A stretch of 63,928 nt of DNA, the filler included, from Octopus bimaculoides (taxonomy: Eukaryota), in NCBI RefSeq assembly GCF_001194135.2. It is 8 parts of 6 records of this genome, joined end to end, with 100 filler letters (N's around TTAATTAATTAA, not from the genome) between each part and the next. Parts side by side here need not be neighbours in the genome. Positions count along the whole stretch, not along the records: positions 50,868 to 56,874 come from NC_068984.1; 7 more parts are not named here. One strand, given 5' to 3'. Under the pieces are notes generated by a model. It made no database searches. It saw nothing but the letters and a program-made list of their open reading frames with translations, and was not told where the DNA came from. A program made the position numbers and the translations under genes. Shown here in pieces: positions 1 through 63,928 of this stretch; position 1 is the first letter of the stretch, and every line of letters begins with the position of its first letter.

Positions 1-608
1 CACATACATATTTATGTATGTGTATATGTATGTTTAGATTTATGCATGCCTGCATGTATGTATGTATGTATGTATGTATGTATGTAGGCATGTATATATG
101 TGTGAGTGCGAAGCATCCATAATGGGATTAGAACATGAAAGCAAGAATGTAGTCCTGACACACATCATTCTCACTCTTTTATGAGTCCTTTTCTATCCTG
201 TGTTTGCTCTCATCATTGCTAATTCACAAGAGAAAATATTTATAATAATATTTCCTTTCATTTTGTGAGAAAATGCCTCCTGTGACTCTCTTAAATGCTT
301 AACCAAATCCAAAATCTTCGGAGTCTTTACGTTTTCAGTTTTTATCTTTATAATGTTCTGACGTCATACTCAGATACTTCTCACATACAACATGTTTATT
401 TCGCCTTTAATACAGACCACATAGATTACGTTTCAACATCCTCGGGGAAATCATTTCAAGCATTGATGATGACAATCAAATAAACACATTTAAACCCGCG
501 AATATGCTCCACTTTGGGCTGGAAATAATGCAAATACTGAAAACAATTTCAGATTGGGTAAACAGATTGCCTGAAATTCATTTGGTACAGCAAAAACTAA
601 TCTGATTA

Positions 609-1250
<642 letters not shown>

Positions 1251-2603
1251 TATCAACAACAACTTTAAAGTTAATAAGAATAAGAATAAAATGTTTTGTA
1301 TGTATGTATATATAGAAGATTATACAAACGTGTGATACAAAAAAGGTTACATGAAAAGATAAACATATTTTTTAAAATATCGGATATTGGTTAGGATTTA
1401 GCCCTTTGCGATATATTCAGTTAAACCGTTAGTTCTAAAAGCACATGTAAATACAAATAATTCAAATTCGTTCACATAGTGTGTAAGCATCTGCTACGTA
1501 AATAGTTTGTATCAGCGTACCCAATGACCACAGTATTCTGGATGCCATGAGTTTATTCTGTCAAAACGGTAAGTCCAATATATCATTTGGAGTGTGATTC
1601 AGTAGTTCTACACAAGCTTGAACACATTAATCTCCTCTCAAATAGGGTCTATTATTTCCTATGTATTCACTCTCCAATCTACACATTTCATTTGTCCTTA
1701 TCCGGCTTCAGCGGATTCCACCACTATCTTTTTTTTTTCTAGTATAGTGGTGGTTAAGTAGAGTGAATTGAAGACATTACTTACGAATATGTCTTGCTTC
1801 ATGCATTTGTCTAGATCTATTCACTTTTGTTTACTCCCTCTTTATGTTTGTTTCCCATGTTTCAAGAACTCTCTCTGTTGTCCATCGTTGTAAGTAATGG
1901 TCGACTTTGGTATCGGCTACTGTTGACACAGAGACAAAGAACACTAAGTGCATGAGCACTGAATCTATCATAAATGGTGTATTTGAAGCAATGTATCTGC
2001 AATGAATTTCGTCTTTGGGTCACACTGTCGTCGTAGTTTTAAACTGTGCTGATATGAACAATCCTATGGTCTCTCATTTTTCTTCCCACTAGTGCCTACA
2101 ATTGATCAATAATGCATTCAATATTCGTTAAAAGGTACTTCATATAACTCATCCTCCACATTTGATCCCTAATGTTAGGGAGCAGGATGAGCAGCTGGTA
2201 TATTTACAAGAGCAAAAGAATCAAGGAAGATGTGTGGAATATGCAATACCAAACAGCAAAGCAGCAGCTTCATAAGAATGTAGTTACAGCTGTAAATACG
2301 ATGCATGTTCTGTTAATAGAAGAGATCAATTTGATCTCGTCTCAAAAGCTGAAGACACTTAAGTATCCCCGACAGAAGTACCACTCTATTATTATAGTAG
2401 TCATTATTGTTGTCGTTATTGTTATTACTGCTGTTAAATTACATTCTGTAGGCGTAATACCATGAGCTCCACATATGTCGAATTCTCCGAGTATTTGGAA
2501 ATTGTACTTTTAGTTGTAAACAAGAACATAAGAAATGTATACACCATAAAGAATGTGTAGATTTATTGTAAGAATCATTCCTATTCCCTTTTGGGGAAAT
2601 ATT

Positions 2604-2703
2604 TTATTTTATGGAGAAAATAATTTCATGTATATATAAATTGATGAAATGGCTTCCTCGAGCGGGAACGCCTCCAAAATCTTGAACTATAACAAACTTG
2701 TTT
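2604..2703 (-). CDS. Last coding exon of uncharacterised minus-strand gene (R|NKFVIVQDFGGVPARGSHFINLYIHEIIFSIK*)
   Basis: Strong acceptor (ttttattgactttctgcag), phase 2 matching the upstream exon, TAA at 2606-2604, AATAAA at 2567-2562. Confidence 0.65.
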
Positions 2704-3188
2704 CTGCAGAAAGTCAATAAAACATGAAAAAAATTACGTAACACGAACTACAATGCTTTTCTGCAGTAATGATAAAGCGTAAATAAAAGGAAATATGACT
2801 TGTCTATATGTATTAACGTTAAGAGTTGTTCTAACGATTCACTTAGTTATACGTACACGTAAAATATTCCATGCAAAAATTTGAAATATAGAAATGATTT
2901 TGCGAATACTTATTTCTATAAGTACATTTCAAATATTGGCAATATCTCTTTCAGAATATGTGTGGCGGCATTATAACACAAAATCCGTTTCGCGTAACCT
3001 GGGGATATACCCAAGAGTGCACAAGAATTATGTTAAAATATGACCAAATTCTCTACATCTACGTAAGAGCCCATGCACTCTGAGAAGACGAACGCAGATG
3101 TACAGTATTTATATGTGTATGTATACATACATACATAAATATGTGTGTATTTGTGTGTGTATGTGTGTGTGTGTGTGTGTGTATGTGT

Positions 3189-3229
<41 letters not shown>

Positions 3230-3505
3230 CGTGTGTGTATACAAATGAACTACAGTTCTTTTAGTTTTAATGTAAACCGACTAAGAACATGATGATATGT
3301 AAAGTCTGTAAACTTTTTATATGTAGACAATATGATCTATGAAGAAACAATAGGTAATATGCGTCTATTCATATTTGAAGAGTCATTACTCTTTCTTCAG
3401 TATCACAACTATCCCTTTAACTATCCACAAACACATAGCTTAAATATGCACTAAGTATAGCGGCTTGTATGAAAGAAAGAGGGGAAGAAACAGAGAGAAA
3501 TAAAG

Positions 3506-3544
<39 letters not shown>

Positions 3545-3789
3545 GATTAAATTACTGGAGTATGTGTATTAACAACGGTTCTTTACATTTCTATTTTTTT
3601 ACTCTAGAACAGGACATAAGATCATGAGGCTCAATGTTAGCAATCAAATACTTTAAGATATAAACACATAAATATACGCATATATACGCACGCACACACA
3701 CGTATACATATGTATACACACATGCATACACACATATATAAATTTAGTACACGCAAACATTCATGCACACACACACACACATTTATACT

Positions 3790-6000
3790 ATCGTAACTTT
3801 CCGTGAGAAGTCGGAAGTGAAAGAAGTGCGCTCAGTATAGTCTTTAGAGGTAAATGTTATTATTAATACACTCTACTGCCGTATGGGTATCGTGGGTTTC
3901 AAAATTCATATTTGTAGATAATTTTTTAATGTCTACATTTTATATGGATTTCTCATCAGTCTCACATAAGATGCTGATATTAATTTGAGATCACGTGATT
4001 CAAAGGAATGGTATTGTTCAGGGTATATAAGTCCTCTTATATTTTGGTGAAAATTACTTGTTCACATACTTGTCGTTTGTAGATGTGTGATTGCTAGATT
4101 GGATAGTTACTTTATGTCTGTTTATGCTGTGTTTGTTCATGCTTAGTATCTGTGTCAGCCTATTAAAATTGTTACACATTACTTGCAGATTGTTATGAGT
4201 TTAGTCTCATGTGTGTTAATCCCTGACTTGTAACCCGAAAATCTCAGGCAAAGTACATATGCCTTTGTTACCCTAATATACAGCCTGGACCCATCAAGGA
4301 TTTTCCCTTTGATGTTATAGGATATTCCTTTATTAGTTTGCGGACTCGCTTTGCAATGCCGTTGTCGTTCTATTTTATTTTATTTTTAGATGTTTAAAGG
4401 GTGCGATATATAAGTAGTAGTTAAAACGATTTTAAACCATACCCTCGTATTTTTCCCCCCTTTTCTGCTTTGTTGGTTTCAGTAGTTTTAACGTTCACTA
4501 CGCTATACACTATATGCTTCACTTGACATTCTTGTCATATCGAGTTTTATACATTATTTTGAGCAACACCTCGGATTTTTTCGGATTTGACTTTCTGGGT
4601 GATTTTCGACTTCATGAAAGATCCGAAGGTATAGCTGATTTTCATTGAAGTCCTATTGAGTATCTACCTAGAATTACGTTGGGGGGTTGGGTGTCTAATA
4701 AATTCATATCGAAATTAGTTTTCTAACTTAGGGAGAAAGGAGGTGGGGACCAAATAATTTTCATACATCTGTTTTTGCATTTCTGTCCTGGTTTAGGGCT
4801 ATACATGTATTTAATGTTATCTTAAATCTGCTATCTATTTCAGCTGCTTTAATCAAACATTTGTTTAAAGGAAAATAAGCTGCAGATTTTGTGGCTCATA
4901 TTGGGGCTTGGATATTAAATACTACCTGCGAGTGGAATGACCCTCTTTTATATAACTTAGCTCTTTATTCGGTTTACGGTACGGTTTATAAACACCTGTG
5001 ACTAAGTGTGGGTTATCAACTAAGAAATTAGCATTTGTTAGGTTAATGTATTTTCTTATATTCCAACCTAAATTGCTATGGGTCTCAGGTCATTACCGAA
5101 TACATCCATGGAATATGTGTAGCAATTATGTGAAATAACTAAAATATAATCGGTAAAGATCAATGGTTTGTTTGCAGAATTTTTCTTAAAGTTTATCTAG
5201 GATAAATATTCCGATCACGTCGCATGCATCATCACTCTCGTACGATCCCATTGCGATATCAAAGGCATCTTCTGAATTTATTTTTCAAACCAGGTAGATT
5301 CGTTATTAAATAGGAGGGTCTTTCGGGCGTGCATAATTAAATTGAATACTTGGTCACTGATAGGACCAAGTCTACGGGATAAACCTAAAGCGTTATCTAG
5401 TTTAAGGTCTAGTGAATAACGGTTAAAAATCAGTAATATCAAAGTGTGTAATCCAGTTTTTATTTTTCTACGAGAATAGCATCAAGCCAAGTTATCACAG
5501 CAGATGTATTATTCCACAGAACTACGTACATTTCTGTCTCTTAAAATCTTCTTACTAGCTAATTAATTTAGATATGAACCTGTTGTTGAAATCTTGTTTA
5601 TGATCGGTTGGCAACGTATAAACATTACGTTTAGTTAGACATTTAATTCTCTTAATTATATTTAAGGTTCTGACATCTTTGCATTTACCATTACTATGCG
5701 TTATTTTTTAGCTGGAATATTATGTAAGAGCTTGTTATATTTATCGTTAGCAACTACAAATAAGATTTTAGTTTTATCTGTAAAGGCGGATATGTTTCTA
5801 GACGATTTTGGTTTGTGTAATTCGTTTGAGAGATTAGTTTGGCATTTAGTGTTCTTGGTCATAACTTGTTGGTCTGCTTCGAATGAGAAGAGGTAAGTAT
5901 CTGCACGATTTTATATTATAATATTCAGAAGCAGCTGTGATTATCTCTTTTACATGGAATGATTGATGGGAAGAATAGCAATTACTTGGTAAGAATGGCA
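3790..6000 (-). mobile_element. Decayed Penelope-like retroelement (RT + GIY-YIG remnant, Neptune-like)
   Basis: Minus-strand motifs with stops and frameshifts: DHKQDFNN, FDITDF, LIMHARKTLLFNNESTWFEK, FDIAMGSY..DACDVIGIFILDKL, TGVYKPYRKPNKELSYI. Confidence 0.85.
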
Positions 6001-6554
6001 CTTTCCAGCCAGACAAGGAAAGCACCCCAAAGAGATGAAAGTTTGTACCACCAAAATATAGACTTATAGGAGATTGAATACTATACGAAAAATATACCAA
6101 GACCAAGTAATATGATTTACACCAAAACACAGACTGATAAGGTGGAAGATGTGTGCAGAATGAGATTGGAGGTACTTCTTATTAACTGGATATAAGTATA
6201 TATGCTTCTCTCAATCTATCTATCTAGGTGTGTGTGAATACATGTGTGCTTATGCATACACATTCACACACACACACACACACACACNNNNNNNNNNNNN
6301 NNNNNNNNNNNNNNNNNNNNNNNNNNNNNNNNNNNNNNNNNNNNNNNNNNNNNATACACACACACACAGGGGCAAGCACAGATATGTTTAGCAAACAGCG
6401 TATTTTGACGGTTGTCAAAATTGTTGATGATCAGTTAATGAAGGTGCGTAGATAAGTTTTAAGTAATCAGTTCTCTAAACTTTTCATATTAATGGGTCTA
6501 AATGCAGTGTAGTCATGCCCAGTTAGGGACAAAGCTGTTGCTCACTCTCCTTAC

Positions 6555-6593
6555 CTTCCATGAATAAACACTGTTGCGACTTCATGTAGAAAT
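6555..6593 (-). CDS. Internal 39-nt exon (E|FLHEVATVFIHG|R)
   Basis: gcatag acceptor and gtaagg donor; phase 2-2 keeps the frame open with both neighbours. Confidence 0.6.
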
Positions 6594-7655
6594 CTATGCA
6601 GGCGGGGTCACAATCACCACTGTCACAATAAAGATGGGCAATGGTTTAAAATTTGGAGCCATTTATTTTCTGCTCATGTGTCACAATGTGCACGTGTGAT
6701 ACGTGTACAAATGAGTATTTTATTTTTAATACAGAAATGAGATAAACTTACATAGAAAATTACTTGAACAGGGATTTCGGTTATTTGCTTTCTGACATTA
6801 TATTCTGATAATAATAAAATATTCTGACAGGTCTAAACACGCGCCCCTCCTTTAACATTCATATACTACGAAACGTAATGTAAACTGATACATTTCATGA
6901 ATAAATTAGCCATCATTTCTCTGGTGCATTCTGGCACATTTTACTGACACAGTCATTTTATGGGGCATTCTGATACATTTTACTGATATTTGGCTTCCTG
7001 ATATAGAACTTTCTTGTAATAAAAGTTTTACTACAAAAAAAAACGTAAAACATTTAAGAAGATTATCATGGCTGATATACACGGACAAGTGTACTAAATG
7101 GGGGAAAAAAATTGAATATACTGAAATTTAATGCTTCAACATTATAAAATGCACACAGTCAATTAACAATAAAATATTATATTTCAATCATTGATATACA
7201 ATTATCCACAAATTACTATAAGTGTATATCTCAGGTTAACATAAGAAAGCCACTAAATATACTTAAATTAACTTAGAAAAAATCTGTCGGCTCACCACCA
7301 CAATAGCAGCAAAATATTGGCCATATCGATACAAACCCACGCTCACAACAACAGGAGACAACCCCAAAACATTTAGGGATGACAGCAGTCCTCCCACACA
7401 CGGACAGACATAAAAAGACACGAGCGGCAAGTCACAAGACAAAGCAACATCCGTCCCAGTTGCAAACCGGAAATGACCCAAACCCGACAAGCCGCAAAAC
7501 CAAAGCCAAACAAAAACATAGTAACAAGCGTATAAGTGGAGATAACGAGCACAACAGACGCTTGTTTTGAATTCTCGTAGTTCACACAATGGCATCTCAG
7601 TCTACAAACACGCTATATAGTACATGGCATCGGGTAATTGTTATATATATATATA

Positions 7656-7686
<31 letters not shown>

Positions 7687-7879
7687 ACATAAGACATTAA
7701 AATAAAACGTAGAAGTATATCTACATAGTTTTTTTTTTCATTACCAGTCTTTTAAACAGTATATTTTCTATAAACCACATTCCTACATATTTTGTGCTGC
7801 ATGAATATCTTGTTCTGTAGTGTCCATTTTCATACTGTTGTTCCGCTGCCTTAAGATTTATGTTGGTTGAATGTATTCA

Positions 7880-8280
7880 TGCAGTTTACTCAAGACGTTG
7901 AAACTAGTAGAGTTTGCAGGGCACTAAAGTATAATGGTTTTGGCAATCATATATCTTAGGCAGGGGACATTTGTATAGAGTGCAAATGACAGCAGAGGTG
8001 GTAGAGAGAAATACTTGATGTAGCTATGAAATCCATAATCAAATTAATCCTACAGTGAACCTAATGCTTGAAAATATTGTCCAGACACGATAAGAACTAA
8101 ACTACGTTAGAGTATTTTTCGTCCACAAGCCTTAAGCGAAATGGACAAAGTAAATTTTTGCATGAAGTAGGTACATTAAGGGTAGCTAGATCACTTCTTA
8201 GCAAAGCACTAACATTTGCGATGAGCATCAATACTATATCTAAAGAAGAAGTAAACGTTATATTAACTATTGAATTCGAG
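7880..8280 (+). mobile_element. Possible highly decayed Penelope-like RT fragment
   Basis: SLLSKALTFAMSINTISKEEVNVI resembles the LL.KAL.FA segment preceding HARKSLLF. Confidence 0.35.
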
Positions 8281-8685
8281 TGAAATTACTGGGAAAGACA
8301 AAGTAGGCCTGTTTTGTTCGGCATACCATGGGATCTAGAGATTCAGCTCAGGTAATGGCTTTAGTAGTTACCTACAACGTAAAATATATAAATAATGAAA
8401 TTTCACTAATAGCTGAAGATATTGATATTACCTATTGTAAATAAATCATAACTACTTAGTAACAATTGAAATGACGGAAAAAAATTGTAGTAATACATTC
8501 ACACGCACACACATATACACCCACACACAACATATAGAAAGAGAGAATATGAGGGATTTAATTCACTGGTGATCTAAACGAATAGGTACGCTGTGTAGGT
8601 GCTATAATCCATCATTCGTTAGAGTCCAATTTCACAGCTGAGGTTGGAATTAGAGATCAGTAGTAGGTTTCCGATTTAGCATGTA

Positions 8686-9294
8686 TATATTAGGGGGAAA
8701 AGGACAACAAAAACCAGGGCAGTTATAATATTTAATTAGAGTAAGGTGAATTTGAGATAATTAATTATTAATTAGTTAATTAATTAACTAATTACCCATG
8801 TGGACCATTTTCATACTTGCTAATCACTTTATTTTTTCAACATGAAGGCAACATACAAAATACTGCCAGGATTTACTTGGGATTATACTTGAGGACCTAT
8901 ACTTTCACGGAAGTACGGGTGAACTCCATGTCTCCGGAAGAAAATGAGCTGTGAACTTTATTCTCCTGTCAGTATTCTTCTATCTATTGTTTTACTCTTC
9001 ATTCTTCTATCTAATACCTGATCCCCTTATAATCTGTGAATTACCTGTCTAGAACTTTCATAAATGCTACTTTGACAGTGTGGAAATAATACCCAGATAA
9101 TGGAGATGCTGACTTATCACTATCACTCGGGATTTGACAGGAACATCAGTAATATATCCAATAATTAGTTAACTAATTAATGAATTTATTAATTAATTAA
9201 TTACCTCAAATTCACGTTGCTCTAATTAAATATTCTAGATGACTCGAGATACTCATCTTGCTTTGGTTTTTGTTGTCCTTTCCCACTAATATAT
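8686..9294. mobile_element. MITE-like element with about 110-bp imperfect terminal inverted repeats, TA-flanked
   Basis: ttagggggaaaaggacaacaaaaacc...aattagagtaaggtgaatttgagataatt mirrors aattacctcaaattcacgttgctctaatt...ggtttttgttgtcctttcccactaa. Confidence 0.75.
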
Positions 9295-9299
9295 ATATA

Positions 9300-9682
9300 T
9301 AAATATATATGGGAGAATTTACGAAAAAGACAAAAACAGACGAGGACATGTGGTGTAAACAACACAAGGACGTGTTAGTTTAACGCTCGGGAATAGAGAA
9401 AGTCTTCAACGTTTCGAGCTACGCTCTTCAACAGAAAGAATACGGAGAAAACAAGGAGAAAAACAAGGAGAAAAAAATTGAATGTTTTGGTCAGCGATCT
9501 ATCATGCCGACTGCCGNNNNNNNNNNACGGAGAAAACAAGGAGAAAAACAAGGAGAAAAAAATTTAATGTTTTGGTCAGCGATCTATCATGCCGACTGCC
9601 GGACAGAAATTTCCCGCAGGAGAGCTAAGAAAAAGGGGAGATAACAAAAGGGGAAAGAAACGGTGACCCAAATACGAGGAGC

Positions 9683-9717
<35 letters not shown>

Positions 9718-10400
9718 ATGCTGGTGATCTTCACGTATGTGTGTGTATGAAGGTGTGAAAAAATGGGGAGGGGAGAAAGGAGTTGGTCAGTTGTGGTGTG
9801 TGCGTGGTGTGTTGTGAAGTGATGTGTGGTGTGATGTGAGGGTGTTGGGATGTGGGGAAGGCGAAGTCGGGGGAGGAGAGAGTGGGGAAAGCATGGGTGG
9901 AGTTTGGGTTATATATATATATATATATATACATATGTATGTATACATATATGTATATAAAGAAACATATATATATATACATATGTATATATACATACAT
10001 ACATATATATGCATACATACATTCATACATACATACATATGTATATATATATACAAAATTAAGTGGAATGGCCACTAAAAGTGGACTCCTATATGTTAGA
10101 AATAGATGCCGAATCACCTAACCACGAAAAGTATGTTCTCCCCAAAAAATTGGAGATCTTGGTGCGGACCAAATTGTTGTGTGGTCAATATTTTAGAATT
10201 ATATTGTTTTTTTTTTTCTGCACATGTTGTTCTTATACGTGTGTGCTGAGGAAGTTCCTCATTGGGGCACATTTCTTCTCTGTGTGAAGTTTGCGTACTA
10301 TGTGTGTTCATGTTTCACGTTTAGGAAAGGAGCTATCCTGGTAGGATTACTGACGGAGATAGTGCTTCTCGGCCTAATTAGCTAAATATTTTGCTTAATT
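9300..10400 (-). mobile_element. Decayed Penelope-like 3' region (pLTR with hammerhead-like motif, CA-rich spacer, linker remnant)
   Basis: Same layout as 23690-25939; remnant IILKY*PHNNLVRTKISNF. Confidence 0.5.
9403..9440 (-). ncRNA. Minimal hammerhead-ribozyme-like motif (variant core)
   Basis: tcttt-CTGTTGA-A-GAGC-gta-GCTC-GAAA-CGTT-gaaga. Confidence 0.5.
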
Positions 10401-10410
10401 GTTTCCTTAC

Positions 10411-10496
10411 TCTACCATATCATGTCCGTTTTTGTTGTATACTACTCTCAGTCCACCGCCCCCATAAAACCGATATTGGTTTCTGTTATTTATTTT
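10411..10496 (-). CDS. Internal 86-nt exon (KINNRNQYRFYGGGGLRVVYNKNGHDMV|E)
   Basis: ctctttatatcttag acceptor, gtaagg donor, phase 0-2, open frame. Confidence 0.7.
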
Positions 10497-10803
10497 CTAA
10501 GATATAAAGAGCTAGAAGGTCAGCTCTCTCTCTTTGCTATGTTCCTACTATCTCAGTTTCATAATGTTCCTAACATGAAACCAATGGTAACCATAATTCA
10601 CAAACTGATACATTATAAGCACCGATATGACATGATGGATAGTATAGGGAAACCTTATGTAAAATGTTTAACCAATTAGGCCTAAGAACGACAATTAATA
10701 CATGCCTTAATACACTTAACTTCCTAGGCATTAACATGAATCTTAACACAAGAAAATTTAAGCCCTACTAGAAAACAAATAGGGTAGCCTCTGTAAAACT
10801 TAC

Positions 10804-10836
10804 CTGAAGTTTATCATTTAGTATATTTGAGCATTT
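10804..10836 (-). CDS. Internal 33-nt exon (KCSNILNDKLQ)
   Basis: tgtctag acceptor, gtaagt donor, phase 0-0; 98-nt intron separates it from the preceding exon. Confidence 0.65.
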
Positions 10837-10934
10837 CTAGACATGCAACTATATGCATTGGAATACATACATAAAACAAAACATGCACATCTGCACATAT
10901 AAATTCATAGATACGTAAATACATACACACATAC

Positions 10935-11022
10935 CCTGTAGTTGATGTTGAAATTCCAATGAAGGAGCCTTGGATCCAGGTTAGAAACTGGCTCTTTATT
11001 AGCAAGAAAATTTGCAATAAAA
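10935..11022 (-). CDS. Internal 88-nt exon (FIANFLANKEPVSNLDPRLLHWNFNINYR)
   Basis: attattcag acceptor, gtatgt donor, phase 2-0; the frame continues through four downstream exons. The exact acceptor is uncertain. Confidence 0.6.
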
Positions 11023-11202
11023 CTGAATAATGACATACATACATACATACATACATACAAACATGCACATATACACATCTTTGTTGGTGTTTGTATTTGT
11101 GTTCGTGTACTTCAGCGGACATGACGGGTGTGCATGCATAGTACAGCCACGTGGAAGTGAATAATTGGGATTTTTAAATAGATTATCGACATAACACTTT
11201 AC

Positions 11203-11225
11203 CTTTCGGTCTGGCGTATTTGAAA
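11203..11225 (-). CDS. Tentative 23-nt exon (FQIRQTE|S)
   Basis: cgttag acceptor, gtaaag donor; ends in phase 2 as the next exon requires, but upstream phase continuity is unresolved. Confidence 0.35.
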
Positions 11226-11460
11226 CTAACGTTAGAGTGAATAATTATAGAATTTATAAGCAAACAAGTGATAAAATCAAAATGAAACCAGAATAGTTTC
11301 TTAAATCATGTATTATATTCGGGTGACTTGTGAACGTATCCAATAGGTTGGTAACTAGAAATCAACGCGTTATTGATCATGGAGCGAATTTCATGAGAAT
11401 ACGCGAAACAACGTATCAAATGTATATATTCAGTTGTGAATTTATTACTTTAGCACGTAC

Positions 11461-11571
11461 TTGTAATTGGTTTCAAGAATGTAGCAATATAGCAGTACGG
11501 ATTGTGAATGTGAAGGTATACAATAATGAGGTATTTGAGCAAAATGTGATTATGAAATGTCCATGAGATTT
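11461..11571 (-). CDS. Tentative exon (E|ISWTFHNHILLKYLIIVYLHIHNPYCYIATFLKPIT)
   Basis: ttaataacttag acceptor, gtacgt donor, single open frame; phase 1-1 fits the 18601 exon but not directly the 23-nt exon. Confidence 0.3.
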
Positions 11572-11885
11572 CTAAGTTATTAAAAATATAAATGAAGTGA
11601 GCTGACGTCAAAAGAAGAAACTAAAGCGGAATTGAAAAACAGTGCGTCGACTCGCTCCAACGCACTCTCAACTGAGTTATTATACAAATGTCAATGATCA
11701 GATCAAGTTTATAAATATATCTATAAATCATTTTACAGAGACACCTTCTATAAAAAATATCGAATGTGAATATCATCTACACAAAATTGCTTGTTGAACA
11801 TCAACGATGTTAACATCACCGAACAATATCCTTTAGAAATATACCTAAACGATATAAGTTCAAAACACTTCTAGTGATGCGTGTA

Positions 11886-11928
<43 letters not shown>

Positions 11929-12399
11929 GTGTGTGACATATTTAAGCTTTGTAGGAATGCATTTCTACACCTATGGATATGGTGCAATCGACTTCATAAT
12001 TGTCGATGCTTATCAAATTGTTTGAGTGTGATCGGTGCTGGTATGCAATATTTACAAACGTTGACATTCTTCAAATGTGTGAGATGGTATATTGGAAAAC
12101 TTTTTAAAGGAATGCTTTAAGAGCCCTTGTCAGTAATTTCTGCTTTAAGGAACATAGTTTCTCATTATGCACTGTTCTTTAAACTAATGTTTCTCTTTAT
12201 TCTAGTACCTGGTTTCCTTGCTTTTTCTACACTAATGATTAATGTTTGTGTGTGCCTGTGTGTGTATGTTGTGTGCGTGAGTATGTGTGTGTGAGTGTGC
12301 GCGTGTGTGCACCATAGCACATTCGATTAAAGATTTACTATTTGCAGAGTCATATCTGGGTGTGTGTAATATATCTGGACTTCGAAAGGAATCTTTCGA

Positions 12400-14400
12400 A
12401 TGTTATTAACCATGTTTCTTCTCATATGTGTCTTCATATGATCCTAAAGAGAGCAGCGCCATTTGAGGTGAAATGCTGCTGTCTTAGAGTTGTTATGTGA
12501 GGCGACCATGATTTCTGTAGATCAATTACACAGGTCAGGTACCAAGACTTGTGTCTATTTTAAAGTTGATGCCAAAATAATTTGGGCAGTGCTGTTGGAA
12601 TAGTTTCCACATCATACAAATCATATAGCGCACACAATGTTGTTGGAGGGAAGAAAGTCATATTATCTATTTATTTTCTGAAGAATCTCTGGGATGCTTC
12701 AGTTTTTGTATTTCGTTTCGTGTAGGGATACCACATCTCACAACAGTATTCAAGGTGAGGACGGGTGAAAGTGGAGAAGAGAATGATAATAACAGGAGCG
12801 TCTTTAGAACGAAAAGCTCTAAAGTATACAGAAGCACGCCCTGCTTGCCATGTCGACTTTATTTGTGTGATCACTCTTGCTTAATTTATTGTCGACAGTT
12901 ACTCCGAGGTCCCTAGCGGTGTGTGACGTCACGAGTTTTTCGTCTAATGGAAGAGTCTAAGGCAGCTGTAGTGCATACTCTTAACTGAAGTGGATTAATT
13001 CATATTTGTTCTTGTGTACTTGCATATTGTTTTTCTGCCCATTAGATAACAGCGACCAGACCCTATTGGAGATTAGCCCGGTTTTTCCCCCACGTCACTG
13101 TCCTTCACAAGCTTTGAATCAACCACGAAAATTATAATGCTGCTGTGCATGATTGCGTCAATAATGTAATTGATGTACATATTGAAATATGGTGACTTGT
13201 GGGACTCCACTGATAACTCTTTCCAAGCTATATCGAACACCATATGTTACCACATGCTGTATTCTGTTCACCACAAAACATTCAATACATTATAATAGTT
13301 TCCATTGTACACTAGCGTTGGATAGATTCTTTCGTTGTATACCGTTGTCAACATTGTCGAAGGCCTTGCTGAATACAAGGCAGATTATATCTGCACTTGA
13401 GCTTTCTAACAGGGCCATCAGGATGTCATCAAAACTAATACAGGAGGTATGTTAGGCAGTCCTTGCTATTGGGAAAATGTTACTATTTGGGAATAAGTAG
13501 GTTGTTCCTTTCCAACAAGTGAGATACCCGTGATCTTACAACTTTCTTAAATCATTTAAGGACATGCGGAGTAAGTGTGATCAGTTGGTAATTCACTGCC
13601 AGGAATTTGTTGCCCTCTTTGGAATCGGTGCAATCGGCTGAGATAGGAAATTATCGGCATTATAGCCAGCGTCCAGTGATTTCCTCCAGTAAATAGATAC
13701 AGGAAATATGATTTGATATCGTCACTCCGTCAGGAGTCTAGCGGGAACATGTCAGGCACCGAAGCTTATTTGTTTCTAAATGTGTTAATCGGTGCTATGG
13801 CATACTGAATATAGTGCAGTTTTTCTCCGACTAGCCATGTTGGGGTTGCTCCAAGTAGACCAGTAACCATTCTGCAGAATCTCAACTGTCTTCTGCACCA
13901 CTGATGTCTTCGTCAAAGAGTGGTCTAACACATGTGACAGAGGCCATATGCTTCTTAGCAATTGACTTTTATTTTCGCAATAACCCACTTTTCTTCCGCT
14001 ATTTATTAACTATGGGTGAGAGTCTTCATGAATGTTTGAAGATGATGCTTCTTTAATTTCAGTATAGTTATATATGTCAACTGCGACTGTTGTTGCTGGC
14101 AATATTTTCATCTGTGATTTTTCGATTCAACCTTTTTCTCATGAGAGTTCTTCGGTTGCGTGGGAGCCTGCGTTTAGTTTTGATCAAGCCTTCGTTTGAA
14201 ACACAACGGTTTGGTAGAGACCTAACGACTTTTGAGTGGAAGGATAAGTGGATTACAGAGACCGCAGTACTTGACTTATACTTATTTTGTGAAGAACGGA
14301 ATCGGGAAAGCAATACTCTGTGGAATTTGAACTTAGAACGTGAAGAGAGGCAAATTGCTAAGCATTTCATCCGAGATGCTAACGATTCTTCCAACTCACA
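12400..14400 (-). mobile_element. Decayed CR1/L2-clade LINE (spacer + RT to 3' end)
   Basis: Motifs LPRNRRTLMRKR, ADIICLVFSKAFDNVDNG, ISGVPQ, RDLGVTVDNKL, FRSKDAPVIIILFSTFTRPHLEYC. Confidence 0.85.
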
Positions 14401-15929
14401 GCATTTTTCCTCTTAAATATAATGAAACATGCGTGACTAAGTAAATCTTAAAATTATATCTATATTAATCCTCGGTATATTCATTTTCAGTATAATTTGT
14501 TTCTGTTGAAGAATTATATTAAAATTCCAATAGAAATAGCCTCACAGCTAGCTCAGCAGCTACCAGATATATGCTGGTTGTAAATTACAGGAATTAGTTA
14601 TAGTATGGAAAAATACCAGTTCGTATTTTATTGCGTTACTTGGGATTCCAATTTCAATATACGTTCGGGAGCGAGAGTGTCTTTCATCAAACTGGACTCG
14701 TTATTCGTTTTTATTCCTTTCGCAAAATATGTATATTTGTGTCAATGAAAGAAATTGTTTTATTAGTATTGTGTAAATAATATATTAACTTACAATGTTC
14801 TATGTAATAATTGAAGTTATTGATTATAAATAGTGTTGCTGCGTTTGTGTTCTTTTAAATATAAAGTGTGTGTGGTTCCTTTGTGTTGAAAATGATTCAT
14901 AATTACTGTCTGCTTCATGACTTACACTTCATCGTGTCTTTTAACGTAGGAAACAGAAATCGCTGGATGTAGTCATTTGGCTGTAATCTCAAGTGTTGTT
15001 GGAAGGAAAAGTAAGCCAAGCGTTGTTTTTTGTAGCTGTGCATAATTATAAATTGTGCACGCCTCAGTTAACATAGTACCGTATGCTCTCTGAAAATAAT
15101 GTCTGATATTTCACACACCATCTAGTGCAAAACTTATCTCTTATTCACACATTGTGCTTGTGTTAAACACCTATACGATTTCAATATATTTCTGTATTTA
15201 TATCCAAACGTCAACAAAATTATCGGTACTACTAACGCCTATTATAGAGTTGATATTTAACTCTTTATCGCAGAATACATATAATTGCAGTGGCTATATT
15301 ACTGCAAAACATGTAACTGTACCTACGTAATTAAAAGAGTTCTATAAGAAAAAAATATGACGTCGTCATTCCGAATAAGTGAAGATCTATATCCACTTCA
15401 TTCAATAAGTAGCAGAAAGTAAAACTGAGGAAAATACTTATAAAAAAAAGTGGAAACTGACTAATACCCTGCAAGTCCTGATCAAATAATATATGTGCGT
15501 GTGTGTAAGGTATGTTAGTGAGCGAATGCGTCTGTGTGTGTATGTATGTGTATGTGTGTGTGCGTGTGTGTGCACTTACACAACGAGAGAGAGTAGAGGG
15601 AAAGATACATAGACAGTCGGGAAGTTGCATACAAATACATATGAATAAATAAACATATAGGTGTACATACACACGCACGTACACGCACACACACACACAC
15701 ACATACGCACATATGTATGTTGTGTGATTTATATATGCATATACGTTGTGTCTTGGGAAAGCCATTACGCCAATTATAAAAAGACGAAATTTATATAAGC
15801 CTGTGTATATACGTGGGTATTCATCTACACTTGAAACGATTTCGATATGATTCATTTTATCTAATACAATGAGTTTATAAGTATAGACGTAGCAACATAG
15901 ACATTCATACAAACACACATATGCATACG

Positions 15930-15995
<66 letters not shown>

Positions 15996-16826
15996 TATAC
16001 ATATACATATGCACCCTTGTNNNNNNNNNNNNNNNNNNNNNNNNNNNNNNNNNNNNNNNNNNNNNNNNNNNNNNNNNNNNNNNNNNNNNNNNNNNNNNNN
16101 NNNNNNNNNNNNNNNNNNNNNNNNNNNNNNNNNNNNNNNNNNNNNNNNNNNNNNNNNNNNNNNNNNNNNNNNNNNNNNNNNNNNNNNNNNNNNNNNNNNN
16201 NNNNNNNNNNNNNNNNNNNNNNNNNNNNNNNNNNNNNNNNNNNNNNNNNNNNNNNNNNNNNNNNNNNNNNNNNNNNNNNNNNNNNNNNNNNNNNNNNNNN
16301 NNNNNNNNNNNNNNNNNNNNNNNNNNNNNNNNNNNNNNNNNNNNNNNNNNNNNNNNNNNNNNNNNNNNNNNNNNNNNNNNNNNNNNNNNNNNNNNNNNNN
16401 NNNNNNNNNNNNNNNNNNNNNNNNNNNNNNNNNNNNNNNNNNNNNNNNNNNNNNNNNNNNNNNNNNNNNNNNNNNNNNNNNNNNNNNNNNNNNNNNNNNN
16501 NNNNNNNNNNNNNNNNNNNNNNNNNNNNNNNNNNNNNNNNNNNNNNNNNNNNNNNNNNNNNNNNNNNNNNNNNNNNNNNNNNNNNNNNNNNNNNNNNNNN
16601 NNNNNNNNNNNNNNNNNNNNNNNNNNNNNNNNNNNNNNNNNNNNNNNNNNNNNNNNNNNNNNNNNNNNNNNNNNNNNNNNNNNNNNNNNNNNNNNNNNNN
16701 NNNNNNNNNNNNNNNNNNNNNNNNNNNNNNNNNNNNNNNNNNNNNNNNNNNNNNNNNNNNNNNNNNNNNNNNNNNNNNNNNNNNNNNNNNNNNNNNNNNN
16801 NNNNNNNNNNNNNNNNNNNNNNNNNN

Positions 16827-16862
<36 letters not shown>

Positions 16863-17941
16863 TATATATATGTATATATGGGTATATAGATAGATATATA
16901 TGTGTGTGTGTGTGTGTGTGTATGTGCATGTGTTGTGTAAGTGTATGTGTCAGCGTGTATATGTTGGTGTATGCATATGTGTGAATGTAAATATGTATGT
17001 ACGTACGTATTTCTGTGATTATAACACCACAGTATGACTCAAGATTAACATATATCACTTGTCTCGTCCAATATGATTCACATGCATGTACATACATATA
17101 TGTGTGTGTTCGTTTGTTTATATGTATATGCTTATGTACATGTATATATGTATATATATACATATACACAGTTGTAGTGTAACTGTCGTTCCCTATGGAG
17201 GACTTCATTGTTCTATGAACTGAATTAGCAGCTCCTGAATGAAATTGTAATTGATCATATATACCACCTGATCATACAGTCGTCTAAACATAATGTATTT
17301 ATGCTTGTGAGTGCTACACGTGTGTCTAACTCAGAGAACTACTTTATGGTTACTCGTATAAGCATAAGTTGACATAAATGTGATAATGTTATAGCATTTG
17401 AAATACAAAATGTTGTCGGGTCTGGTCCAGAAGTTTCCAATTGATTTTGCAAGTTGTACCCTTGTCTTTTGAGACCCTGAATTGAAAGTGCTTAATATTT
17501 CGTTATTGCACTCATAACAAAATTCTTTTGAAAAATTGTTCGTCCCCATTTTTGGATAAGCGAACAGAAAATATGCACACATGCAGAGTACGCTACATTT
17601 GGCCACTGCTGATCTCAGTCTAATGGGAAAAAGTTTTCTTTCCCCCTCGGAAAAAGTTATGACCTTTCATTACATTTGTGTCCTGCTTTTTATCATGACC
17701 GAGTCAACTAGATCAGTATTTACTGCCAGCATAAAAGAGGCTATGTGCTCTGGGTAGCAAGTGGGAAGAGTTATCAGTGTTGCCAAGGGCATTACTCGAA
17801 GGAAAAATTGCGATAGCATTCTAACTGGTTATATACTATAACTAGGAATATAATGCTCCAAAATATAAAAGTATAGCCTCTAGATCTCGCTTTGGAGTGC
17901 GTTCTTTCACTCACATATGGACAGCTGACCAATAATATATG

Positions 17942-18003
<62 letters not shown>

Positions 18004-18554
18004 GGATGGTCATATATGGAACTCTTTTTATCTACGTCTCTTTTATTCACTGCTTACCCGGATCTAAGCACCAACAATAAGGGAGATATAGATAAACATC
18101 CAGAATGAGAGTTTTTAATAACAGAACTTTTTTATCTTCCAGTAAATCATTTCATCACCATTGTAGAATAAAAGTTTTCAAATAAAACGACACTAAAATC
18201 TAAATTCGACTCCCGCGTCAACTTCAAATTTTAGTTCAGGCGTTCAAAAGAGGAAGGAACAACGGACAAATATTAACTGGAAACTGCTGAAACAGGCGGA
18301 GCCATATTCTGTTAAATCCAATTTTCACAACATCAACATCTTTTATTTATCTAATTTACTTTCATGCTTCTAGTGGTTTAAGAATTTATTGTAAAATACC
18401 ACATGATGTAAATGTTTTTTTCGCATTTGATCTGTTAGATGTATAATTACATTTAAATATGTAAAGTAGTGTCAGAAATACAAATAGTACTCTAGTTATT
18501 TCAGAAGGTGGAACGATTGCTAATTCATATTACTCGCTTCATTTTAACATATAC

Positions 18555-18601
18555 CTATTTGATTCGTAGACTTGGGAGGGATAAGTAGAAGTGTATCATT
18601 T
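18555..18601 (-). CDS. Tentative 47-nt exon (NDTLLLIPPKSTNQI|E)
   Basis: ttatttgccttag acceptor, gtatat donor, one open frame, phase 2-1. Confidence 0.3.
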
Positions 18602-21600
18602 CTAAGGCAAATAATCACCAGCAAATTATTTCGGTAATTCTTGAATGTGTGTCAAGAGATTTTACTCAGATTTAACTGCACCCATATAGACTTAGAAGAT
18701 ATATATTTTCGCGATATTACTATATATGTTATGTATGTTTATATATGAAATGTGAACATCTTCCCAATTCTCTGTGTAATTGGAATCTCAAGCTTTTGTA
18801 AGCTTAGTAAATATCTAAAATATTGTCTTTCTTCTGTTTCTCTGTATTTGATACTCGCCTCATGGGCACCCACATAAAAACCCACCCACCCAAACACACA
18901 CATACACACAGGCATATGTATACACATGCACACGCGCACACCCACCCACATACATACATACATACATACATACATACATACATACATACATGCATACATA
19001 TATCACGCTACTAAGTATACCCTGAACGTAATTTCGATTTCAAGAGATGGAGAAAAAGATATCAACGGTAGAAAACATTTTAAAATATCCACTGTTCGAT
19101 TAACAAAATGAATAAAAGAACGCAAATAAGAAAACGAGAGAAAAAAATGCATTATGATAGTAGTAGGTTGTCATACGTAAAAAAATGAGAGCGGAAACAA
19201 CGTTAAAAGAGAATGAAGAGAAATACCCGAGACAAATGCAGTAGAAGAGATAAAATAATAGCCAATGAGAGGAAAGATATATAGAATGAAATAGTAGAAA
19301 ATGAGTGATAGAATAAGAATGTTTGGAAGAGAGCAAATCGAGAAAATAGGATATGTTTTGAGACAATTTGTTTAAAAACATCGAGTGGGAGTATCTTAGA
19401 AACGAAAGAGAAACATGGAATTCTTGAGTTGAAATTCATGGGAAATAATTAAGAAGACGAATGTGAGAAAGACAGAAATATAACATAAACAAATTAGCGA
19501 CAAAAATCAAATAGAACAGCAAGTAGGACGAATGCTGGTTATAGGCGTAAAGGCAGAAAAGGAAAATGAATGAGTGAGAAAAGAAAACATAAAATTAATA
19601 TATACTTGAACATGGAAAGAGGAAGACAAATTTTGAAAGAAATAAAAAAAAAATTGAATCAGAAACGCAAAAAGAAGGAAGCTGAATAGACTATATAGAG
19701 ACCGAAAGATTAACAAAGACTGAGAAATATGCGATGAATGGTGAAGTGTAGAGACATATTACAAACAGAATATAACAGCGAGAATTCCAAGAAAAAATGA
19801 ATACAGAAGAGAATATAAACGTAATGGAAGAAATAGGAAAACTAAAGGAATGTTTCTGTTGGTTTTCGTATCAAAATAGAACACTATTGATTCGGTCTTT
19901 GGCTGATTCTAAATTCAATTTTAAACTTGAAGATCAAAAGTTAATTCAAGAAAGGAAACTGAAATTGCATTTTCTACTTTTTCATATATTATTTTATTAT
20001 TATTGTTTGTATCCATTCCACAAACAAAAATACGATCTAAACAAAACATTGTTTTGCAATTGAAATTTTTTCTTTATTTTCAATTCTTCTATTGAGTGAA
20101 ATATAATGATAACAATAAATGAAATGTAAAACACATACACTCTACAAAATATTTTCAACGAATGACGGTTCGTTGTACTGAAAAGAATTCTAAAATTTTT
20201 AGAAATATGTTTTTTATTATATAAATATTGAAAATTATAATATAATATAATATAAATATTGTCATAGTTAGTTTGTAATTCGAAACATACATTCTGAAAA
20301 TCACAACGCTGACTGAATTTCATATTAGGGATTGCCAAAATTGAAATGATTTTTTTTACTATTTGTTGTTGTGTATACGTTTTACGGAAATTACGTATAA
20401 ATATCCAGTGACTGGTTTGGCCAACATCTAATAAACTAACGATTCGCAAGATCTACTGCTGCTTACCATTTTTCTCAACGTTTATCAATAGCCACGCGAG
20501 AGGCTTTAAATACTCGAACATAAAACGTTTTCATGTACACTCAAATCATATCGCGACCGTTTATCTGAGCTCACTTTGGAACCAATATACGTGTTAGCAA
20601 ATCACTAATACCACTCTACTCTGCATTGTGTACAAACTGTGTGGCAAGAGCATACTGCACTTACTTACAAACTATGTTTAGCATATCCCATTTCAGATTA
20701 CTTAACTATATTATTTACCTAGCAAATTTTGTATTTGTTTTAGATAATACTATTAATATACGATATTGATGAAAGTTTATAATCAGTATTAATTGTGTAT
20801 ATGAAATGGTGATCTCTTTCAATATGAAATAGACGGCATACAGCAGCGGGAACAGCATTATAAAGCAATTTCCTATGCAAATGCATTAATCTTAGTACTT
20901 TAATCATACAAACTACATATGAGTTTCTAGAGAATTTGAATATTTCGGCAAAGGATAAATAATGATTCACGTGTACAACCTGTGGAAGAGGTCATTCCTT
21001 TTCAAATACGTGTGAAAAAAGAACGCTTAAGAATAAGAATTTATTTATATTTTCCGCTGCCCAGCACGAAACATTAGATTTGTTCAGGGCATCCATAATA
21101 TACAATTTAACTTAGTTCTGAGGGAAATGCTTAACGGCTCAGCCAAAGAAACAGATAGTGTCTGTGTGGGTTCACATATATATCATTCAAACACGGTAGT
21201 GGTTGAATATATTCTTAAGTCCATCATTTCGTTAATCGCTGCAGCTTCTGAGCTTCAACACTAATTCAGTTTGGAACTAGTAGTTTTAAAAGGGACACCT
21301 CGTCAGATACACTTTTGCATAAATTGTTTGAGATTTGTCTCAGTAGAGACAAAATATGTCAGACCTCAAGTGTGCAGTAGGGCAGATATTCAACTTGAAT
21401 TAACATAATTCTTTTTAATATTAAATTAAAAGTATACTTTTCTTAAGCTTAATGATAGAAAAATGTATGAGGAATTCAGAATCGTTAGTCGCATCAACAA
21501 AGATCAGTAGAAAAACAGTTATGAGGTATAATGTTACGAAATTTAATGTCAATAAGTAAAGAACTAAGAAGTAAAGCTTAAGAAATAAGAATAATGAATA

Positions 21601-21629
21601 TATTTATAAAATGAATATTTGTATACCAA

Positions 21630-21745
21630 GGTGGTGAGCTGGCAGAGGCATTAACTCTCCGGATGAAATTCTTAGCGGTATTTCGTCTGCCTGCACGTTT
21701 TGAGTTCAAATTTCGCCGAGGTCGATTTTGTCTTACAATTAATTT
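21630..21745 (+). mobile_element. SINE family A fragment (tRNA-derived head)
   Basis: ggtggtgagctggcagag...gagttcaaatttcgccgaggtcga; matches the copies at 38248 and 48755. Confidence 0.7.
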
Positions 21746-23089
21746 AATATATATTTTTTTTTTAACTAAACGCTTTCACACTTCTGATACTGGTAGAATG
21801 TGTCACATAGAACAGGGTTTATTCTTAACGTTTTTTTTTTACCAAATTTTGTATTGTAGAAGCGGTATTTCGTCTGTCTTTACGGTCTGAGTTAAAATTC
21901 CGTTGGTGTCGACTTCAACTTTCATCCATTTCGGACCTATTCAATTAGACACACAGATTATTTAATTTTTTTTGTTTTTTAGCTAATCACTTTCAGACTT
22001 CCGATACTGGTAGAATGTGTCACATAGAACAGGGTTAACTCTTAACGGTTTTGAAAAAAAATTGTACTTTAGAAGTTATTTCGTCAGAAGTTACAGAGTA
22101 ACAACGGACAAATTCGTGTCAGCTTTTGACTTACTCTCTAACTTCTGCCGATGATATATATACATATTACATATATGTGTAAAAAAAAATCTCATCACGC
22201 AATCGAACCAATGAAAGAACCTCGACACGCTAAAAATAGCAGCCAAAATGTCCCCCTACCTAAATCACACGCCCATTGTATGTAATGTCCTAGATTATCC
22301 CTAAAAGGACGGTTTGCTGAAGACTGGAATGTTTTTGATGATAGGTCTTCAGTATCAGGATTGATTTGCGGCTAAATAACAACATTATGGTAAATTTTTA
22401 TATTAACACACGCAGGATTTTCACTAAGAAAAAAAACATTGATTTTTTTGCATGGAATCAAGTACCCTGACCTATTAATATGCTGCATATCTCTTATTTT
22501 GGTTCAGAAAAATGGGACGGAATCATGGGATATTTTTTTTCGTTGAATGAATTCATACGACCTCCTAACATTGCAAAATTAGGTTACTTCAGTTGAGCCT
22601 GGTAACTGATGGTTTGGGGGTCTTGTTGTTTGTTAATTTTCGTGAGACGTGGTGCAACCATGAACATGGTAAAAATCCTTGCCATTAATTTGGTATGGAT
22701 GAGTAATATCAAATAATTTAATCACAACATATATTTAAAATAAACATGAAAAAATTGAAATATTATCATCACTTACATGGAAAAATTCAAATATTGTTTC
22801 AATATTTTATAAGGTAAAATCTTAAATTATTAATTAACTCATTATTACTATCTTATAATAGCAATGCCTGGACAAATCATGGATTATATTAGAAGAAAAG
22901 CGAGTATGAAAAGTCATATTCTTAATGTCATAAACCTGGAAAAGGACAGGACAAGGTATTACACTTGTAAAAGTATAGAACAAGCTATTACTTCTAGTAA
23001 AATAAAGAATAGGAAACTTCTTACTTAAAATATTGCAGCGAAAATTAAAATTTGAATATTAAAGGTTATTTTATTATAGTTTACAAATA

Positions 23090-23365
23090 ACACTATAATT
23101 CAGTTCTATTTTTAAGAGATGAGGAATTATGTACATTATTTACATTTGATGGATTTTTGACTTCAACTTGTTTGTTGTTATCACAACGTTTCGTCTGATA
23201 TACCCTCCAGCTTTCATCAAGTGTTTTGGGGAATTTTCGAACATGGGTCCTCGTTCTTAAGGTATTTTTCGATGCTATTATGTTTTTATTCAGGTCACTG
23301 CCTGGAATCGAACACGGAATCTTGGAGTTAGTAGCCCGCAATCTTAACCACTACGCCATATGCCC
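23090..23365 (-). mobile_element. tRNA-headed short element with internal hammerhead motif
   Basis: A box TGGCGTAGTGG and B box GTTCGATTCC at 23365-23290, followed by a body homologous to 36455-36620 containing TGATGA...GAAACGTT. Confidence 0.75.
23182..23224 (-). ncRNA. Minimal hammerhead motif (core mutated to TTGATGA)
   Basis: acac-TTGATGA-aagctg-loop-tcagac-GAAA-cgtt-gtg. Confidence 0.55.
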
Positions 23366-23659
23366 GTGGAATTTGGCTTAATTACTACCTTAAATACAGA
23401 AAAAATTACTAATTAGACAAACGTACAAATTAGCTGAACAGTTTTGCACAATAAATTTAAAAGAGGAGAACTGTAAAAAGTGATAAATTAGAATACTTGG
23501 CATACTTTGGTGCAATATTTTAAGTAAAATCTTTCTTATTTTTTAATTTACTGGAAGCAAAAGGTTGTCCTATACTTTTACAGATGTAATAATTTGTCCT
23601 GTACATTTCCAGGTTTGTAATTTTAACAATTTTACTTACCATCCTCGCATTTTTCCATG

Positions 23660-23689
<30 letters not shown>

Positions 23690-23697
<8 letters not shown>

Positions 23698-25939
23698 CAC
23701 AAAAAAACAATAACAAAAAAACAACAAAGTGAGGACGTGATACGGATAGTGTTATTGGACGCTCGGGGAAGGAAAGAGAGAGAGTATGACGTTTCGGGCG
23801 GAGCCCTTCGTCGGAAAGACGGAAAGTTCAAAGAATGGAAAAACGGAGGAAGAGAAAATCGGCACTGATGCCCACGAGGTTACATTGTGGAAGCACCGGA
23901 AGAGGAGGTGGTGGAGGAAAAGTTCTTTCTAAGACAGGAGGGTGAAAAAAGGGAGGTGAATATCTGTGCGTGCGCGAGAGTTTGCAAGTGCGTGTGTAAT
24001 AACAGAACGTGTGTGTGCGTATGTATGTGTGTGTGTGTGCGTGTGTGTCTGGTTTGGTGGTTTATCTGTTAGTGTGTATGTGTGTGTTTGTGCGTGTGTG
24101 TGACGTAGTGGAAGGAATTAGTAGTAGGAATAGTCTGTGGGTGCTTATAGGCAAAGGTCAGTGGAAGGTCAGCAGGCAGTTTTTGAGTATGTGTGTGTTC
24201 GTGTGTGTGTTTGTGTGGGGTTGTAGGTGTTGGGTACGTGTGCGTGTGTGTGTGTGCATGTTTTCATGTGTGTGTGTGTGTGTTTGTGTGTATGTGCATG
24301 TTGTGTATATGTGCGTTGCTGTGTACGTGTGTGTGCGTGCGTTTGCTTCTGTAAGTGCGTGTGTTGTTGATGCCCATGTGTATGTGATTGTATGCGTGTC
24401 TGTGTGAGTGCGTTGTTTTGGTGAGAGGTGTGTGTGCGTGTGTATGTGTATGTGGGTGTATGTGGGCGTGTGCGCGTGTGTGTGTATGTGTGTGGAAGTG
24501 CGAGTGTGTGGGGGATTGTGATGTGTGTGAGATTGTGAGTGTTAGGTACGGGTGTGTGTGTGTGTGTGTATGCGCGTGTGTGTTTATGTATGTCTGTATG
24601 TGTGTGTCCGTGTGCGTGTGTGTGCGCGTGTGCGTATATTTTTGGGGCGTGCGTGTATGTGTATATCGTGTATGTTTTCGTGCGTGCGTGTGTGTGTGTG
24701 TATGTTGTGTATATGTGCGTTCCTGTGTGTGTGTGCGTGCATGTGTTTGCTTACGTACGTGCGTGCAAGTGCGTGTGTCATGTATGTCCCTTGTGTGTGT
24801 AGTTGTGTGCATGCTTATGTGAGTGAGTATTGTGTATGTGAGAGGTGTGTGTGCGTGTGTGCATGTGTGTATATGTGTATGTGTGTACGTGTATGTGTGT
24901 GTTTGTGTATGTGAGAGGCGTGTGTGCGTGTGTGTATGTGTATGTGTGTGTTTATGTGTGTGGGCATGCGTATGTGTGTGAGAGTGTAAGGATGTGTGCC
25001 AGGTATGTGTGTATATATGTGCGTTCGTCTATATTTGTGTGTGAGGGTCCGCATGTATGTTTGTCATGTGTGTGGGCGGTATATATGTAAGGTGTGTGGG
25101 AGGTGTGTGTATTAGGTGTATGGGAGGTATGTGAGGTACGTGTNNNNNNNNNNNNNNNNNNNNNNNNNNNNNNNNNNNNNNNNNNNNNNNNNNNNNNNNN
25201 NNNNNNNNNNNNNNNNNNNNNNNNNNNNNNNNNNNNNNNNNNNNNNNNNNNNNNNNNNNNNNNNNNNNNNNNNNNNNNNNNNNNNNNNNNNNNNNNNNNN
25301 NNNNNNNNNNNNNNNNNNNNNNNNNNNNNNNNNNNNNNNNNNNNNNNNNNNNNNNNNNNNNNNNNNNNNNNNNNNNNNNNNNNNNNNNNNNNNNNNNNNN
25401 NNNNNNNNNNNNNNNNNNNNNNNNNNNNNNNNNNNNNNNNNNNNNNAATAATAATAATAATAAAAAATAATAAATAAAGAAAAGTGTTGCATTGTCGTAA
25501 AGGGGAGAGTCATAAGGAGGAGGGGGCTGTGTTGAGTCCGAAGGGGAAAGATGATCTAAGGTTAAAAATATAGCGCTGTTCCAAGTGGAGTCGCGAGGGA
25601 GTGGACCCATGGTGCAGAGCGAGGCCAAAAACGGAGATGTTAGAGGGGGTGTGGTTGGCCAAGTGGAAGTGACGGGTGACGGGGGAGTCCGAACCTAGCT
25701 GAACGTCCCTTAGGTGTTCGGTGAAACGGTCGGCCAGCCGGCGGCCCGTCTGCCCCACGTATAGTTTGTTGCATAGGTTGCATTTGATGCAGTAAATTAG
25801 GTTGTAGGAGGTGCAGGTGAAACTGTGTGGAATGTGAAGGGTGTGTAGGTTCGACCCTGTGACAGAGGTAGTGTTGGTGATGAAGGTGCAGGTGTGGCAG
25901 CGGGATCTGGAGCCGAGTGGGGGTGGGGTGGAAGAGGAG
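23690..25939 (-). mobile_element. Penelope-like element 3' half: GIY-YIG endonuclease, CA-rich spacer, pLTR with hammerhead-like motif
   Basis: Open frame 25939-25510: RCHTC...FTCTSYNLIYCIKCNLCNKLYVGQTGRRLADRFTEHL...LEQRYIFNL..FPFGLN; CCGACGA-AGGGC-tcc-GCCC-GAAACGTC at 23820-23787. An N gap lies inside. Confidence 0.8.
23960..25143. repeat. About 1.2-kb degenerate (GT/GC/AT)n block
   Basis: Continuous imperfect GT-rich dinucleotide sequence. Confidence 0.9.
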
Positions 25940-26003
25940 AAGGTACTACGGACCAGTAGNNNNNNNNNNNNNNNNNNNNNNNNNNNNNNNNNNNNNNNNN
26001 NNN

Positions 26004-26015
26004 TTAATTAATTAA
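26004..26015. other. Artificial six-frame-stop assembly linker TTAATTAATTAA (also 37578, 44349, 50812, 56919, 60474, 62791)
   Basis: Identical 12-mer each time, flanked by 44 N on both sides. Confidence 0.97.
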
Positions 26016-26384
26016 NNNNNNNNNNNNNNNNNNNNNNNNNNNNNNNNNNNNNNNNNNNNATATATGCATATATGTATGTAACTATATAAATATATATGCC
26101 TACTTCCATACTAGATATTGGATATTGGATACAGTTTACTTAGACATTTCGTATCTGTTGACCATTTATAATTTAACAGTATCTTCGATATTAGAAATTG
26201 TTATAACATATCTATAACTTCATAGCTTATATATCCAGCTTTCTCAGCTTTCTTATACAATTGAAAGTGATTATATATATGTGCCTGTGTGTTTGTGTGT
26301 GTATATATTTGTGCTTGCATGTGTACATAGATATACCTATATATGTATTTATGTATGTACATATGTACGTACCTACATATGTAT

Positions 26385-26499
26385 GTCCCAACTATATGGT
26401 TTCGTGTTTTGGCCCCCTTTGAGACACCTTGGGCAAGTGTCTCTTTGGGCAATAACTTGTCCAGTGTATGTGGTAGACGGAAGCTGGAAGAAGTCCGCC

Positions 26500-26559
<60 letters not shown>

Positions 26560-26720
26560 GGCGGACTTCCGCTTGACAACCGGTGTTGGTGTCTTTACGT
26601 CCCCGTGACTTAGCTGTTCGGTAAAGACACTAATAGAGTAAGTACTAGGCTTAAAAGTCCTGGGATCTATTTGTTCGACCAATACCCTTCTGAGTGGTGC
26701 ACTAGCATGGTCGCAGTCAA
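26385..26720 (+). mobile_element. SINE family B (CORE-like central domain) with internal (TA)29
   Basis: caccttgggcaagtgtc...tggtagacggaa...gcttgacaaccgg...agcatggtcgcagtcaaa. Confidence 0.8.
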
Positions 26721-29451
26721 AATAATATACTTATTTTCTATCATCTTCTTTCTATTATTTTATTTCTTAATAATTTAAAAAATATATTATGTATATATGT
26801 TTTGGATTATTCATACGCTTTACCTAGTCTCTTAAAAGCTGTTGGCCAATTAAATTTTAACCCTATTTTAGGTATTAGCCATTTCTTTTTATTTATCCTG
26901 CTGTTTTATACCATTAATTATATCTTCCTCAACTATTTTTTAAATAAGTTCATCTCACTATTTTCCTTGTGAGAAATTGTCATCGCATTTTGTTTAATTT
27001 ATATTATTTTATATACTCCGATTTATTATTGTAATTCTGTTTTTGTCTTATTCTTTCTTCTTCTCCCATTCTATTTTAACTTACGCTTTATTTATATTTT
27101 TATTGATATTAATCTCTATATTTTACAAACAAAATACCTGCAAATTTTTCTCTCTTTCCTTGAAACTTTCACTTTCAATTCTCCCTCCATCATTAATGCC
27201 AGTAGGTTATTAGCGATAATCCACCTAACCCTCCTCACTCTTTTTCTCTCTTTCATATCGTACATTATCTTCAATTTCGCCACCACTATCTATAATGTTC
27301 TTTTTAAAATCTTACAAAATCTCCCCTCTGTAGTAATGTTTTTATTAAATAATCTCTTCCATGCATTAAATATTGGAAGATGATTTTTTTTTGCGTCTTA
27401 CTGGAGTTGAAAGATTGACGTAACCATGATATTCTGTTGATCAAATGAACAATCCGTCTATATCTGCATTCGTTTGTAAAATGTGCAATAGTACTATGCT
27501 ATTCATAGCATACGCACTAGTGGAGACGCGTAAAATAATTTATTATACACTAATTTTGCATGATGCTAGTTGCGAAACGGCCGACATCCTATGGATATCA
27601 ACTGGTGAAATAAATATATTCATCTCATACATCCTGATTTACTATGTGGTCTGTAGCCCTGTCCACTGAAGGAACGTTTTTGTGATTACCACTGGATTAT
27701 ATAAGTCCATATATTGTATATTATATATATATNNNNNNNNNNNNNNNNNNNNNNNNNNNNNNNNNNNNNNNNNNNNNNNNNNNNNNNNNNNNNNNNNNNN
27801 NNNNNNNNNNNNNNNNNNNNNNNNNNNNNNNNNNNNNNNNNNNNNNNNNNNNNNNNNNNNNNNNNNNNNNNNNNNNNNNNNNNNNNNNNNNNNNNNNNNN
27901 NNNNNNNNNNNNNNNNNNNNNNNNNNNNNNNNNNNNNNNNNNNNNNNNNNNNNNNNNNNNNNNNNNNNNNNNNNNNNNNNNNNNNNNNNNNNNNNNNNNN
28001 NNNNNNNNNNNNNNNNNNNNNNNATATATATATATATATATATTCGGTGATTCAACATTTCAAACTTCCATTTGATAAGTGCATTAGTTAATTGTATGAG
28101 TCTGTGTTGTATGATGTAAAAAAAAATATCTATTATGAGAATTTCTTTTTTTTAATCGTTGAATAGTAGATGAATCTTTATAGAATCTCCTCTATAAATC
28201 CACAGGTATCCTAATAAAATCTGTACACCATAATCTAAAGCTCTACACGCAAATTTATGAAAGTTTAGGAAATGCATAAGAATACAAGACATTAAGGAAA
28301 AACTTGAATGTAAGATAATCACGTGAAACATTTTGACATTTTTTACTGAACTTTGCCTGAGTAAAAATGACTTATGGTTCTGTATATTTGACGCCAATAT
28401 TTATTTCGTTTTCATAATCTCTCTCTTACGCTCGCATTCTTTTTTTATCCTTTTACACACATTCTCTCTCACAAATGTATCTATACTTTCAAGTATTTAT
28501 GTTTCTGTCTATTTACAGATAGTTTGGCAGTTCTGCTTAATAGCAAATATATCTAGATATAATGTTGTGTTCGATTAATCTTCTTTAATTTTAAAGTAAT
28601 ATAAAACTTACGTATTTTCGAATCAATGTTTACATATATGAATACAGTTTTAAATATGTTTGTGTATGTATAGTTTCGTGTGATTTTGCTTGCTTTTACA
28701 TTTTTGTTATGTTTATATTTGCTTTCCAAACATATATTTGTACCATCCTCGTTATACTATTATATGTGAGATTTCATAAAGAGAAATAACTTTAGCTAGG
28801 AATTAGACATCATTGACAGTCTAGTGAGATTTAAATGCACACAAAAGTAAATTTGGACAACATTACGTTTTATGGGTGACTAGAACTGGAGCCACTGGAA
28901 CAAATAATCAAATTTTCTTTTATTGATATTGATTTTATTTTAATCTTCCAAACCACAAATATTTACACATAAACACGCTGGTTGTAACTCCAAGTTCAAA
29001 GGAATATTGAATTTTTAGTCCTGTATCATAAAAAAAAAAGTTTAACAGAAAGAAATCATTTAAGTAGATTCACAAATATTTTAAATCAGTAAATTAAATT
29101 TTATTTTGGCGATATATACAATGGTTCATAGTTTCTATTTAGTCCTGGAGATCTGCATTATTTAGGATTGTTCACATATTTCCGCGTAGTTCTACATTTA
29201 TCTTAGTATGTTTCAGAATGTTATCCATTTACGCAATTTTATCGACGTAAAAGTATTCGACTTCACTTCTAGATTTATCTGCAATATCTTATATACTGCG
29301 CAAGTAATACTAAAATATAAAAACATTTTTTAAAATTTAGTATCCATAAACTTTCCTAGATATAGGAAGCGCAAATATAATTTGATATGTCGGAATTTGA
29401 CGTTCTTCCATTGCTGTCAGATGCTTGTAAACAAATAAATGTAAACCTTAC

Positions 29452-29489
29452 CTCCAACGAATATGATAATGGTAAGAAATTTAGTATAC
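29452..29489 (-). CDS. Tentative 38-nt exon (YTKFLTIIIFVG or ILNFLPLSYSLE)
   Basis: atttattcttctaag acceptor, gtaagg donor; two frames are open, so the frame is ambiguous. Confidence 0.25.
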
Positions 29490-29711
29490 CTTAGAAGAAT
29501 AAATATATTTTTTTTAAGACAGCATATTTTGCGTACTTCGTATCTGAAATATCTATGTATCAAGAGAAGTAAATTAATTCACATCCATACGCACAACATA
29601 TAACGTTTCTAAAGTTTTCTTCAAATGACATGTAATTTCAGATTTTCCATCTCATTTCATTGCTGTAGACAGAAATACTCACTTATGCATATACAGGTAC
29701 ACACAAGTTAT

Positions 29712-29749
<38 letters not shown>

Positions 29750-30059
29750 GTATANNNNNNNNNNNNNNNNNNNNNNNNNNNNNNNNNNNNNNNNNNNNNN
29801 NNNNNNNNNNNNNNNNNNNNNNNNNNNNATATATATATATATATATATATACATCCACACACATAAACACATATATGTGTGTGTTTATGTGTCTATGTAT
29901 TTGTGTGCGTGTGTGTGTGTATGAGCGTCTGTGCAGGGGGGTGGCTATCGGTTTATGACGATGAGGATGTGGTTGTTCGATTAAGCGAATTAACCCATCA
30001 TTGAAATAAAGTATAAATGCTTGAAAATGTCATATATACATGTATCGTTCATGTACTCC

Positions 30060-30350
30060 ACGTACAAAGGATGCTTCTCAGGTGGGTTCCTTATCAATTT
30101 CATTCATACCAATTCACCTGCATCACTGGAAATCAAAAAAAGCACGAGAGCACCTGTTAGCAATCTGCCATTTCAACATATTCACACATTCAACCTTCCA
30201 ACTGACAATCCTCGACGTTCTGCTTGTGGCTATCACAAACAACAACACCTCACGTTCTGCCGCTGCTACCCACTGTGTTTTAATATTAAAAGACCAGTCA
30301 GTTTCACGTAACTGCTTCCAACTACACTGATTTCTGACCTCCTGCATTAC
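30060..30350 (+). mobile_element. Decayed Penelope-like GIY-YIG fragment
   Basis: SLSISF..HLHHWKSKK...AICHFN..HSTFQLTILDV resembles the PLE endonuclease C-terminus. Confidence 0.4.
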
Positions 30351-30834
30351 ACCCCAACCTAGTACATCATGACTAGAAACACATCTCGCAAGCTACGTAC
30401 ATCTATTCGCCCATATAAACTGAACATCCCCCACACACGCACACTCTGGTGTAGTTACTAATTGCGGAACTACTAACTTCAGAAACGCACCCGCTAACAG
30501 ACACGATGAGACAAACAGCACGCCAGCTGATGCCATCAAACAGAACTCTAGACATTGCATGCGCGTCAATTTTCATACAGTGTCACATACCGCATATGCT
30601 TATTGCGTTTACTTACCCCATGTAATAATCTTAAAATTATTACATCAAATATATACTCAAGAATAACACTTACAATGCATGTATATGTTCTGTGTGTTCT
30701 TGCAAATGCGTGCAGTGAGTTGAATGCATGTATATGTGTATATATATATAGCTATACCTGTATACATGTATATACATGTGTGTATTTGTATGTGTGTAGG
30801 GGGTACTTATGCTGCTGTATGAACGCAATTAGCA

Positions 30835-31145
30835 TTTGAAAAGACGAGCCTCCGTCATTAGATTAGAGGTCTTGTATTTCAGATCTTAATGTAGAGACGT
30901 TAAAAAATGGGATGTTTGAATGTGGAGAGCTACTTGTATAAAAGGGGCAAGTTGGAAAGTCGGTGGGTGGCATTTAAGACAGAGGAGGGTATGAGGAGAT
31001 GCCCTGTCTTAATACCCCCTCCATAACCACACCGACCGTCCAAATTCCCCTTCACATTTAATCATTCCATCTTAGTTAGATCTGAAGTTAGATCTGAAAC
31101 GTAAGCTCCTCTCTATAATGATGATGGAGGCTCATCTTATTCAAA
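30835..31145. mobile_element. Diverged fold-back (palindromic) element
   Basis: Nested inverted matches: tttgaaaagacgagcctccgtcatta / taatgatgatggaggctcatcttattcaaa, gtcggtgggtgg / ccacaccgac, ttaagacag / ctgtcttaa. Confidence 0.7.
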
Positions 31146-31634
31146 GATAAGTGAATCCCTACGGCTGCAAATTATCCTCAACTACCTCTACCAAAATTAT
31201 TATGGACAGCTGTTGAGCTTATAACACCTTTCTTCCACCTCTTTAATTTTCTATGTCCTCTGTACTCTGTGTAAGTTGGATCTATCGAGATAAATATCAA
31301 TATATTTATACTTAAAAATTCATCAACTGTAAATCTTCATATTTTGCTTTCTCTCGTTTTGCATGTATACATATATACATATTTCATAATTCATACGCAA
31401 ACTATTATATTTAATACATTTAATGTGCCCAATTTGTTTATCCGCATAATTGCATAATTGTCTCTATTCCCACTCAACCTGATTCGTCTTATAGACATTC
31501 TGTACCTTGTGAATTTGATTCCATATGAAAACATCAATGCTGGAATCTTCTGAGTACTACGGAGTGTCTTTCGGTCTCATCTGTGGACTAAATATATGTA
31601 TACACACACACACGTATACGTAAGTATCCGTATG

Positions 31635-31685
<51 letters not shown>

Positions 31686-31807
31686 GTGTGTGTGTGTGTG
31701 TGTGTGTACATACATACATATGTACATACATGAATATATACATACATATATATACATCCATCCATCCATACATACATACATACATATATACATACATGCA
31801 CACATAC

Positions 31808-32985
31808 ATGATGGCTGACCACCCGTGACCGAGGAAGAGCATTGCTGAACTTCAGGAACATTGTGCGCTCTAGGACTAACTTATATTTTGCATTTGCGAC
31901 TCCGTTGGTAGCTGATGAGCCCTGCTCTTAACAAGCATACACGACTGCAAATATTGCAGACCAAGCTTTCTCCATTCACTATACAAGCCGTGCGCTTTCG
32001 TGCGGCTCGCTTAAGTTCTTCATGCTGGATACGTGCTCTCTCAAAAGTGTCGATCCCCTTCTTAACCTGGTTCCTCCATCTGTGGCGATGACAGGCATTG
32101 TTCTCCCAGTCAGTGTCCTACATATCACAGGCCTTTAATGAGGACTTCACACATTCCTTAAATCGCAGCCTTGGTTTCTGCCGGAGTCTCTTTCCATTCC
32201 CAAGTTATCCATATAGCATCTGCTTAGAAATCCTGCTATCCTTCGTTCTAATAAGGTTTGCAGTCCAACGTAACCGGTGCTTGTGCACCATCATCTCAAT
32301 ACTCAAGATATCAACTGTCCTCAGGACCTGTGTGTCTGGAATTTTTGAGGTTCAGTCAACATTGAGAATGTGTCTGAGACATCGCTGATGAAAGCGTTCA
32401 AGGTCCCTTACCTGACGTTTGTACAGAGTCCATGTCTCACATGAGTAGAGGAGCGATGTCAGTACACATGCATAGTACACAGCAACTTTTGTTTTCTTTG
32501 CGATACCATGTTGGGACCAGACACGAGACTGAAGAGACCGGAAGGAATTAGTTGCTCCCTTCAACCTGAAAGATATTTCCTCATCCATGGAGCAAGAACG
32601 GTTGAGTGTGCTGCCCAGGTAGACAAAATTGTCTACTACCTTCAGAATTGTTCCTTCAACCAAGATAGCTGGTTTCACATATGGATTTCCTGGTGCAAGC
32701 TGGAACATTACAACAGTCTTGTTCAGGCTAATGCTGAGTCCAAATGCCTTGCAAGAAGCAGAAATGCAATTCATGAGTATTTGCATGTCATTCACTGTAT
32801 GAATGACTAAGTCACAGTCGTCTGCATAAAGTAGGTCACAAATAATAGACTGGAGAACCTTTGAATTAACAGCAAATCGACGAAGATTAAAGAGGCGGCC
32901 AGAAGATCGATATCTGACATATATTCCCAGAAAGGTAACCTTAGCAAAAGCTTGAGTAAAAGCAGAAGCACAGTACAAAGCAAAT
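31808..32985 (-). mobile_element. 5'-truncated RTE-clade LINE (RT to 3' end), pseudogenised
   Basis: DLLYADDCDL, FGLSISLNKT, FVYLGSTL, LLYSCETWT, LERFHQRCLRHIL; terminal CNICSRVC finger; (ATGT)n tail. Confidence 0.92.
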
Positions 32986-33111
32986 CCATCCATACATCCA
33001 TGCATCCATACATCCATACAGACATACATCCATACAGACATACATCCATACAGACATACATCCATACAGACATACATGCATGCATGCATGCATGCATACA
33101 TACATACATAC

Positions 33112-33462
33112 ATTGTTGTTGGCACCCCGTCGCTTANNNNNNNNNNTCGTGAAATTAACGTGCAAGTGGCTGAGCACTCCACAGACACGTGTACCCTTAA
33201 CGTAGTTCTCGAGGTGATTCAGCGTGACACAGTGTGACAAGGCTGAGCCTTTGAATTACAGGCACAACAGAAACAGGAAGTAAGAGTGAAAGAATGTTGT
33301 GGTGAAAGAGTACAGCAGGGTTCACCACCATCCCCTGCCGGAGCCTCGTGGAGCTTTAGGTGTTTTCGCTCAATAAACACTCACAACGCCCGGTCTGGGA
33401 ATCGGAACCGCGATCCTATGACCACGAGTCCGCTGCCCAAACCACTGGGCCACTGCACCTCC
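33112..33462 (-). mobile_element. SINE family C (tRNA-derived)
   Basis: Reverse complement of the copies at 45635 and 59615 (aagggccagccttgtcacac...gtgctcagccacttgcacgttaatttcacg). Confidence 0.8.
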
Positions 33463-34604
33463 ACAAATACATACATACATACATACATACATACATACAT
33501 ACATACTTACATACATACAGACAAGATGATAATTGATAAATTCTCTAGCGGTTATATTAAAAAGACCGATTTTTATCACGTGAAAATTTGCACGTCTTCC
33601 GGTTATGTGCCTGAATAAAGAGGTAGAGTAAGCATATGCAATCAATTAACGATCCAGTGTAGAATCTTTTATTTGAAAGTATGTGCATCACAATATATTT
33701 ACATCATACAGCCATGCATTTAGTTACTTATTTTGTTGTATTTTGTTGTATTGTTATATGATGCCATACAAAATACAGCTTTTCATCGTTTTACCCCTCC
33801 CCCCCCCATCACACACACACACACACATATTATCGTATAGTCCCCAACAAAATGTTGATATTCGGAAAGCAATTTCCAGGAGATATGTTGGGTAAATTTT
33901 ACGTGCAACTGTATAGGCAATCAACATTTCAAAATATGAAGGTAAATAATACTATTGACTATATATATCGTGGCAGTCACGATATTTTCAGAAAACCTAC
34001 AAAATACCGAGTGTACAGTATATAAATAGAACGTAAAATAGGTGGACAAAGAAGGAGAAAGAGGCAGATTGATAGAAGGAAGAACTGATATAGAATATAT
34101 ACATATATAAGAAAGTACACAAATTATGAATAAGCAGGTAGTAAAACCTCGGTTGCAAAGAAACAAGAGAACATGCGGTAACAAGAGAGGAAAATGGAAA
34201 GAAGAGGGAACGAAGAAAGGAAAACAAATCAAATGAAAATTATTCGCATTAAGAAGCTAAAATACGGACATGAGAGCGTCAGGTGTAACACACCTAAATG
34301 ATAATGCTATAGAAAGAAAGACTTTCTGAGCATTCCTGTTTTTGACATGCTTGTAGTCCCATTGATCTGCCCACTTAAGCAAACAAATAGGGACACACAG
34401 CTCTCTTTATCTTTCTCCTTCTCCTTCCTCTGTCTCTCTCACTCTGTTTGTTTCTCTGTCTGTTTGTATGTCTGCCTCTCTCTCTCTCTCTTTATTTATA
34501 TTTATATATATATATATATATATAAGCAGAGAGAGAGAGAGGAAGATAGATAGATAGATAGATAAAGAGACAGATAGATGGATAGATGGATAGAAAAAGA
34601 TAGA

Positions 34605-34783
34605 TATGGCCAGATTATTGGGTATCCCGCGGTTTCACGTCCATAAAACGCTTAACTTTATAGCGTATGTTCAGACCCTGAACTTATTGGCCTAATGTGG
34701 ATGGATTTAGGGTTTGAGAAAACGCTGTAAAGGTAAGCGCTTTATGGACGTGAATCCCCGGGTAACCCCATAAACTGGCAATA
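34605..34783. mobile_element. Small MITE / fold-back with about 62-bp inverted arms
   Basis: tatggccagattattgggtatcccgcggtttcacgtccataaaacgc mirrors gcgctttatggacgtgaatccccgggtaaccccataaactggcaata. Confidence 0.8.
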
Positions 34784-35292
34784 TTTATCTTTATCTATAT
34801 ATCCTCGGCTGCTCTATAACTTAGAATATGCCTCTTTTTTTCGGATCCATGAACACATTGCTCACATATATCAAGCTAAATATGTATATATATATATGTT
34901 TCGTCGTCTTATGTCCCAAGACTTCAAGTAACCCAATACTGCTCGTTCCTTTGGGCCAGTGATATATGGAGTATCACTGATATATGGGCCACTGATATAT
35001 GGGCCAGTGATATATGGAGTATCACAAGAACTAAAAGTGAACTAGAACAGCATACGAATGAGACGGAAACTCAGGGACAAAATCTCTAGAATAACAGACG
35101 TAAGCATTTATTATTCACACCCGTAATTCTACATATGCACATACACATGTATAACGCACAGAATTTTATAAATATATACATAGTCTTCATAAATTATATT
35201 TACAACTTCCACAATCGTCAGAAAAGTTCACAGAATGGTCTGCTCACAGAATGACCAAGATACTCACATGGAATCCGACAAAAATAAAAGGT

Positions 35293-35620
35293 TCAATTTC
35301 CAACATAAACCTAACCTTGCGGTCCACGCACTTCTTCCATTGATGTTTCCCTTCTTGGATCCCATTGGTGAACTTTGTTGGTCAAACAACCATCAACAGC
35401 GATTCTGGTTTTCAGCAAAGTGTGTTTTTCATGTCGGGAAACAGTTGATTGACACAAGGTGCCAAATTAGGGGAATATGGAGGGTGATGACCCAGTTCAA
35501 AGCCACAGTCACGGACTGCAAACACTAAACCAAAGATTTGCTTGCTAGAGTATTGTCTTGAAACAATATCACTTTTGAAGCTTCTATCAGTTTTCCTAGG
35601 TGTTTGATCTACCTCCTCCT
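35293..35620 (-). mobile_element. Mariner transposase C-terminal fragment
   Basis: GFELGHHPPYSPNLAP...LFPDMK, matching the mariner YSPDLAP motif. Confidence 0.8.
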
Positions 35621-35858
35621 CTTTAACGAACTTAAGCGTAAAGTGTGACCTAACAGGTAGGAGAATAATACTACACATTTAGTTTAATAAAAGTTTTTTC
35701 TCTCTACCAACACACTACCACAATCACCATCATCATTGTCATCACAATATGTTTCAGTAACAAAGCTCATTTCATTTCATTTCAGTTCAGCCATTTGTTT
35801 ATATTTCCTTTTTCTTGCTGCCAATGTAACTCTATTCTGACAATACAAACACTATCTG

Positions 35859-35914
<56 letters not shown>

Positions 35915-36454
35915 NNNNNNNNNNNNNNNNNNNNNNNNNNNNNNNNNNNNNNNNNNNNNNNNNNNNNNNNNNNNNNNNNNNNNNNNNNNNNNNNNNNNNN
36001 NNNNNNNNNNNNNNNNNNNNNNNNNNNNNNNNNNNNNNNNNNNNNNNNNNNNNNNNNNNNNNNNNNNNNNNNNNNNNNNNNNNNNNNNNNNNNNNNNNNN
36101 NNNNNNNNNNNNNNNNNNNNNNNNNNNNNNNNNNNNNNNNNNNNNNNNNNNNNNNNNNNNNNNNNNNNNNNNNNNNNNNNNNNNNNNNNNNNNNNNNNNN
36201 NNNNNNNNNNNNNNNNNNNNNNNNNNNNNNNNNNNNNNNNNNNNNNNNNNNNNNNNNNNNNNNNNNNNNNNNNNNNNNNNNNNNNNNNNNNNNNNNNNNN
36301 NNNNNNNNNNNNNNNNNNNNNNNNNNNNNNNNNNNNNNNNNNNNNNNNNNNNNNNNNNNNNNNNNNNNNNNNNNNNNNNNNNNGAGGGGGAGGAGGAGAA
36401 GAAGAAGAAGAAGAAGAAGAAGAAGAAGAAGAAGAAGAATGATAAACATACAAA

Positions 36455-36620
36455 TAATAATAACAACAACATCGAAAACTACCTTAGGAATGAGAACCCC
36501 GGTTCGAAATTTCCCCAAGACACCTGATGAAAGCTGGAGGGCATATCAGCCGAAGCGTTGTGTTAAGAACAAGCAAGGTCAGTAGAAATATCCGGGAATT
36601 GTAAATAATGTAAATAAAGA
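36455..36620 (+). mobile_element. Second copy of the hammerhead-containing element (head absent or in gap)
   Basis: catcgaaaactaccttaggaatgagaacccc...acacCTGATGAaagctggagggcatatcagccGAAGcgttgtgt. Confidence 0.7.
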
Positions 36621-37077
36621 CACGATACACGGAATATTCGCAACTGTGTCTTCTTCGCCAGTCAATGACGCAAAATATCTTAGTGGTTTCACGCCATTAC
36701 CATTGAGACCTCCCAGTTTTGCAGGAACTACTGGGAAAAGGCTAGCGATTGTATACAAAGACAGAAACAAACAATTCATTACATAAATACAACAGACATA
36801 GAATTATACATATATAACAGTACATAACAGTATATAGCCTTACAGCTATATACAATAGTAGAGAAATAATAATAATCATACATATATCACAAATACAACA
36901 GAGAGAGCTTTGTAGCTATCGAGCTTTGTGGGGTTGCATAAAGATGAAATGGAGTAAATCCTAGAGAAGGAAGCAGGAGCCCAGACCAGCAAAGCGCAGT
37001 TCGGTCAAAGTCAAAAGCAGGGCAAAAAAGAACAGGACTGCCTTCGCCAGACACCGGTCATGTGGCATCGAAGAGGT

Positions 37078-37420
37078 AGCGTTGAGACAGGGAAAGAGGG
37101 GGTGGCAGAGAGGGAACGAAGGACCAGAAGGATTAGAGAAACAGAGAGAGAAGTGAAAGATACAAGGAAAGCAAGCAAAGGTGGAGAATAAGTTAAAGTA
37201 AGGGTAGAGGTGGAAAGAGATAGAGTAAGAGGGAAAGATGGAGAGACAATGAGAGAGAAAACGAAAAATAAGCGTTGAGACAGAGAAAGACTGGGTGGCA
37301 GAGAGAGAACGAAGGAGCAGAAAGATTAGAGAAACAGAGGGAGAAGAGAAGGGTACAAAAGAGGCAAACAAGGGTAGAAAGAGAGAGTAAAGTTGGAAAG
37401 AGATAGAGTAAGAGTAGAGG
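37078..37420. repeat. Diverged purine-rich tandem duplication (about 193-bp period)
   Basis: agcgttgagacag..ggtggcagagag..gattagagaaacagag occurs twice. Confidence 0.7.
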
Positions 37421-37444
37421 TGGTACGGACGTTCGTATGTACAG

Positions 37445-37633
37445 TATGTATGTATGTATGTAGGTAGGTAGGTAAGTAGCTAGGTAGGTAGGTAGGTAGG
37501 TAGGTAGGTAGGTAGGTAGGTAGGTAGGTAGGTNNNNNNNNNNNNNNNNNNNNNNNNNNNNNNNNNNNNNNNNNNNNTTAATTAATTAANNNNNNNNNNN
37601 NNNNNNNNNNNNNNNNNNNNNNNNNNNNNNNNN

Positions 37634-37669
<36 letters not shown>

Positions 37670-37716
37670 GGATGAGGATGATGATGATGATGAGGATGAT
37701 GATGATGATGATGATG

Positions 37717-37776
<60 letters not shown>

Positions 37777-37780
37777 TTTA
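37445..37780. repeat. (TAGG)n, (GAT)n and (AAT)n microsatellites around a linker gap
   Basis: Directly visible pure runs. Confidence 0.95.
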
Positions 37781-38247
37781 GATTAGCCTTGAAACCCAAG
37801 CGATTTGAAGGAGGAGATATCGAGGTTTTGCCAGCCATGATATTCCCTATGGTGTCAGTACAATATGCTGAAAGATCTCGAAAAGGGAATGAAAACGATC
37901 TCCCATTCCATGTGGTGGGAACTTGTCAGTGGCTGCATTACCACAATGATAATAGAGGCATGTCTGTTTGAGTGACGAGATTTAGTTCGTTCTTCTCTTA
38001 GTGTGGGTGATGTGTGCCGGAAGTTAGATAATGCTGGAATGATGACTTTTGGGAAGGTTGCGTGCATTTCTGTGTTTGTGTATGTGTGTGTCTCTGTGTG
38101 AGTGTGTGTGTAAGACAGAGACAGAGAGAGAGAGAGATAGAGAGAGAGAGACAGACAGGCACACAGACAGAAAAAGCATGTGTTATGAGAAAGTATGTTC
38201 ATGCTTAAAACATGTAGAAGCATTACTGTATGCATGTGTTATTTCTT

Positions 38248-38472
38248 TACTATCCACAAGAGGCTACACACAGAGGGGACAAACAAGGACAGAGAAACAC
38301 GGATTAAGTCGATTATACCGACCCCAGTGCGTAACTGGTACTTATTTGATCGACCTCGAAAGGATGAAAGGCAAAGTCGACCTCGGTGGAATTTGAACTC
38401 AGAACGTAGCGGCAGACGAAATACCGTTAAGCATTTCGCCCGGCGTGCTAACGTTTCTGCCAGTTCGCCGCC
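38248..38472 (-). mobile_element. SINE family A, near full length
   Basis: Reverse complement of 48755-48985. Confidence 0.85.
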
Positions 38473-38506
38473 TTATTGTACGCATGTGTATGCATGTGTA
38501 TGTATA

Positions 38507-38606
<100 letters not shown>

Positions 38607-38696
38607 TATGTGTGCATATAGATACGCGCGCATACAATATATATTAAATACAAAAAAAGTGTATTGTATTTTTATGCACACACGCACATATATACA

Positions 38697-39100
38697 GGCG
38701 CAGGCGTGACTATGTCGTAAAAAGCTTGAGTCCCAGCCATATGGTTTTGGGTTCTGTCCCACTGCGTTGCACCTTGGGCAAGTGTCTAAGTGTCTTTTAC
38801 TAAAGCCTCGGGTCGAACAATACTTTGTGAGTGGGTTTGGTAGATGAAAAGTGAAAGAAGCCCGTCGTATGTGTGTGTATGTATGTGCGTGTGTATTTGC
38901 GTATCTTTGTGTCGCCACCCTCACCATCACCTGACAACCGATGTTGGTGTCATAATCGTCCCCGTGACTAGCGGTTTGGCAAAAGATACCGATAGAATGG
39001 GCTTACAAAGCATAAATGCTGGGGTCGATTTCTTCGTCTAAAACTAATTAAGGTGGTGCTCCAGCACGGCCGCAGTCAAATGGCTGAAACAAGTAAAAGA
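38697..39100 (+). mobile_element. SINE family B (CORE-like), near full length
   Basis: ggcgcaggcgtgact...caccttgggcaagtgtc...gcagtcaaatggctgaaacaagtaaaaga. Confidence 0.85.
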
Positions 39101-40979
39101 AAGAATAAATAAAATAGGGAGAGAGACAGATTAACAGACAGCGGAAGGAAAGAAAGAAGGAAGAGAAAAGGAAGGAGAGACAGAAAGAAGAAAGAAATGC
39201 ACATTTTCATGTATGCACAGATACATGCACGTTGCATATGTATACACAAACACACGCATGCATAAAGGAACATACACACGCATGCGTGAACGCACATACA
39301 CGCATGCGTGAACGCACATACACATCGATATGAACTAATCTCATATGTACATGTATCCATATATCAGGTGTAATTAAACTGCACAAAATCACATTATTTC
39401 AATTTTCTGGTCAATAAATAGATTATCGCCAGTTGTAAAGAAAATCTGGATGTTGTCATTATACCCCAGTTATGTGTACGCAACGAACCAACTTGCCGTT
39501 AAAAAAATATATATTGCAAGGGACGCTACCCTGTTCAAGATGTACAATGGGAATTATGTCCCTTTAAAACGTTATTTTGATGAAAATATTCTTTTCTACT
39601 CCTAGACACGAGGTCCGAAATTTTGTGGGAGGGGGCCAGTCGATTAGATCAACCCCTGTACGCAACTGCTACTTAATTTATCGGCCCGAGGTTATAGTAG
39701 AAGACACTTGCCCAAGGTGCCACGCAGTGNNNNNNNNNNNNNNNNNNNNNNNNNNNNNNNNNNNNNNNNNNNNNNNNNNNNNNNNNNNNNNNNNNNNNNN
39801 NNNNNNNNNNNNNNNNNNNNNNNNNNNNNNNNNNNNNNNNNNNNNNNNNNNNNNNNNNNNNNNNNNNNNNNNNNNNNNNNNNNNNNNNNNNNNNNNNNNN
39901 NNNNNNNNNNNNNNNNNNNNNNNNNNNNNNNNNNNNNNNNNNNNNNNNNNNNNNNNNNNNNNNNNNNNNNNNNNNNNNNNNNNNNNNNNNNNNNNNNNNN
40001 NNNNNNNNNNNNNNNNNNNNNNNNNNNNNNNNNNNNNNNNNNNNNNNNNNNNNNNNNNNNNNNNNNNNNNNNNNNNNNNNNNNNNNNNNNNNNNNNNNNN
40101 NNNNNNNNNNNNNNNNNNNNNNNNNNNNNNNNNNNNNNNNNNNNNNNNNNNNNNNNNNNNNNNNNNNNNNNNNNNNNNNNNNNNNNNNNNNNNNNNNNNN
40201 NNNNNNNNNNNNNNNNNNNNNNNNNNNNNNNNNNNNNNNNNNNNNNNNNNNNNNNNNNNNNNNNNNNNNNNNNNNNNNNNNNNNNNNNNNNNNNNNNNNN
40301 NNNNNNNNNNNNNNNNNNNNNNNNNNNNNNNNNNNNNNNNNNNNNNNNNNNNNNNNNNNNNNNNNNNNNNNNNNNNNNNNNNNNNNNNNNNNNNNNNNNN
40401 NNNNNNNNNNNNNNNNNNNNNNNNNNNNNNNNNNNNNNNNNNNNNNNNNNNNNNNNNNNNNNNNNTGCTGTCAAATGACTGAAACAAGTAAAAGAGTAAA
40501 AGAGTAAAAGAGTATCTGCTATTTCTAGCTCAGTCAAATGACCACTTTGACGGTAAAGGCCGTAGTGGCATTGAGCCGTCTTCGTTCTTTATTTCAATTA
40601 AAGGAAAAAGGGGGAAAAATACAAGAAAATAAAGATAAAGATTAACTATCCAATGAAAGTTGTAATACGATAACTGAAGTGTAATGGGGATGGAGGAGAG
40701 GGAAGAGGACATATATATAGAGGGAAGCAGGTAGAGGTAGAGAGGAAAGGAGGCTGTGCGAGGTGGTTTGGATATTCTGGTGTCATAGTACAGCTGTTTG
40801 CTATACGTACACTTGACTTCTATTCAACTGTGTCTACTCTGAGTATTTTAATGGCTGGCTTTTTAGTAAGGAAAAGCACGTGTTGGATATTCTGTTACAC
40901 CTTTTTCTCAAGTAGAGACATGGCTGTCAGCCTTCCTGTCTGTCTGTCTGCCTGCCTGCCTGGTTGGTTGCCTGATTGC

Positions 40980-41025
<46 letters not shown>

Positions 41026-41262
41026 TTGTGACTCTCCTTCTTTTATGTGTGTCTGCGTGATTGTTTGATGGTTGAAGTAGCTACATCTGCACCTGCTTTG
41101 GTTTTGGTGTGGTGCGCTATGATGTGGTGTGGTGTGGTGTGGTTGGCTTTATGAATGACAAGAGAAAATAAAAGAGAGAGAGAGAGAGAGAGAGGGGGCG
41201 GGGGCAGTGAGATAAATAAATAAAATAATATATTACAGGAAAATAAAATAAAAGCATGTTAC

Positions 41263-41348
41263 AAGTGTGGATCAAAATTATCCGGAAATTCTCAGAAGGC
41301 AATGATATTAATTGAGATATCATATCGAAAGCTGCTGGAGAGAATATA
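41263..41348 (-). CDS. Tentative 86-nt exon (IFSPAAFDMISQLISLPSENFRIILIHT)
   Basis: cgttatag acceptor, gtaaca donor, open in phase 2-1. Confidence 0.25.
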
Positions 41349-41719
41349 CTATAACGCGTATTGCATGGGAAAAATTGTATGCGTGTGGTGGTGGTGGTGC
41401 TGGTAGGNNNNNNNNNNNNNNNNNNNNNNNNNNNNNNNNNNNNNNNNNNNNNNNNNNNNNNNNNNNNNNNNNNNNNNNNNNNNNNNNNNNNNNNNNNNNN
41501 NNNNNNNNNNNNNNNNNNNNNNNNNNNNNNNNNNNNNNNNNNNNNNNNNNNNNNNNNNNNNNNNNNNNNNNNNNNNNNNNNNNNNNNNNNNNNNNNNNNN
41601 NNNNNNNNNNNNNNNNNNNNNNNNNNNNNNNNNNNNNNNNNNNNNNNNNNNNNNNNNNNNNNNNNNNNNNNNNNNNNNNNNNNNNNNNNNNNNNNNNNNN
41701 NNNNGGTGGTTATCTACTC

Positions 41720-42480
41720 CTTAAACAGAGTTTGACCACCTCCTGCACCTAGACCTTAGCCCTTTCATGGCGTCTAATGTGGCTTTTTAAACCAGACAGT
41801 GTTTTGAAAAAACACCCACACAGATTGCACCTCTGATTTGCACTACCAATACCTGCAAGTAAGTTCTGCTCATTGTGGATCCTAACATGTCTTTTAAGAC
41901 CCCCATTGGATTTGCAAACCCTCTGGCACACACCACATTCAAACGTGTGCACAGACATATAATCAGCATAGCTGGATGAGGTTTGTTTTCCATGGGTTCG
42001 CAGGTGAGATTTATATATATATATATGGCGACAATGTCATTTTGCATAGCGAGGAAGTACCTTAATTTGTTTATCAAGGTACTTCTTCCTTGTCTTCCAC
42101 AGAAATAAAACAATCTACTTTTTCGGTTGGGTTTTGGGGCTCCAAGAACTTCACTGTCTCTTGTTTACTAGATGTTTCGTTGCAATCACCTGTTCTTGAA
42201 GATTGCAAATTTGCGATATGACGCAGCGATCTTGCATTCAAGAGAGGCTACACTCGACCATACTATTATTGTCTTGTTCAAGTCTTCAAGAAGCACAGCC
42301 AGGAATGGTCTTTTCTTTTTTTTTCTTTTTTTTTTCTCGTATGCTGATCGTCTCCAGGTCTTCTTTAAGGTACATTATCCGACTGGTTTCTGGTTGTATA
42401 TGAAGTCTTCATATGGAGATTGCTTCCTGTAGAGCTTACTGCCGTTCTCTTCCATTTTCAGCACTAAGGTTTTGTACTTG
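41720..42480 (-). mobile_element. Decayed RTE-like LINE 3' end with C2H2 zinc fingers
   Basis: LVLKMEEN..RKQSPY...QKPVG (RTE post-RT like), then SHLRTH, CGVC-x12-HVRIH and CNLC-x12-HIRRH. Confidence 0.65.
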
Positions 42481-42733
42481 CTTTGCTGCTGTTGTGTAAC
42501 AGGTGCGTCTGTGTATGTCCTGGTTATCGTTTACATTTCTCTTTGCCTGGTTTTTCATTGCTTTCCTACCACTCCCCTTCCCCCCTGTCTCTTTCTCTGA
42601 AGCGAACATTAATGCATTCTTGTCGTTTCCACTTTCTAAATCTATGAAAGGTATCACACACGCACACGCGCGCACACGCACACACACACACACAAGCATA
42701 CAGACAGGTAGTAACGTGAACGTATATATATAC

Positions 42734-42779
<46 letters not shown>

Positions 42780-44149
42780 NNNNNNNNNNNNNNNNNNNNN
42801 NNNNNNNNNNNNNNNNNNNNNNNNNNNNNNNNNNNNNNNNNNNNNNNNNNNNNNNNNNNNNNNNNNNNNNNNNNNNNNNNNNNNNNNNNNNNNNNNNNNN
42901 NNNNNNNNNNNNNNNNNNNNNNNNNNNNNNNNNNNNNNNNNNNNNNNNNNNNNNNNNNNNNNNNNNNNNNNNNNNNNNNNNNNNNNNNNNNNNNNNNNNN
43001 NNNNNNNNNNNNNNNNNNNNNNNNNNNNNNNNNNNNNNNNNNNNNNNNNNNNNNNNNNNNNNNNNNNNNNNNNNNNNNNNNNNNNNNNNNNNNNNNNNNN
43101 NNNNNNNNNNNNNNNNNNNNNNNNNNNNNNNNNNNNNNNNNNNNNNNNNNNNNNNNNNNNNNNNNNNNNNNNNNNNNNNNNNNNNNNNNNNNNNNNNNNN
43201 NNNNNNNNNNNNNNNNNNNNNNNNNNNNNNNNNNNNNNNNNNNNNNNNNNNNNNNNNNNNNNNNNNNNNNNNNNNNNNNNNNNNNNNNNNNNNNNNNNNN
43301 NNNNNNNNNNNNNNNNNNNNNNNNNNNNNNNNNNNNNNNNNNNNNNNNNNNNNNNNNNNNNNNNNNNNNNNNNNNNNNGTACATAAACATACGTATATAC
43401 ATTATAACAGGCGCCTAATCACAACAAACACTCAGGTATTGGTATTGTTTTCCTTTCTTCATTTTCCTTTCACACTGAACACTAAGTAAACATTTATCAA
43501 ATCTCGCCACATTTCACACGAATGAATCAAATTTAATTCTAATATTTCAAACTCAAACTTGATTGACGCAATCCGATTAGAAGTGACAACCTTTCTACTG
43601 CATATTGAAATAGTCTGGTTAGTTAATGCCATTCACGTTTATTGTTGATTGCTGGTGTTGCATTGCAGATCTAGGTGGTTGTAGCTTACCTGTACTTAGC
43701 TGTGTGTTTATTTAAATCAACGAGTGGCAGACCTAGTGCGGTGCCCTGCTTAACGTCTTGCGGTATTTACTTAGATTCTTGCGTGATAGATTGCATCCGT
43801 CACCCGGTTTCACAATGTCACATGGTCCTTCGATGCTTTTAGTGGTGTTAATTCTATTTCAAGCATCAGTCTTCGTAAACGCCCTTCCCTTTTCTTCAAA
43901 AAGTGGGGTCTTCGAAAAGAAGTGTCATGAGCACTATGTTTTCTCTCTGATGACAAGACATATGGCGACAGTGTAACAGACTGTTGTGTCATTTGGGAGT
44001 TGGTAGCGAGAATATTACCCACACAATTCATATATGTTTTATGTGTGTGCATGTATAAACAAGCATACATACATACGTACATGCAACTACACATACATAA
44101 TTGCATACATACATACATACATACGTACATACATTCATACATACATACA

Positions 44150-44304
44150 AAAGATCAGAATCCTAGAAGACGACTTCCGTCCTGGAAGATCTGCTGATCT
44201 CGACGAGGTCGTCCTGCAAACAATGGTGGAACAACATCCCATCGTAACTATTACGGAACTAGCAGAAAAGCTTCGATTTAGTCATTCAACCAGACATTCA
44301 AGTC
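44150..44304 (+). mobile_element. Mariner transposase N-terminal HTH fragment
   Basis: LEDDFRPGRSADLDEVVLQTMVEQHPIVTITELAEKLRFSHST. Confidence 0.85.
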
Positions 44305-44404
44305 NNNNNNNNNNNNNNNNNNNNNNNNNNNNNNNNNNNNNNNNNNNNTTAATTAATTAANNNNNNNNNNNNNNNNNNNNNNNNNNNNNNNNNNNNNNNN
44401 NNNN

Positions 44405-44473
<69 letters not shown>

Positions 44474-44700
44474 CGGCATAAGCTTCATAAACTCAGGAAC
44501 ATCATCAATGATAACGACTACTGCAGCTGAACAAAGTGAAAGCAAACCTGCACTTGTACAGATACAAAAATTCTAGTCAAGCACTAATTGAATTATTCAT
44601 ATATGGTTTGGGACGATCACAAATTTTCTCAACTTCTACATACTAAAGAATAATGATCAACCTGTTCCTAAAATATCTAATATTAAATGTAAACACTTAC

Positions 44701-44892
44701 AAAATCTGAGAGGTTTCTAGTTGCAACAGAATACATTGATAAAAGCACAGATTCTCCATTCAACTTCATTTCGTTTTCCAACTGTATCACATGCATGCTC
44801 TGAAAGGGTGCCATTCTATTTTGCCAATAATCTTTTCTTGCCAGCTCAACTTTGTTAGAAATTGAAAGGAAATCAATAATAGAGTGTAAGAG
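44701..44892 (-). CDS. 192-nt exon (LLHSIIDFLSISNKVELARKDYWQNRMAPFQSMHVIQLENEMKLNGESVLLSMYSVATRNLSDF)
   Basis: atttgcatag acceptor, perfect gtaagt donor, 64 open codons, phase 0-0 matching the upstream exon. Confidence 0.65.
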
Positions 44893-45634
44893 CTATGCAA
44901 ATATTAGCTCTAGGCTGGTTAACCGAGTCTGACCCTCGAGGTTAAATGTGTGGGAAAACTATTGTTCCACTGAATGTGAATACTATCACAGCTACATATT
45001 TAAAAATCATTACATAAAAACAAGCAATAAAATTCCTATTAGCTTCAACAATGAACACTAAAAGAAGACAAAGGAATAGAAAAGTAAGAGAGCTTGAAAC
45101 AAAAACATTATTTTAATGCCATTTTCAATATGTCTTTCTTATTATCATCATTGATATGAGAGGAATGAATAAAGCATTAAGCTAATTTCAGTAATAAACG
45201 AATATTCTGTTTCTTTTATTAATTTACTTGAGAATAGATAAAAAAAAACTTTGTTCTTCTGAACATGACACCTTGTGGTAATTTTATTTAAAGTTTGGTA
45301 TTATGCATGCACATTGACTCCTTAAAACTTGTGTAATGATATTTTAATAACATTAATGTATATAGTAGATGCTACATTTAGAGTAAGCTATGCATTTTCA
45401 TAGACTTTAAAAACTTGTTGAATGTTATTTTACAATCATTGCTAAATCCAGTAGCCTCAAGAGTTAGAGTAAGGTATCCTGGATTTTCATTGATTTATAA
45501 AACTTGTTTAAAAGCTTCATTGAACCCTGTGGCTACCTGACTCAGAGTATAGAATCATGCATTTTTATTGACTTCTTTTAATTTCTTTAATGCTATTATA
45601 ACTGATTTAATAAATTTAGTGGTTACTACAAATA

Positions 45635-45960
45635 TCCTTTGAAGGTGCGTAACTTAGTGGCTAGGGTATTCAGCTCAAGATCATTAGGTCATGAGTTCAA
45701 TTCCTGTTGATGTATTGTATCCTTGAGCAAGACAATTATTTCATGTTACTCTAGTCCACACAGTTAGCAAATGTGTGTAGTATCTGTATTTCAAAGGGCC
45801 AGCCTTGTCACACTCTATGTCATACTGAATCTCCCTGATAACTATATTAAGGGTGTACACATGCCTGTGGTGTGCTCAGCCACATGCACATTAATTTCAC
45901 AAGCAGGCTGTTCTGTTGACCGGATCAACTGGAACCCTTACTATCATGACCGATGGCATA
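45635..45960 (+). mobile_element. SINE family C inserted in a decayed minisatellite
   Basis: gtgcgtaacttagtggctaggg...gagttcaattcc...ccttgagcaagaca...ggatcaactggaaccc. Confidence 0.8.
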
Positions 45961-46500
45961 CCATTTTATAGATATCATGCATCATTGTTGACTCCTTAAA
46001 ATTTTTGATGTTTTGATAGCATTAATGAATCTAGTGGCTAGTAGACTTTTTAAAACTTGTTTTTAATTTTAGTGGATAGTTGCGCATGGACTACCATGTA
46101 CAGTGTCATGTCCTAATAAATTTTTTTTTTGTTACATATTTCTTTGTCACTATATTTAGTTAGTATGCAGTTAACTATAACTTTCTTCATGTACGAGTCT
46201 CCCTGGGTAATTTTCCACGCTATCCCAGTCGAAACGTCTGTGCACCCTTTCGTCTTTATAACTCTTTACAGTCCACTCTTCTGTCTTCTGTGTTTTATTC
46301 TGTGTACCATGCATGCAATTTTGGTTTTCATTGCTGTTTTCTGAACCTGACTTATTGCTGCTTTCTGTTCCATCTTTTTACCCTTTTTCAATGTGTTGCA
46401 GGGAACAGAAGCACTGTATACAAAAAGCCTTTTATTACTAAGTTTTTAATAGTTTAATAGATGTCAGAAAAAGTCTTATGAATCAGACTATAGTTGTTAC

Positions 46501-46570
46501 CATGTGCCATTCACAGAATAGTATTTTAACTAACTGGGCGCCATCTATTGATATAATACACACCACACAT
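46501..46570 (-). CDS. 70-nt exon (CVVCIISIDGAQLVKILFCEWHM)
   Basis: aattacag acceptor, gtaaca donor; the only open frame is phase 2-0. Confidence 0.5.
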
Positions 46571-46757
46571 CTGTAATTGATTGTGGTCCATTCTCTGACA
46601 AATCAGTAAATATAAAATATAACTTTATCATGAATTTGACATTTTACGTAATGAGATACCAAAGTCCTACACAAGCCAATCATGGAGCCCCAATTGGTTG
46701 TCTAATCTTCTAGAAATAGTAGTTAAATTTTCTTCAAGCCACATCATGCTAGCTTAC

Positions 46758-46802
46758 AAAAGAATACATTCTTCAGTTCGGCAAAAACAACGGAATACGT
46801 AT
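46758..46802 (-). CDS. 45-nt exon (YVFRCFCRTEECIL|L)
   Basis: ctcaaattag acceptor, gtaagc donor; phase 2-2 is compatible with the next exon. Confidence 0.4.
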
Positions 46803-47224
46803 CTAATTTGAGATAAGTACAGGGTCCAGTTTAACTGAATAATCTTTCAAGGCAGTGACCCAGCATGGCCTTACACCAATGATGGAAATCAGGAAAAGAA
46901 TAATAAAAAAATAAATAACAAACTTCTAAAAAGAGATAATGTCTCTTCTATGACTCTTTCAACCTACTAAAAATAACAGTTAAATCTCTTTCAAATCACA
47001 CCCTACCATCTTAAAATATGCAGGATTATTTTCAACAATCAATTTCTGCAGGTAAAGAAGACAGTTGGGATGTTTTGATCATAAAGGGCTTCTGTCAGTC
47101 AATACTGACCATGCATCTGCACATATATGTGCAGGCCTGGGCAAAATTATTAGAGAATGACCAGCAGTTTCTCATGCTTGCAAGTTTTTTTATCAGCATG
47201 CCATCACTATTTATCCAAGGAAAA

Positions 47225-49278
47225 AATTGCTGATAAGGGTCAGTACAGCTTGGCACCAGTGTTGTCATAGATATCAGTTTCAAATTTTGGCACAAGGCCA
47301 GCAGTTTTAGGGATGGGGCTAAGTTGATTACATCATCCTCAGTGCTCAATTGGTACTCATTTTATCAACCCTGAAAGGATGAAAGGCAAAGTCAACCTCA
47401 GTGGAATTTGAACACAGAACAAAAAGTCAGAAGAAATGCCACTACGCATTCTTTCCAGCATGGTAACGACTCTGCCAGTTCTCTGCTTTGGTATTGTCAG
47501 AGATATTGCTATCAGAATACAAAGAGATGGAACAGATGCCACAAAGAATCTTGTTTGATACTCTATCAGTTCTGCCAACTCACTACCAGTATTGGTTAAT
47601 TCTTTTAATACCCTGAAAGAATGAAACAAATTTGACCTCAGTGTGATATGAACTCAGAGTTTCATAAAGTCAGAATAAATACCTTGAAGCTTACCATACA
47701 ACTTTAACAACTTTGCCAGTTTGCTACCTGCCATTGTAGGGTCTGTTTAGTCAAAGTTGGCATGGAGTTAGACAGAACAACAACACTAACAACTTATAAA
47801 AAGAAGGAATTAACATCATCATTAACATGGGTAGGACGGAATTTGTTGCAGTAGACTTTCTACTGCCAGATTCCCTTCCTATCACCAACTCTCGACCATT
47901 TCCAAGTAAAGCAATATTTTCCCATGACCAGACATGTTTTCATGGAAGATTGGAAACAAAAGATTGCTTGTATAACGATGACACTTACTCACAACTGTAG
48001 CACAATGTCACAGCAAGGAGATGGTAACCCCCACCTCATGTATATATGCGAGTGTGTGTGTGTGTGTGTGTGTATACAATGAGCTTCTTTCAGTTTCCTT
48101 CTTCCAAATCCACACACAAGGCTTTGGTTATCATGGGGCTACAGTAGAGGACACTTGCCCAAGGCACCACACAGAGATACTGAATACAGAACCACGTGGT
48201 TGTGGAGTAAACTTCTTACCACACAGTTATACCCATGCTTATAGATAATAACATAAATAATTAACACCATGCTTGTTTCATGAATATTTCACCATAATAC
48301 AATAATACAATATGAATTCCAGGAAGCATCATGTTAAATTTCATTGCATAAAAAACTTTTAAGCACCAAGATAAACTTAACTGCTAATTCTCTGGACACT
48401 TCAAACAGGTCACTTATTCTGAGCAAATTTAATACCACAGAAACTTCCAGAATGCTTTATCATCAATACTTCTAATCATAAACATCATCATTATCATCAT
48501 CATCATCATCAGCAGCAGCAGTTTTAACATCTACTTTTCCATGCTTACATAAGTCAGACAGAATTTATTGAAGCAGATTTCCATTACAGGATGCTCTTCC
48601 TGTCACCTACCTTCAGCTATTTCCAACTAAGGTGATATTTTCTCCTGGTCCAGACACGTTTTCATAGGTGATTGCACATAAATACCATCATTTGTATGAT
48701 GGTGATATGTGACATCAGGATGAAGGCAGCAAGCTAGCAGAATCATTAGCATAAGGCGGTTAGCTGGCAGAAACGTTAGCACACAGGGCAAAATGCTTAG
48801 CGGTATTTTGTCTGCCGTAATGTTCTGAGTTCAAATTCCGCCAAGGTCGACTTTGCCTTTCATCCTTTCGGGGTCGATTAAATAAGTACCAGTTACAGAC
48901 TGGGGTCAATATAATTAACTTAATCCGTTTGTCTGTTCTTGTTTGTCCTCTCTGTGTGTAGCCCCTTGTGGGCAGTAAAGAAATAAGAATCGTTTGTATA
49001 CTGGGCCAAAATGTTTAGCAGCATTTTAACCAGCCTTATGTTCTGAATTCAAATTCTGGAAAGTTCGACTTTGCCTTTCATCATTTTGGGGTTGATAAAA
49101 TAGGTACCAGTTGAGTATTGGGGTCAATGTAATTGACTTGCCTCCTCCCCTAAAATCACTGGCCTTGTGCCAGAATTTGAAATCAATATGTGATGTCAAG
49201 ACAAGCGGGCAGAAATACACACACATATATGCACATACATACATGCTTACACAGACACACACATATACCTACATGCAC

Positions 49279-49311
<33 letters not shown>

Positions 49312-50300
49312 CAAGAGGTTTCTTTTCAGTTTCCACCTACCAAATTCATTCACTAGAATCTGCTAGGCCCTGTATTTTAGTGTGTCAGAAACAGACACTC
49401 ATCAAAAGTGCCATGCAGTGGGATTGAAATTGAAACCACATGGTTGGCAAGCAAACACGTTAATTATGCGACTATGCATGCTCCTATAACTTAATAAAAA
49501 AAAAATATTGAAATCTAGAAGATATTAAAGCTGATGGCATAATAGTTTCCTGAAATGTTTATTCATTGGTGTTATGCAACATTTCTATTTGAAGGAACAA
49601 CACACACACCAAAAAAAAAAAAAGCAGAAAATCCATTACATGAATACATTTGATCTGATCATGCAATATTATGTACAACAATGCAACATCTGCAAGCATA
49701 CTTTGCTTCTGTAGCAACAATGCAACAACTTGGAACATGTTCAGCAACAAGCCAACATACGTAATAACATACATCCAGCAACAATGCAACACCTACGACA
49801 ATAATATTACATTTCCAGTGCAGAATGCTATTAAATAAATGCAATAAGCTATTGACTGTTGCTGGGATGTAAAGAAATATGGCTATCTGGTTAAGAATTT
49901 TGGTTTACACATGTGAATGGATGAGGGTTCAGTTCCACTGCTTGACACTTTTGGCAAGTGTCCTCAGTGAAAGCCTCAGGTTGACCAATATTTTGAGAAT
50001 TGAAAATGAGTGACAGAAATTGTGGCAGAAATCCATTATCTGTGCATGTGCATACGCATGCATGTGTTTGTGTATTACATATATTCCATATATATATTAC
50101 ATATAATACACACACACAACATATTTGCATATGAATACATGCACACATACAGAGTAGGTGAGTGTGTGTATTACATATTCTTTTATTCTCTTACTTGTTT
50201 CAGTCATTGGACTGTGGCCATACTGGAGCACTGCTGTTAGTCAAGCAAATCGACTCCATGACATTTCCTTTGTAAGCCTAGCATTTATTCTTTCAACATT
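47225..50300. mobile_element. Dense cluster of SINE fragments (families A, B, D) in both orientations
   Basis: A at 47225-47480(-), 48755-48985(+), 48990-49190(+); B at 48050-48240(-), 49270-49470(-), 49881-50075(+); D at 47810-48020(-), 48480-48715(-). Boundaries approximate. Confidence 0.75.
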
Positions 50301-50518
50301 CATAAACGACTTGCTAAGACTGTGACAATTTGCTCCTCCTGGATATTAAAGGAGAACTTGTTTTTAGATCTGACCCCAAAGAGACCTTCTAGTATATCCA
50401 CGTATGTCTGTATGTTCATCTAATGACTGAGGTCTTTTGATCTCACCTCTTTCTCATATACAACAGTCTCTATATTGTGTTTTGCAGACATGTAGTGTTG
50501 CTTCTACATGAACATTCT

Positions 50519-50767
50519 GCCTCTGTTTCAAGTTTGGATCATCATCATCATCATCATCATCGTTTAACGTCCGCTTTCCATGCTAGCATGGGTTGGACGA
50601 TTTGACTGAGGACTGGTGAAACCGGATGGCAACACCAGGCTCCAATCTAATTTGGCAGAGTTTCTACAGCTGGATGCCCTTCCTAACGCCAACCACTCAG
50701 AGAGTGTAGTGGGTGCTTTTACGTGTCACCCGCACAAAAACGGCCACACTCGAAATGGTGTCTTTTA
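50519..50767 (-). mobile_element. SINE family D 3' part with (GAT)n tail
   Basis: Minus strand ggttggcgttaggaagggcatccagctgtag...cgttaaacgatgatgatg. Confidence 0.75.
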
Positions 50768-50867
50768 NNNNNNNNNNNNNNNNNNNNNNNNNNNNNNNNN
50801 NNNNNNNNNNNTTAATTAATTAANNNNNNNNNNNNNNNNNNNNNNNNNNNNNNNNNNNNNNNNNNNN

Positions 50868-51255
50868 TGTAAGACTACCCTTTTTGATATACTTACATTG
50901 TGATTTCTGCAATGTGGTGCATAAATTGTCAAGTAAATGAGACGCATCTTTGCCTCCACTGATTCACTTGCAAAGTGTTGAGTAAAATTATTTCGTTGCA
51001 GACCTCCTTTGGGTCTTTTTTATTATCACTGCGACACACATAGTCCCCAGTTGGTAACATTGATTTCAAGGCTCTCCTAGATGAGAGACTGGCTTTCCAC
51101 TTAATGTCTATGTTCCATGCTGGCATGGATTGGAGAGTTATTAATGTAGAAATATGGTATCGTAGCTACTAACAGTTGAGGGTTGCGTAGTCTAGACGGC
51201 GTTTTTAGATTTCATTATTCTCTTTAACCCGGGAAAAGCCGGGTATTTCTGCTTG
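50868..51255 (+). mobile_element. Helitron 3' terminal fragment
   Basis: GC hairpin cccgg-gaaaag-ccggg then CTTG|T; about 97% identical to the inverted copy at 63616-63928. Confidence 0.75.
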
Positions 51256-51875
51256 TATATATATAAACGCCTTTAATATATTCTTATGTATATATATTTA
51301 CGCATGTATATGTACACATCACATACATAAGGAAAGTGCCTGCGTGCGTGTATGCATGTGTGAGTCTGTGTGTTTCGTTGAACATTTATGAGACAATAAG
51401 ACACACCGTGTAAATATTTAATCATTTAGTAAATTGCAATATTCATTCATCGTAAAATTCGTCGTTTCAATGAAATGGTAAATTTTGATTTTCTTCCCAT
51501 TCGATTTCTTTCATTTTCGCTACTCGAGGCATAAACGGCGAAATGAATATTAGCAGACGATCGAGCAATAACATTGTATTCATATGCCATTTTTTATTTT
51601 GTTTTTTAATTTCAGATATCAATACGCTCAGACAAACACTTGTACACATCCACCAGCATACGCATTTTGGGAGTGAGACAACTATATAGATCTGCACAGG
51701 GCTAAACGCTTGTATTCAAAGGTAGTACAGAAACAAATAGTTGGCTATATAGATTGATTCATAGATAGACCGGAAGATAAGATAAATAAATCGATGAAGA
51801 TTGCTCGAGTAATACATATTTGATTCATTACAGAATCACATTCAAGCAATATTATGTATATATATATATACATAC

Positions 51876-51936
<61 letters not shown>

Positions 51937-52089
51937 NNNNNNNNNNNNNNNNNNNNNNNNNNNNNNNNNNNNNNNNNNNNNNNNNNNNNNNNNNNNNNNN
52001 NNNNNNNNNNNNNNNNNNNNNNNNNNNNNNNATTTGATTCATTACAGAATCACATTCAAGCAATATTATGTATATATATATATACATAC

Positions 52090-52146
<57 letters not shown>

Positions 52147-52210
52147 TGCATATACATATGTATAGACATGGATGTGCATATATACATGCATTTACATATA
52201 TATATATGTG

Positions 52211-52610
52211 TTAGGGTTAGGGTTAGGGTTAGCGTTAGGGCTGAAGTTAGGGTTAGGGTTAGGGTTAGGGTTAGGGTTAGGGTTAGGGTTAGGGTTAGGG
52301 TTAGAGTTAGGGTGAGGGTTAGGGTTAGGGTTATGGTTAGTGTTAGAGTTAAGGTTAGAGTTAGGGTTAGTGTTAGAGTTAGGATTAGGGTTAGGGTTAG
52401 GGTTACGGTTAGCGTTAGCGTTAGGGTTAAGGTTAGGGTTAGCGTTAGCGTTAGGTTTAGGGTTAGGGTTAGGGTAGGTGTTAGGGTTAGCGTTAGGATT
52501 AGGGTTAGGGTTAGGGTTAGCGTTAGCGTTAGATTTAGGGTTAGGGTTAGGGTAAGGTTAGGGTTAGGGTTCGGGTAAACGTTAGGGTTAGGGTTAGGGT
52601 TAGGGTTAGG
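52211..52610 (+). repeat. Interstitial telomeric array (TTAGGG)n with variants
   Basis: About 66 hexamers; variants TTAGCG, TTAGAG, TTAGTG, TTAGGA, TTACGG. Confidence 0.97.
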
Positions 52611-52948
52611 CAAATCCCATTCCTATCGTTACGTTTGATTGTTTCAAATTTCTTCATAGCTCCTTTGCATACTCTGATCCTTTCTTTATGTCTGTTACCC
52701 GAGAACTGCATGCGGTGAACGAAATGTTGTATATGTCTCTTTAATTCTGTAGGTTTGCACATGCAGGACACATTTCGCATTACTCTGGCGAGGTCTGCCA
52801 TCAATATATTGAATTTGGCATTGTCCGCAATAGCCGAATTCTGGTGGATCAGGTATTTGGAGGCCATAGGTTTTGTATAGTGTGAATGAAGGATTCGGAT
52901 TTTATTATTCTCAGTTTCTAACCAGAGTTCAGTATCTAATACAGGGAT
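52611..52948 (-). mobile_element. Inverted 5' segment of a Penelope-like element (RT thumb / linker)
   Basis: IPVLDTELWLE..KIRILHSHYTKPMASKYLIHQNSA..KFNILMADLARVMRNVS...RMQFSG...KRNDRNGIC. Confidence 0.85.
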
Positions 52949-53578
52949 TTGTCCACTCTATAGGAGCAAATCATGGAACACCATTGAAAGGATTAAGGAG
53001 AAAATAGGGAGGCCAACTCATGGTATGATAGCCACAAATACCAAAGCGTCATGTTCGTCGGCATCACCCCTAGAAGTGAACTGGCGTACCCCTTTAGAAG
53101 GGTCCTAGACAAACTTAAGCTAAGAATTAAAGTTGTTGAAAGGCCAGGCAACCCTATCAAATCCCTTATCGGTAGAACATACCCTTTTAGTAGAAGCCCC
53201 TGCACTGATAGGAACTGTACCGTATGTAGATTTAGCCCACAAACGAACTGTAAAACCAGAAATGTGGTCTATAATATAAGATGTAAAGAGGAACGATGCA
53301 GTAACAAAACAACGACATATGTAGGCGAAACAGCAAGGAGCATAGGGGAGCGGGCAAATGAACATTGCAGGGAACTTAAGGAAGGGAAGAGCTCATCAGT
53401 TCTGTACCAGCACGCTGAGCAAGAACATGGAGGCTCACTCAACAACATAGAAATTAAAATCTTATCCACACATAGCAGAGACGCAGCACTTAGACAAATT
53501 ACAGAAGCTACACACATAATAGAAGATAAACCTAGCCTGAATAGGAAACTAGAATGGAACACTAACACACACCCCTAA
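52942..53578 (+). mobile_element. Penelope-like element linker + GIY-YIG endonuclease (Naiad-like by motif recall)
   Basis: GICPLYRSKSW..(frameshift)..VMFVGITPRSELA..IKVVERPG..CTDRNCTVC..CKTRNVVYNIRC..C..YVGETARSIGERANEH..RQITEA..I..LN. Confidence 0.9.
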
Positions 53579-54020
53579 CNNNNNNNNNNNNNNNNNNNNN
53601 NNNNNNNNNNNNNNNNNNNNNNNNNNNNNNNNNNNNNNNNNNNNNNNNNNNNNNNNNNNNNNNNNNNNNNNNNNNNNNNNNNNNNNNNNNNNNNNNNNNN
53701 NNNNNNNNNNNNNNNNNNNNNNNNNNNNNNNNNNNNNNNNNNNNNNNNNNNNNNNNNNNNNNNNNNNNNNNNNNNNNNNNNNNNNNNNNNNNNNNNNNNN
53801 NNNNNNNNNNNNNNNNNTAAACCTAACCCTAACCTAACCCTAACCTTAACCCTAAACGTAACCCTAACCCTAACCCTAACCTAACCCTAAACCTAACCCT
53901 AACCTAACCCTAACCTTAACCCTAAACGTAACCCTAACCCTAACCCTAACCTAACCCTAACCCTAACCCTAACCCTAACCTAACCCTAACCCTAACCCTA
54001 ACCCTAACCCTAACCCTAAC
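53573..54020 (-). repeat. Interstitial telomeric array (CCCTAA)n on +, spanning an N gap
   Basis: ccctaac at 53573-53579, gap, then 53818-54020 including an exact 70-bp tandem duplication. Confidence 0.92.
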
Positions 54021-54219
54021 TTAATCCGCTGCCACCCAACCCGGTTTCGAGCCCCATACAGTTTAGGGGTAACTTTAGTAATATTCATTAAGATGTAATC
54101 ATTTGGATGCTACCATGACATCTCCCCTACCTCACACCAATTCAGGGACATTGAGATAAGTCGGGATGCTTGCCTTTCTTTCTCTGATTTAATACTAAAA
54201 AATATAAAATCTATTCACG

Positions 54220-54850
54220 TATTCTCTCTGTCTTTTGGGAGTTTCATGAGAATAGGGTCCTCAGGTATTCCCTTCTTCAGGGTCCTGTCTTTACACTTTT
54301 TGGCTATATCCCCAAGTGTGTCTAACTGATATATAGACCTCCAGCAATCTCGTACTTAGGTCTCTTAACGATTGCACGGACAGAGTTCTCAGGCAACTCT
54401 TCCATAGGGTCTTATCAAAAGAAACTGGCATGAACACTTACTGACTGGATATTACCCAGCCATCTTGTTTTTGATCTACTTTAGGTCTCATAATGGTTGA
54501 ATAGACTTAAAGAATCGAATTTGTGAGTCATTCTTGTGTCATTTTAATCACATGTCCGTCGTACTGGAGTTGTGACTTCTCAATGTGGAGAAGTTGCGAC
54601 TCGACCAAGAGAGACTCTCTGATCTCCGAGTTATGCACCCTGTCGAGTCACGTTGCTCCAGAGATCCTTTCGGATATCTCCATATCGGCCGCTTGAATTT
54701 GCGATCGTACTGTCCCGATCATTAGACAACATTGAAAATCATAGGCGAGAATGGGTATGAAAACTAAATTGAACGTAGCGAGTTGGGTTTTTTTACCAAT
54801 CCCTCCTCTTTCCAGGATCGAATGCTGACGCTCCTTCATTACAGTGTCAG
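54220..54850 (-). mobile_element. Decayed RTE LINE 3' fragment
   Basis: FIPILAYDFQC..RSQIQAADM..RISGAT*LDRVHNSEIRESL..QLQYDGHV. Confidence 0.75.
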
Positions 54851-55311
54851 CACCTGTAAATCTTGCATCAAATTGAAGCTCCTGCTGAATAAAATATAGA
54901 ACAAAAATCAGGGCTGACTTGAGGCTACGGATAAAACTTATGACTACATGAGCGATACTTTTGTAAGAGAAGCGAAGCTAGTATTTAGATACAGATTAGA
55001 TATGAATCGTTCTGATGGAGCTATTATCTAGGTATGAACTAATGCATATCATTTTGACTTTTATATTGAGATACAGAGAATATGATGTTTAGCCAAGACA
55101 CCTGCCGAGAGATATTTACTGTGCTATATCACTGTGAACTGGCTTTCAATATTTTTTGTAATATCAGCTTTATAAACGTGACATAATTATCAATCTTGAA
55201 GCTTTGTTTAAACACGACCGACATTTCTTCTTCGTCTTATTCCATCAGACACTGTCTCTACATCTCTTCGCTCTTATTATTTCTCTCTTTCTCCTTTCAC
55301 TTCCTCCCTCT

Positions 55312-55376
<65 letters not shown>

Positions 55377-56038
55377 NNNNNNNNNNNNNNNNNNNNNNNN
55401 NNNNNNNNNNNNNNNNNNNNNNNNNNNNNNNNNNNNNNNNNNNNNNNNNNNNNNNNNNNNNNNNNNNNNNNNNNNNNNNNNNNNNNNNNNNNNNNNNNNN
55501 NNNNNNNNNNNNNNNNNNNNNNNNNNNNNNNNNNNNNNNNNNNNNNNNNNNNNNNNNNNNNNNNNNNNNNNNNNNNNNNNNNNNNNNNNNNNNNNNNNNN
55601 NNNNNNNNNNNNNNNNNNNNNNNNNNNNNNNNNNNNNNNNNNNNNNNNNNNNNNNNNNNNNNNNNNNNNNNNNNNNNNNNNNNNNNNNNNNNNNNNNNNN
55701 NNNNNNNNNNNNNNNNNNNNNNNNNNNNNNNNNNNNNNNNNNNNNNNNNNNNNNNNNNNNNNNNNNNNNNNNNNNNNNNNNNNNNNNNNNNNNNNNNNNN
55801 NNNNNNNNNNNNNNNNNNNNNNNNNNNNNNNNNNNNNNNNNNNNNNNNNNNNNNNNNNNNNNNNNNNNNNNNNNNNNNNNNNNNNNNNNNNNNNNNNNTG
55901 TGTGTATATATATTTATACGTATATATGTATTTATATATATTTATATATTGACATGTATATGTATGTATGTATTTATAAATATATACATTTAAATATATC
56001 TATACGTATGTATATACATATATATATGTGTGTGTATG

Positions 56039-56129
<91 letters not shown>

Positions 56130-56169
56130 ATATATGTATTTATGTGTGTAAGCATGTACGTACACACGC

Positions 56170-56450
56170 ATATATTTATGCCAGTTGTCCTCTACAAAAC
56201 AGAAATTTGGACAACGTACAGAGCAATGGAGACGATATATGCCATTGAGATGTGGAGCTATTAATCAGAATAAGCTGGAAAGAAAAGGTCACAAATGTTG
56301 CATCACTAGAGTAGCTGAAAGTTCTAAGACATCTATTTTATGCTTCAAGTCATTGTCTAAGACCATACTGACAGGGTGTGTGGACGGGAAGTGAGGCATA
56401 GGTCACCAAAGACGGACTGGAGTGCATTAGGTTGGCGCTCAGGATGTGGG
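56170..56450 (+). mobile_element. Decayed RTE LINE fragment
   Basis: FMPVVLYKTEIWT..IYAIEMW. Confidence 0.6.
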
Positions 56451-56974
56451 GGAAAAAACAAAAGTAGGACTATTCGTTCTTCTGGAAAATAAGATAGACA
56501 ATTCTTCAAGAGGTGTCCCCCACCCCCACCCCATCATGGTCGCCGTCTAATGACGGAAACAAGTATAAACAACGGAGAAAACAAAATGAAGAAACAGAAA
56601 CGCATTTGTATCCAAATATTACAGCATGCTCAAAAAATAATACATATATAATGTGTGTGTGTGTGCGTTTAAGTAGAAAATTTTGTATACTAATTTCTAT
56701 GATATTAAAACCTTCCCATTTCTTAATGGAACAAAAACAAAGCAAATTACATAGATTCCGATAAGGATTATCAAGAATCCAAGTTGACCTGAAGAAACCA
56801 AAATCGACAGCATAGTATGGCCGTAAAATATCAAAAAAGATATAACAAATACCTAATATATATATATATATATANNNNNNNNNNNNNNNNNNNNNNNNNN
56901 NNNNNNNNNNNNNNNNNNTTAATTAATTAANNNNNNNNNNNNNNNNNNNNNNNNNNNNNNNNNNNNNNNNNNNN

Positions 56975-57005
<31 letters not shown>

Positions 57006-57479
57006 CAAATGGATGTGTTATAACACTATTTCACATATATAAAAACAACCATACCAACAATCCAAAATACCTCCATCATTAGCTGCCCCGGATGTCATTA
57101 TGGTTTCGACATCTGGGCAGTAACCTTCAATCCGGTGGTGTAAACAGCACTAAAAGAAGTGTTGTTTGGAGAAAAAAAAATCACAACTTTCAAACACATT
57201 TACCTTATGTACAACAGTATTCAATCGAAATAGAAGCAGGATTAAACACTAACTTCGGGGCACTGATAATTTATCGCATGAAGCTTGCTTCTTAATCCGA
57301 ATTCGTGAGCGGTATACTCTAACCACTAAGCCACGTACCTTCAAGGCTGCTGCAGTATGGGCGTCTCTCACTTTACCAACTCTTGATGGGATAATCGGTG
57401 TCTCAGAAGATTTACTCGTACATATATAAAAGAAGATAAAACGAAATTATATCTATGATTGATAACTCGAAGCCTCCCA

Positions 57480-57760
57480 CCTCATAGCTATCGGCCGCAT
57501 GCGCTGGTACGGACATGTCTTCTGTCCCCAGCTAAATCATCCTATCTCGGATTACTCTCATTCGATGCAGCGACTACGGTCTGGAAGAGGTCACGTGGCA
57601 GGCCCCGCACCGGGTGGTGGGACGCAATTAGGGTAGATCTGAGGCCCGACGTCACCTTGAAGGATATGGAGGGGCTGGCACGGGTCCGCCAGCGATGGAG
57701 AGCACTGGTGAACTTGGTCGGCTCTGGGTTACCACAGATGACGTCTCTGGGACACCACTA
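57480..57760 (+). mobile_element. RTE LINE 3' fragment
   Basis: RMRWYGHV..WKRSRGRPRTGWWDAIRVDL..LARVRQRWRALV. Confidence 0.8.
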
Positions 57761-59394
57761 ACTTGGAATGACCTCATCTCCGTCAAGCAAGAGCACAAAG
57801 AAAACAAGCAAGAAGCACTGATAACCATCTACATCTTTAAAAATAAAGAATATTGGTGGAAAATTCCAATAGAAGCAGCAAGTGTAAGTACGTCAGGAAA
57901 AACATTGGTTTATTGGACAAGGATATCGATGCCTTATTGTAAAGATGTGCTGCTGCCCGGCACATGTGAATGACTCGTAGAAAATTGGGAGAAGGAGAAC
58001 AGTTTTGGAGAACTAATGAGAAACTTACAATTCTTCTATCCAGCCAAAAGATTTTCGTTTGTATCTGTTACTTTTAGTGCACTGGGTTAGGCAACCACTG
58101 GTGATTTGCATAAAATCCTGGAAACGCACAAATTCTGTACAAAAAAAAAAAACAGAAGCATGCGTGGTTGTGTGGTAAGGAGTTTGTTTCTCAACCATAA
58201 GGTTCTGGGTTTAGTCTCACAGTATGACACGAGCAGACTATTCCATTCATCGGGTCGTATAAAATTAGTGTACATTTAAATACAAAGAGAGGTGAACCGT
58301 AACAGGTCGCCTTACATGCTAGAAGGAACAGTCAAAAAGTCCAAATCACAGTAAATAGTAATTTCGAAGTGAATGGAAACGTGAAATAAAGTGGTTAGGA
58401 ATATCCTAATCACTTAGCCACGTGTCCTCGCACATAGATACATAGAGAGAAGGATATCTCGAAGTATAAAGATCTCCAAGACCTTCTTGTGATATAAAGG
58501 ACGATGAACAAAACAAAATACTTCCCTCACAACTTTGCTACCAATTAAGTGGCTGGCCAGAGTTCACTCTTAATTAAAAGAGAAAATAAATATATTTATG
58601 CTTATATTTGTGTGTGAGTCTGTCTGTCCCCATGTCCCCCACAACCACTTGACAACCAGTATTGTTATGTTTACGTCCACCATAACGCAACACTTCTGCA
58701 AAAGCGACCGATGTATTAAGCTTAAAAAGGAAACTCTTAAAGACGAGGTTCTGGCATGGCCCTACAGTCTAATAACTGAAATAAATGATAAGTTATTTCC
58801 CTTGCATGGAGGGCGAAATATTTCTAAAGTTACCTCCCTTGTTATCTTTCCTTCTATACTCTCAGTATGAAAGTAAAGGTGGTGGATGGACTACTATAAT
58901 TGAATAAATTAAGAGAAGTTAAGTTAAAAGAAGTTAAAAGCAATAAAGAACAAGACGAGAGAAGATGAATTTTGTTTTAAAGAAATATCACAAAACACCC
59001 CCACAAAAAACAAACTCTTAAAGAAACAACTGCTTAAAATTGTTATAAAAGGTTTTAACATGCAATGAACACGAATCTCGGTGCGTGGCTTAGTGGTTAG
59101 ATCGTTACACTCACGATCGGAAGATAAGATTTCGATTACAACGCAGAGCGCTGTGTTCTCCAATGAATCATTTTTTTTTTTTTACTTTATTCTAGTTCAC
59201 TTGGATAGCAAAAATTAGTAATCCTGCAACAGTCTGGCGTTCCGCCTATGGGTGAGTATATACCCCTACAGAAACCCGAAAATCGGCCTTATGAATTTAT
59301 ATGACTTGGGAATGAACATTGTAATTCTTTTAAACATCAGATTAAAAAAAATCTTCCTCGTTAGTTTTGTTGCAATGTGCACCTACGACTTCAG

Positions 59395-59840
59395 AGAAAA
59401 ATTGGGCGTAAGATGTGGTGTACAAGAGAGAATACTGCGCTGGTATGGTCACATGATGCGTATGAATGAGGACAGCTGCATAAAGAAGCGCTGATCTCTT
59501 ACTGTGGAAAAGGTAGACTCAAGAAGACGTGGAACGAGGTGATGAAACATGATCTTTGAATGTTGAGTCTCACGGAGGTGATAACAAATGACCGAGACCT
59601 TTGGCGATTTGCTGTACTTGAGATTCGATTCCCGGCAGAATGTTGTGTCCTTGAGCAAGACACTTTATTTCACGTTCCACCTGTCCACTCAGCTGGCAAA
59701 AATGAGTTATACCTGTATTTCAAAGGGCCAGCCTTGTCACACTCTGTGTCACGCTGAATCTCCATAAGAACTACGTTAGAGGTACGCATGTTTGTAAAGT
59801 ACTCAGCCACTTTTCATCGTAACCGGCGGAGTGCCAGTTT
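59395..59840 (+). mobile_element. RTE 3' fragment joined to SINE family C body
   Basis: ILRWYGHMMRMNEDSCIKK..KTWNEVMKHDL..DRDLWRFAV, then the family C sequence. Confidence 0.8.
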
Positions 59841-60528
59841 ACATAATATGTGAATGTGTTTGTTCCAATTGCTGTTTAATGGTAACCCTGATGAAGTAAA
59901 CCCATGGGTATTAGACTTTCTCCATCGCCAACCTGATCCTTTGAGTTTTATGAGATTTTACTCCATTTCTAGCATTTCAGTCAGGTGTTTTACCTGAAGA
60001 TATCTTCCACCTGCATTTCCTTCCATCAGTTTTAATCTTGGAGATTCTATAAAGAGTAATCAGCATTGCTCTTCTCTCCTAATTAAGTAATAAATAAATA
60101 TTCAGTGTTCCTGCCATGACCATCATATCGTATTTCCATACAATAATCTTGCGAACTTACCCACCCACTTCACTTATATACACCTCACTGTCACCTGAGT
60201 GTACCCCACCCACCCCACCACTGCCATCATGTCTCCTTTATTGCAAGATACCTACTTCTGTTCCTCCACTCATATTCCAATCTCTCACCTGTCACAAAAA
60301 CACCTTCCTCAATACAGGTGTTGTCATGTAAATTATTTGATCCCACTACTGCTGGCATCATGTAAAAAGCACCCAGCACACTCTGTAAAGTGGTCACCAT
60401 TAGGAAGGGCATCTCACTCTAGAAATCATNNNNNNNNNNNNNNNNNNNNNNNNNNNNNNNNNNNNNNNNNNNNTTAATTAATTAANNNNNNNNNNNNNNN
60501 NNNNNNNNNNNNNNNNNNNNNNNNNNNN

Positions 60529-60810
60529 NAAGAAAATGATGTCACATGTTATCGAGGCTACCATTCTTTCTGGATGTGCAAAAGGGGATGACGTCTTTAT
60601 TCCAAGAATTCCTCTTACTCCATCAGGAGCAGACATTCCTTTTACATTCAGAAGACTAGAATTCCCCCTTCGTGTGACTTTTGCCATGTCTCAGGGTCAA
60701 ACACTGTCTGTAGCTGGTCTTCTCTTGGAAGAGCCCTGCTTCTCACATGGACAACTGTATGTTGGCTGCTCAAGAGTGGGCAGCAAAAAAAACCTATTTG
60801 TATATGCGAC
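60529..60810 (+). mobile_element. Helitron RepHel PIF1-like helicase C-terminal fragment
   Basis: VIEATIL..VFIPRIPLTP..PFTFRRLEFPLRVTFAM-SQGQTLSVAGL.LEEPCFSHGQLYVGCSRVG. Confidence 0.9.
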
Positions 60811-61569
60811 TTTCATATATTTATATTGATATACATATATATACGTGTAAGATCTGTAGGCGTTCGATCCAGTCGATATCAAAGAGATTCAGCTCACAAA
60901 AGACTAGGTAGACTGTGCACCGACCATGACGACCAGCTATTTCTATGTTACTATTGAATTCACCAAGTAGCTGCAGCTATATGAAATAAACATTTGTTGT
61001 TTATGATTAGATATCTTAATGATATACGATATATTGAAACGCTACCAAAATGAACTCAGGAAATGTTATATAACAACAAAAAAGGAAATAGAAAATAATA
61101 CAGTCCTCGACCGTTTTGAATCTGAGACTTATGAGCAATCTAAGGCTGGTATACAGAAATTTGCTACTATAAATAATGATAATTTAAAAGATACCGCGAA
61201 AGTTGTGAAAGAAGAACCTCATGGTAATTTTGTAGAGATAGTTTTTTTTCTTTTTTTTGGCTTATCAATACTTCCCTCTAAAGACATTCTCCAACCATAC
61301 AATATCAAGCAAGATGGAACGAAAAACCGTAGACTACATCAGTTTTAAGTTAAGAGATGTCATGATTGCTCCACCGTGGCTCTCACGTTAAAGTATGCTA
61401 ATGGCGTTATTTTTAAATTATGGGTAATTCATACTTTGTATTGTCTCATTCGATCAGAGTAATTATTGCACTTTTATCCGCATTTGTAAATGTTTGATAT
61501 TATTTCTTTCATCAATTGCAAAATAGATACGAGTGTGCTTTTGTTGTAAATTTTTTCGTTCCATCGCTT

Positions 61570-61985
61570 CCTTTCTTTCTTTACTTGCTTCAGTCATTGG
61601 ACTATGACCATGCTAGAGTATCGCCTTCAAAGCCTTCAGTCGAGTAGATTCATACAATACTTATTTTAATGTCTGGTACATATTCTATCAGTCTATTTTG
61701 CCGTACAGCTAAGTTACAGTGACGTAATCCAACGCCAGTTGTCAAGCTGATTCTGGACAGACACGGCGCAAAGACATACGTACAGATACAACGGTCTTCC
61801 ACATATTTTCCGTGTAGCAAATTCCCCACGTATATTCCACTACATTCCTATATATTTCATAATATTCCACTATTTCCGTTTATATTCAAGTTACTGTGCG
61901 GTATCATGTATTCAGCCTAGTACTATAGTAGAAGACACTTGCCTAAGGGACCGCGCAGTGAGACTGAACTCGACACTACGTAATA
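61570..61985 (-). mobile_element. SINE family B
   Basis: tttacttgcttcagtcattggact...tatagtagaagacacttgcctaagggaccgcgcagtg. Confidence 0.75.
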
Positions 61986-62634
61986 GCAAAGCGCCGCATT
62001 ATTTGTTATAGACTAATTTTATAAAGTTTTGCATTTTAGCTGCGTGAACTTGACACACTTCGTGTGTTCATATCTTCCACACTTCGTGTGTTCATATCTT
62101 CCACACGCTTTCATATTTAGCGTCTCTAGTTTGTTATCACAGCTTTCAAATAGTTTAAAATCATCATACACTGCTACTGACAGAAAGTGTAGAGTACCTT
62201 ACAGTGGATAGATATTTTTATGTATATTTTTACTTTGGATCCTATAAAGTCAATTTAACTTTTCATCTTTCTTAAGGGCAATCATCGACATAGCAGATAA
62301 ATATTGAATTGAACTGGTTATGTCCTTCCATGAAAAATATTAGCCCAAGGAAGAATTCGTTACAATCGAGGAGGAAGATAGGGAAGAAGAAGAAGAAGAA
62401 GAAGACGGTGTGGTGAGGGAAGAAGAGGGGGAAGAATAACATCGAAAAAAAAAAGAGAAATATTTGGATAAAGAAGATATAGAACTTTTCATTTGAGCAT
62501 CTGTTTCCAGTCACTGATATCGCGTTGTGACTCTGGTCAGGGGGCGTATTTGCTTTATAAATAAGGTTAGAAGCCACTGCAGATGCAGTGGTTTTATATG
62601 GAAAGTATCACCCCTATGCCCACTAAATAGCATC

Positions 62635-62673
<39 letters not shown>

Positions 62674-63366
62674 TTGTGAGTGGATTTGGTAGACGGATAC
62701 TGAAAAGAAGCCCGTGGTGTATATATATATATATATATATATATATNNNNNNNNNNNNNNNNNNNNNNNNNNNNNNNNNNNNNNNNNNNNTTAATTAATT
62801 AANNNNNNNNNNNNNNNNNNNNNNNNNNNNNNNNNNNNNNNNNNNNGGGCAAGGGCGAAGTCTTACCGAAAAAGTTAAAAAACCATAACGGGGCAATGAA
62901 GTTTCTTACTGAGGGTGGATTTAGTGGTCAGTAGTGGTCAGTTATACGATGCATTTCGTCACAATGCTATTTTAGATGTCAGTAATCAAATTAACAACAC
63001 ACTGTCCCAATGTATTTTTTTATTTTTTGAGGCAGGCCCTGAATGTTATTGATAATATAAATCATAGTCAATCTCCACGGTTATAATTTTTTTTATCGAA
63101 TTTACGACTCTCGAAACACTAACTGAGCACCATAGATCGATATTAAATGTACTTTCACTTTTCTTATGATAAAATTGTAAATAAAGTTGGTGATGGAGAA
63201 AGGCATATTGTTAAAAATTTTTTCCAGCCATTTGAGGTTACAAAAAAAAATTAATGTAATTTTCGTCATTAGAACTACATATCTCGAAAACAATCTGGTG
63301 AAAAATTCAAGCGGTTGAAAGAAATTTAACAAGATCCAAATTATTTCCTGGATATGTAAAGCTTCC

Positions 63367-63443
63367 AATAGAAGCTTAATAGCTTCTATTCTTACAGTAT
63401 GTCATGCCAAATCTAATGATTTGGCATGACATACTGTAAGAAT
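63367..63443. other. Two adjacent perfect hairpins, both with TAAT loops
   Basis: aatagaagct-taat-agcttctatt (10-bp stem) and attcttacagtatgtcatgccaaatc-taat-gatttggcatgacatactgtaagaat (26-bp stem). Confidence 0.95.
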
Positions 63444-63615
63444 CATAGGTTACAGACAGTCATATCAAATCTGTAGGTGTCATTAAGTGAGAATTATGCT
63501 TTTAATACCTCTTACTGTGGCTACAAGATAGATTAGTTTTAGTAAACTAAAGCTTATAAACTTACGAGAAGGTACTCATTAGTATTCCACAGGCGATATT
63601 CAGTTTTATAGTAAA

Positions 63616-63928
63616 CTAGCAGAAATACCCGGCTTTGCCCGGGTTAAAGAGAATAATGAAATCTAAAAACGCCGTCTAGACTACGCAACCCTCAACAGTT
63701 AGTAGCTACGATACCATATTTCTATATTAATAACTCTCCAATCCATGCCAGCATGGAACATAGACATTAAGTGGAATGCCAGTCTCTCATCTAGGAGGGC
63801 CTTGAAATCAATGTTACCAACTGGGGACTATGTGTGTCGTAGTGATAATAAAAAGACCCAAAGGAGGTCTGCAACGAAATAATTTTACTCAACACTTTGC
63901 AAGTGAATCAGTGGAGGCAAAGATGCGT
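63616..63928 (-). mobile_element. Helitron 3' terminal fragment
   Basis: Minus strand cccgg-gcaaag-ccggg-tatttctg-CTAG|T, the canonical Helitron 3' end. Confidence 0.8.

Follow-up and report, generated by a model that had tools for sequence, protein, structure and literature searches.

The window (the whole 63,928-nucleotide stretch of Octopus bimaculoides DNA that was analysed) holds two pieces of a Penelope-like retroelement (PLE) between arrays of telomere repeats (Table 1). A single uninterrupted contig runs from the left array through 965 bp of PLE to the hexamer CCTAAC; the next contig, beyond an assembly gap, opens with the right array. The pieces, here called A and B, lie 5'-to-5' and both read outward, each running 3'-outward into C-strand repeats as an earlier note on this DNA had described. 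That note also placed the two arrays head to head, with the 3' ends of their G-rich strands pointing inward: this geometry is real on the left, where the sequence is uninterrupted, and probable on the right, where just 6-7 nt of repeat precede the gap.

Table 1. Positions of the features at the locus (L002: O. vulgaris locus used for comparison)
Feature	Position	Strand	Evidence and remarks
Microsatellite, (TA)n/(TATG)n-type	52063..52209	.	TRF; ordinary flanking sequence, adjoins the left array
Left array, degenerate (TTAGGG)~67	52210..52610	+	TRF period 6, score 548, 84% matches; G-strand 3' end towards the PLE
PLE piece A: RT thumb and RT-EN linker (PVLDTELW...KRNDRNGIC)	52609..52945	-	87.5% nt identity to L002 13543-13879
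A/B junction, 5'-to-5', TACAGG/GATTTG	52944..52945	.	2-nt GG microhomology; blastn end points and L002 alignment
PLE piece B: linker (GICPLYRSKSW), CX4CXXC, complete GIY-YIG domain	52944..53573	+	85% nt identity to L002
CCTAAC, start of C-strand repeats at contig end	53574..53579	+	L002 alignment breaks exactly after CACACC
Assembly gap, 238 N	53580..53817	.	between the PLE contig and the C-strand array contig; continuity inferred
Right array, degenerate (CCCTAA)~34	53818..54019	+	TRF scores 315 and 363, 87% matches; 23 perfect CCCTAA
LINE fragment, old, 5'-truncated	54020..54899	-	six-frame translation; ORF2 C-terminus ...ISGAT(stop)LDRVHNSEIRES...GHVIKM...

Piece A contains 111 codons with zero stops (dN/dS 0.27 against O. 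vulgaris). Piece B (dN/dS 0.15) has a 1-nt deletion, causing a frameshift, near 53005, seen as a single gap at alignment column 62; it matches three stretches of L002 (13870-14499, 9290-9920 and 5451-4822). The ORF at 53051-53578 matches the Pfam GIY-YIG domain at E=5.6e-4, under the curated cut-off. An AlphaFold model of the domain (pLDDT 85) finds its best fold match in the I-TevI catalytic domain 1ln0 (probability 1.00, TM 0.69-0.72 on target), followed by R.Eco29kI. In the family the GIY-YIG domain lies C-terminal to the reverse transcriptase (RT): Pfam matches it in 12 of the 25 family members (best E=8.5e-7), and conservation across the alignment extends to the catalytic residues Y, Y, R, E and N. 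The domain also contains the CCHH motif (C80, C85, H107 and H128 in alignment A2); of the two cysteines, which lie between VVY and YxGE, one is invariant and the other at least 90% conserved, and conserved histidines follow them. The nuclease of the family apparently looks intact.

The window fragment itself is without the RT core and holds only the thumb and linker, which follow YVDD in P0001 and P0220; a PLE-type RT is therefore assigned to the family and not to the fragment. The 21 full-length relatives (~1050 aa) share the invariant motifs TDKSG, RKDHK..PxRPV, GSxDVxALYPS, GGxIG and RYVDD. The family profile matches a DRT1 reverse transcriptase at E=5e-6, and Pfam RVT_1 gives a weak match in only 4 of the 21. 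In the linker the window reads CTDRNCTVC (C-X4-C-X2-C), its three cysteines being invariant in 25 relatives, which agrees with the linker definition of the Neptune clade (PMC8557442). Judged from endonuclease and linker motifs only, the element is a Neptune-like (C-terminal GIY-YIG) PLE, and the earlier note's identification of a GIY-YIG PLE is borne out by the Pfam match, the model and the conserved motifs. Elements of the Hydra clade have DKT for DKG, no CCHH, a CxCX5C linker and a length below 3 kb (PMC8557442); this clade is ruled out by the DKSG, CCHH and CX4CXXC motifs and the ~3.1 kb ORFs of the family. Membership of Athena/Coprina is likewise ruled out, as the GIY-YIG domain is complete and the 3' ends are without constant telomeric repeats. 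Canonical PLE clades, though not Naiads, have a hammerhead ribozyme in their pLTR or towards the 3' end; Rfam searches of the window piece (E<=1) and of L002 3500-15500 (E<=0.01) returned no hammerhead, only low-complexity noise from miRNA models. With ~4490 clusters at 50% identity the family is a large one; it has next to no annotation and is barely detected by Pfam. A profile query found a 78%-identical octopus protein that a word-indexed protein search had missed.

As native comparison set we used three copies at one O. vulgaris locus (L002) together with tandem copies at two further loci (L003 and L004). The O. vulgaris relatives are intact, at 85-87% nucleotide identity to the window PLE. 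At L002 the native 3' end consists of the stop codon, ~95 nt of UTR and then (TA/TG)n. The same locus holds two full copies, inverted to each other at 99.9% identity. A partial copy in tandem is also present, and an internal fragment in inverted orientation (8967-9140) overlaps by 45 nt with a direct partial copy (from 9136) where the two meet. L003 also contains a partial tandem copy. Of the architecture known from PLEs, the partial tandem (pLTR) is present at L002 and L003, and the inverted arrangement at L002 and, as inverted A beside direct B, in the window. Convergent insertions, head to head and double-primed, are native to the family; since such inversion is its usual architecture, the outward-reading pieces of the window are not special in themselves.

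None of the copies at L002, L003 and L004 carries telomeric repeats. The earlier note had proposed a new telomere-targeting PLE family, which these copies contradict, their octopus 3' ends lying in (TA/TG)n; it had also named CCCTAA arms belonging to other copies as something that would speak against a fusion, and at the native 3' ends such arms are absent. It is consequently hardly credible that the arms are the intrinsic 3' tail of a telomere-targeting subfamily, an endonuclease-bearing analogue of Athena/Coprina. In endonuclease-lacking PLEs the 3' ends do bear telomeric repeats in reverse complement (PMC8557442), and at our locus the TAA of the first repeat closes the reading frame of piece B (CCTAAC supplies an in-frame stop 11 nt ahead of the native stop position). 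Nonetheless, a TAA falls in frame by chance one time in three, pieces A and B meet the repeats at internal positions of the element that differ from each other, and the native 3' UTR is missing from both pieces.

The junctions were read against the same copies. At the left array the sequence passes from TTAGG to CAAATCCC, and the 3' end of piece A (...GGGATTTGCC) shares 2 nt with the array (GG/CC, 52609-52610). On the right the window reads CACACC/CCTAAC where O. vulgaris reads CACACC/ACAACATATGA; the native 3' UTR sequence after CACACC reads CAATAGTGGATCC..., and of the six window bases after CACACC only 2 of 6 match the native ACAACA whereas 6 of 6 match the telomeric unit. The junction strings of the locus are TTAGGCAAATCCC, TACAGGGATTTGTCC and CACACCCCTAACCC, and that between reverse-complemented A and B is TACAGGGATTTG. 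All three junctions carry 1-2 nt of microhomology. An 11-nt inverted microhomology (GGACAAATCCC / GGGATTTGTCC) considered for the A/B junction was rejected: alignment to the O. vulgaris copies shows that the microhomology is truly 2 nt, and the minus-strand 'SGQI' is the reverse reading of the start of B. Both pieces are cut at an internal 3' position, so that the native 3' end is absent from each, and no direct repeat of at least 6 nt common to the two flanks was found, that is, no target-site duplication. Internal 3' truncation, microhomology of 1-2 nt and the lack of such a duplication together form the signature of endonuclease-independent insertion; the endonuclease is not implicated.

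In every homologue (P0001, P0020, many others and the O. vulgaris copies) the segments A and B are collinear and follow each other without interruption. In an element of ~3.9 kb, the 3' end of A and the 5' end of B thus fall at the same place to within 10 nt, and the 10 nt of element sequence that close piece A occur again as the first 10 nt of piece B (the GGGATTTGTCC region). In L002 coordinates A covers 13543-13879 and B 13870-14499, with an overlap of 10 nt and a shared GG. The chance of such an adjacency from two independent events is ~21/3900: the arrangement is predicted if one RNA was copied from two primers and would almost never arise from two independent events. Two features of classic twin priming, the target-site duplication and priming at the RNA 3' end from an endonuclease-made nick, are absent, both pieces being 3'-truncated. 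As read from the aligned copies, the junction anatomy is that of twin priming with endonuclease-independent junctions. Self-primed hairpin models predict either an inverted repeat of the type rcB...B or no piece B at all, and neither fits; had telomerase healed a break within the PLE, the repeat after A should be TTAGGG and not CCCTAA.

The two arrays differ in composition, although both are 13-16% off the canonical unit. The left one, behind which PLE sequence starts at once from 52611, counts 38 perfect TTAGGG units and zero CCCTAA; its variants (among them TTAGCG eight times and TTAGAG four times) are spread along its whole length, a proximal-to-distal gradient is absent and autocorrelation gave no clear higher-order repeat. 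The right array contains a 70-nt higher-order repeat three times at 94%, with an autocorrelation of 0.947 at lag 70, and its variants are mostly 5-nt TTAGG units. A fold-back or palindromic assembly artefact is ruled out by these differing variant spectra and the lack of mirroring: the best 60-mer cross-match between the arrays (54/60) is no better than the match to a perfect repeat.

The assembly gap deserves separate attention. The other gap in this part of the window (51937-52031) has a 116-nt duplicate on either side at 98% identity (51818-51933 = 52032-52147), which shows that gap sizes in this assembly are unreliable; the true length of the gap beside the right array may be about zero. 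The 175-aa window ORF, searched for as an exact match in public assemblies so as to bridge the gap, is not on record. The probable link between the PLE contig and the right-array contig comes from 6-7 nt and the scaffolder, and the evidence base for the whole case is this one gapped short-read locus. It might thus be argued that the right half is an artefact or unrelated, in that a C-strand contig was mis-scaffolded or that the right array is a separate interstitial one, for example one that served the old LINE on the minus strand as its simple-repeat tail or its target; the head-to-head geometry would then be in doubt. Besides the 238 N, the demonstrably unmerged overlap at the other gap speaks for this, and inverted PLE structures are known to break short-read assemblies (PMC8557442). 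Furthermore, the LINE, being 5'-truncated (54899->54020), must retain its 3' end, which appears to abut the array, and its decay (5 stop codons in 205 codons) is on par with the degeneracy of the array. Even so, we consider such an artefact unlikely: homology of piece B stops exactly where CCTAAC starts, with the telomeric rather than the native match given above, a contig end at this point is expected when the assembler meets a purer repeat, and a distal array that was part of the LINE would still leave piece B joined to C-strand repeats.

Outside the arrays the sequence is ordinary. The microsatellite on the left is 78% similar to the (TA/TG)n that follows the 3' ends of the O. vulgaris copies, but it is low-complexity sequence. 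The LINE fragment is context outside the PLE, its 3' side reaching the right array, and the unique flank beyond the C-strand array includes CTTAATCCGCTGCC. The flanks abutting the arrays read ..ATATGTG on the left and CTTAATCC.. on the right, and both outer boundaries end in G (..ATGTG/TTAGGG on the left; ..GGATTAAG/TTAGGG on the right, minus strand).

The PLE looks younger than the arrays, which would already have been degenerate when the element arrived. Its pieces contain zero stops in 330 codons (P<0.05 if neutral decay exceeded 7%), with dN/dS 0.18 and dN 0.09 against O. vulgaris; the open frames and low dN/dS, set against the degeneracy of the arrays and the higher-order repeat of the right one, suggest that the arrays are older. 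The decay of the neighbouring LINE also counts towards arrays that predate the PLE. Tandem arrays may, on the other hand, gain variants faster than unique DNA, which would weaken this argument. The relative ages also bear on whether the arrays were made during the event itself. The PLE endonuclease would then have cut (TA)n, its usual target, and telomerase, or the TERT-related PLE RT on a C-rich RNA, would have added TTAGGG-like repeats to ends that both went on to prime the PLE RNA. The left array does start right at (TA/TG)n, the target type of the family in O. vulgaris, and the terminal G of both outer boundaries resembles that of sites healed by telomerase. This sequence abounds in TA microsatellites, however, which makes the adjacency weak evidence, and arrays that are this degenerate and unlike in their variant spectra, one of them with a higher-order repeat, contrast with a PLE that shows little neutral decay. 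We regard this course of events as very improbable, and the telomerase-healed ends suggested in the earlier note are unlikely for the same reasons.

Our preferred explanation, held tentatively and at somewhat less than even confidence, is that one endonuclease-independent, double-primed reverse transcription sealed a break, the likeliest place for which is a pre-existing head-to-head interstitial array; the event is most likely the counterpart, in a PLE, of twin priming in L1. On either side of the break a G-rich 3' end would anneal by 1-2 nt to the same PLE RNA at an internal C-rich site; of these sites one (...CACACC) lies 11 nt before the stop codon and the other (...TTTGCC) ~630 nt upstream. 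The downstream cDNA, piece B, would extend up to the site held by the second primer, and the upstream cDNA, piece A, would extend a further 335 nt. Joining of the two cDNA 3' ends at the 2-nt microhomology would then seal the break. The break itself would have occurred at the apex of the older inverted array, a fragile quasi-palindrome; as the arrays appear older than the insertion, such an apex break is likelier than freshly healed or intact chromosome ends. Against this explanation, piece B runs on into just 6-7 nt of C-strand repeat and the remainder lies past the gap, a pre-existing head-to-head interstitial array is itself rare, its apex must be a break hot spot, and all of it rests on a single example at one locus.

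In addition, microhomology of 1-2 nt cannot separate priming from the end-joining of a pre-made fragment. A double-stranded inverted PLE fragment (reverse-complemented A, then B), made elsewhere, could have been end-joined into a break between facing arrays with no priming from the arrays. Such microhomology is typical of NHEJ or MMEJ, an inverted dimer reads outward whichever way it is inserted, and the family makes inverted junctions natively. This passive capture nonetheless seems improbable to us: it requires a free fragment with both ends inside the element, leaves the C-rich truncation sites complementary to the G-strand end unexplained and still needs facing arrays. We therefore infer RNA-templated priming from the arrays rather than ligation.

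With respect to chromosome ends, the earlier note had proposed that a PLE used two telomere or telomerase-healed ends as primers and joined them. Copying of one RNA from two primers is supported by the adjacent segments and their 10-nt overlap; chromosome termini are not, as an apex break of an inverted interstitial array fits equally well or better. An endonuclease-bearing PLE RNA copied at once from two eroded telomeres (variant-repeat stubs), whose joined cDNAs fused the ends into a telomere-to-telomere fusion fixed in an octopod, would have the same anatomy as the preferred explanation (one RNA, two G-strand primers and internal microhomology priming), and head-to-head arrays are the geometry of telomere fusion. 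Proximal telomeric repeats are variant, and erosion down to them would leave degenerate repeats like those seen here. L1 can join distal ends and even form a ring chromosome (PMC11702581). Yet the flanks, an ordinary microsatellite and an old LINE, give no sign that the arrays were terminal, variants occur throughout the left array in place of a gradient, and fixation of a dicentric or fused chromosome is rare. Overall, we judge such an end fusion decidedly unlikely.

The repair of an apex break by double priming, as we tentatively favour it, has parallels in several known systems. L1 twin priming was reportedly described by Ostertag & Kazazian in 2001. L1 ORF2p bridges distal DNA ends by reverse transcription, leaving twin-primed inverted pieces at two junctions (PMC11702581). 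As in the window, two 3' ends prime one RNA, the 5' segment comes to lie inverted beside the 3' segment with a small duplication at the inversion and microhomology at the junctions, and the RT can join unrelated ends. Unlike in L1, the window element is a PLE and not a LINE, both primings are internal without poly(A), 3' end or target-site duplication, and both primers would be telomeric G-strands. Endonuclease-independent L1 insertion at dysfunctional telomeres is said to have been reported by Morrish et al. in 2007. PMC1920257 describes such insertion at breaks and dysfunctional telomeres. It resembles the window in its 3'-truncated copies, lack of target-site duplication, microhomology and G-strand 3' primer, with the sense strand followed by CCCTAA; there a single end is capped or extended, whereas the window has two such junctions facing each other and joined.

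Among PLEs, the endonuclease-lacking telomere elements Athena/Coprina of Gladyshev & Arkhipova 2007 use G-overhang priming, according to PMC8557442. Their sense strand, as in the window, is followed by reverse-complement telomeric repeats. The window family differs in its apparently intact GIY-YIG, in native copies without telomeric repeats and in junctions at truncation points instead of a dedicated 3' terminus; no hammerhead was found in the searches above. Template jumps and inverted structures are documented for PLEs (PMC3846280, PMC8557442), and canonical endonuclease-bearing ones (Penelope/Poseidon, Neptune, Nematis, Naiad and Hydra) show partial tandems, an inverted 5'-truncated copy and a (TA)n bias (PMC8557442, PMC3846280). 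The window family shares with them the order RT then GIY-YIG, the CCHH and CX2-5CxxC motifs, head-to-head pieces and, in the O. vulgaris copies, (TA/TG)n flanks; unlike theirs, the window copy is flanked by telomeric arrays and is without 3' end or pLTR, and the octopus copies are without a detected hammerhead.

Head-to-head interstitial telomeric arrays can be fusion relics, as at human 2q13, and the chromosomes of the octopus group have been reshaped by ancient fusions. The window resembles the 2q13 type in that two degenerate arrays, (TTAGGG)n and (CCCTAA)n, meet; it differs in having a ~1 kb retroelement at the apex. If the geometry at our locus is true, it would provide a natural, germline-fixed case in which a telomerase-related RT patched or joined a pair of telomeric G-strand ends. 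Phenomena hitherto known apart from one another would thereby be connected, namely the inverted insertions of PLEs with endonuclease-independent telomeric priming (L1, Athena/Coprina) and with the retrotransposition-mediated end joining known experimentally for L1, and it would be a candidate head-to-head interstitial telomeric site and a possible fusion relic.

Two telomeric arrays of opposite orientation flank two coding pieces of a Penelope-like element (PLE); coordinates and array statistics are collected in the table. In the left array 38 units are perfect TTAGGG and CCCTAA is absent; the right one has 23 perfect CCCTAA and lacks TTAGGG, and no further run of at least two telomeric units was found across 50868-56874. 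Read on the G strand, variants are mainly substitutions on the left (TTAGCG eight times, TTAGAG four times) and mainly 5-nt TTAGG units on the right. A clear higher-order repeat is seen in the right array only (autocorrelation 0.947 at lag 70; TRF also resolves three copies of a 70-nt unit at 94%), and the arrays show no mirror relation. Given these variant spectra, the repeat structure and the lack of mirroring, both arrays are real (far above chance), oppositely oriented and degenerate, and neither was copied from the other.

Features of the locus and of the related Octopus vulgaris locus
Feature	Position	Strand	Description
116-nt duplicate	51818-51933 = 52032-52147		98% identity, borders gap 51937-52031
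Left array	52210-52610		TRF: period 6, 67 copies, 84% matches, score 548
Left array / 3' end of A			TTAGG/CAAATCCC, GG common to both sides
Piece A	52609-52945	minus	encodes PVLDTELW...KRNDRNGIC
5' end of A / 5' end of B			TACAGG/GATTTG, GG common to both sides
Piece B	52944-53573	plus	encodes GICPLYRSKSW..., 1-nt frameshift, ...NSWYDSHKYQSVMFVG...CTDRNCTVC...VVYNIRCKEERC...YVGETARSIGERANEH...LNRKLEWNTNTHP, stop
3' end of B / C-strand repeats			CACACC/CCTAAC, 1-2 C common to both sides
Right array	53818-54020		TRF: period 6, ~34 copies, 87% matches, score 315
First LINE	54020-54899	minus	old 5'-truncated ORF2 C-terminus (...ISGAT, stop, LDRVHNSEIRES..LQYDGHVIKM...)
(CT)n microsatellite	55304-55376		at contig end, just ahead of 524-N gap 55377-55900
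(TA)n/(TG)n block	55900-56150		long microsatellite ahead of second LINE
Second LINE	56150-56560	plus	decayed C-terminal fragment, different family (..LYKTEIWTT..ISWKEKVTN..)
PLE nest, L002	4131-15103		OX597831.1, 50359320-50383602 reversed; annotated solely as 'hypothetical predicted protein'

The 440-aa homologue P0001 matches piece A and then piece B collinearly, with RYVDD upstream. A profile search identified a 78% identical Octopus vulgaris protein (P0220), whose locus L002 holds three copies at 85-87% nucleotide identity to the window. There piece A corresponds to 13543-13879 and piece B to 13870-14499; the two are thus adjacent segments of one element that share 10 nt (GGGATTTGCC), and A lies in inverted orientation with respect to B. 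The native 3' end is missing from both: piece B ends 11 nt ahead of the native stop codon, piece A ~630 nt further upstream. An 11-nt inverted microhomology at the A/B junction was rejected on alignment to the native copies.

Three N gaps interrupt the short-read scaffold sequence of 50868-56874, and a look-up of the exact ORF in search of a second, independent assembly found none. Every contig break here falls in simple repeats. The left array and all of the PLE sequence share one contig, whose last bases, ...AACACACACCCCTAAC, end at 53579. Aligned to native copies, PLE homology ends after CACACC at 53573, where Octopus vulgaris reads ACAACATATGA and the window CCTAAC, a perfect C-strand unit; the contig beyond the 238-N gap opens with TAAACCTAACCCTAACC. 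From these bases C-strand repeats probably follow piece B, continuity with the right array being probable across the gap. The earlier note was largely right in its observation of a PLE between facing arrays and partly right in its interpretation. A serious rival is that the right array is mis-scaffolded or LINE-associated. The 116-nt duplicate has the look of two contig ends that overlap across an (AT)n tract and were left unmerged; scaffold gap lengths in this assembly are therefore untrustworthy and unmerged overlaps occur; moreover, the 3' side of the first LINE reaches the right array, which could therefore be the LINE's tail or target.

Invariant positions in the nuclease part of the family are C-X4-C-X2-C, VVY, two Cys, YxGE, R, EH, H, E and N. 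With Pfam GIY-YIG, 12 of the 25 family members give a match (best E=8.5e-7), while the window copy, at E=5.6e-4, narrowly misses the curated cut-off; for the window ORF, an AlphaFold model at pLDDT 85 has its best structural match in the I-TevI catalytic domain and its next in R.Eco29kI. Full-length relatives carry DKSG, RKDHK..PxRPV, GSxDVxALYPS, GGxIG and RYVDD, their RT being picked up weakly by generic models. Craig et al. 2021 (PMC8557442) separate Neptune-like elements from Hydra by a C-terminal endonuclease that has CCHH and CX2-5CxxC, and by these motif criteria the family classifies as Neptune-like and not Hydra. Searches of the window piece and of L002 gave no hammerhead ribozyme.

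An all-against-library HMMER search returned 4490 related cluster representatives (50% identity), making this RT + GIY-YIG family, which includes proteins P0002-P0347, very large in public data. Members are mostly 3-4 kb ENA contigs with a single ORF of ~1050 aa; Pfam RVT_1 and GIY-YIG barely detect them, and some have a precomputed PF28514 match. The Octopus vulgaris gene model P0342 ('dynein regulatory complex subunit 6-like isoform X6') matches 19% of P0220 at 98% identity over one stretch, which is either an exonised PLE fragment or an annotation artefact. The Stylophora pistillata relative P0193, labelled 'Transposon Ty3-G Gag-Pol polyprotein' in its source record, probably reflects a gene model that is chimeric or wrongly named.

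In every L002 copy the stop codon is followed by ~95 nt of 3' UTR and then by (TA/TG)n microsatellite sequence. The locus contains an inverted pair of full copies, ~3.9 kb each (4521-8992 and 10329-14800) and 99.9% identical; a partial copy in tandem and an internal fragment in inverted orientation lie between them, the copies being set apart by (TA/TG)n. The inverted fragment (element 13588-13761) meets the direct partial copy (element 13716 onward) with a 45-nt overlap and a 5-nt junction. These structures indicate that convergent, head-to-head, double-primed insertion is the normal mode of the family, leaving no trace in the L002 flanks, since the reverse complement of (TA)n is again (TA)n. 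Telomeric repeats are absent from 24 kb of L002, from L003 (tandem copies) and from L004 (a single partial copy), the latter two from other species. Consequently, the CCCTAA arms are not the element's own, and the family is not telomere-targeting, contrary to one suggestion of the earlier note.

In an element of 3.9 kb, A's 3' end coincides to within 10 nt with B's 5' end. This is expected when two primers use one RNA (a proposal of the earlier note that gains support here), since the downstream cDNA halts at the upstream primer site; independent events would very rarely produce it (about 21/3900). Both array junctions are internal with 1-2 nt G/C microhomology, and no target-site duplication was found at the window insertion. 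Such junctions read as the signature of endonuclease-independent priming, though the nuclease domain looks intact, and speak against the endonuclease-mediated joining once proposed. Coincidence and junctions together make twin priming the best model: two facing G-strand 3' ends would twin-prime on one PLE RNA, and the two cDNAs would then be joined at GG. This agrees with the bridging of DNA ends by L1 ORF2p in experiments (PMC11702581) and with the template-jumping and inverted-copy habits of PLEs (PMC3846280). Ligation of a pre-made inverted PLE fragment between the arrays is a serious rival to twin priming.

As to relative ages, the PLE pieces show no stop in 330 codons and one 1-nt deletion; in simulation the probability of no stop drops below 0.05 above ~7% neutral substitution and is 0.001 at 16%. 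Comparison with the Octopus vulgaris copy gives a dN/dS of 0.18 and a dN of 0.09, so that divergence arose mostly under selection in active lineages and post-insertion neutral decay is below ~9%. The arrays deviate 13-16% from the canonical unit, the right one with an evolved higher-order repeat, and the LINE adjoining it has five stops in 205 codons. We infer that the arrays were already degenerate before the PLE arrived, bearing in mind that divergence may be faster in tandem arrays than in single-copy sequence. Arrays older than the PLE count against the freshly telomerase-healed ends of the earlier note. All of this evidence comes from one locus, in a short-read assembly that contains gaps. 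Because the arrays are old, we favour an inverted interstitial array that already existed and broke at its apex as the source of the two ends; possible sources are also two eroded chromosome ends, which would make the joint a chromosome-end fusion as first proposed, or ends lengthened during the event itself.
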